NCBI GenBank assembly: GCA_018304385.1
Contig: JAGVWJ010000023.1
Coordinates: 1 to 31,618, forward strand
Length of the DNA: 31,618 nucleotides
Direction: 5' to 3'
From: Candidatus Micrarchaeota archaeon
GTDB lineage: Archaea; Micrarchaeota; Micrarchaeia; Anstonellales; Bilamarchaeaceae
Both the position numbers and the translations under genes were made by a program. The notes beneath the pieces are model-generated. The model did no database searches, was not told the origin of the DNA, and saw nothing but the letters and a program-made list of their open reading frames with translations. Of the stretch, positions 1 through 31,618 are shown piece after piece (within the stretch, counting starts at the first letter, position 1; each line of letters begins with the position of its first letter).

Positions 1-48
1 TTAGGTTTGTAGAGAATAAGTATAAATTATAGTTTTGAGTTGTGGGTT

Positions 49-450
49 ATGAGTTACTACCTGCTAATTGGTGCTTTAATCATTCTACTACTGCTACTTT
101 TGTTTTTATCTCAACTAAAATTCGAAAAGCGAAAGCTGGTGTTAGAGGATAAAAACGGTAAAAAAATCGAGTTGCAAGTTGAGATAGCAGATAATTCGTT
201 TAAGCGTACATTAGGTTTAATGTTTCGTAGCTCGCTAGGTGAAAACGAAGGCATGCTGTTTATTTTTCCAGATGAGAAGCAACGCGCTTTTTGGATGCTT
301 AATACAAAAATTCCATTAGATGCAATATTTTTTGATTCAAACGGAAAAATTGTTGAAATCATCCAAATGGAACCATGTGTTGGTTTAAGCTGTCCTTCGT
401 ATCCATCAAAAAAAGCAGCAAAATATGTCTTAGAAGTGAATGAAGGTTGA
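49..450 (+). CDS. DUF192 family protein with N-terminal membrane anchor, C-terminally truncated by an 11-bp duplication
   Basis: Motifs EIADN..R..GLMFR, GMLFIF, FWMLNTKIPLDAIF and YVLEVN; ATG at 49; premature TGA at 448-450 lies in the second copy of the tandem repeat. Confidence 0.85.
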   Translation: MSYYLLIGALIILLLLLLFLSQLKFEKRKLVLEDKNGKKIELQVEIADNSFKRTLGLMFRSSLGENEGMLFIFPDEKQRAFWMLNTKIPLDAIFFDSNGKIVEIIQMEPCVGLSCPSYPSKKAAKYVLEVNEG

Positions 451-458
451 ATGAAGGT
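437..458 (+). repeat. Perfect 11-bp tandem duplication TGAATGAAGGT x2
   Basis: Seen directly at 437-447 and 448-458. Removing one copy restores the frame to ...EVNEGFAKRNNITNNMIFKLF* ending at 509. Confidence 0.9.
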
Positions 459-522
459 TTCGCAAAGCGAAATAACATAACCAACAACATGATTTTTAAA
501 CTGTTTTAATTAATGATTTTGC

Positions 523-2064
523 ATGCAGAAGTTGTTTGAAAATACTAATGGAAGATCAAAGAGTGAGCATAAATTAACTAGTTCTGTTAAAAGATTTTTT
601 GCTTGTGCATTTGCTGGTTTAGCACTATTAGCATCTCCAATGCTTGCACATCAAGCGCGCGCTCAGCCACCACCAAGCGCAGAGATAGGCGCGCATTCTT
701 TGGAAGGCACAAAAGTAACTCTTAAAAATGGAAAACAAAAAGAAGAGGTCTATTTCTGTGCTCATTCTATAAATAGAGAGTGTGTATTAAATGTTAATGG
801 ACCTGCAGAAGTCACTGTTTTTTATTATCCTATAATTCCCAAGGTTTCTTTTAAAACATCTGGCCCAATACGTATTTCATATTCACTAGATGGAACTAAT
901 TTTGATCAAGATGCCCAAACCGAGCTCTCAACTCTTAGAACAACAGATATTGATTTGGATAAAAGTTTAGGCATAGGAGTTCCAATTGAGATTTCATTTA
1001 CTGCTTTAGAAGGTTCACATAAATTTATTGTTCTGACGCCAAAGGGTTTCTTAAAGGTAAGCAATGTTAGCGAACAAATTCCAATGCCAGATTTAGTCCC
1101 ACTTCCTCCGCCAGAAGTTGCTGCACGGCTAGATGCGCCACCTAATGAAACTTCGAAAGGTTCAGCAGGAGATAGCACCACCACCCAAGGTGTTTCACTT
1201 ACTGCAAAAACAGAAAAACCAAAAGAATTAGATCGACCCGTAGTTAGCCTAGAGTCTGATATTTTGCGCTTTGATGGCATTGGAGAGAATAATAATGCGG
1301 GCCACGTTGGAAATTTAGACATTGTTGGTAAATTATCTTTTGATGATCGCTTCGGGCTTCTCTTAGGGGCTTATGTAAAAATATATCGCTTAGCACTTGA
1401 TAAAAATAATCATGAAACAGATGTTGATTTAACCTCAGTTGGAGTACTAGTTGGTCCATCATTTGTCCTTAAACCAGGAAGCGTATTTTCTGTTATGTTA
1501 TTGGGCGGTACACAATCAACTGGTACTGATGTAAACACAAATGAAGAGTTACAAGGTACTACTGTTGATCGTAAAATGCCCATAGAAGTAGGTTTAAGAT
1601 TACAATATGATTCTAGTTTATTGCAGGCCATGCTTGAGGCAACTACTAACCCAATAAATCCAGGTACGCTTAGATTAGTCCATAATGCAGAATATGTCAC
1701 TCTACCTACTGGGACTCATCCAAAACTCGACCTGGATATGCGATTATTGCATTTACTTAGACCAAATCAAAACGAAACTCCATTAGGTAGTTCTGTTGAT
1801 GATAGAAATGTATATCTAGAGGCACTAGCTGAACTACCATTTACTTATCGCGCAGTTACGGCTAGTTTACTAGGAGGCGGAGAATCTTTGGTTGACGCGA
1901 GTTCTAGATCTACACATGCGTCAGGCCTTGCAGGTCTTGGTTTAGAATTTCATATTTGGAGATTACGTATAGGGGGAAGGGCATTAGTAAATCCAGCTCA
2001 TCTAGAACATCTACCTCGTGCAATGATTACTGCTGAGTTTCTTTCTGAGAGAACAGTAGAATAA
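523..2064 (+). CDS. Secreted hypothetical protein: signal peptide, beta-rich N-domain, Pro-rich linker and beta-barrel-like C-terminal half
   Basis: 513-aa ORF; KRFF + hydrophobic stretch + A-R-A cleavage-like site; PMPDLVPLPPPE linker; repeated alternating hydrophobic/polar strands with Gly and aromatics in the C-terminal ~250 aa. Confidence 0.6.
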   Translation: MQKLFENTNGRSKSEHKLTSSVKRFFACAFAGLALLASPMLAHQARAQPPPSAEIGAHSLEGTKVTLKNGKQKEEVYFCAHSINRECVLNVNGPAEVTVFYYPIIPKVSFKTSGPIRISYSLDGTNFDQDAQTELSTLRTTDIDLDKSLGIGVPIEISFTALEGSHKFIVLTPKGFLKVSNVSEQIPMPDLVPLPPPEVAARLDAPPNETSKGSAGDSTTTQGVSLTAKTEKPKELDRPVVSLESDILRFDGIGENNNAGHVGNLDIVGKLSFDDRFGLLLGAYVKIYRLALDKNNHETDVDLTSVGVLVGPSFVLKPGSVFSVMLLGGTQSTGTDVNTNEELQGTTVDRKMPIEVGLRLQYDSSLLQAMLEATTNPINPGTLRLVHNAEYVTLPTGTHPKLDLDMRLLHLLRPNQNETPLGSSVDDRNVYLEALAELPFTYRAVTASLLGGGESLVDASSRSTHASGLAGLGLEFHIWRLRIGGRALVNPAHLEHLPRAMITAEFLSERTVE

Positions 2065-2116
2065 TTTTTTATAAATATTCAATTTTTGTGATTTTTCTTT
2101 TTCGAGATTAAAACCT

Positions 2117-2130
2117 AGCTTTTAAAAGCT
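2117..2130 (+). promoter_or_regulatory. Palindromic TATA-containing element AGCTTTTAAAAGCT upstream of the putative ncRNA
   Basis: Perfect 14-bp palindrome with TTTTAAAA core at 2120-2127, ~25 nt before the structured region starts. Confidence 0.5.
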
Positions 2131-2149
2131 TTCGTTTCTAATATACTTC

Positions 2150-2410
2150 CCTTCGTTGTGGGAACGAAGCAGATAAGATAATTTTTCTTATCCGGAAGTT
2201 GGGTAAACCATGTAGGATGAATGGTGCGAGAAAATTCCTAAGAAAATTAGGAGGTTTGTAACATTTTGCAAAGCTCAATAAAGTTGCACGCTTGGACCGC
2301 TTGCCTGGCTACATGTATTATATGCTTGGGACAGACGTACCGCAAGGGAAGTCTGATTGGGCACGTAGTGTGTGTGAGTAGGTTGCATGGACCCTAAATA
2401 CTTCCGGATT
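2150..2410 (+). ncRNA. Putative unassigned structured non-coding RNA (~260 nt)
   Basis: ORF-free intergenic stretch, ~43% GC by hand count with G>>C. It has a 10-bp closing helix (2190-2199/2400-2409), nested helices and a CAGAC-GUA-CC-GCAA-GG-GAA-GUCUG hairpin. Confidence 0.65.
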
Positions 2411-2430
2411 AATTCTCATTTTTCTTCAAC

Positions 2431-2910
2431 TTAACCACTAACAAAAATCTTATATCTATCTTCTGACATTTTATGAAGGCCTAGATGTATTGCTAACCTT
2501 ACCTTAAATGTTCCTGAGTTTTCTATATCCGTAATACTTATTGGAACTCCGAATACTTCTGCGCCAGCCCATTCTTTTACTACTTTTACTGGTATAAGCT
2601 CTTGATGGTCTTTTTTTAGTTCAAATATCCCTTCTCCTCTGGTATTTGGACCGGATAAAGATAGTTTAAATAAAACGATATATTTGCATTCTAGCTCAAG
2701 CCAGGTTTGTGGCCGCAAAATTATTGTAAATTCTCCAAACGTTAGCCTTAAGGCTTCACCTATTCTTAATGTTCTTTGCATCATTCTTTTTGTTCCAGTA
2801 CTCCTTTTTTCTACTTGTGGCGGCTCAGTAATAACCCTATTAGCAAGTGCTTTTGCAGGAGGTGTTTTGCTTCCACTAGCCCCACTTCCTTTTATTAACC
2901 TAGACCCCAT
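2431..2910 (-). CDS. Hypothetical protein (159 aa)
   Basis: ATG-started ORF filling the gap between the RNA and dph5, with a low-complexity N-terminus and beta-rich C-terminus; no family recognised. Confidence 0.6.
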   Translation of the reverse strand: MGSRLIKGSGASGSKTPPAKALANRVITEPPQVEKRSTGTKRMMQRTLRIGEALRLTFGEFTIILRPQTWLELECKYIVLFKLSLSGPNTRGEGIFELKKDHQELIPVKVVKEWAGAEVFGVPISITDIENSGTFKVRLAIHLGLHKMSEDRYKIFVSG

Positions 2911-2965
2911 TATCTAGATTATTGTACGCCTATAATTTAAATATTATTATGCATTATTGTTAGTT

Positions 2966-3691
2966 ATGTTAATTCTAATAGGCACAGGAATTTCATTTGA
3001 TCTTACGCTTAGTGCAATTGATGAATTGAAAAAATGTGATGAAATTTATATTGAGAGTTATACGAACTTAATAGAGAATGAAAATATAAGCACGCTAGAA
3101 AAATTAATTAATAAAAAAATTATCTCGCTCGAGCGATCGCAGGTTGAAAGTAAATTTTTAATTGAACAAGCGAAAAATTCGAATGTTGCACTTTTAGTTA
3201 GTGGTGATCCTTTAATTGCTACTACGCATATTTCACTTATCATTGATGCAGAAAAAGCTAGGATAGAAACAAAAATTATTCATAATTCCTCGATTTATTC
3301 TGCAGCAGCTGGAAAGGCAGGCTTACAAATATATAAATTCGGTAAAACTGCATCTATTCCAAACCCAAGGCCAAACTATAATCCTACCTCTTGGTTTGAA
3401 ATAATTAAAGAGAATTTAGCTCGCGAAGCGCATACGCTTGTTTTGCTCGATACTGAACCAAAACCAATGGATGCGAAAACCGCGCTTGAGTTAATTGAGC
3501 GAACAAACAAAGACACAATTTTAAAAAATAAAAAAATAATTATTCTTTCGCGTATTGGCGAGAATAATGAGAAAATTATCTACAATGAAATAGAAAAATT
3601 AAAAATTACTCCACTAGGCAAACCGCCATTTGTAATAATTATCCCAGGAAAGTTGCATATGGTAGAAGAGGAGTATTTACAGCAACTTTAA
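2966..3691 (+). CDS. dph5: Diphthine synthase (diphthine methyl ester synthase)
   Basis: LILIGTG, IYIESYT, LVSGDPLIATTH, IHNSSI, GLQIYKFGKTASIP, HTLVLLD and IIIPGKLH..EEEYL motifs. Confidence 0.95.
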   Translation: MLILIGTGISFDLTLSAIDELKKCDEIYIESYTNLIENENISTLEKLINKKIISLERSQVESKFLIEQAKNSNVALLVSGDPLIATTHISLIIDAEKARIETKIIHNSSIYSAAAGKAGLQIYKFGKTASIPNPRPNYNPTSWFEIIKENLAREAHTLVLLDTEPKPMDAKTALELIERTNKDTILKNKKIIILSRIGENNEKIIYNEIEKLKITPLGKPPFVIIIPGKLHMVEEEYLQQL

Positions 3692-3715
3692 AAATATTAA
3701 TACTGTTTTCTAACT

Positions 3716-4483
3716 ATGAGAATTGATTACCTCACCGAAGCATTATACTTGAGATTAAAACCATACAAAAATGCGCGATCACTATTAGATTTCCTGAAAA
3801 AAGACCAGCAGGTTAATTCCTTCTTAGATGCAACGAATGCAGCGACTATCCAGCGTTTAGGCTATAATGATCATGGGATTACACATTCGCATATTACAAC
3901 TTTTAATGCAGTTAAATCATTGCAAATTTTAAATGAAAAGGGTGTAGCTCCAAATCTGGTAAAAGAGTGTAAATATGCAAAGTTTGAAGATTCCCTAGAG
4001 GTTGTAATTGCAGCCGCATATTTGCATGATATTGGAAATTCAGTTATGCGTGGTCAGCATGAGTTATTTAGTACCATTCTATCAAGAGAAATCATTAATC
4101 GGTATTATAGTAAGCCAACTGATTTGAACGAAAGGAAAAAATCGACAATAATGGAAGGAATAATATGCCACATGGGTAATCCAAACTGGCCACCTGCAAC
4201 ATTAGAGGCGAAGTTGATCCCTATTGCAGATGCGTGCGACATGGAACAAGGTCGTGCGAGAGTTCCTTATAGCTTAGGTAAGAAAGATATTCATAGTTTG
4301 TCTGCGTTAGCAATAACAAAGGTACGCTTAAAAGACGGAGAAAAGAAAATGGAACATAGCGCAGGTATATTCCAAGTAGAAGAATTATTAATCAAAAAGA
4401 TAAAGGCAGCTAATTTTCAGGAATATGTAGAAATAGAGGCAAATATAACTAGCAGGAATGAAAAAATTACATACCTCGACTGA
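3716..4483 (+). CDS. HD-domain phosphohydrolase (archaeal, LGYNDHG-type)
   Basis: RLGYNDHG..H, YLHDIGN, ICH and IADACDM..GRAR motifs. Confidence 0.85.
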   Translation: MRIDYLTEALYLRLKPYKNARSLLDFLKKDQQVNSFLDATNAATIQRLGYNDHGITHSHITTFNAVKSLQILNEKGVAPNLVKECKYAKFEDSLEVVIAAAYLHDIGNSVMRGQHELFSTILSREIINRYYSKPTDLNERKKSTIMEGIICHMGNPNWPPATLEAKLIPIADACDMEQGRARVPYSLGKKDIHSLSALAITKVRLKDGEKKMEHSAGIFQVEELLIKKIKAANFQEYVEIEANITSRNEKITYLD

Positions 4484-5045
4484 GTGGTACATGCATAAGA
4501 TCTACAACAGCGCCATTCCATATTCTTAGTGCATTATCGCTGTTTATCTCCCAGCTAACCCAACCGTCACCTTGTTTTCTTACCTCTTTTACAGCTATTG
4601 GAAAACCATTTGTATCCCGCATTACAAAGAATCTTTTTTGATCATTACCAATGCCTTCCCATATTCTTTCACCATCAGCAGTATATGCATATTTATGGTA
4701 ACGATCTCCATCTGATAAGTCAACAACTATAGCCTTTCTACTATAATTAAATGGTACGTCTCCATCTTCTGGATTGGAATCACAATAGCTTACACAAATG
4801 CGGTCCTCTTTTTTGACATGAACTCTGAATGGGTCTTGTTTATACTCTCTTTGAACCATCTCCCTATGCTTTTCTTCTATCTGTTCTATGCTTAATCCTT
4901 TAATGGAAATCCCGCTTTCGTCCTTAAATTTTGGTGAGGTACAACCTACGGCTATAAATGCTACTAATGGGGCTAGTACTTTAAAACACGGGATAGTTAA
5001 TTTTCCTGGGTTATTAGCTCTAACAGTATTATAATTTAATATCAT
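4467..5045 (-). CDS. Putative lipoprotein
   Basis: Hydrophobic stretch ending in lipobox-like AVG|C (VLAPLVAFIAVGCTS). Confidence 0.55.
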   Translation of the reverse strand: MILNYNTVRANNPGKLTIPCFKVLAPLVAFIAVGCTSPKFKDESGISIKGLSIEQIEEKHREMVQREYKQDPFRVHVKKEDRICVSYCDSNPEDGDVPFNYSRKAIVVDLSDGDRYHKYAYTADGERIWEGIGNDQKRFFVMRDTNGFPIAVKEVRKQGDGWVSWEINSDNALRIWNGAVVDLMHVPLSRGM

Positions 5046-5057
5046 AAAAACACCAAA

Positions 5058-5417
5058 TTATTTTTTTATTCCTTCATTCAAAGGTTTAAGATCTTTAAAT
5101 TTATTCACTCCTAATCTAATTTCTCTTACATTTCCAAGGGCAAATGTCAATTCTTGAACAAGAGGGTCATCTACTCTAACTGAGAAAGAACGTGTAATTG
5201 CACTTCTTAACTCATCCTGTGATATATTTGGACGACCATGTCTTTGTCTTCCTATATTAATTATTCTTATTACGTCTTCGGCAACTGTGCCTATCTCCCC
5301 CCAATAGGCTTGCCCACGTGTAGATGTTTGATGTGACCTTCCGAGTAAATGATCTTCTAATCTTCTAAGAACTGGTCGAAATGTTCTAGGATGTAATTCA
5401 CGTTTTACAGCTTGCAT
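5058..5417 (-). CDS. Hypothetical protein (~119 aa)
   Basis: ATG at 5417 removes the overlap with the upstream glycosyltransferase; no family recognised. Confidence 0.55.
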   Translation of the reverse strand: MQAVKRELHPRTFRPVLRRLEDHLLGRSHQTSTRGQAYWGEIGTVAEDVIRIINIGRQRHGRPNISQDELRSAITRSFSVRVDDPLVQELTFALGNVREIRLGVNKFKDLKPLNEGIKK

Positions 5418-5427
5418 AATACCATCT

Positions 5428-6903
5428 TTATGATTGCCTTCTTTCTGTAGCTCTACTAACTGCAGCTTCAAAATCAAGGAGCATTCGTGTATTTGAAAAA
5501 CCACTTAATAGAGAATCTAATGCAAAACGATTAGATTGTACTCCATTACCTTTAAAATCTCTTATTGCCACAATATATTGTTCTATAGTAGTATTTATAT
5601 TTGTATCTGGAGGTGGAAGAAGAACACCTAGTGAAGGATCTGTTACAACCTCGGGTATCCCACCCACATTACTAGCAATTAAATACGATCCTGCTAGCAT
5701 AGATTCAATAACAGTTAGTGAAAGCCCATCTGAACGTACTGGACAGATAGTAATATCAGATATAGCTTGTACTGGAGTTGGTAATAAACCACCCCAAATT
5801 GAATGTGATTGAAGCTCTCTATATTCTTCACCGCCGTATTTTAAGAATGCCTGTTCAACATCTGGAGCAAAAGTTGCATTTCCACCAACAAATTTAGAAA
5901 TATCTAGTACTAATCGTAGTCTTCCTTCTCTTATTAATCTTTCAAATTTCATTAATTCCCCTAATCTCTTTTTTAATTGTTTATTTGCTACAAGTACATC
6001 TGGACTTGCAACTACGACTCCAGTGTTTGCATCTCTTTGATCTAGACTACGCTCCAAATAATCAAGGATACCTAATAGGATATCACCACCTTTTATATTA
6101 TCTAAACGTCCTACATAGGCTACAGTTTTATCAAGATCTGGATTAAGCCCAATGTTTCTTCGGTTTTGTCTTATAAATTCTTTATCTTGCAAGGTGTATA
6201 AGTTAGCATTTATTCCATTTAGAATGACATCTGTTGGTAAGGTTGAACCATTGCCATCTCCACCTAATGATCTTGTAAAATGTTCATTAAAATCCCTACC
6301 TGCTTTGTCACTAACAGCAATAACTCCATCTGCAGCATATTTTAGTGCACTACAATATTCTCTCAACAGTACTCTCCCAATATCGCTAGTAACTAAATAA
6401 GTATCTGTAGATAATACGTGAATATATAAGAGAACAGTAGCCATTTTATCTAGGCCGGCAACCTCTAATTGTTTTCTGACATAATGTGCTGCAGTTGCAT
6501 TTGGAGTTAATGGATAATGAAGAACTATAACTGGGTGATACCCCCCTGTAATTAATCCACTAGCCAAGGCAAATAATGTTGAGTTAGCATCAGATTTACG
6601 AGTTGTTATGACAGATGTGTTAAATTGTTCCATTGCCATTCGCTTAATTTTGTCACTCATTAATGGTTCCTCTCTTGGGGTCATATTTTGGAATACTACA
6701 AAATTTTTTCTGTTTTCTTGTGGGGAAACAAAACGAGTAGCACTAGTAAGATCACCAATAACAAATGTTTGACCAAAAAATCTAGGATTAAGTGGAAATG
6801 GGTGTCTACCTGCAAGGTGGATATAAGCACGTTTATCGGTTGCACTAGCTATTACATGAGTCATACCTTTATTAACACAATTCTTATTTAAATACCTTTC
6901 CAT
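5428..6903 (-). CDS. GT-B fold glycosyltransferase (GT4/glycogen-synthase-like)
   Basis: VIAVS, VILNGIN, YVGRLDNIKG and PVRSDGLSLTVIESM..ASNVGGIPEVV motifs. Confidence 0.85.
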   Translation of the reverse strand: MERYLNKNCVNKGMTHVIASATDKRAYIHLAGRHPFPLNPRFFGQTFVIGDLTSATRFVSPQENRKNFVVFQNMTPREEPLMSDKIKRMAMEQFNTSVITTRKSDANSTLFALASGLITGGYHPVIVLHYPLTPNATAAHYVRKQLEVAGLDKMATVLLYIHVLSTDTYLVTSDIGRVLLREYCSALKYAADGVIAVSDKAGRDFNEHFTRSLGGDGNGSTLPTDVILNGINANLYTLQDKEFIRQNRRNIGLNPDLDKTVAYVGRLDNIKGGDILLGILDYLERSLDQRDANTGVVVASPDVLVANKQLKKRLGELMKFERLIREGRLRLVLDISKFVGGNATFAPDVEQAFLKYGGEEYRELQSHSIWGGLLPTPVQAISDITICPVRSDGLSLTVIESMLAGSYLIASNVGGIPEVVTDPSLGVLLPPPDTNINTTIEQYIVAIRDFKGNGVQSNRFALDSLLSGFSNTRMLLDFEAAVSRATERRQS

Positions 6904-6985
6904 TTTAATCCACTAAAACATAACCTTTAAAAGCTTATCCATCCATATACTATAACATATATTAAATACTTAGAGGTGGTTATCA

Positions 6986-7108
6986 ATGTTGTGTAAATTG
7001 ACAAAGAAATGCAAGAAAAAGAATGTTTGTTTGCATGAGGTTGCTGCAGTAGGTGTTGTAGTTGTTGCAGCAGTTTATGCAGTATTAGTATTGGGCGTTG
7101 TAGCTTAA
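6986..7108 (+). CDS. 40-aa single-pass membrane microprotein (not in ORF track)
   Basis: GAGGTG Shine-Dalgarno before ATG 6986; MLCKLTKKCKKKNVCLHEVAAVGVVVVAAVYAVLVLGVVA*. Confidence 0.6.
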   Translation: MLCKLTKKCKKKNVCLHEVAAVGVVVVAAVYAVLVLGVVA

Positions 7109-7169
7109 TCTATACGCTTTTCTTTCTATTTTTCATTAGATTTAAATAGCTTATTAGTAATAGCTTAGC

Positions 7170-7382
7170 ATGATAAAACACGAGATAAAGACATGTTCTA
7201 AGTGTAAGAAAAAGATATTTATCTCCCTGCTAGAGGAGAAAGGCCAACTGGTCGAGACCCAATTTATTGGCCTCAAGAAGATTTCTGAGCGAAAAGGAAT
7301 AACTGAGAACAAAGTATTTATTTGTGGGTTATGTGAGAAACCACAGGGAAAAGCTAAACCAACAAAATCTAAGAAAAAGTAG
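7170..7382 (+). CDS. Small Zn-finger-like protein
   Basis: CSKC ... CGLC pairs and a basic tail. Confidence 0.6.
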   Translation: MIKHEIKTCSKCKKKIFISLLEEKGQLVETQFIGLKKISERKGITENKVFICGLCEKPQGKAKPTKSKKK

Positions 7383-7467
7383 TTCTAATTTTGTGTTTCC
7401 GAAACATTTATATATAACCTTCTACATATATTTATTACCACAGATAATATGTGGCAAGGTGCCTCCC

Positions 7468-7629
7468 ATGGAAATAAAACACATAAAATCTGATCCAAAG
7501 AAAATATGGCGTAAACTAAAACCAAAATGCGAGCACAAGGTAGAGTCAGTTTTCGAGCTAGAAACCACGCTTACAGGGGATGTAATGTTTACTACTTGCA
7601 AATGTAAGTCCAGTTTTATTTTTAACTAA
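7468..7629 (+). CDS. Small Cys-containing hypothetical protein (53 aa)
   Basis: AAGGTG SD before ATG 7468; CEH ... CKC motif; the longer track ORF from 7324 is probably an over-extension. Confidence 0.5.
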   Translation: MEIKHIKSDPKKIWRKLKPKCEHKVESVFELETTLTGDVMFTTCKCKSSFIFN

Positions 7630-7654
7630 GCGGTCAGCCTCGAAACCACTAATA

Positions 7655-8779
7655 CTATAAGTTTTCATCCCTTATTCTTTCCAATCTTTCTTCTCCCTTG
7701 TCTTCTGGTGCTACATTATGAATTGGTTGATAACGGTTGCTATTTGGTCGAATCATTTTGAATATAAAATCAGTCATTTTTTCTTTATCTCTGTCATGCA
7801 TTGTGAATAGCAATCCATGATATGATTTCTCTTGCTTCTGAACCCATAGTGCAAATTCCTTGCGCTCTTTAGCTTTAGGTCGCTTTTTATACAATTCTTT
7901 TACTTCATTTTCGATTCGTTCTTTTGTCTTTATTAAAATCCCTGCTGTTTTTTCTGTCCACCCTCTAAATTCCTCTGGTATTTTTTCAATAAATTCTTTG
8001 TTGAATTTGTTATCCCTAAGAATCTCCCAAATGCTAATAAGCGATAGATTCGATAGAATACGGTGTATCTTCAGATACTCTTCTCCTTTAATTTTAATCC
8101 TTAAACCATTAGAATATCTGGCAACAAATCCTTCTTCATTTGCTGGAAGCGTATCTATTGTTTCGCGAATCTGCTTTATTGTCAATGGCTTTTTTGGAAC
8201 GATCTTAAATCCGTACAGTTTTGCAATCTCTTGAAGCTCGCTATAGTCATAATCCTTACCTGTTTTTATATCGATTGTGCCTATTAGAAAAAGCTCTTTT
8301 TGTCCTTTATAATCGATAACAATGCGATTTTCTGGATAAATAATTTCGAACAGTAGGGTCAACCCTTCTGGAATTTTTAGATTAGAAAAACGCTCTCGAA
8401 AATAGATTGTTGCCCATGCACCTTGCTCGGAATAGAACGTTCCTTTAGTAGTAACAAAATATTCGTCTTTATCATAATAGAAAATACCTAACGACCCATC
8501 TAATTTTTCTGTGATTTCTGGCTCTTTCATAGGTAGGTTTTCGAGCTTGGTCTCTTCAGTTTCATTTAAATTGAAGAATTTGGGGAATGGCCTTGCGACT
8601 ATTTCTCCTGTTTTTAGATTAACAACTAGTCCGCGTGCCATTTTCGTATATTTATCCCATTTTTTATCATAAACGCATTTAGGTGTATAACAGTATATTG
8701 CAAGATCGCCTTTAACCGCCTTAGAAATTAGCTTATTTTGGACGCGTTTTTCGAGCTCGGAGATTAAATTGTCAGCCAT
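7655..8779 (-). CDS. T4 Rnl1/RnlA-like RNA ligase
   Basis: ARGLV, RPFPKFFN, nucleotidyltransferase motif I EKLDGS, TKG, LLFEII, EEGFV and RIKIK motifs; likely start ATG 8779 (MADNL). Confidence 0.85.
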   Translation of the reverse strand: MADNLISELEKRVQNKLISKAVKGDLAIYCYTPKCVYDKKWDKYTKMARGLVVNLKTGEIVARPFPKFFNLNETEETKLENLPMKEPEITEKLDGSLGIFYYDKDEYFVTTKGTFYSEQGAWATIYFRERFSNLKIPEGLTLLFEIIYPENRIVIDYKGQKELFLIGTIDIKTGKDYDYSELQEIAKLYGFKIVPKKPLTIKQIRETIDTLPANEEGFVARYSNGLRIKIKGEEYLKIHRILSNLSLISIWEILRDNKFNKEFIEKIPEEFRGWTEKTAGILIKTKERIENEVKELYKKRPKAKERKEFALWVQKQEKSYHGLLFTMHDRDKEKMTDFIFKMIRPNSNRYQPIHNVAPEDKGEERLERIRDENL

Positions 8780-8814
8780 GAACAGTTTTAGATAAATAGA
8801 TATATAAATATTTC

Positions 8815-8828
8815 TATAGATATCTATA
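8815..8828. promoter_or_regulatory. Perfect 14-bp palindrome TATAGATATCTATA, a candidate operator in the ligase/antitoxin divergent promoter
   Basis: Seen directly; further TAGATA half-sites at 8789 and 8797 in the 61-bp intergenic gap. Confidence 0.6.
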
Positions 8829-8840
8829 AATGTGATTAAT

Positions 8841-9107
8841 ATGGGAAACATCATGATTTCAGTAGATGAAGAAAAAGAAAATACAATACGACACTATGCA
8901 CAAGAGATCTCGGGGGGGAAGAAAGGATCATTGAGTGAGTTTATATGGATTACAGTCTCTCACTATATCGAAGAATTTAAACAAAAACACGAAAAAGAAG
9001 CCTCCTTTAAGAGAATGATAGAACGAATGAAGCATGCTAAAAAATTAGGAATTTTAAATAGAGAAGGAAAGGCGTATTCTTCAAGAGATGAGTTGTATGA
9101 ACGGTAA
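8841..9107 (+). CDS. Ribbon-helix-helix antitoxin (VapB-like)
   Basis: MGNIMISVDEEKENTIRHYA...KGSLSEFI strand-helix-helix pattern; overlaps the PIN gene start. Confidence 0.7.
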   Translation: MGNIMISVDEEKENTIRHYAQEISGGKKGSLSEFIWITVSHYIEEFKQKHEKEASFKRMIERMKHAKKLGILNREGKAYSSRDELYER

Positions 9108-9531
9108 CCATTTACTTATTGACACTAACATTTTGATATATTCAGAAACCAATGATGAAAAAGAGAAACACGACATGGTTATCCTAGCTCTAGAAAGAAT
9201 AAAAACACAAGGAGATATTTTAACGATTAGTATCCAAAATATAAATGAATTTTCAAATAATATGATTAAAAAAAGTAAGCTAAGCGATTCTTCTATTAAT
9301 GAGATTATAACAAGTTATCAATCTACTTTTAGTTTGATCTTTTTTAATTTAGAAACAATCAGGGAAGCAAACAGAATTTCTAGGGCAACCGGTATTCATT
9401 TTTATGATGCGTTACTTACAGCTACTATGCATGAAAATGGTATTGATACGATTATTACCGAGAATGAAAAGGATTTTCAGAAGATCCCATGGCTAAAAGT
9501 TATAAACCCATTTAAAAATGAGATAAAATAG
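9097..9531 (+). CDS. vapC: PIN-domain ribonuclease toxin (VapC family)
   Basis: LIDTNILI, INEF, FYDALL and TENEKDF acidic catalytic set intact. Confidence 0.9.
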   Translation: MNGNHLLIDTNILIYSETNDEKEKHDMVILALERIKTQGDILTISIQNINEFSNNMIKKSKLSDSSINEIITSYQSTFSLIFFNLETIREANRISRATGIHFYDALLTATMHENGIDTIITENEKDFQKIPWLKVINPFKNEIK

Positions 9532-9533
9532 AA

Positions 9534-9556
9534 ATATCTTAGAATTTCTAAGATAT
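9534..9556. repeat. Perfect 11-bp inverted repeat ATATCTTAGAA-T-TTCTAAGATAT
   Basis: Seen directly, immediately after the vapC stop; could be an operator or a hairpin. Confidence 0.7.
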
Positions 9557-9576
9557 AGTAAGAATAAGGTGTATAA

Positions 9577-9801
9577 ATGAACCTTTTAGAATATTTTTTC
9601 AGTTTTTTCAAAGGGAAACCCAAAACAAAGGAAGAAGAATTAAAAGATAAGATATGGCACATTGAAGTAAAACGAGCAGAAGTAATGTTAAAGCTAGCTA
9701 GAGAAAAAGAGAAACATGATCCTGATATTCTTAGAATCGATAAATACGAACAGGAGCTTGCTGTTTTAGATACTAAGTTAAGTGAAATTCAAAGTAAATG
9801 A
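9577..9801 (+). CDS. Small coiled-coil hypothetical protein
   Basis: AAGGTG SD; heptad-like charged helices. Confidence 0.6.
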   Translation: MNLLEYFFSFFKGKPKTKEEELKDKIWHIEVKRAEVMLKLAREKEKHDPDILRIDKYEQELAVLDTKLSEIQSK

Positions 9802-9870
9802 AAATATTAATAAGTTGCTAAATAAGGTAAAAAACGTTATGTTTAAATAGATGAAATATACAATTAGTAT

Positions 9871-10470
9871 ATGGTCAAATACATCGCAGTGCCAAATCCC
9901 TCGCAGAAAAAAGGTAGATTTACCCCTTTATTACTAACAACTGGAAAATTACCTATATCTGAAGGCATTATAGAATCTGCAGGAAGAACGTTTGTTGTAA
10001 GAAGATATTTTAGGGAGATACCGGATGAACTCAAACCAACAATTACAGAAGATGTGCACGGGTTATTAGTTTGTGAAAGCATGCCAAATATATTAATAGC
10101 TATAAGATTATTGCATTCTGATCGTCAAACAAAATATCTTTATCTTAATGAATTAACTTCAGAGGGCATAGAAATAAATTTCGGATACTTGTGCTTCCGA
10201 GTAAGAGAAAATGATCTGCATATAAGAGATTATGATCCACTTGAACCAAGAAGGGGGTTTAGTTCCGAGGGTGCTTTTAGAACCTATGGAGAAGATCTTG
10301 AACTAACAAGATTTGTGTTGGATCTATTTGCAGATATCGCCAAATCAGTTTATGGAAGATATAGGTTAACAAATACTTATCCATATCCAAATGAAGCAAA
10401 TAGATTTTTAGGGTCTGGGTTTAGAGAAGAGATGCAAGGACATGATCTAGTTTGGGTAAGGCACATATAA
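9871..10470 (+). CDS. Hypothetical protein, possibly a degenerate GNAT fold in the C-terminal half
   Basis: FGYLCFRV..DLHIRD strands, LTRFVLDLFADIAK helix and NRFLGSGFRE resemble GNAT motifs A/B. Confidence 0.4.
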   Translation: MVKYIAVPNPSQKKGRFTPLLLTTGKLPISEGIIESAGRTFVVRRYFREIPDELKPTITEDVHGLLVCESMPNILIAIRLLHSDRQTKYLYLNELTSEGIEINFGYLCFRVRENDLHIRDYDPLEPRRGFSSEGAFRTYGEDLELTRFVLDLFADIAKSVYGRYRLTNTYPYPNEANRFLGSGFREEMQGHDLVWVRHI

Positions 10471-10720
10471 AGTATTTATTCTAAACCGCACCATAGTAAA
10501 CCAAATGCATGCGTCATTTACCATTACGGTAAACCAAACCTAGTTACCCTAACACCATTTTCATCTATCGGTTTACCATTACAGTATTGATTGGCCTTTT
10601 TGTGCACTGAAAGCAAGGTTAAGCGGTGCAAATAGGTTAAAAGATTGGAATTGGCTAGTTTTGGGGTATTTTGAGTATATCATTATGGTATAAATTTACT
10701 TAGGGTTTACTGTGAAGATG

Positions 10721-11176
10721 TTATTTTGTCTCCTTTACTAAGTCAATTAACTCATCGTGAATTTTCTTGCGCGAAGAGTCGGTCCAAAAGAATTGGCTTC
10801 CTATTAGTATCGCATATACTGATAAAATAGCGCCAATAATCGAAATAGCACCTAAAATATTACTATAACTAGTCCAAAATACAGCCGACAGAATACCTGT
10901 AATAGAGACGAGTGTTCCAAAAATTAAATACCCAGTTCTAATATGGTGGAAAGTTAAATAATAGAATCCGTTGCTTTTTTCAATTTTTATTCCATAGAGA
11001 GCTAATCTTAAGTAATTTAGTAGGCGGCCACTTTCTAATTTTTTAACTACAATATAATTTTCACCTTTATACCTTTGCCGTTCAACTGAATAGTATCTCT
11101 CTTTTAGTTCTTTTTCAAATCTAGTAAATTCACTTTCTGAAAACTTTATTTCTTTATAATATTCTAAGAAACCCAT
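10721..11176 (-). CDS. Membrane protein with two C-terminal TM helices
   Basis: Two hydrophobic segments (GYLIFGTLVSITGILSAVFW; ILGAISIIGAILSVYAILIG). Confidence 0.7.
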   Translation of the reverse strand: MGFLEYYKEIKFSESEFTRFEKELKERYYSVERQRYKGENYIVVKKLESGRLLNYLRLALYGIKIEKSNGFYYLTFHHIRTGYLIFGTLVSITGILSAVFWTSYSNILGAISIIGAILSVYAILIGSQFFWTDSSRKKIHDELIDLVKETK

Positions 11177-11329
11177 ATTAACCACACAGCAATTTTCAAA
11201 TTATCTTGCGCTTCTTTCTTTAAATATCTATCTAAATATTTTCATCCCTCGCATACGCGCACCTAGCCTCTTGCCCCGCAATCACGAGTGAAAGACCCGT
11301 TTCCTCAAATCCTTTTAGAAATTCTTAAA

Positions 11330-11485
11330 TTATTCTTTTAGTTCAGATTCTTTATACCTGTTATCACAGGATTTACAAAAATATAAGTTTTCACAAGTTG
11401 TTTCTTTTGTTTTAATATTCATAAATTCTGCAAAACCAACTTCCTCAAGTTCTTTTTTGCATTTTGGGCATATTTTGTTCTTCAT
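11330..11485 (-). CDS. 51-aa Zn-finger microprotein (not in ORF track)
   Basis: GGGTGGTG SD; MKNKICPKCKKELEEVGFAEFMNIKTKETTCENLYFCKSCDNRYKESELKE*. Confidence 0.7.
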   Translation of the reverse strand: MKNKICPKCKKELEEVGFAEFMNIKTKETTCENLYFCKSCDNRYKESELKE

Positions 11486-11861
11486 AACACCACCCAGCTT
11501 TAATCGTTTACCCCTAAATTCTTTCCTTCAACCGAATAATTTCTTTCTTTTCCTCCCCACATACCTGGCCTCTCGCCCCTAAGTCTGTCTCCAGTTCAGG
11601 GTTTTGGGTCTTGTTTCTAAGATATTATTAGGAATTCTAACAATTACTTATAAACTAGCTCTTTCAAAACAGTCTTTTCTCTTTTCATGATCTCTTCGAA
11701 TAGCTGATCAACGTAAACTTTGTTATCTTTCTTTCTAATATTTTATCAACAATGAAAATCTGACTATTAAATATTTATGCTTTTCTATCGCAATCATAAA
11801 ATTAGAACAAATAAAATAAAAAAATAAGAAAAAAAAGAATCCATCATCTAAATGAATAGAA

Positions 11862-12014
11862 TCAGTATCTTGGTTTTGGTTTATAACAATTTTTGCAGTA
11901 TACTGGTCTTCCTTCCGTTGGTTTGAAAGGTACCTGGCATGCTTGCCCACATTTTGCGCATGTTGCGTCGTACATTGGTCGATCGCCGCCACCGCCTCTA
12001 TCTTCATATCCCAT
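11862..12014 (-). CDS. CxxC-x17-CxxC domain microprotein, copy 1 (50 aa; not in ORF track)
   Basis: AAGGTG SD; MGYEDRGGGGDRPMYDATCAKCGQACQVPFKPTEGRPVYCKNCYKPKPRY*; exactly 17 residues between the CxxC pairs. Confidence 0.9.
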   Translation of the reverse strand: MGYEDRGGGGDRPMYDATCAKCGQACQVPFKPTEGRPVYCKNCYKPKPRY

Positions 12015-12188
12015 ATTTTATACACCTTATTCATTTGTTTTAGTAAATCTTTAGATTTACCGCTTACCTAATTATTATTATCGTCTATATTTAATCTTTT
12101 CTATATACTCATAGGCATGTTAAATTCATTTTCTAATATCATTTTATCTTTTCTAAGATATATCTATAATATTACTTCTGCTGAGAGA

Positions 12189-12701
12189 TTATTTGTGAGT
12201 TATACTACTTAATATCTCCTTCACATTTATATGACAATATCCCATACCTCCACGTTTTTCTAGATATTTCTGATGATACTCTTCTGCTTTATAGAATTCT
12301 TTTGCAGGTTGAATCGTAGTAGCGACTTGGCCACCGAGTTTTTTATTTATTTCCTCTTTTGATTTTTCTGCAACCTTTTTCTGTTCAGATGTATGATAGA
12401 ATATTGCTGCATAATATTGCGTTCCTATATCGTTTCCTTGTCCATCTGCTTGCGAAGGATGATGTGCTATCCAAAATACATCAAGTAATTTATCGTAGCT
12501 GGTTTCTTTAGGGTCGAATTTTATTTGTATTGCCTCAACATGGCCTGTTTTACCAGTGCACACTTCCTCATAAGTTGGGTTTTTTGCACTCCCACCAGTG
12601 TAGCCAACAACTGTTTCTTTAACGCCTTTTATTTGCCTAAATAATTCTTCTACTCCCCAAAAACAACCTGCACCGAACGTTGCAGTTTCTAGTTTTTTCA
12701 T
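12189..12701 (-). CDS. msrA: Peptide methionine sulfoxide reductase A
   Basis: GAGCFWGVE, NPTYEEVC..TGHVE and AEEYHQKY motifs. Confidence 0.95.
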   Translation of the reverse strand: MKKLETATFGAGCFWGVEELFRQIKGVKETVVGYTGGSAKNPTYEEVCTGKTGHVEAIQIKFDPKETSYDKLLDVFWIAHHPSQADGQGNDIGTQYYAAIFYHTSEQKKVAEKSKEEINKKLGGQVATTIQPAKEFYKAEEYHQKYLEKRGGMGYCHINVKEILSSITHK

Positions 12702-12752
12702 AAAAGTATGACGTCGATTACATTTAAAAGATATTACTTTTGAATTCTAAAC

Positions 12753-13319
12753 ATGTTCTCATTATCTCTATCGAATACAATTATTATCATATTAGTTATT
12801 TCTTTTGCAATTCAGCAAATATCCCAAGACTACGCTAATACACTAACATTCTCGGTACTGCGCACATTTACTGAGCCATGGCGCCTTGTAACTGCTATTT
12901 TTCTTCATGCACATATTATCCACTTATTTGCTAATACATATAGCCTCTACCTAATAGGGAATGCACTAGAAACGAAAATAAAAAAAATAGACCTATTGAA
13001 GATATTTTTTATTGGCGGTATTATAGGTTACATAAGACAATGGGCATTCTATAAATTAAACTATTCAACCGTGATATTAGGGTTGGGTTCGAGCGGCGCG
13101 GTTTCTCCGCTTCTTGCTTCAGCAGGATTATTAATGCCAGAAACTAAAGTAAATGTATTTTTTATACCAATAAAAATTAAGTACTTAGTAATAATATTTT
13201 ACGTATTTGAAATTATTGCATTCGCAATAGGAGATACTACAACTGATCATGAAACGCATTTAGTAACTGGCTTATTTGGTGTTATATACACTAGATTATT
13301 CTTGTGGAAACAAAGGTAA
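12753..13319 (+). CDS. Rhomboid family intramembrane serine protease
   Basis: EPWRLVTAIFLH..HLFAN, GSSGA (catalytic Ser) and C-terminal TH (catalytic His); some consensus positions are diverged. Confidence 0.85.
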   Translation: MFSLSLSNTIIIILVISFAIQQISQDYANTLTFSVLRTFTEPWRLVTAIFLHAHIIHLFANTYSLYLIGNALETKIKKIDLLKIFFIGGIIGYIRQWAFYKLNYSTVILGLGSSGAVSPLLASAGLLMPETKVNVFFIPIKIKYLVIIFYVFEIIAFAIGDTTTDHETHLVTGLFGVIYTRLFLWKQR

Positions 13320-13916
13320 TTATTTATAATTCTTAGCAACCTGTTCCCAGTTTATAACGCTAAAAAATGCCGATATATATTCAGGTCTGCGGTTTTGATA
13401 TTTTAAATAATATGCATGCTCCCACACATCTATCCCTAAAATTGGTTTTTTGCCTTGACTTAGTGGACTATCTTGATTAGGAGTAGTAACAATTTCGAGC
13501 GTAGCATTATTTAAAACAAGCCAAGCCCATCCGCTTCCAAAAACGCTAGCAGCAGCGTTGCTAAATTTCTCTTTGAACTGATCGTAGCCCCCAAATGTTT
13601 TATTTAATAACTCTGCAATCTCTCCATTTGGTAAACCAGCATCTTTCTTTAAAAGTGGCCAAAAAAATGAATGATTTATATGTCCGCCACCGTGATTTTT
13701 TACAGCATTGTGAATATCTTCTGGCGCGCTACTTAGATTGCGCAACAAATCTTCAAGATTTTTATTATGTAATTCTGAATGTTTATCAAGTGCTTCATTT
13801 AGCTTATTTACATATGTTTGATGATGCTTAGTATGATGTATTTCCATAGTTTTTGCATCTATATATGGCTCTAATGCATCGTAGGCATAGCCTAATTCCG
13901 GTAATTTATATGTCAT
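13320..13916 (-). CDS. sod: Mn/Fe superoxide dismutase (Mn-type signature)
   Basis: [25 protein letters not shown] and DVWEHAYY motifs. Confidence 0.95.
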
Positions 13917-14009
13917 ATTTATCCACCCCTTTTTTATAAGAAAAAGTGAATTATTCTAACAGGTAATATTTATAAAAACTTCTTAAACCCTTTCACACAG
14001 ATTTTTACT

Positions 14010-14888
14010 ATGGAATTAAACGAATTTAAAGAATGGTTAGCTAGTTATACTGATGCAGATAGATGCCTAGAAGCATTTTATAATCAAAAGGAATTTTTTC
14101 GAGTTAATACAATTAAAACCCCTGTTGAAAAATTTCTTGAGATAACCAAATTAAAGTGCGATCAAAGCAAATATTGCACAGAAGCATTTGAACTTAAAGA
14201 AGAAGAAAATTATGCTATAGGTAAAACATGGGAGTATTTTCTAGGTTATATCTACCCCCAGAGTTTAAGTTCAATTTTAGTATCCTTAGTCCTTGGTCCA
14301 AAATCAGATAACATAATTCTTGACGTTGCAGCTGCGCCTGGTTCTAAGTTCTCGCATATTGCTGCATTAATGCAAAATAATAGATTATTAGTTGGAAACG
14401 ACTTAAAGAAAGAGAAAATATCTGCACTTTATTCAACAATTAATCGATTAAATATACTCAATTGTATTACAACTATCAGAGATGGGAGTAGATTAAATTG
14501 GCGAGAAAGATTTGATAAAGTACTTTTGGATGCACCATGTACAGCTCTTGGTAGTGGAGAAGGTGCATTAAATCGTTGGACCTTGGATCACTCCAAGAAA
14601 ATATCTACACTACAAAAAAGGATGCTATTTAGCGCTTTTGATGCATTAAAACCAGGTGGAGAATTGATTTATTCTACCTGTACTTACGCAAAGGAAGAGA
14701 ACGAGGAAGTAGTAAGTAATCTATTACAAAATGTTCAAAGTGCAAAATTATTAGATATTAAACTGGATATTCCGCACGATTCTGGTTTAAGCGAGTATGG
14801 AAACGAATTCAGAAAATGTTATAGGATTTATCCACAGCATCTGCAGAGTGAGGGATTTTTTATTGCTAAAATAGGGAAAGGAGATTGA
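14010..14888 (+). CDS. RsmB/NOP (NOL1/NOP2/sun) RNA m5C methyltransferase
   Basis: LDVAAAPGSK, LLDAPCT and YSTCT motifs with both catalytic Cys. Confidence 0.9.
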   Translation: MELNEFKEWLASYTDADRCLEAFYNQKEFFRVNTIKTPVEKFLEITKLKCDQSKYCTEAFELKEEENYAIGKTWEYFLGYIYPQSLSSILVSLVLGPKSDNIILDVAAAPGSKFSHIAALMQNNRLLVGNDLKKEKISALYSTINRLNILNCITTIRDGSRLNWRERFDKVLLDAPCTALGSGEGALNRWTLDHSKKISTLQKRMLFSAFDALKPGGELIYSTCTYAKEENEEVVSNLLQNVQSAKLLDIKLDIPHDSGLSEYGNEFRKCYRIYPQHLQSEGFFIAKIGKGD

Positions 14889-14889
14889 T

Positions 14890-15318
14890 ATGGGCTTAGG
14901 AAAAAGAGAAGAAAACTTTAAGCGATATATAAAGAATCATTTCGAAATGCAATTACCGCCAGAGGTTAGCTTATTTTATGTTCGAGGAGTCAGAGTAGGG
15001 AAGAATGAACTCATTAAAAGCAAAATAAATGGCGAACTAGGTTACGCAGCGTGTGACGCTGGTTTTAATCCAACAAATTCATTTATTCAGAATTTTGGAT
15101 ATTTGGCTAAGAAAAACGTTGTTAGAGTAAAAGAAAAAGAAGCCAAAGAATTCGCCAATGGAAAGGATTTGAAGATGGATCTGGGAATTAAAAATAAATA
15201 TATTATTGTTAAATACGGTTGGCATATTGTTGGGTTAGGGTATTATGACCACGATCAGAAAAAGATAATAAATAAAATCCCTGAAAAAAGGAGACGAGAA
15301 ATAATTAATGAAATCTAG
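14890..15318 (+). CDS. NOL1/NOP2/fmu-associated PUA-like protein
   Basis: Directly coupled to the methyltransferase; FNPTNSFIQ..G..A.KNVV and EFANGKDL pattern resembles the RsmF C-terminal PUA region. Confidence 0.65.
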   Translation: MGLGKREENFKRYIKNHFEMQLPPEVSLFYVRGVRVGKNELIKSKINGELGYAACDAGFNPTNSFIQNFGYLAKKNVVRVKEKEAKEFANGKDLKMDLGIKNKYIIVKYGWHIVGLGYYDHDQKKIINKIPEKRRREIINEI

Positions 15319-15330
15319 ATAATCACCAAA

Positions 15331-15723
15331 TTATTTTTCTGGCAAATATTCAACACCAGACAATTTTTCAAAAGCTGGATCGCATGTAACAAATTTTAGG
15401 TTATTTTCTAAGGCATATTGATACCCTATAGCATCTACGTAAGATACGTTAAAGGCCTTTCCAGTTACTTTTTTTCCATAAAGTTCTAATCTTTTCTTCA
15501 TTGCATTTTTCAAAGTTTTTTCCGGCACAACAACCTCATAATGTGCGAATACTTCATAATATTTTTCAGCCTGTTCTTCATTATGCTCTCTAAGTGATAT
15601 GTAGTATAGTTCCATTAGTTGAAATTTAGTAACGAAAAACGGTTTACCGCTTTCTACAATATTTACATATTTTGGATCATTTTCAAAATAACCAATCATA
15701 ATACAAGTATCTAAAAAATACAT
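15331..15723 (-). CDS. vapC: PIN-domain toxin (VapC family)
   Basis: FLDTC, LMELY, YVDAIG and TCDPAF motifs; ATG overlaps the antitoxin stop (TAATG). Confidence 0.9.
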   Translation of the reverse strand: MYFLDTCIMIGYFENDPKYVNIVESGKPFFVTKFQLMELYYISLREHNEEQAEKYYEVFAHYEVVVPEKTLKNAMKKRLELYGKKVTGKAFNVSYVDAIGYQYALENNLKFVTCDPAFEKLSGVEYLPEK

Positions 15724-15935
15724 TAATCCCACCCCTCGTCTATTTCCCTCATTAACTCTAACATAGACTTTTTTGTTTTAAAAGTACCCTTAAGTTCTTT
15801 TAGCTCAGGAATTACCATAATGTCTACATGAAGCATCTTATTCTCATTAATCTTTAGTTCATCTGCTTTCTCTTTTGGTATAAGTATAGCCCAAGAATTA
15901 CCTACTCTCCTAGCGCGTGTATGTATATCGATCAT
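15723..15935 (-). CDS. AbrB/MazE-type antitoxin
   Basis: RARRVGNSWAILIPKEKADELKI swapped-hairpin motif. Confidence 0.85.
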   Translation of the reverse strand: MIDIHTRARRVGNSWAILIPKEKADELKINENKMLHVDIMVIPELKELKGTFKTKKSMLELMREIDEGWD

Positions 15936-15944
15936 TTAACCACC

Positions 15945-15958
15945 TGTATAATTATACA
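15945..15958. promoter_or_regulatory. Perfect 14-bp palindrome TGTATAATTATACA, a candidate TA autoregulation operator
   Basis: Seen directly, 10 bp upstream of the antitoxin ATG in the gap divergent with the MGMT gene. Confidence 0.6.
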
Positions 15959-15998
15959 ATATGTTAAATTTATAAAGGTTTGTTTCAAATATAAGGAT

Positions 15999-16310
15999 AT
16001 GAAACCTACAAAATTTCAATTAGAAGTCTGGCGCGCATGCGCAAAAATCCCTAGAGGTAAAGTATCTACTTATACACAAATTGCTAAAGCAATAGGTAAA
16101 CCAAAGGCTGTGCGAGCTGTTGGTAATGCATTAAATAAAAATCCTTATTCTTATATCTCCAAAACGGGAAACTCGAAACTGGAAACAATGCGTGTGCCTT
16201 GCCATCGAGTAATAAAAAGTGACGGATCGGTTGGGGGGTTTGCACATGGAACTAAGAAAAAGATTGAAATGTTAAAAAAAGAAGGAATGGTAAATTATAT
16301 AAACCACTAA
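15999..16310 (+). CDS. ogt: MGMT family (O6-alkylguanine-DNA alkyltransferase), C-terminal domain only
   Basis: IPRGKVSTY, RAVGNAL and PCHRV active-site motif; ATG 15999 after AAGGA. Confidence 0.9.
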   Translation: MKPTKFQLEVWRACAKIPRGKVSTYTQIAKAIGKPKAVRAVGNALNKNPYSYISKTGNSKLETMRVPCHRVIKSDGSVGGFAHGTKKKIEMLKKEGMVNYINH

Positions 16311-16376
16311 TAACAGTAAGTTAATATGCAGATAATCACAAAGGTACCTTCTGTCATCAAAAAAGGAGATCAGATA

Positions 16377-16565
16377 ATGAAAGGAGAAAAAAAGGATTAC
16401 GCATTATTAGACATCATACCTGGAGTGAGTCTAAACTTAGGCACTTGGAACGCTCCAAAATGGTACGGATATAAAATAGTGAAGACATTTAAAAGTGAAA
16501 AGGAAGCAAAAGAATATGCAAAAGAGAATAAAATAGAGATTACTACCAGAGCATTCTTTGATTAA
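16377..16565 (+). CDS. Small hypothetical protein (~62 aa)
   Basis: AGGAG SD before ATG 16377; no family recognised. Confidence 0.5.
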   Translation: MKGEKKDYALLDIIPGVSLNLGTWNAPKWYGYKIVKTFKSEKEAKEYAKENKIEITTRAFFD

Positions 16566-17524
16566 GCTCCAATCTCCTTCTTAATTTTCAATAAGGCATC
16601 TAATCTCTTATAAGTAAGCGGATGCGTCATAATCAGTTCAAATCCGCCTTTTTTCTTCTCATTTGCTATTGCACTTGCAATATCTTTCTCATTACCTGCA
16701 CTAATTAGATTAACAATTTCGCTAGCAAAAGAAGCCTCGCTTGCCGAAGCATTGGAGAAGTAAAATGCCTTAACCATTCCTTCTGCATTCCCTTTTGAAT
16801 GCGCAGAAACATAGCTAATTTTCGCTAAAGCAGTCATTAAATGCAATGGTTTACGTGTTGCGTGTGCAGCAAATACATCTGCATAATACTCTCTTGATCT
16901 AGATACCCACATTACGAGTAACTGTCCTAAAAACTGTGCGATAAATGCACCTATCCATACTAAAAAGAAATTTCCACCTCTTCGATCATCTCTACCGCCA
17001 AATAAAATTACTGCATAATATAAAATAACTGGTATAACACTTGCAACTGTCATTACTACAACATCCCTGTGCTTGATATGCCCCATTTCATGTGCAAGTA
17101 CGCCTTCTACTTCTTCTTTATTTAGTATCTTAAGTAAGCCAACGTGAATTGCAATGCCTGCATCGCTTTGTGTTCTGCCAAATGCAAATGCATTAGGTGT
17201 GGGATTATTTACAACATAAAGTTTTGGTTTTGGGATATTTGCAATACGTGCAAAGTGTTCAATCATCTGATGGATCTCTGGCGCATGCTCGATAGAAAGT
17301 TCTTTTGCACCAGTAGCCCATTTAATTATCGATGGGCCTAGATACCATTGAATACCGAGCATTAATATTGAGAATAATAACCACATAAAAACTGCATTTG
17401 TGCCGCTAATGCCGCTTGAATAAAGGACCATACCCATAATTGCTGCGATAGTTCCAAAAATTAAAATGCTGGTTAACATTATTCTTAGATTCAAGTTACC
17501 TGTACTCGGAAAAGATAATCCCAT
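16562..17524 (-). CDS. htpX: Zinc metalloprotease HtpX
   Basis: PNAFAFG, HEMGH, SRSREYYAD and THP motifs with TM segments. Confidence 0.92.
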   Translation of the reverse strand: MGLSFPSTGNLNLRIMLTSILIFGTIAAIMGMVLYSSGISGTNAVFMWLLFSILMLGIQWYLGPSIIKWATGAKELSIEHAPEIHQMIEHFARIANIPKPKLYVVNNPTPNAFAFGRTQSDAGIAIHVGLLKILNKEEVEGVLAHEMGHIKHRDVVVMTVASVIPVILYYAVILFGGRDDRRGGNFFLVWIGAFIAQFLGQLLVMWVSRSREYYADVFAAHATRKPLHLMTALAKISYVSAHSKGNAEGMVKAFYFSNASASEASFASEIVNLISAGNEKDIASAIANEKKKGGFELIMTHPLTYKRLDALLKIKKEIGA

Positions 17525-17558
17525 TTAACCAAACCTCCCCCTATGGCAATTCTAATAA

Positions 17559-17972
17559 TTATATATTAAGGAACTTATTTATATTCTTTTTCCTTAATCT
17601 TGCCCTAATTTTATCATTTAAAATAGGAGCTAAGAATGTAGCTAAAAAACAAAATCCGATTATTATTGCCTTGATATCATAGAATTTATTCAGATATAAT
17701 GCCGGGAGTACTGCAAACCAAATTAGATTAGTATTTACAAAAACTTGTATGTAAAGGTCTAGATACTTAATTCCAAAAATTTTATATAGCACCATTAACA
17801 ATAGAACAACAAAGGCGGGATTTACATAGACAAAAGAACCAATGATAAAGCCATAATATCCCCCAAAGAATGTTTGAACTAATGGATCAATTTCTGCTAT
17901 GTAATACGATAGAACAACCACTAGCAAGGAGGAAATCCAAAAAAACATATCGTCTAATCTCATGTTCTGCAT
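17559..17972 (-). CDS. Multi-pass membrane hypothetical protein
   Basis: About four hydrophobic segments and a basic C-terminus. Confidence 0.65.
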   Translation of the reverse strand: MQNMRLDDMFFWISSLLVVVLSYYIAEIDPLVQTFFGGYYGFIIGSFVYVNPAFVVLLLMVLYKIFGIKYLDLYIQVFVNTNLIWFAVLPALYLNKFYDIKAIIIGFCFLATFLAPILNDKIRARLRKKNINKFLNI

Positions 17973-17977
17973 CCAAC

Positions 17978-18166
17978 TTATTTCTTCTTATTTAATTTCA
18001 AGAAATCTTCTTTGCTAACTGAAATTGGCAATCCCTTATAACCGCATGGGTGCTCTATCCAGATGGGCACAGACTCTAAAAAACCAACATAACCAGGATT
18101 AAGATGGTGTTTAGCCTCTACTATTTTTTTACATTTGGGGCATATTTTTATTCTGGCATTAGGCAT
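17978..18166 (-). CDS. Small Zn-ribbon-like protein
   Basis: CPKC ... HPCGY.G motif. Confidence 0.6.
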   Translation of the reverse strand: MPNARIKICPKCKKIVEAKHHLNPGYVGFLESVPIWIEHPCGYKGLPISVSKEDFLKLNKKK

Positions 18167-18175
18167 CAGAATCAA

Positions 18176-18451
18176 TTACTCTTTCTTCTCTTCTTTCCAA
18201 GTCTTACTTCCATAAGTAAGGGCTGCACCAGCGCAAACACTAGCAGCTACATATATCGCTTCTTTCATTTCATCTGGAGTTGCGCCAGCTACACGCGATT
18301 TTTGTGAATGTGAATCAATGCATTTTTCACATCTTAAGGCTGCTGCAACTGCCAATGCAATAAGTTCTTTTGTTTTCTTATCTAACAAACCTGGTTCGTA
18401 CGCAGCTCGATGAAATGCAAAATAACCATCTGCTAATTTGTCTTCTCCCAT
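18176..18451 (-). CDS. Carboxymuconolactone decarboxylase / AhpD-like protein
   Basis: LDKKTKELIALAVAAALRCEKCIDSH (CxxC) and GATPDEMKEA; AAGGTG SD before ATG 18451. Confidence 0.9.
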   Translation of the reverse strand: MGEDKLADGYFAFHRAAYEPGLLDKKTKELIALAVAAALRCEKCIDSHSQKSRVAGATPDEMKEAIYVAASVCAGAALTYGSKTWKEEKKE

Positions 18452-18514
18452 TAGAATCACCTTGTAGACATTTCGTAAAAAAGGTTTAAAAGGATAAGCC
18501 AATAGAATAACTAT

Positions 18515-18580
18515 GCGCAGTGAGCCTTGAGCAATGAGCAAACGTGGCTCATGGCACATGGCCCAAGGCTGAAGGCCGAG
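18515..18580 (+). promoter_or_regulatory. GC-rich structured 5' leader (or small RNA) upstream of the SelB-like gene
   Basis: About 61% GC; helices AGCCUUG/CAAGGCU (18523-29/18564-70) and AUGAGC/GCUCAU (18534-39/18547-52); TATA TTTAAAAG at 18485. Confidence 0.55.
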
Positions 18581-18584
18581 TAAT

Positions 18585-19457
18585 ATGTTTGTTTCTGTCT
18601 TATCTGATAAACCTGAAGTGCGTACGCAGTTCTGCAGCTTATTTGGCAGCGCAACTGCTAGCGATGGTATTTCTTTTTATAATGCAAATGGACGCGTTGT
18701 CGTAGAACCAACACTATTTCCAGATAAAATTCAATCATTATTGCATTCTCTCGCAATAGCGGATTTTGTAGTGCTTATTGTTGATCAGCTTACACCTCAT
18801 GTTGGTGAGCTAATCGTTGCATTAGATCTATTACGAAAAGATAAGGGAGTATTAGTGACATCGCTTAATCTGCCAATAGGTGGGACTGCACTAGAAAAAT
18901 ACGAAAAAACAAACGATATAAATGTTGCAAAAGCGAAAGTTCTGGAATTAAATGCAACGCAGAACGAGGAAGAATTGCTCGCGTTAATAGATAACTCTCA
19001 AAGTGTACCTGAGGTTGGGCATGTTGCGCACGGGATAGTTAAATCAGGAAAATTAAAAAAAGAAGAATCGTTTTTCATATTGCCAGATAAAAAAGAAGTA
19101 ACCGTAAGAAGTGTTAAATTAAATGATAAAGACAGCGACTTTGCAGGTGTGGGTGACAGATTTAATATCGTATATAAAGGCGATTTAATAGAGCGCGGTA
19201 TATTAGTGCCTCTCAGGAATACATTTGATGTTACGACTATGGTCAGAGGAAAGTTCATACAGAGTCCTTTTTTTAAAGATGATCTGGGGCACAAAATATA
19301 TGTCTACCATAACTATCAATTCGTGGAAGGAAAGGTTTCTGATAATGAATTAGTATTAGATACCCCAATTGCGTATCAAAAAGGAGATAGGTTACTGGTT
19401 GTTGATCAGAGTAATCAAAAGCTAAGAATTGCGGGCGTATTTACTAGCGCTTGGTAA
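18585..19457 (+). CDS. SelB/EF-Tu-like protein with degenerate G domain and beta-barrel domain II
   Basis: IDNSQSVPEVGHVAHGIVKSG and VTVRSVKL...GDRF match EF-Tu/SelB domain II; no GxxxxGK(S/T) P-loop. Confidence 0.7.
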   Translation: MFVSVLSDKPEVRTQFCSLFGSATASDGISFYNANGRVVVEPTLFPDKIQSLLHSLAIADFVVLIVDQLTPHVGELIVALDLLRKDKGVLVTSLNLPIGGTALEKYEKTNDINVAKAKVLELNATQNEEELLALIDNSQSVPEVGHVAHGIVKSGKLKKEESFFILPDKKEVTVRSVKLNDKDSDFAGVGDRFNIVYKGDLIERGILVPLRNTFDVTTMVRGKFIQSPFFKDDLGHKIYVYHNYQFVEGKVSDNELVLDTPIAYQKGDRLLVVDQSNQKLRIAGVFTSAW

Positions 19458-19604
19458 CACAGTTTGCCTAGCAAATTAAAACATTTTTTATTATTCTAGA
19501 CAGACCGTGTTAGGTAGTCGAGCCCTTTTAGCGCAACTTTTCGGAAAAACATAGTTGTAAAGCATCATCTCTAAAATTGAAATACCAATTGGGTTTATTT
19601 TTTG

Positions 19605-19724
19605 TCAGCCATAAGATCTCCTAAGCCATTTTGTAGAACGTTTAATTGATCTCTCAGATGGAACTTTGTTCTTTGTCGCTCTATTAGTTTTTCTTGACCC
19701 TCTAGTAGATCGTCTTCTTAGCAT
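19605..19724 (-). CDS. Possible 39-aa Arg/Lys-rich micropeptide
   Basis: MLRRRSTRGSRKTNRATKNKVPSERSIKRSTKWLRRSYG*; TATA-like TTTTATAAG on the minus strand near 19822-19830. Confidence 0.35.
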   Translation of the reverse strand: MLRRRSTRGSRKTNRATKNKVPSERSIKRSTKWLRRSYG

Positions 19725-19838
19725 AGGTTTATCTTTTTCTTCAACCTTTTTATCCTTATCGTTAAAAGAATGTTTTTTAGCTGCTCCTAAAGTTGCATTT
19801 TCAGTGATTTTAGATGCAAAACTTATAAAAAGCAAAGG

Positions 19839-19904
19839 TTTGTCACGAGGGCAGAAAAATCGTGACAAATTTTGCCTAAATGCGTTTAGGCAAAGGTTTA
19901 AATA
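19839..19904 (+). promoter_or_regulatory. Promoter with two perfect 10-bp inverted repeats and TATA box
   Basis: TTTGTCACGA-n11-TCGTGACAAA (19839-19869); TTTGCCTAAA-n4-TTTAGGCAAA (19871-19894); GGTTTAAATA TATA. Confidence 0.7.
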
Positions 19905-20036
19905 CCCCTTTTGTAGTAATATAAATTACTTTTATGTAGGTACATGAAAGCGTAATATTCTAATTCTGAATAAGAAGTAGGAAATTCGTTTGATTTCTAT
20001 ATAGAAGAATAAATATAAAAAGTAGGTGTAAAGTAA

Positions 20037-20198
20037 ATGGGATATGAAGGTAGAGGCGGTGGCGGCTTTGGTGGCGATCGTCAAATGCACGACGCAACAT
20101 GCAGCGACTGCGGTCAAGCCTGTCAGGTACCGTTCCAACCAAAAGAAGGAAGACCGGTATACTGTAGGGAATGTTATAAAAAACATAAGAAGTTCTAA
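20037..20198 (+). CDS. CxxC-x17-CxxC domain microprotein, copy 2 (53 aa; not in ORF track)
   Basis: TAGGTG SD; MGYEGRGGGGFGGDRQMHDATCSDCGQACQVPFQPKEGRPVYCRECYKKHKKF*. Confidence 0.9.
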   Translation: MGYEGRGGGGFGGDRQMHDATCSDCGQACQVPFQPKEGRPVYCRECYKKHKKF

Positions 20199-20304
20199 TG
20201 CTCCTAGATCATAGCTATTAATTAGTTATAGATAGGTAGATAGGAATTTTGTAAATTCTTTCTTTTATTTTTTTATTATTTTAGTATTCAAAGCAAACGA
20301 TAGG

Positions 20305-20397
20305 TTTGTCAAAATGTGTTTAAGCAAAGGTTTAAATATAACCTTTGACACAATATTATTGTGTCAAATTTTGTCAACATGTTTTAATGTTGACAAA
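20305..20397 (+). promoter_or_regulatory. DEAD-helicase promoter with TTTGAC/TTTGTC inverted repeats
   Basis: TATA TTTAAATA at 20331; IRs TTTGACACAATA-n1-TATTGTGTCAAA (20344-20368) and TTTGTCAACAT-n6-ATGTTGACAAA (20370-20397). Confidence 0.7.
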
Positions 20398-20431
20398 CCT
20401 TGTTTATAAGTAAATTACAACAAAAAGAAGT

Positions 20432-20534
20432 ATCTGATTTTTTTGTATTTAGATTTAGTGTTTTCCTCCCGGAAATAACGATTGTAGAAAACACTCTCAG
20501 TTAGTTACAGAAAAATCGGATTAAAACGAGAGTG
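20432..20534 (+). promoter_or_regulatory. Structured 5' leader with alternative RBS-sequestering helix
   Basis: Helices 20432-42/20511-21 and 20457-65/20487-95, versus 20492-98/20528-34, which covers the GAGAGTG RBS. Confidence 0.5.
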
Positions 20535-20540
20535 AATAAT

Positions 20541-21710
20541 ATGAAATTTAGTGAAATGAAGATTAGTAGTAGGACTGTTGATGCTTTAACAGGAATGAAT
20601 TATATAGAAGCAACAGAAGTGCAAGAAAAGACAATCCCCTTGATTTTGCAGGGAAAAGAAGTAATAGTAAGAAGCCAAACCGGTACTGGAAAAACAGCTG
20701 CCTTTGGGGTAGGGTTAATAGAAAAAATACTTAATGACCGCAATAAAAAGGCGCTAGTTCTTGCACCTACACGCGAGCTCGCAATACAGTTAACCAAAGA
20801 GCTACGCGCATTAGCCAGCAACCATAGGATAAGAATATTTGTTCTATATGGAGGCGAGGATATTGAAAGACAGTTGCAAGTAATATCCAGAGGATATGAA
20901 ATTATTGTTGCAACACCCGGACGTTTATTAGATCATTTCAGAAGAAAAACAGTTGATCTGTCCTTATTTAATCTGATTGTACTTGATGAAGCAGACAGAA
21001 TGCTGGATATGGGATTCCAGGAAGATATTACAACCGTTCTTGATAATATTAATTTGGAAAGGCAGATCATGCTTTTCTCAGCTACAATAGATCAAAGTAT
21101 AAAGAACATAGCAAATAACTTTATGCGTGAACCAATCGTGTTAGAAGTAGGTCCTGCAGAAAAGGTACAAACAATAGATGAGCAATTTATAAAACTAGAT
21201 CGCAGCGAAAAGTTCTCAAAACTTAGAGAAATATTACATCAAGAAGCAGTATCCAGAGTGATTGTTTTTGTAGCTACTAAAAGAGCAGCAGAATATGTAG
21301 GTAGAAAGTTATATGAATACAGAATGAGCGCCAATTATCTACATGGTGATATGCGACAGCAAAAGCGCGAACGCATAATGCGAGACTTCCGAGAAGGAAG
21401 ATTTCGTGTTCTTGTAGCAACAGATGTTGCAGCAAGAGGATTGCATATAGAAGAGGTTTCTCATATAATTAATTATGATCAAGCCAATGATAAAGATACA
21501 CATACGCACAGAATCGGAAGAACTGGTAGAATGGGAAAAGCAGGTAAGGCTATAACCTTCATAGATTCTGAGCCATTTGTTAGGAGAACAAGTGGAAGAG
21601 GAAGAACTAATTCCACAAGAGATAATACTAAAGATTACAGAAAAACAAACGATTATCATAAAACTTATACTAGTAGCAAATATCAGAGAAGCAGTCATAG
21701 GAGATATTAA
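20541..21710 (+). CDS. DEAD-box ATP-dependent RNA helicase
   Basis: Q motif, SQTGTGKT, PTRELA, TPGRLL, DEAD, SAT, TDVAARGL and HRIGRTGR; basic Arg-rich tail. Confidence 0.95.
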   Translation: MKFSEMKISSRTVDALTGMNYIEATEVQEKTIPLILQGKEVIVRSQTGTGKTAAFGVGLIEKILNDRNKKALVLAPTRELAIQLTKELRALASNHRIRIFVLYGGEDIERQLQVISRGYEIIVATPGRLLDHFRRKTVDLSLFNLIVLDEADRMLDMGFQEDITTVLDNINLERQIMLFSATIDQSIKNIANNFMREPIVLEVGPAEKVQTIDEQFIKLDRSEKFSKLREILHQEAVSRVIVFVATKRAAEYVGRKLYEYRMSANYLHGDMRQQKRERIMRDFREGRFRVLVATDVAARGLHIEEVSHIINYDQANDKDTHTHRIGRTGRMGKAGKAITFIDSEPFVRRTSGRGRTNSTRDNTKDYRKTNDYHKTYTSSKYQRSSHRRY

Positions 21711-21722
21711 TTAAATCGAACG

Positions 21723-21791
21723 GTTGGCGTGTGCTCTAGGACGGCCGACGTGGCCTGAGGAAAACATTAGACCACGTCCATATAGAGAACA
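21723..21791. other. GC-rich structured element between convergent genes (K-turn-like on +, HDV-like on -)
   Basis: GACGTGG/CCACGTC (21747-53/21772-78), GTGCTCTA/TAGAGAAC (21731-38/21783-90, 7 of 8 paired), GTTGGCGT/ACGGCCGAC. Confidence 0.45.
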
Positions 21792-21819
21792 GAAGAATGA
21801 CAACGATGGCATTCAGTCA

Positions 21820-22767
21820 TCACAGCAGTGGGTTATCGAATCGGTAGCCAGCATTACCCCCCAATTGGTAGATGAGAGTACCATCAACTTTAAATAAGGC
21901 GCCTTCAGCATTAATTACTAGCCATCTCCATACGAAACCAAGAGATGGTTGAAGATAGCCTCCATGTTTATCCCACTCGAATTTTCCTTGTCTTAATTGC
22001 TCATCCGTAATATTAAAATCATTCATCAGGTCCTCCCCTCTTTTATTATATTTTAATTTTAGATCAACGTGGAAAAAGGTATACGCCAACCTTAAGCGTG
22101 CTCTGAACCAATCTGATTTGAATCTTAGAGATAGACCTGTATCTGCGCGATAGTCAAAATATTTTGCGCTTCTAATGCCCGTATTTGCAAGATTAGTAAC
22201 ATCTAATGAACTATTAGAACTGTCTAGGGTTATAGATTCTGCGCTTATAGCCCCTGGCCTAATTATCTCGAAACGACCAAAATATTCTAAAGAGAACCGA
22301 GAAGATTTACGTGAGATAATAAACGATATATCTTCTGAAACAAATGCAGTAAGGTCAGATTCTAGTTCTAAATTAAGTTCAATGCCAGTTTGCAGTTTGG
22401 GATCATTATAACGCAAATGTCCATCTTGCAAACCTGCCTGCGTAACTGTTTCTAACCATTCAAATAATGGCAGACGCAACCTCAATGCATATTGCTCAAA
22501 ACCAACATTTATTGTTTCCCCATCACCATTATTATCATAGCCACGAATACCAGAAAAACCAAAACCAAGATCAACGCCATCAGCATCTGTTTTTTCTTCT
22601 ATTTGCTTAGGTTTTACATCTGTCGCTCCATTGGATGGATAAGAATAAAGCAAGGCTAAGGATGATAATGCAGCAGTCATAAATCGCTTAAAAGGAGATA
22701 GAAGATTAACTCGACCAACATCGCAGGGCTTTTGTTTTTTATGTAAGTTCGCGTAATTTAATCGCAC
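21820..22767 (-). CDS. Secreted beta-barrel-like hypothetical protein
   Basis: KRF + hydrophobic signal; many amphipathic strands with aromatic ends; near-terminal GYRF. Confidence 0.6.
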   Translation of the reverse strand: MRLNYANLHKKQKPCDVGRVNLLSPFKRFMTAALSSLALLYSYPSNGATDVKPKQIEEKTDADGVDLGFGFSGIRGYDNNGDGETINVGFEQYALRLRLPLFEWLETVTQAGLQDGHLRYNDPKLQTGIELNLELESDLTAFVSEDISFIISRKSSRFSLEYFGRFEIIRPGAISAESITLDSSNSSLDVTNLANTGIRSAKYFDYRADTGLSLRFKSDWFRARLRLAYTFFHVDLKLKYNKRGEDLMNDFNITDEQLRQGKFEWDKHGGYLQPSLGFVWRWLVINAEGALFKVDGTLIYQLGGNAGYRFDNPLL

Positions 22768-22883
22768 GAATAGAGATGTTGCCTAAGATTTATAAGGAAG
22801 CGTCACAGAAAAGAAACATTTATTTATAAAACCTTTTATCGTTTTTATATTAAATTCATTAACGGTCAGTTAGAGAGATAGAA

Positions 22884-24446
22884 ATGGGAGATGCTATTGC
22901 AACTACTAGACCAGATACCACACGAACAGCTAGTCCTAGAAATGCAAGGGAATTTGCTATTGCTAAAGATAGAATAGAAAGGTCATTAGCTAGCGGATCA
23001 ATATCTTTTTCTTCACGCGCCCAACAATCTGCAGAGCAATCGCTTCGTGCATCACTTGCAGGATTTTTTGTCAGAGAGCTGTGTACAGATAAAAAAACAC
23101 CTGATGGAATAACTGTTTTAGATTTTAGTGCTGGTGATCTAACTAATTATTTTCCAGGCCGCAGGTTGGATGCATTGATTGGTGCGGTGCATGGAACTAT
23201 TGATCGTGAGAACTCATATCTAAATCCAACACTATATACTGCTGCGCGCGAGGCTGGAGGGCAGTTTTTTGGCGTTCCGCCTACTGCGGTTTTTCCAACA
23301 AACGGAATTAGCGGTGCAATGCCCTGGCTGCTTAATGCAATGTTTAGCGGAAGGCGCACTGGTGAAAAAATTGTTGTTATATCCCCTGGATATCCAACAT
23401 GGCGTGCAGAGGGCATAAACAGAAAAGGATTGGATTCAATAGTAGAAATACCAAGAACTGCAGATGGACAACCAGATTTAAGACGCGCATCAGAACTAAT
23501 AAATCAAAAGACTGCGCTTGTTGTATTGGTTACACATGATAATCCAGTTGGAATTTGCATTAGAGAGGATATACTCAGGAATAAACAAGGAACTGGTATA
23601 TTGGATCTTGTTGATAAAGTATTAGTAAACACTGGAAAAATAATACTAGTTGCATTTGATATAATCTATATGCCTTTATCATGGTCAAGCAGTTCATTAT
23701 CACTAGAAGCACTTAAAGAACTGACAACTGGAAGAAATGCTGTTGCTTATTTGCATAGCCTTTCTAAAGCGCATTTATTGCCAGGTGTGCGTGCTGGAAT
23801 GCTTGCAATTGATGCGCCATCCAGTGCTATTGCGAGTGTATCAAATCTAATAAGGGCAGTTCGCGTTCAAGAGTTAAATGCGCTTGGGATAAATAATGGA
23901 TCACTTGGCGCATTAATTAAGGCCTTTGGAAATAGCCCGGATTTAGAGGCAGAACTTAGTGAGGTAAAAGAAGATGTTCACCAAAGAGTAGCATCTAATT
24001 CTTCAACCATAAGTGAAATAGAAGGGGTTAATCTTACTTTTCCAGGTATTACAGAGGTAGAATGCGCATTCTACTCACTATTTTCACTTAAAGAAGGCGG
24101 AGAAAAATGGAGGACACCCGCATATAAGAGAGCAGTATGGAAAAAATTATTAGGATATGTAGAAAGAATGACTAATGCGGAAAAAAGAGAACAGTTACTT
24201 GCACAACTTGAGAATATAGAAAAAAGAAAACCGCCAGAAGAAATGCACCCTGCAGAGATATTTACATTAGATCTGGTTATGACGACTGGTGTTTACGTAA
24301 TTCCTGGTCATAGATTTAAGCTAATGAAAAGAAATGGCAATGGTGCTCTTGCAGATGAGGTATTTTTCAGGGCTGTATTAGCAGAAAGACCAGACATAAC
24401 AAGAGAAGCAGCTGATAGAATTAAAGGTTTTATAAGGCCAAATTAA
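22884..24446 (+). CDS. Fold-type I PLP-dependent aminotransferase (class I/II-like), divergent
   Basis: TNGISGA, PGYP, HDNPVG, FDIIY and HSLSK..LPGVRAG (PLP lysine) motifs. Confidence 0.85.
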   Translation: MGDAIATTRPDTTRTASPRNAREFAIAKDRIERSLASGSISFSSRAQQSAEQSLRASLAGFFVRELCTDKKTPDGITVLDFSAGDLTNYFPGRRLDALIGAVHGTIDRENSYLNPTLYTAAREAGGQFFGVPPTAVFPTNGISGAMPWLLNAMFSGRRTGEKIVVISPGYPTWRAEGINRKGLDSIVEIPRTADGQPDLRRASELINQKTALVVLVTHDNPVGICIREDILRNKQGTGILDLVDKVLVNTGKIILVAFDIIYMPLSWSSSSLSLEALKELTTGRNAVAYLHSLSKAHLLPGVRAGMLAIDAPSSAIASVSNLIRAVRVQELNALGINNGSLGALIKAFGNSPDLEAELSEVKEDVHQRVASNSSTISEIEGVNLTFPGITEVECAFYSLFSLKEGGEKWRTPAYKRAVWKKLLGYVERMTNAEKREQLLAQLENIEKRKPPEEMHPAEIFTLDLVMTTGVYVIPGHRFKLMKRNGNGALADEVFFRAVLAERPDITREAADRIKGFIRPN

Positions 24447-25402
24447 GTATAATACTTCTTATAAACATCAAAAAATGTTTTGAACAAAATAGAATTCTTA
24501 AATTTCGGATTTTTCATTGCCCTGCGAACGCTATACGCAAATGCATCTTTCCCATAAGGAATGTATTCGACTACATTTAGACCTTTTGCGCGAAGCGATT
24601 CTGCAAATTCTTGCATGACGCCTTTAAGAACTTGAATTTCAAAGAAATCTTTTGGATATTTTTTCTGCAGAGCCAGTGCCTCTTGTACTCGCTGCTCATG
24701 AAAGGATGCAACAGCAATGCCAACGTTCTTTGGGCTCTCTTTGAATGCGGTTTCAATTAGTTTTTTGAATGCTGCATGCTTTTCCTCTTCGGTCTGGCAC
24801 GCAATAGCAGGCGATTCTGGGTATGCTCCTTTAACTAATCTAAGCTTTGGAGAAATACCTTGCCCTGCTAATTTAATAAAATCTTTTAGGTCCCTTGCAG
24901 TTCTTTTCAGATTTGCTTGTATACATAAACCAAGATTATTATAATCAGGTAAAAGTTTTTTATAGGTGGCAATAGTGAAATCAGTTATTTGCGAGCTTTC
25001 CATGTCAATCCAAATAAAAATCCCTTTTGGCTTTGCATACTCTGCTAATTCTTTAATTTTCTTAAAGCAATACACCTCGGCACTTTTGCCACAATTTTTA
25101 CAATTACAACCAAATTGAGATGGCTTGATACTGACTGCAGCCTTTACCCTGCTTTTTGAGATTCCACTTATTAGACTTTTGTACTCTTCCACTGTTTTAT
25201 CAACAACTGCCTTTTCTACATAGTGCTCACCTAAATGATTAATTATTGAATCAGAATGTTTAGCTTTCTTAAATTTGTTGGCCAATACTATTGCATCTTC
25301 TGCATTAGCACCTGCAACCCATTGCTTCATTATATTAAGAAAGAAGAAATTCCCAAACTTTTTTATAGCATTTGCACTGAACGGTAGTTTTCCATCTGTC
25401 AT
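24443..25402 (-). CDS. Monofunctional proline dehydrogenase
   Basis: SIKPSQFG, IWIDME, IQANL, LRLVKGAY and YIPYG...YSVRR motifs. Confidence 0.9.
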   Translation of the reverse strand: MTDGKLPFSANAIKKFGNFFFLNIMKQWVAGANAEDAIVLANKFKKAKHSDSIINHLGEHYVEKAVVDKTVEEYKSLISGISKSRVKAAVSIKPSQFGCNCKNCGKSAEVYCFKKIKELAEYAKPKGIFIWIDMESSQITDFTIATYKKLLPDYNNLGLCIQANLKRTARDLKDFIKLAGQGISPKLRLVKGAYPESPAIACQTEEEKHAAFKKLIETAFKESPKNVGIAVASFHEQRVQEALALQKKYPKDFFEIQVLKGVMQEFAESLRAKGLNVVEYIPYGKDAFAYSVRRAMKNPKFKNSILFKTFFDVYKKYYT

Positions 25403-25407
25403 AGAGA

Positions 25408-25842
25408 TCAATCCTTTTCAATATAAGATAAAAGAACCCAAACTGGGAATAAAGAAACTCCTAAAACAAATACAAATGTTCCTAAGAGATAGCCTATGCC
25501 AAGAAAAAATAAAAATAGGGATTCAAATGATAAATTAGGTATTAGTATAGTGTAGCCCTTAAAACTGTCGAGGAAAGTAACAAGTACCGCACCAACAATA
25601 CCTGCAGTTATGTTCTCTAACATTCTCTGCAATCTATCTTTATCTTCTTTTTTATATCTAAGTATAAAATAAACCCCAATAAAGGCCAAGAGAAGCATAA
25701 AAACAATAAAAAGTGACCAAACAACAACCTCTTTTATTATTGGAAGATCTGCTGGGCCAAATATATATAATAAGACTAGAAGTGGAATACTGATTATCAT
25801 TAATAAAATATATTTACCTAGTTTTTGATTTGTTAGTTTCAT
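25408..25842 (-). CDS. Four-TM membrane hypothetical protein
   Basis: Four hydrophobic segments. Confidence 0.7.
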   Translation of the reverse strand: MKLTNQKLGKYILLMIISIPLLVLLYIFGPADLPIIKEVVVWSLFIVFMLLLAFIGVYFILRYKKEDKDRLQRMLENITAGIVGAVLVTFLDSFKGYTILIPNLSFESLFLFFLGIGYLLGTFVFVLGVSLFPVWVLLSYIEKD

Positions 25843-25926
25843 AAATAGGTATAATAAAGAATAATTATAAAGGTTATCAGGGTACTACCAAGATAATTAT
25901 ACGGCAGGTTCTCTATATTATTTTTA

Positions 25927-27162
25927 TTATGATTTTTTTAATTTTTTTGGGATGACACCTCCAGAGTATCTAGTATGATGAACCTCTTCATACCTCCCAT
26001 CTTCGTACTTCACATCAACTATTCTACCTTCTTGATCAAGATCGTAGCTTGGAACCTGCACATTTTTAGTAGGTGCAATTAGGGCTACGTTTAATGCTCT
26101 GGAAATAAGTGCCCCTACAGAGCGCTCATCTACCCCACTAGAACATGCAGCTAAGATAACTTTAGAATGTTGACCAAAATAATACTTTAAACTTTCTAAA
26201 TGATCCTCATCAGTAAGATCAAGTCTTCCCTTATCGCTCTTTTCACCTAGTAGAATTGATGTTGGGGCCCCATGTCCTGCAATTATAAGTGTATCTATCT
26301 CACCATATTTATTTGCAATAGCCGGAACAATATCATAAAACCCATCTTCAGAATCAGTTTCAGTAATAATTAGACGATAATGTTTTGTTAAATCTTCTAA
26401 CGTTACACCCAGATCGCTAAATGCCCCTATAGGGTCATTCTTGTTAGCTGTAACTAGTAATACTGGTTTTTTTGTTGGCAATTCTACTTGTGTGTTTGCG
26501 TAAACTTCTTCAAGAACCTTTTTTGAGTACCTCATGAAATATTCGATACCTAATTTCTTATGTAACTCTACTGTTTTATCGATACCAATAGCTTCAATAG
26601 CATAAGAAAAATTATAAAAAACGCGATCTTTATCACGACCAGATTGAATTAATTTATCTATAATTGAAATAAATTCAGCAAAAAATTTTTTCTGCTCATC
26701 GGTTGGTTTTTTGCTTAAGATGCCAACGCCACTTAATAGCTTGTCAAAATCGATACCTGCGTCAACTAAGGACTCTATTGTATTAGATTCTAACGGCGCG
26801 TCCAAATCTAAACGCTTTTTTACTAACTCTCCAAATTTTTGTCTATCAAAATTAAAATTTCCTGACTTGCTCCGATTCTGTACATATACATTAACAAGAA
26901 TAGCAGATGCTAAACCCTGGTATCCCTCACCAATTGAATTTTCAATCTGATTAGCAACATAACGTTCTGGCAGTATTTCGTACAATCTGAGCAATTTATT
27001 GAGCTCTCCTAATGCTTGTTTTACTTCATCGCTATTTAAAATTTTTCTAATTAGTTCTGGCCTTGTGATACCTGTACCACCTTTTAAACACGCCTTAAGA
27101 TCATTTTCAAGCATCCCGATAGTGTAGCCTGTTTTAGCTACTCTTTGAAAAGTTGTACCCAT
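25927..27162 (-). CDS. Hypothetical protein with C-terminal clan-CD (caspase-hemoglobinase fold)-like His/Cys dyad
   Basis: DTLIIAGHG and VILAACSSG strand-dyad motifs. Confidence 0.55.
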   Translation of the reverse strand: MGTTFQRVAKTGYTIGMLENDLKACLKGGTGITRPELIRKILNSDEVKQALGELNKLLRLYEILPERYVANQIENSIGEGYQGLASAILVNVYVQNRSKSGNFNFDRQKFGELVKKRLDLDAPLESNTIESLVDAGIDFDKLLSGVGILSKKPTDEQKKFFAEFISIIDKLIQSGRDKDRVFYNFSYAIEAIGIDKTVELHKKLGIEYFMRYSKKVLEEVYANTQVELPTKKPVLLVTANKNDPIGAFSDLGVTLEDLTKHYRLIITETDSEDGFYDIVPAIANKYGEIDTLIIAGHGAPTSILLGEKSDKGRLDLTDEDHLESLKYYFGQHSKVILAACSSGVDERSVGALISRALNVALIAPTKNVQVPSYDLDQEGRIVDVKYEDGRYEEVHHTRYSGGVIPKKLKKS

Positions 27163-27233
27163 AAATAATAGATGGTCCAAAAAAAATAAAAACTGATTAG
27201 TTGTTGATACTCTATTAGTAGTTTGATTTAAAT

Positions 27234-29339
27234 CTAATGGCTGGTAATTACGTCTTCTTTCAATCTAACAACAGTCCAAGAAGATGATTCTAATGCAGCT
27301 AAAATAGAAGGTTCGAGTCCGAATCTCTCACAGAATTTAGTTATATTCCCTAGTAAAAATGCATCAGAAGAATCCAACTCTCTGAATTGAACATCATATG
27401 GCTTTTGATGTGGTGGGTAGAAAAGTGCGCTAATCCTTCTTCTTGCAGGCTCATTATTAGCTAATTCTTCTTCAATAACTTGCAAATCAAGCGCATTCTC
27501 AAATAGCACGCCTGCTTGTGAACTTGTTATTAATCCTTCACGCGCCAGCTCTTTAATTTCTGCCTTTATCCTGCGCGCAGATGGAGATCTTCCAATATAT
27601 TCCCTTGGAACATTGCCACGTACATAAACTGTTCCGCTCATCATCCCTGTTGCTAAAAATCTACCAACTAAAGGTTGCATCTCTTCTTCATGGCCAATCT
27701 CACTAATACCCAGCACTGCGCCAATGCCGCCAGCAATCATTTTGAAACCATAAGTACCAATGCGCTCGCCAGCTAATGCAACCGGAGGTTGCGCATGTTT
27801 TTGTGAATGTCTAAGCTGTTGGCCGAAACGGGAATCTCCGCTTCCACGTACATAAAAGAACCCGCCTTGAAAAGCATTTGGAGTCATCATATCAACATTT
27901 CCATGTACTATTACACCTCGTGCACGGCTTGATTCAAATGCATTTGCCTGAGCAGAACTAAATATTTCATATGTACTTTCATCGCCCATTGAATATGCAC
28001 CTGTACAGTTTCCTGCAAGCCCATCTAATACTTTATCTGTATCATCTCTATCACCAGCAAACATATGTGGTTCTCCTCTTGTATTGAAAACAGATCTTCC
28101 ATTAGGCTTGGGTGGAGCAGGTACAACAATTGCTGTACGCCTTGTTCTTCCTGGGGCAATTATCCCCTCCCTTGAAGAAACCCAAAGAAACTGACCGGAA
28201 TCAAGAGAATATGATTCGACCTTTGGATCGCGTACACTTTTGCCTGATGCAATCTCTAGTTGGCGGTCCTCGCTGGCTGCATAAACAATTCCATCTTCTC
28301 TGTCAAACATTATGCGCAAAGGACGAAATTCATTTCTATCTCTAAATGCAAGCATTTGAACATCTTTATCTGTTGTGACTAAAACAATAGAAGACACTGG
28401 GCCATCAAGTTGCATGCCACTATAAGTAGTTAATAATTTTCTCATGCGATCCCGTTCCATTCCACGAGGTAAGGTTGCCAACGTATTATCAAATGGAGGC
28501 ACAAGCGTACTAACTACTGAAGGAATAGATAGACTTGCTCTTAATAAGAAATAAAATGGCGCAGCTATAACTTCTGCATCGCTTCCTACCCAACTTCTTC
28601 TTATAATTGGAATAAAATTTTCAAGCGCTTCATCACTTCCAAGTAAAGGATATAAATGTTCTGCGATTATTGCTTCTGCACGGCGCCTGTTCGCAATATA
28701 AGACTTAACATCTCCATTAAAGACCATTCCAACATTTCCAAAACAATGCGGATGCGCACGCGATGGTAATGGCCATGCACCAGTTGGATATCTCGCATGC
28801 GCAAGTATTGCCTTTGCCATAATTTTTGCTAATTGGTATCTAACAAAAAGATCTGTTAATGAATCTAAATCCTTAACTAGTATTTCATGTTTTCCTGAAG
28901 AAATCAGTCTGAGCTGATCAGGAGAGAACTGACCATTTAATTCTACAACAGCGCGCGTTATTCTTAAATCATCTGCAGCAAATGGAGCGCACCATATGCC
29001 TCTGCCTTCTGTGTTGTGAAGTTTTTCCCATGGGCCTGCACGCGTAATATCTGGATACGCACCAAGTAAATATGCAGCCCTTTCAAATAAATCTTGATCT
29101 TCTGCAAGAACTTCAATATTGTAATAACCATTGCCATTTTGCAAACTATCTGGATGACTTAAAAGAATTCCATTGCCCATTGTGCCTCCGCGGGCATCAC
29201 GCACTAATTCTATTGCGTCTTTAGCTTGCGTTGCTGCTACGAAGCCTTTGCCGCCTTGGATAGCAATAGCACCAAATATCGCGCATGCTGAAGGATCTTT
29301 TCGAATACTTCCATCTTTCTGAAATTGTAAGCGTGGCAT
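27234..29339 (-). CDS. Glutamate synthase: class II glutamine amidotransferase domain fused to GXGXG beta-helix domain (GltB1+GltB3)
   Basis: Short propeptide then Cys (SA|CAIFG), HARYPT, FNGD, RDRN..RP and ASE, followed by Gly-rich GXGXG repeats. Confidence 0.85.
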   Translation of the reverse strand: MPRLQFQKDGSIRKDPSACAIFGAIAIQGGKGFVAATQAKDAIELVRDARGGTMGNGILLSHPDSLQNGNGYYNIEVLAEDQDLFERAAYLLGAYPDITRAGPWEKLHNTEGRGIWCAPFAADDLRITRAVVELNGQFSPDQLRLISSGKHEILVKDLDSLTDLFVRYQLAKIMAKAILAHARYPTGAWPLPSRAHPHCFGNVGMVFNGDVKSYIANRRRAEAIIAEHLYPLLGSDEALENFIPIIRRSWVGSDAEVIAAPFYFLLRASLSIPSVVSTLVPPFDNTLATLPRGMERDRMRKLLTTYSGMQLDGPVSSIVLVTTDKDVQMLAFRDRNEFRPLRIMFDREDGIVYAASEDRQLEIASGKSVRDPKVESYSLDSGQFLWVSSREGIIAPGRTRRTAIVVPAPPKPNGRSVFNTRGEPHMFAGDRDDTDKVLDGLAGNCTGAYSMGDESTYEIFSSAQANAFESSRARGVIVHGNVDMMTPNAFQGGFFYVRGSGDSRFGQQLRHSQKHAQPPVALAGERIGTYGFKMIAGGIGAVLGISEIGHEEEMQPLVGRFLATGMMSGTVYVRGNVPREYIGRSPSARRIKAEIKELAREGLITSSQAGVLFENALDLQVIEEELANNEPARRRISALFYPPHQKPYDVQFRELDSSDAFLLGNITKFCERFGLEPSILAALESSSWTVVRLKEDVITSH

Positions 29340-29341
29340 AT

Positions 29342-31609
29342 TTATTTCCCCATAAAATTAACTCCCATTAATTCTCTAACATTGAGTGGCATTTCATCAG
29401 CGCGTAGTAAATCGCGATTACCAATAACACTAGAAATCATGCTTACCCCGCCTGCACCCATAAGAACCTGAGTCTCTACTTTGTAACCATCTAAAAGCTG
29501 TTCTGTATCTTCTCTTACCGCCTCGCCAGCAAAATCTAGTAATTTAGTGTTAACTACTGCATTTGATCCTAAAGCGCACATCATGTAAATGTCATCTGGA
29601 GTTCTTACATTTCCCTGTGCGATTACTGCGAGTTTTGATCGTAATATTTTTCCCTGATGAGATTTGTTACTAAGTAATTCATCTACAATTGGCACTGCTA
29701 ATTCAAGTGGCAACGCTGTCTCTGCACCTAATTCAAAATTTCTTATACCTATCTCGCCTTCAATGATTATGCCGCTTATTCCGCTTTTCGCAATAGCCAT
29801 AACATCTTCTTTTATTTTTCCTGTTGCAGGAACATTTGCATAAACTGGTCTATCAGTATAAGTTCTAACATATCTAACAAATTTCTGATCTGCTAATGTG
29901 TGTGGAATTATTATACCTGCAACATTTCTCAATACGTGCATATCCATATTTTCTACTTTTCGGTCTGCTTCTGAAATTTTTAAAATAACATTTTCTAATC
30001 TAGATAAAACATCCTTTTTTGTAGCTTGGTCACTTATTAATTCTGATAATAACTCGCTGCGCATTACAACTGCTGTTCTTCTGCTTGCTGCAGCTTTTAG
30101 AATTTCAATTGCGCCTGTCTTGGAGGTTAATGTTACCATCATTGGCATATCCAAACGAACATTGCCTGGTAGGCTTGTTACTGTTTCTACAGTATCTCGA
30201 TATACATCATAAGAAGGGCCAACTACGTGCCTACCTTCTATCATTAGTGCATCTAAGTAAGAATTAGGCTGGTCTAAATCATTTGTTCTTCCCATACTCC
30301 CTATTTCAATTGTACCAGTTTCTCTTAGATGTCTTATATGATCTAGTTGCCACGGATAAAATGGATCAGTAATGTCACGCGCCCAAAGCGCTCGAATTTC
30401 TGCTTCAATATCTGTATGATCTGATAATCGTTCTACTCCAAGTAATTCTGCTAATTCTGGATCTAATGCAATGCCTCTTAGTAAATCTCTTCTACCTACT
30501 GCATCACTATGTTTTGCAAAACCTAAGTAAGCATCATACGCTGCTAGCGCTTGACCGTAAGTGCGCATGTAGCTAGATAAAACATGTGTAGCCCATTCTG
30601 GATCAAGCCTGATTTGCGAACCATCACGTTGTCTATTTGCAGTTGTGACTAATGGTGGACATTTTTTATGGCATTGGTGAACCATCAAACAACCAGTTGA
30701 AATTAACACACCGCTTGCAGACATAATGGCATCTGCACCTAACAGCGTAAGCTTCATTGCTTTATCTGGTAAATATACACGACCTGCTGCAATAATCTTG
30801 AAATTTTCTGCTCCTTTTTCTCTTCTAATAGTATCTGCTAATGCAACTGCTAATTCAATTGGAATACCAAGTCTGTTCCTTAAAATAATTGGTGCTGCAC
30901 CTGTTCCTCCACCGCGACCATCAATAATTACTCCATCTGCACCTGCTTCAATTGCACCAGCAACTGTTGCAGCTAAATCATGCGTTGCAGCGCATTTGAT
31001 AAATACAGGCTTTCCTTTAGATGCCTTTCTTACAGAATGAACAATTTGTCTGACCTCTTCAACAGAGAATATACGATTTGCATCTGAGATATAATCAATG
31101 CCTTTGGGCATGCCTCTTGTTTCAGCCATTAAGTCTTCTATTTTATGCGCCTTAACATGGCCGCCAGCACCTGCCTTTGCTATCTGTGCCATTTTGACTG
31201 AGATTGCGATTGCATCTTGTAAAATCTCAGCAGTAATTCCAAAAACACCACTTGCAACCTGAACCATAATTCTTTTATGATGCCTTATCTTCGGGCACCA
31301 ACCACCTTCACCAATTCCAAAAACTAGTTTTAAATTTTCAGCAGCTTGCGCAGCTGCAATATGCTCTTCTTCAACTGTTGCACCATACGAGTGCTCACCT
31401 ATTATAGTTGGTTGAGAAAGCTCTAAAGAAGGCGCAAGCAGGGTTGTTAAAACAACATCATCAGGGGATATTATTCTTCGATCTTTGAGACCAGGTACAA
31501 CAATTAGTCTTTCTTCTACAGGGTATGGTGCTGTTGCAGGTTTTTCATCATGCAATGGCGCAAAACGAGATAAAAATTCTGGCGGATCAAACTCACCAGT
31601 TGTTGCCAT
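29342..31609 (-). CDS. Glutamate synthase FMN-binding subunit (GltB2) with a second degenerate barrel appended
   Basis: SYGA, GEGG, QVASG.FG, K..Q.AK.G.GGH, IDGRGGGTGAAP and Cys cluster CLMVHQCHKKC; then IGSMG..LD.L...P..D.YR..V...D.PMM begins a second copy. Confidence 0.85.
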   Translation of the reverse strand: MATTGEFDPPEFLSRFAPLHDEKPATAPYPVEERLIVVPGLKDRRIISPDDVVLTTLLAPSLELSQPTIIGEHSYGATVEEEHIAAAQAAENLKLVFGIGEGGWCPKIRHHKRIMVQVASGVFGITAEILQDAIAISVKMAQIAKAGAGGHVKAHKIEDLMAETRGMPKGIDYISDANRIFSVEEVRQIVHSVRKASKGKPVFIKCAATHDLAATVAGAIEAGADGVIIDGRGGGTGAAPIILRNRLGIPIELAVALADTIRREKGAENFKIIAAGRVYLPDKAMKLTLLGADAIMSASGVLISTGCLMVHQCHKKCPPLVTTANRQRDGSQIRLDPEWATHVLSSYMRTYGQALAAYDAYLGFAKHSDAVGRRDLLRGIALDPELAELLGVERLSDHTDIEAEIRALWARDITDPFYPWQLDHIRHLRETGTIEIGSMGRTNDLDQPNSYLDALMIEGRHVVGPSYDVYRDTVETVTSLPGNVRLDMPMMVTLTSKTGAIEILKAAASRRTAVVMRSELLSELISDQATKKDVLSRLENVILKISEADRKVENMDMHVLRNVAGIIIPHTLADQKFVRYVRTYTDRPVYANVPATGKIKEDVMAIAKSGISGIIIEGEIGIRNFELGAETALPLELAVPIVDELLSNKSHQGKILRSKLAVIAQGNVRTPDDIYMMCALGSNAVVNTKLLDFAGEAVREDTEQLLDGYKVETQVLMGAGGVSMISSVIGNRDLLRADEMPLNVRELMGVNFMGK

Positions 31610-31618
31610 TTTCCTTAT

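What the first reader, a model, noticed from the sequence alone, without database searches (positions are those of the whole stretch)
2117..2410. Unassigned ~260-nt structured RNA with its own promoter
Seen in sequence: an ORF-free gap richer in GC than its flanks, G-skewed, starting ~25 nt after a palindromic TTTTAAAA box. It folds extensively on the + strand. 5' hairpins are CUUCGUU/AACGAAG (2151-69) and GAUAAGA/UCUUAUC (2172-92). The closing helix is AUCCGGAAGU/ACUUCCGGAU (2190-99/2400-09). Nested pairings are GGGU/ACCC, CCAUGUAG/UUGCAUGG, UUGCACGC/GUGUGUGA and UGCCUGG/UUGGGCA. Side hairpins lie at 2235-53 and 2251-76. A terminal junction carries CAGAC-GUA-CC-GCAA-GG-GAA-GUCUG, i.e. a GUA/GAA loop-E/sarcin-like motif under a GNRA loop. 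Many G-U pairs support the + strand. Knowledge: GUACC-GNRA-GGGAA resembles an LSU rRNA motif. The overall shape (two 5' hairpins, long stem, forked tip) recalls SRP RNA, but the SRP54-binding CAGG/AGCA loop is absent. The RNase P-like GAGAAAAUUCC has a P4-type partner for only 5 bp. Inference: a new or extremely divergent archaeal ncRNA, possibly protein-binding or catalytic.
Basis: partly seen in the sequence, partly recalled or inferred. Interest (0 to 1): 0.8.

Follow-up and report, generated by a model that had tools for sequence, protein, structure and literature searches.

The report
Gene for an abundant circular RNA
This is a real, previously undescribed RNA gene of one family of tiny Micrarchaeota (DPANN) archaea; the tRNA-splicing enzymes cut its transcript and seal it into a tightly folded ring of about 251 bases, whose function is unknown.

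Summary
The structured RNA is real, but it is neither SRP RNA nor RNase P RNA. Both of those, and 5S, 16S and 23S rRNA, lie elsewhere in this genome. No Rfam family matches it, even at E=10.

[quoted passage not shown] Metatranscriptomes from three different studies each hold one 281-nt contig. That contig matches 2206-2395 without a mismatch and joins 2395 back to 2206, inside the two bulges. This is a closed ring of about 251 nt.

The RNA contigs and a public DNA contig both carry 61 nt at position 2253 that this assembly lacks. All relatives have that segment.

Homologues occur in 19 of 99 genomes (10 of 23 genera) of one Micrarchaeota family, and in 0 of 123 other genomes of the phylum. 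In a 22-sequence alignment, 49 of 66 base pairs show compensatory changes. The outer BHB helix covaries between genera.

Function is unknown. The most likely role is a stable folded RNA that binds protein. The scan has already noted analogous stand-alone circular RNA genes in Asgard and Bathyarchaeia genomes. No homology between those and this one has been shown.

The parts
2108..2127 (+). Archaeal promoter: A-rich BRE-like stretch and TATA-like box TTTTAAAA (2120-2127)
   Evidence: Aligned TATA-like boxes (TTTAAA, TTTATAAA, ATATAAA) preceded by an A-run in 12 homologues, about 25 nt before the leader hairpin. The transcription start was not mapped.
2148..2169 (+). Leader hairpin 1 (UUCCCUUCG...GAAGG type), part of the discarded 5' leader
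   Evidence: Predicted in the MFE fold. Stem and sequence are kept in most genera, with a variable loop of 2-12 nt.
2172..2192 (+). Leader hairpin 2 (GAUAAGA/UCUUAUC), lineage-specific
   Evidence: Present in genus g1 and a few others, absent in G005, G004 and G015.
2190..2199 (+). Outer helix of the BHB motif, 5' strand (AUCCGGAAGU)
   Evidence: Pairs with 2400-2409. In relatives the outer helix is 10-15 bp of entirely different sequence and abuts the central helix.
2201..2204 (+). Central 4-bp helix of the BHB, 5' strand (GGGU)
   Evidence: Pairs with ACCC 2391-2394. Nearly invariant across 22 copies.
2205..2207 (+). 5' three-nucleotide bulge (AAA) holding the 5' cut site
   Evidence: The head-to-tail joint of the RNA contigs falls here (2206, with 2 ambiguous letters). 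A 3-nt bulge is present in all 21 copies tabulated.
2207..2396 (+). Segment that becomes the ring: 190 nt in this assembly, 251 nt in the natural gene
   Evidence: 281-nt contigs in three metatranscriptomes cover exactly 2206-2395 plus 60-61 extra nt, with 0 mismatches, and join 2395 to 2206. The full-length covariance model R2 matches 2199-2399.
2208..2214 (+). Inner helix P2, 5' strand (CCAUGUA), pairs with 2384-2390. In the ring it is capped by the ligation loop ACCCUA|AA
   Evidence: Covariation, e.g. A-U, G-C, U-A and C-G at one pair. The circular consensus fold keeps it.
2237..2251 (+). Small hairpin of arm A (CCUAAG-AAAA-UUAGG) after an A-rich bulge
   Evidence: Covarying hairpin in all homologues.
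2253..2254 (+). Site where this assembly lacks 61 nt: the 3' strand of arm A, a linker, and the 5' strands of arm B, including the conserved GCCUCUG...UUGUYCCAGG
   Evidence: The segment is present in all 21 homologues, in the 13,277-nt DNA contig of run X1, and in all three RNA contigs. It is not found elsewhere in G000.
2254..2298 (+). Remaining 3' half of arm B (loop GGNNUUGUAAC, 3' strands of helices B3-B0)
   Evidence: Helices 143-146/251-254 and 158-173/214-229 of A7: all 18 pairs covary. An extra enclosing helix of 6-9 bp is present in 22 of 22 copies.
2303..2383 (+). Arm C: long irregular hairpin with a structured internal loop (GUA/GAA here) and a GNRA tetraloop (GCAA, 2342-2345)
   Evidence: Helices 7-10 of A7, with 19 of 29 pairs covarying. 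The tetraloop is GCAA, GCGA, GUGA or GUAA throughout.
2391..2394 (+). Central 4-bp helix of the BHB, 3' strand (ACCC)
2395..2397 (+). 3' three-nucleotide bulge (UAA) holding the 3' cut site
   Evidence: The joint of the RNA contigs lies at 2395, with 2 ambiguous letters. The bulge is exactly 3 nt in about 14 of 21 copies.
2400..2409 (+). Outer helix of the BHB, 3' strand (ACUUCCGGAU), part of the discarded trailer
2419..2426 (+). T-run (TTTTTCTT), likely archaeal transcription stop
   Evidence: Read from the sequence. T-rich stretches follow the trailer in relatives. This is an inference.

Best explanation
Window 2108-2426 is a stand-alone gene for a circular non-coding RNA.

**Proposed pathway**
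1. A BRE/TATA promoter drives a precursor of about 330 nt (about 270 nt as assembled here).
2. The 5' leader and 3' trailer pair into a processing stem. The stem contains a canonical bulge-helix-bulge motif: a 10-bp outer helix, the 4-bp helix GGGU/ACCC, the 3-nt bulges AAA and UAA, and an inner helix.
3. The archaeal splicing endonuclease cuts in both bulges.
4. The RtcB ligase joins the two new ends. This releases a covalently closed ring of about 251 nt, and the leader and trailer are discarded.

**The ring**
- It folds into four helical arms around a central junction.
- It carries an invariant ligation loop (ACCCUAAA), an A-rich bulge, a conserved GNRA tetraloop above a structured internal loop, and conserved single-stranded blocks.

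**What is shown and what is inferred**
- Shown: the gene, its conservation, the fold, the BHB, the head-to-tail joint in environmental RNA, and the enzymes' genes.
- Inferred: that the ring, not a re-opened linear form, is the working molecule.
- Inferred: that it acts as a compact, exonuclease-resistant folded RNA that binds protein (an RNP scaffold or, less likely, a catalyst), rather than as a guide, an mRNA or a cis-regulator.
For: **Circular product**
- Runs X14, X15 and X17 are metatranscriptomes of three different studies.
- Each has one contig of exactly 281 nt (= 251 + k-1) that matches 2206-2253 and 2253-2395 with 0 mismatches.
- Each contig joins 2395 to 2206 ('goes back 190', 2 ambiguous letters), inside the two predicted bulges.
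- The DNA contig of run X1 runs linearly through the locus, so the joint is a feature of the RNA.
- The k-mer depth of the ring contig is 971 in a 96-Mb run. This is only a rough indicator of abundance.

**BHB motif**
- It is canonical in about 14 of 21 copies and relaxed in the rest.
- Outer-helix sequences are unrelated between genera but always complementary.
- The BHB definition and the EndA/RtcB pathway follow PMC4731332.
- Genes for EndA (399-aa and 167-aa ORFs) and RtcB are present in G000.
- A broad-specificity three-unit EndA is known from Micrarchaeota (PMC3239211, PMC3488258, listed).

**Structure**
- 88.7% of cells are paired and 49 of 66 pairs show compensatory changes. Slid controls give 29-40% paired.
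- An extra helix is present in 22 of 22 copies.
- The full-length homologue folds with z = -4.9.

**Own promoter:**

**Not a known RNA**
- No Rfam hit.
- RNase P RNA, SRP RNA, 5S, 16S and 23S rRNA are all found elsewhere.

**Ring size** is held at 250-264 nt in 20 of 21 copies.
Against: - No function-bearing evidence exists: no partner protein, no target, no phenotype.
- Contigs cannot give the ratio of circular to linear forms. They also cannot exclude that the ring is an intermediate.
- The runs come from environmental communities. The match is exact (0 mismatches), but the organism's identity in them is inferred.
- The family is patchy: found in 10 of 23 genera and in 0 of 40 genomes of the largest genus. 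It is therefore dispensable, or replaced, in close relatives.
- About a third of the copies have relaxed BHBs.
- The assembled G000 copy lacks 61 conserved nt. If that deletion is real in some cells, they carry a crippled gene.
Confidence: 0.8

Rival explanations
1. The ring is only a processing intermediate, as with circular pre-16S and pre-23S rRNA. It would be re-opened elsewhere to give a linear, possibly permuted, mature RNA.
For: Archaeal pre-rRNAs pass through BHB-made rings, and permuted mature forms exist (abstracts of PMC7758197 and 10.64898/2026.03.23.713588). Contigs cannot show molecule ends (tool note).
Against: In three studies the assembly closes on itself, and the ring contig shows no competing loose end (tables 5, 7, 8). 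The ligation loop ACCCUA|AA is among the most conserved parts of the molecule. That fits a function in the joined state.
Confidence: 0.1
2. It is an intron-like insert. The working product would be the ligated leader plus trailer ('exons'), and the ring a stable by-product.
For: The chemistry is the same as tRNA intron excision. Leader hairpin 1 has a conserved sequence in many genera.
Against: The leader and trailer vary in length and sequence, and hairpin 2 is often missing. The 'intron' is the conserved, covarying part. The flanks contain no tRNA or Rfam family.
Confidence: 0.05
3. It is a highly divergent or circularly permuted SRP RNA, RNase P RNA or rRNA fragment.
For: The size of 250-300 nt and the precedent of the permuted circular SRP RNA of Thermoproteus (PMC4731332). 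The GUACC-GNRA-GGGAA tip resembles LSU and loop-E motifs.
Against: - RNase P RNA with all conserved regions is at C40.
- SRP RNA helix 8 is on C12.
- Congeners hold both an SRP RNA and this RNA.
- 5S, 16S and 23S rRNA are complete elsewhere.
- No partial Rfam hit appears at E<=10, even on naturally tandem copies where a permuted order would be contiguous.
- The loop-E-like tip is not conserved across the family.
Confidence: 0.02
4. It is a cis-acting part of a neighbouring mRNA: a 3' UTR element of the DUF192 gene, or a leader of the next gene.
For: The DUF192 gene lies directly upstream on the same strand in 7 genera.
Against: - It has its own conserved TATA box between DUF192 and the RNA.
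- In G000 a 513-aa ORF separates the two.
- Copies in genera g2 and g16 have other neighbours.
- The downstream gene differs, or is on the opposite strand.
- The excised ring is the form recovered from RNA.
Confidence: 0.02
5. It is a selfish or mobile RNA element, viroid-like or a free-standing mobile BHB intron, rather than a cellular gene.
For: A circular RNA, with a patchy distribution and two copies in some genomes.
Against: - It is DNA-encoded, usually as a single copy, at a syntenic chromosomal site (DUF192 - RNA - dph5) across genera.
- No self-cleaving ribozyme family was detected.
- The covariation pattern is that of a vertically inherited gene.
Confidence: 0.02

Closest known systems
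Circular, BHB-processed SRP RNA of Thermoproteus tenax / T. uzoniensis (Plagens et al. 2015, PMC4731332)
   Same: A stand-alone RNA gene with a TATA promoter. A short leader and a trailer fold into a BHB, which is cut by the tRNA-splicing endonuclease and joined by RtcB. The result is a stable circular structured RNA of a few hundred nt.
   Different: That ring is a permuted copy of a universal RNA with known partners (SRP19, SRP54). This ring matches no known family, and the genome has a separate SRP RNA.
Circular pre-16S / pre-23S rRNA intermediates of Archaea (BHB in the processing stem)
   Same: A long leader-trailer processing stem with a BHB, and the same enzymes.
   Different: Those rings are intermediates of rRNA maturation. 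Here the ring shows no similarity to rRNA, and it is the only form recovered from RNA data.
Excised BHB introns of archaeal tRNA/rRNA genes and metazoan tricRNAs (PMC4536317)
   Same: The same cut-and-join chemistry. The excised part accumulates as a ring.
   Different: There is no host tRNA or rRNA gene around it. The excised part, not the flanks, is the conserved and structured part.
Large bacterial structured RNAs of unknown function (OLE, ROOL, GOLLD, raiA; from my own knowledge)
   Same: Several hundred nt, multi-arm tertiary-looking folds with GNRA loops and A-rich bulges, a narrow lineage distribution, high abundance, and no known function at discovery.
   Different: Those are linear and bacterial or phage-borne, and none matches here (Rfam).
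Stand-alone BHB circular-RNA genes noted earlier by this scan in Heimdall/Loki Asgard archaea, Bathyarchaeia and other archaea (e1-5592650, e1-5554462, e1-5637316, e1-5578587, e1-5640024)
   Same: Own gene, BHB closing stem, rings of about 246-310 nt, no Rfam family, and several seen in metatranscriptomes.
   Different: Different phyla. No sequence similarity was found by the word look-up. Homology with this family is untested.

Membership tests
BHB-dependent circular RNAs of Archaea (substrates of EndA + RtcB) | A central 4-bp helix flanked by two 3-nt bulges on opposite strands, set between two helices | tested here: met
   2190-99/2400-09 outer helix, 2201-04/2391-94 central helix, bulges 2205-07 and 2395-97, inner helix 2208-14/2384-90. 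In G000 one U.U mismatch or one extra nucleotide sits next to the 3' bulge. The motif is fully canonical in G001, G005, G009, G015 and others.
BHB-dependent circular RNAs of Archaea (substrates of EndA + RtcB) | The motif is kept in evolution although the flanking helix sequence changes | tested here: met
   The outer helix is 10-15 bp of unrelated sequences in different genera, always complementary and abutting the central helix.
BHB-dependent circular RNAs of Archaea (substrates of EndA + RtcB) | A head-to-tail junction in RNA located in the bulges | tested here: met
   The joint 2395 to 2206 (+/-2 nt) appears in contigs of three metatranscriptome studies. The DNA contig is linear there.
BHB-dependent circular RNAs of Archaea (substrates of EndA + RtcB) | The genome encodes the splicing endonuclease and the RtcB ligase | tested here: met
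   PF01974 at 83.9 and 36.8 bits. PF01139 at 339 bits.
BHB-dependent circular RNAs of Archaea (substrates of EndA + RtcB) | Cleavage by the enzyme in vitro, and RNase R resistance | not testable with these tools
   Needs bench work.
Archaeal SRP RNA (RF01857) | A match to the covariance model; helix 8 with the SRP54-binding loops (GNAR loop, AGCA/GGUCA-type internal loops) | tested here: not met
   No match at E<=10. The helix-8 motif GGUGAGGUC-GAAA-GAAGCAGCC is on contig C12 instead. G001 and G002 have both RNAs.
Archaeal RNase P RNA (RF00373) | A match to the model; conserved regions CR-I to CR-V forming P4 | tested here: not met
   No match here. A 206-nt RNase P RNA with GAGGAA..., ACAGAAACGA, UGAAACG and ACAGAAG is at C40:14199-14404.
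rRNA fragment (5S, SSU, LSU) | A local match to an rRNA covariance model | tested here: not met
   No match at E<=10. Complete 5S, 16S and 23S rRNA genes are elsewhere.
tRNA or rRNA intron | The flanks form a tRNA or rRNA | tested here: not met
   ARAGORN finds nothing at 1900-2700. Rfam finds nothing.
Viroid-like / obelisk-like RNA replicon | No DNA copy; a self-cleaving ribozyme or a replicase ORF | tested here: not met
   It is encoded in chromosomal DNA at a syntenic site. No ribozyme family was detected.

The most novel reading that the evidence does not exclude
The 251-nt ring is the RNA subunit of a so far unknown ribonucleoprotein or ribozyme of Micrarchaeota. It would be one member of a wider, unrecognised class of dedicated archaeal genes (also seen by this scan in Asgard and Bathyarchaeia) whose only product is a large, tertiary-folded circular RNA made by the tRNA-splicing machinery.
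Probability: 0.25. Interest if true: 0.85.

Novelty: new variant of a known kind. Interest (0 to 1): 0.72.

Why it matters
Archaeal circular RNAs made at BHB motifs are known as introns, as rRNA intermediates, and as one permuted SRP RNA.

This case is a dedicated, promoter-driven gene. Its conserved product is a large, intricately folded ring of no known family, and the ring was recovered as RNA from three independent environmental studies.

- It gives DPANN archaea a fourth large structured RNA beside rRNA, SRP RNA and RNase P RNA.
- It is compact, with GNRA, A-rich-bulge and multi-arm features typical of ribozymes and RNP scaffolds.
- Together with analogous genes noted by this scan in other phyla, it suggests that stand-alone circular RNA genes are a general but overlooked feature of Archaea.
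- It is a practical warning for annotation. The gene is invisible to Rfam, and the assembly carries a 61-nt gap in it.

Tried and rejected
**Database and family searches**
- Rfam at gathering and at E<=10 on the window, on 5 + 5 homologous loci and on naturally tandem copies gave nothing relevant.
- SRP RNA, RNase P RNA, 5S and rRNA identity is rejected because all are elsewhere.
- tRNA-like reading: ARAGORN finds nothing.

**Function leads**
- Guide RNA for rRNA: the longest perfect complementarity of the ring to the organism's own 16S, 23S and 5S rRNA is 10 nt. That is no better than shuffles.
- Telomerase-template look of the ligation loop (CCCUAAACC): the genome has no TTTAGGG arrays, and the 9-mer occurs at chance frequency. 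This is coincidence.
- Coding: the 43-aa ORF 2266-2397 ends in the 3' bulge. It is interrupted in the closest relative, as read from the alignment.
- C/D and H/ACA boxes or a K-turn: none is conserved, by reading the alignments.

**Partners and structure**
- Partner gene by neighbourhood: DUF192 is adjacent in 7 genera but not in g2 or g16. The neighbours in g2 are unrelated housekeeping genes.
- Pseudoknots by a covariation scan of unpaired columns: only clade noise.

**Distribution and the missing segment**
- A second copy of the missing 61 nt in G000: none found.
- A diverged homologue downstream of DUF192 in genera g19 and g13: none with filters off.

**Literature:** no paper on this RNA was found.

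**Caveat on the read data**
- The RNA contigs give no cover over the leader, the trailer or the flanking genes.
Only the joint is used.

Full report
**What is there**

The region 2117-2410 is richer in GC (0.47) and G-skewed (+0.24) compared with flanks at 0.30-0.35. The genome as a whole is 36.5% GC. The + strand folds to -85.3 kcal/mol (z = -3.7, 0 of 200 shuffles as good). The - strand gives z = -1.6. Rfam 15 gives no match at the gathering thresholds or at E<=10.

**Not one of the housekeeping RNAs**

The window is contig C52 of a 1.53-Mb, 89% complete genome. Its closest dph5 relatives are titled Candidatus Micrarchaeota. The other structured RNAs of the genome are found as follows.

| RNA | Place in G000 |
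|---|---|
| RNase P RNA, 206 nt, with all conserved regions | C40:14199-14404, beside the SRP54 gene |
| 5S rRNA | C7 |
| 16S rRNA | C3 |
| 23S rRNA | C21 |
| SRP RNA | C12 (see below) |

RF01857 misses the SRP RNA in G000. The congener's SRP RNA (71.7 bits) has a homologue on C12, whose helix-8 SRP54 site is recognisable. Congeners G001 and G002 carry both an SRP RNA and the present element at different loci. The SRP and RNase P leads are therefore refuted.

**A conserved gene**

- BLAST found homologues in relatives.
- A first covariance model, R1, of the 3' domain extended this set.
- A full-length model, R2, found matches in 19 of 99 genomes of the organism's own family and in 10 of 23 genera.
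- R2 found none in 123 genomes of other families of the phylum.
- It found none in the 40 genomes of the largest genus of the family. This also holds at the syntenic site with filters off.
- Genus g2 often has two copies, once in tandem.

On the 22-sequence alignment A7, 88.7% of cells pair and 49 of 66 pairs show compensatory changes. With the partners slid by 1-3 columns, 29-40% pair. A further helix of 6-9 bp that encloses arm B is present in all 22 copies with different sequences. A TATA-like box preceded by an A-run aligns about 25 nt upstream of the leader in 12 homologues.

The ancestral context is DUF192 - RNA - dph5 - HD. In G000 a 513-aa ORF is inserted between DUF192 and the RNA. 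In g2 the neighbours are unrelated housekeeping genes.

**The key result: a ring**

I laid public runs on 1900-2700. Three metatranscriptomes from three different studies each contain one contig of exactly 281 nt.

- The contig matches 2206-2253 and 2253-2395 without a mismatch.
- It joins 2395 back to 2206, with two ambiguous letters.
- A de Bruijn contig of a circular molecule has length N+k-1, so N = 251.
- The DNA contig of run X1 passes linearly through the same place.

The joint lies exactly in the two 3-nt bulges of a bulge-helix-bulge motif:

| Part of the motif | Sequence | Coordinates |
|---|---|---|
| Outer helix | AUCCGGAAGU / ACUUCCGGAU | 2190-99 / 2400-09 |
| Central helix | GGGU / ACCC | 2201-04 / 2391-94 |
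| Bulges | AAA and UAA | 2205-07 and 2395-97 |
| Inner helix | CCAUGUA / UGCAUGG | 2208-14 / 2384-90 |

This is the substrate of the archaeal splicing endonuclease. Its products are joined by RtcB (definition and pathway as described in PMC4731332).

Across 21 copies the motif is canonical in about 14 and relaxed in the rest. The outer helix is 10-15 bp of unrelated sequence in different genera, and the predicted ring is 250-264 nt in all but one copy. G000 encodes EndA (399-aa and 167-aa ORFs) and RtcB. A three-unit, broad-specificity EndA has been described in Micrarchaeota (PMC3239211, PMC3488258). Whether the 399-aa ORF is of that type was not tested.

**The assembly gap**

- All relatives have about 61 nt at 2253 that G000 lacks.
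- The three RNA contigs and the 13,277-nt DNA contig of run X1 carry that segment in an otherwise identical sequence.
- Nothing like it lies elsewhere in G000.
- The window's copy is therefore an assembly error or a rare allele. The natural gene is full-length.

**Architecture of the ring**

- Helix P2 is capped by the invariant ligation loop ACCCUA|AA.
- Arm A has an A-rich bulge and a small covarying hairpin.
- Arm B consists of four stacked helices, with conserved unpaired GCCUCUG and UUGUYCCAGG blocks and a large loop, A-GGG-UUGUAAC.
- Arm C is a long hairpin ending in a conserved GNRA tetraloop above a structured internal loop. That loop is GUA/GAA in some genera and of the UAA/GA type in others.

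**Function**

Nothing tested points to a target.

- There is no complementarity to the organism's own rRNAs beyond chance.
- There are no conserved guide-RNA boxes and no conserved ORF.
- There is no constant neighbour.
- There are no telomere-like repeats to go with the template-like loop.

The mix of a closed backbone, a constant size, a GNRA loop, an A-rich bulge and invariant single-stranded blocks is what compact, protein-binding or catalytic RNAs look like. I therefore take 'stable folded RNP RNA' as the most likely role, as an inference only.

**Comparison and novelty**

The mechanism of maturation is that of the circular SRP RNA of Thermoproteus (PMC4731332), and of pre-rRNA rings and BHB introns. 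The RNA itself belongs to no described family. I found no paper on it.

This scan has earlier noted analogous stand-alone BHB ring genes of about 246-310 nt in Asgard, Bathyarchaeia and other archaea. I could not test homology with them.

I rate this finding a new variant of a known kind, with interest 0.72.

Noticed in passing
window 2253/2254: The assembly lacks 61 nt of the RNA gene. A public DNA contig and three RNA contigs of otherwise identical sequence contain them. This is an assembly error or a minor allele.
   Followed up: partly
G000:C40:14199-14404 (L001:1501-1706, minus strand): The RNase P RNA is only 206 nt (69 bits, below the Rfam cut-off of 84). P12 and the P15-17 region are almost deleted and one of the P8/P9 hairpins is missing. 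It lies next to the SRP54 gene.
   Followed up: partly
G000:C12:67791-67953 (L043:1417-1502) and L035:1501-1761: The SRP RNAs of this family score below the Rfam cut-off and lack helix 6 (40 model positions are absent in G001). No SRP19 gene (PF01922) is found in G000. Helix 6, which is the SRP19 site (from my own knowledge), and SRP19 may therefore have been lost together. G000's copy seems shorter still and is missed by RF01857.
   Followed up: partly
G000:C3:28629-30393 and G000:C21:7217-11999: The 16S gene spans 1765 nt and the 23S gene spans 4783 nt, against models of 1533 and 2987 positions. Both probably carry large insertions or introns.
   Followed up: no
window 523-2064 (+): This 513-aa ORF has no Pfam hit and is inserted between DUF192 and the RNA gene. 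No homologue of it appeared in the syntenic loci of the relatives that were checked. Another first-reader note calls it beta-barrel-like.
   Followed up: partly
window 2431-2910 (-): A 159-aa ORF converges on the RNA gene. It has no Pfam hit and no homologue in the relatives' loci. In G001 a different ORF, on the same strand as the RNA, fills this gap.
   Followed up: no
L106:1150-1424 and 1501-1772 (G003); L102/L108 (G041); L103/L107 (G150): Genus g2 carries two paralogous copies of the ring gene per genome, once as a tandem pair. Each copy has its own canonical BHB.
   Followed up: partly
L100:1501-1825 (G078): One homologue has two insertions, about 60 nt in total, in arm A and in the arm B loop. 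They give a predicted ring of 314 nt.
   Followed up: no
tables 7 and 8 (runs X14, X15, X17): The same metatranscriptomes also hold lower-depth contigs of diverged homologues of the ring (4-8 mismatches per 35-55 nt). Related species therefore express their versions too.
   Followed up: no

What the first reader, a model, noticed from the sequence alone, without database searches (positions are those of the whole stretch)
7655..9531. Rnl1-type RNA ligase head-to-head with a VapBC pair across a shared palindromic operator
Seen: only 61 bp separate the ligase ATG (8779) and the RHH antitoxin ATG (8841), and they contain the perfect palindrome TATAGATATCTATA plus extra TAGATA half-sites. Both the PIN and the ligase catalytic motifs are intact. 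Knowledge: RHH antitoxins autorepress through palindromic operators, VapC PIN nucleases cut tRNA/rRNA, and T4 Rnl1 repairs nuclease-broken tRNA but needs 5'-P/3'-OH ends (with Pnkp in T4). Inference: a co-regulated RNA break-and-repair module, in which derepression yields both toxin and a ligase that could reverse the damage or counter foreign anticodon nucleases. No Pnkp lies in the window, so the toxin would need to leave ligatable ends or healing is encoded elsewhere.
Basis: partly seen in the sequence, partly recalled or inferred. Interest (0 to 1): 0.7.

Follow-up and report, generated by a model that had tools for sequence, protein, structure and literature searches.

The report
RNA ligase back-to-back with VapBC
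A tiny DPANN archaeon carries an intact phage-type RNA-joining enzyme that shares a strongly conserved 61-base two-way promoter with an RNA-cutting toxin-antitoxin pair, but comparison with relatives shows the pairing is a lineage-specific, non-obligatory linkage, not a general cut-and-repair system.

Summary
A 374-aa T4-Rnl1-family RNA ligase (7655-8779, minus) and an RHH-PIN VapBC pair (8841-9531, plus) are 61 bp apart. The spacer holds the palindrome TATAGATATCTATA and further TAGATA copies, and all catalytic residues are intact.

The host is a Micrarchaeota MAG. The same three-gene cassette occurs in one other genus with unrelated flanks. Its spacer is 88.5% identical there, against about 50% at third codon positions, so the spacer is under selection. 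Each ATG lies 25-26 nt from a TATA-like box, which is this genome's norm for leaderless mRNAs. Co-regulation is therefore likely.

The promoter block belongs to the VapBC cassette: five VapB orthologues keep it with no ligase beside them. One genome has both genes unlinked. About 190 bacterial and phage relatives of the ligase neighbour Pnkp-type kinase/phosphatases, not VapBC.

Other members of the archaeal ligase clade sit next to HicAB, ParE/RelE-AbrB or AbrB-like genes. This recurrent toxin-antitoxin adjacency is unexplained.

Repair of VapC cuts is chemically feasible (reported 3'-OH/5'-P ends; no Pnkp found) but unproven.

The scan earlier noted a PIN-plus-Rnl3 ligase cassette on other DNA. 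Interest is moderate.

The parts
7655..8779 (-). T4-Rnl1-family ATP-dependent RNA ligase, 374 aa, start MADN
   Evidence: Pfam PF09511 at 83.8 bits against a cut-off of 28.3. TIGR02308 at 83 bits, below the equivalog cut-off of 242. phmmer to T4 Rnl1 2c5u at 6.7e-17, with motifs aligned. AF2 model pLDDT 91; best Foldseek hits are T4 Rnl1 over the full length, then fungal Trl1.
8780..8840 (.). 61-nt divergent promoter/operator region; dyad centre at 8809/8810, which is the midpoint of the two ATGs
   Evidence: 88.5% identical to G005, against about 50% at synonymous sites. The core is conserved upstream of 7 VapB orthologues. Imperfect 22-nt-arm palindrome 8792-8827 (I3).
8801..8808 (-). TATA box TTTATATA facing the ligase, centred 25 nt from its ATG (leaderless mRNA inferred)
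   Evidence: Read from the sequence. Genome-wide, TATA-like 8-mers peak centred at -26/-25 from ATGs.
8811..8818 (+). TATA-like TTTCTATA facing vapB, centred 26 nt from ATG 8841
   Evidence: An alternative vapB TATA is TATATAAA at 8801-8808, centred at -36, with an SD-like GTGAT at 8832-8836.
8815..8828 (.). Perfect palindrome TATAGATATCTATA overlapping the vapB TATA-like box
   Evidence: Unique in the genome. Exact in G005 and G010; degenerate in G001, G191, G004 and G009.
8797..8826 (.). Inverted repeat TAGATA-N18-TATCTA bracketing both TATA boxes; candidate VapB operator half-sites
   Evidence: Only one instance in the genome. Same spacing in G005, G001 and G191; one mismatch in G004 and G009.
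8789..8794 (+). Extra TAGATA copy between the ligase TATA box and the ligase ATG
   Evidence: Not conserved in G005 (TATATA) or in orthologues without the ligase.
8841..9107 (+). VapB-type antitoxin, 88 aa, N-terminal ribbon-helix-helix
   Evidence: RHH_6 at 4e-4, below the cut-off. Orthologues at 57-69% identity in 6 genomes, each followed by the PIN gene. The first codons MGNIM vary at third positions, so ATG 8841 is translated.
9088..9531 (+). VapC PIN-domain toxin, 147 aa, overlapping vapB by 20 nt
   Evidence: PF01850 at 7.6e-10. D12/E54/D107/E125 invariant.
9536..9554 (.). Inverted repeat ATCTTAGAA-T-TTCTAAGAT just after the vapC stop; marks the right end of the homology with G005
   Evidence: Conserved in G005 but not in G001. 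A terminator role is inferred only.

Best explanation
This is an accessory three-gene cassette of Micrarchaeota.

A mobile VapBC (RHH antitoxin, PIN RNase toxin) cassette brings its own conserved promoter/operator. A horizontally acquired, catalytically intact T4-Rnl1-family RNA ligase has been joined to it back to back.

The two ATGs lie 31 nt either side of a dyad centre. Each faces a TATA-like box 25-26 nt away, the distance typical of leaderless mRNAs in this genome. TAGATA/TATCTA repeats overlap both boxes.

Inferred: VapB or the VapB-VapC complex binds these repeats and throttles both promoters, so ligase and toxin-antitoxin expression rise together when repression is lifted.

The linkage is one evolutionary event shared by two genera. 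It is not an obligate partnership. Most likely the ligase is a general sealer of 3'-OH/5'-P RNA breaks kept in a toxin-rich variable genome region. The VapBC pair may stabilise the cassette. Any resealing of VapC products would be a possible bonus, not the demonstrated purpose.
For: Shown:
- Gene identities and active sites.
- The same cassette in G005, a different genus, with unrelated flanks. All three genes are equally diverged (73.5/71.2/71.5% DNA identity) and the spacer is 88.5% identical.
- The genome-wide TATA peak is centred at -26/-25, and both boxes fit it.
- The promoter core is conserved upstream of 7 VapB orthologues, 5 of them without a ligase.
- G191 has the ligase and this VapBC on separate contigs.
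- The ligase was found in only 3 of 401 genomes of the phylum.
- Window region ~4300-12200 is not syntenic with same-genus genomes.
- G000 holds at least 23 toxin genes: PIN 17, HicA 3, ParE 3.
- Relatives of the ligase neighbour Pnkp-type genes, not toxin-antitoxin genes.
Against: - The cassette stayed intact while synonymous sites approached saturation and the flanks changed. This could reflect selection for the partnership.
- In 3 of 6 independent contexts of the archaeal ligase clade the ligase abuts a confirmed RNase-type toxin-antitoxin pair (VapBC, HicAB, ParE/RelE-AbrB). A fourth context has an AbrB-type gene head to head with it. Random placement predicts about 3% per gene.
- No transcription or DNA-binding data exist. 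Promoter and operator assignments are inference.
Confidence: 0.5

Rival explanations
1. True break-and-repair module. VapB-controlled derepression yields both VapC, which cuts tRNA or rRNA leaving 3'-OH/5'-P ends, and the Rnl1-type ligase, which reseals those ends without Pnkp. The ligase acts as a second, enzymatic antidote and makes the growth arrest reversible.
For: - Shared, strongly conserved bidirectional promoter.
- The cassette is retained as a unit in two genera.
- No T4-type Pnkp phosphatase was found in G000, G005 or G191, while RtcB, which cannot seal 3'-OH/5'-P ends, is present.
- VapC is reported to give 3'-OH/5'-P ends (PMC7180214).
- Published precedents for PIN-ligase pairing: HARP-Rnl3, typically bidirectional (PMC12153264), and PIN_3 operons in which a ligase was proposed to neutralise the nuclease (PMC5499597).
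Against: - 5 of 7 genomes with orthologous VapBC have no ligase beside it, and G191 has both unlinked.
- No PIN appears among the listed neighbours of about 190 relatives of the ligase.
- Other clade members abut HicA or RelE-type toxins, whose 2',3'-cyclic-P/5'-OH ends Rnl1 cannot seal directly (PMC7180214).
- VapC end chemistry is disputed (PMC4705866).
- The control for the Pnkp search was silent.
Confidence: 0.22
2. Conflict-island co-location. The ligase is a stand-alone RNA-repair or counter-nuclease gene directed against foreign ribonucleases from viruses, hosts or competitors. It sits among toxin-antitoxin or abortive-infection cassettes because such genes accumulate in the same variable regions.
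For: - The ligase family is abundant in phage contigs and pairs with Pnkp, Hen1 and RlaP repair genes elsewhere.
- Sporadic distribution: 3 of 401 genomes.
- Non-syntenic region.
- Different toxin-antitoxin families abut the ligase in different genomes.
- A second PIN gene lies 6 kb away in the window.
Against: - No integrase, CRISPR or other defence genes were seen next to the cassette.
- This reading does not by itself explain the precisely symmetric shared promoter or its conservation.
Confidence: 0.15
3. Mere adjacency without co-regulation. The conserved spacer serves only vapBC, and the ligase has an independent or weak promoter. The palindrome is AT-rich low-complexity sequence.
For: - The perfect palindrome is only modestly improbable in AT-rich DNA and is degenerate in 4 of 7 orthologues.
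- The conserved core exists without any ligase.
Against: - The ligase ATG sits exactly 25 nt from a consensus TTTATATA box preceded by a BRE-like AGAAAT.
- The part of the spacer next to the ligase is conserved between G000 and G005 but not in loci without the ligase.
Confidence: 0.1

Closest known systems
Bacteriophage T4 RNA ligase 1 (RnlA) with Pnkp, which repairs PrrC-cut tRNA-Lys
   Same: Same ligase family and length. All nucleotidyltransferase motifs are present, and the best structural match covers both domains. Bacterial and phage relatives keep a Pnkp-type neighbour.
   Different: Identity to T4 Rnl1 is only about 23%, and the score is below the NCBIfam equivalog cut-off. The host is cellular and archaeal. 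No Pnkp is adjacent or found in the genome. The partner here is the cell's own toxin-antitoxin pair, not a healing enzyme.
HARP (PIN_5 protein-only RNase P) paired with Rnl3 RNA ligase (Seshadri & Gopalan 2025, PMC12153264; also noted in PMC5499597)
   Same: A PIN-superfamily RNase of the VapC structural group is paired with an ATP-dependent RNA ligase, typically divergently transcribed, in archaea. The published functional link is likewise only inferred.
   Different: That case involves a different ligase family (Rnl3, not Rnl1) and a different PIN cluster with no antitoxin. HARP and Rnl3 co-occur in 89% of HARP genomes. Here the pairing occurs in 2 of 7 genomes with the orthologous VapBC.
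Canonical VapBC type II toxin-antitoxin loci with autoregulated promoters
   Same: The antitoxin gene comes first and overlaps the PIN gene. The four acidic residues are conserved. Inverted repeats overlap the promoter. The cassette is found in many unrelated genomic contexts.
   Different: The promoter is archaeal TATA/BRE-type. In two genera its reverse face appears to drive a third, enzymatic gene.
RtcB reversal of MazF rRNA cleavage in E. coli (PMC5416887); RtcBA induced by VapC and colicin D (PMC7790460)
   Same: The concept is the same: an RNA ligase counteracts damage done by a toxin-antitoxin RNase.
   Different: RtcB seals 2',3'-cyclic-P/5'-OH ends, is unlinked to the toxin-antitoxin locus, and has its own regulator.

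Membership tests
T4 Rnl1 family RNA ligase (PF09511 / TIGR02308) | Covalent nucleotidyltransferase motifs I (KxDG), III, IV (EGxV) and V (KxK) | tested here: met
   K92, E145, E216-G217 and K229/K231 are invariant in A6 and align to T4 K99, E159, E227 and K240/K242 (T4 numbering from my own knowledge).
T4 Rnl1 family RNA ligase (PF09511 / TIGR02308) | Profile score above the curated cut-off | tested here: inconclusive
   The Pfam family cut-off is passed (83.8 against 28.3). The NCBIfam equivalog cut-off is not (83.2 against 242). It is a family member, not an equivalog of T4 RnlA.
T4 Rnl1 family RNA ligase (PF09511 / TIGR02308) | Rnl1-specific helical C-terminal domain | tested here: met
   The AF2 model (pLDDT 91) is helical over residues 233-342. 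Foldseek aligns 382 columns to T4 Rnl1 (E 6e-19, TM 0.56), followed by Trl1 ligase domains. The TIGR02308 match spans model positions 43-370.
T4 Rnl1 family RNA ligase (PF09511 / TIGR02308) | Seals 3'-OH/5'-P breaks in tRNA anticodon loops | not testable with these tools
   Needs an enzyme assay.
T4-type RNA repair pathway (Rnl1 + Pnkp) | A Pnkp kinase/phosphatase encoded nearby or elsewhere in the genome | tested here: not met
   No Pnkp lies in the window. PF25109 was not found in G000, G005, G191 or G001, but the control genomes were also silent and G000 is 89% complete. Only weak generic AAA_33 hits were found.
VapBC type II toxin-antitoxin | PIN domain with four conserved acidic residues | tested here: met
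   PF01850 at 39.9 bits against a cut-off of 23.6. D12, E54, D107 and E125 are invariant.
VapBC type II toxin-antitoxin | An upstream, translationally coupled small antitoxin with a DNA-binding domain | tested here: inconclusive
   Gene order, the 20-nt overlap and co-inheritance in 7 genomes are met. The RHH assignment rests on an RHH_6 hit below the cut-off (21.3 against 27).
VapBC type II toxin-antitoxin | Toxicity neutralised by the antitoxin; autorepression at an operator | not testable with these tools
   Only conserved inverted repeats over the promoter can be shown.
Dedicated nuclease-ligase module (HARP-Rnl3-like) | Consistent co-occurrence and co-location of the two genes across genomes | tested here: not met
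   2 of 7 genomes with orthologous VapB have the ligase adjacent, 1 has it elsewhere, and 4 have none found. The ligase clade has 5 other context types.
Dedicated nuclease-ligase module (HARP-Rnl3-like) | Divergent (bidirectional) gene arrangement | tested here: met

The most novel reading that the evidence does not exclude
A tripartite toxin-antitoxin-repair switch. The VapB operator gates both vapBC and an Rnl1-type ligase, and the ligase directly reseals VapC-made 3'-OH/5'-P breaks without any Pnkp. The archaeon would then have an enzymatic second antidote and a reversible growth arrest. More broadly, this ligase clade would have been recruited repeatedly beside RNase toxin-antitoxin pairs (VapBC, HicAB, RelE-AbrB) as a recovery device.
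Probability: 0.2. Interest if true: 0.7.

Novelty: new variant of a known kind. Interest (0 to 1): 0.42.

Why it matters
If the ligase really reverses VapC damage, it would be the first toxin-antitoxin locus with a built-in, co-regulated RNA-repair enzyme. It would also give a simple test of what ends an archaeal VapC leaves. Even on the conservative reading, three points are useful:
- It documents a rare transfer of a phage-type Rnl1 ligase into DPANN archaea.
- It gives a clear example of a symmetric bidirectional archaeal promoter built onto a mobile toxin-antitoxin cassette.
- It is a second, independent PIN-ligase pairing beside HARP-Rnl3, which makes that theme worth a bench test.

Tried and rejected
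The neighbourhoods of clade members P0003-P0008 and P0012 could not be read, so the sample is 7 loci with 6 independent contexts.
- The single-protein scan of genome contigs found only one distant locus. Alignment-based scans were needed.
- A degenerate search for the promoter block in genome contigs found only G001 and G005.
- phmmer of the PIN protein against PDB found nothing at E<0.1.
- Rfam found nothing in 7000-10500.
- No flanking direct or inverted repeats suggest a transposon.
- Burroughs & Aravind 2016 (NAR 44:8525) is not held, so its ligase contexts could not be checked.
- Rejected: TAGATA as a ligase-specific regulatory motif. It is absent upstream of the ligase in the five contexts without VapBC.
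- Rejected: the 399-aa ORF starting at 8854 as the real ligase start. It is not conserved.
- Rejected: the 74-aa ORF at 9577-9801 as a cassette component. Its other match in the genome is a coiled-coil segment inside a 262-aa membrane protein.
- Housekeeping comparison: the RsmB-like protein is 64% identical between G000 and G005 and 70% between G000 and G191, against 78% and 73% for the ligase. This hints at transfer between lineages but is not decisive.
Full report
**1. What is there**

The window is contig C52 of a 1.53-Mb, 65-contig MAG that is 89% complete. Close homologues of the ligase are named Candidatus Micrarchaeota, so the host is a DPANN archaeon with about 36% GC.

On the minus strand, 7655-8779 encodes a 374-aa protein. 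It matches Pfam RNA_lig_T4_1 (2e-23) and T4 Rnl1 structures (6.7e-17). On the plus strand, 8841-9107 encodes an 88-aa protein with a weak ribbon-helix-helix match. 9088-9531 encodes a 147-aa PIN protein.

The spacer 8780-8840 is 61 nt. It contains TATAGATATCTATA at 8815-8828 and TAGATA at 8789, 8797 and 8817.

**2. Are the enzymes intact and correctly named?**

Ligase:
- Motif I lysine K92 (KLDG), E145, E216-G217 and K229/K231 are invariant across 54 homologues. They align with the T4 Rnl1 motifs.
- An AlphaFold model (pLDDT 91) finds T4 Rnl1 as its best full-length match, followed by fungal Trl1 ligase domains.
- It fails the NCBIfam equivalog cut-off (83 against 242 bits). It is an Rnl1-family member, not an orthologue of T4 RnlA.

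PIN protein:
- D12, E54, D107 and E125 are invariant in seven orthologues.
- vapB overlaps vapC by 20 nt.

**3. Distribution of the ligase**

The ligase was found in 3 of 401 genomes sampled from the phylum. A tight clade of 68-100% identity exists only in Micrarchaeota. The next relatives are at most 46% identical and are bacterial or phage sequences. This indicates horizontal acquisition.

Immediate neighbours of 123 + 137 flanking ORFs around about 190 distant relatives are dominated by Pnkp-type genes:
- AAA_33 kinase: 7 and 22.
- HAD_PNKP phosphatase: 4 and 21.
- AAA_14 ATPases: 3 and 14.
- RlaP, Hen1 and a cyclic-phosphate receiver domain also occur.
- One HicA was seen, and no PIN is in the listed families.

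VapBC is therefore not the family's usual partner.

**4. Contexts within the archaeal clade**

| Context | Neighbours of the ligase |
|---|---|
| (i) G000, the window | VapBC, divergent |
| (ii) G005, another genus (also recovered as L086) | Same three genes, unrelated flanks |
| (iii) G191 | HicB-HicA, divergent |
| (iv) L007 | 52-aa AbrB-like gene, divergent; ParE/RelE plus MazE/AbrB pair, convergent |
| (v) L088 | MazE/AbrB-type gene, divergent, then two unknown paralogues and an AAA_14 ATPase |
| (vi) L006 | AAA_14/DUF4143 and DUF63 |
| (vii) L008/L009 | Trm5-type methyltransferase and ribosomal protein genes |

VapBC linkage is thus one event, shared by (i) and (ii). However, 3 of 6 independent contexts place the ligase next to a confirmed RNase-type toxin-antitoxin pair, and a fourth places it next to an antitoxin-type gene.

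G000 has at least 23 toxin genes: PIN 17, HicA 3 and ParE 3. By my own estimate, roughly 3% of genes flank such a pair. The enrichment is real relative to random placement. It cannot be judged against the unknown baseline for accessory genes in variable regions.

**5. The cassette in two genera**

Between G000 and G005 the three genes are equally diverged:

| Region | DNA identity | Third-codon-position identity |
|---|---|---|
| Ligase | 73.5% | 0.50 |
| vapB | 71.2% | 0.44 |
| vapC | 71.5% | 0.56 |
| 61-nt spacer | 88.5% | n/a |
| DNA outside the cassette | 53-57% | n/a |

Homology ends about 30 nt after the vapC stop, at a conserved inverted repeat. The spacer is therefore under purifying selection, and the trio has travelled or persisted as a unit.

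**6. Whose promoter is it?**

VapB orthologues of 57-69% identity occur in G001, G191, G004, G009 and G010. They sit in unrelated housekeeping contexts, and none is next to a ligase. In G010 the contig starts 51 nt upstream of vapB, so that neighbour cannot be seen. G191 carries both the ligase (contig C41) and this VapBC (contig C29), unlinked.

All seven share an upstream block:
- ATAGATATATAA, then 7 nt, then a YATAKATAT-type element.
- TGTGAT close to the ATG, followed by ATGGG.

The block therefore belongs to the VapBC cassette. TAGATA is absent upstream of the ligase in the five contexts without VapBC.

The perfect 14-mer palindrome is exact only in G000, G005 and G010. The inverted repeat TAGATA-N18-TATCTA is kept with the same spacing in G000, G005, G001 and G191, and has one mismatch in G004 and G009.

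**7. Promoter anatomy (inference)**

In this genome, TATA-like 8-mers upstream of long ORFs show a sharp peak centred at -26/-25 from the ATG. This is the signature of leaderless mRNAs. A separate Shine-Dalgarno peak lies at -12 to -9.

- On the minus strand, TTTATATA (8808 to 8801) is preceded by AGAAAT, which fits the BRE consensus RNWAAW (consensus from my own knowledge). It is centred 25 nt from the ligase ATG.
- On the plus strand, TTTCTATA (8811-8818) is centred 26 nt from the vapB ATG.
- The dyad centre of the imperfect 36-nt palindrome 8792-8827 (I3) is 8809/8810, exactly midway between the two ATGs.
- The TAGATA/TATCTA copies overlap both boxes.

A VapB or VapBC complex bound there would plausibly block TBP/TFB on both faces. 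Co-regulation is thus likely, at about 0.65, but it has not been shown.

**8. Is repair of VapC cuts plausible?**

- A review states that VapC toxins leave 3'-OH and 5'-phosphate ends (PMC7180214, citing McKenzie 2012). Those are the ends an Rnl1-type ligase joins. Another review lists VapC among makers of 5'-OH ends (PMC4705866).
- No T4-type Pnkp phosphatase domain was found in G000, G005, G191 or G001. The control search was silent, so this is weak evidence.
- RtcB, which seals the other kind of ends, is present in all four genomes.

The chemistry is therefore permissive. HicA and RelE-type toxins leave cyclic-phosphate ends (PMC7180214). The ligase's other toxin-antitoxin neighbours thus do not fit a direct-resealing model.

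**9. Comparison with what is known**

The idea that a ligase neutralises or complements a PIN nuclease is already in the literature:
- HARP-Rnl3, typically bidirectional (PMC12153264).
- PIN_5 co-occurring with the TIGR01209 ligase, and PIN_3 operons with a ligase proposed to neutralise the nuclease (PMC5499597).

This scan earlier noted a PIN-plus-Rnl3 cassette in another small archaeon (e1-2454494). I found no paper describing an Rnl1-family ligase sharing a promoter with a canonical VapBC pair.

**10. Verdict**

A co-regulated cassette is likely. A dedicated break-and-repair system is possible, at about 0.2, but the comparative data argue against an obligate partnership.
- Novelty: a new variant of a known kind.
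- Interest is moderate. The recurrent placement of this ligase clade beside RNase toxin-antitoxin pairs is the part most worth a bench test.

Noticed in passing
window 9577-9801 (+); L005 2683-2898 (-): A 74-aa coiled-coil ORF lies just downstream of vapC. It has a homologue (44-45% identical, E 7e-14) lying convergent to the ligase in G191. The only other match in G000 is a segment inside a 262-aa membrane protein on contig C33, so this may be a generic coiled-coil similarity.
   Followed up: partly
L006 2508-3824; L088 672-1880; bacterial loci L089-L165: An AAA_14/DUF4143 ATPase is a recurrent immediate neighbour of this ligase family. It accounts for 14 of 137 flanking ORFs in bacterial genomes and appears in two of the seven Micrarchaeota contexts. 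Function unknown.
   Followed up: partly
window ~4300-12200: This stretch has no synteny with the two same-genus genomes G001 and G002, whereas 3000-4296 and 12205 onward do match them. The cassette therefore lies in a variable region.
   Followed up: partly
window 15331-15732 (-): A second PIN-domain gene (PF01850, 2e-9) lies 6 kb from the cassette. G005 also has further PIN genes within about 1.2 kb of its cassette.
   Followed up: partly
L007 ~735-864 and L088 ~3120-3250 (upstream of the ligase): The two ligase loci with a divergent AbrB-type gene share a conserved inverted repeat, TTATTGT-N5-ACAATTA, in the spacer. It may be an operator analogous to the one studied here.
   Followed up: no
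proteins P0092, P0099, P0111, P0118: Relatives of the ligase of about 560 aa are fused to a metallophosphoesterase domain (PF12850/PF00149). This would be a ligase with a built-in end-healing domain.
   Followed up: no
L178 (G009) 644-1081 (+) next to its VapBC at 1083-1746 (-): In G009 the orthologous VapBC lies convergent to a 145-aa gene that looks to me like archease, the RtcB cofactor. This is from reading the sequence only and was not checked against Pfam.
   Followed up: no
G000 contig C51:19696-20520: The only RtcB match in this genome is cut off by a contig end (model positions 23-291 of 426). The housekeeping ligase gene is incompletely assembled.
   Followed up: no
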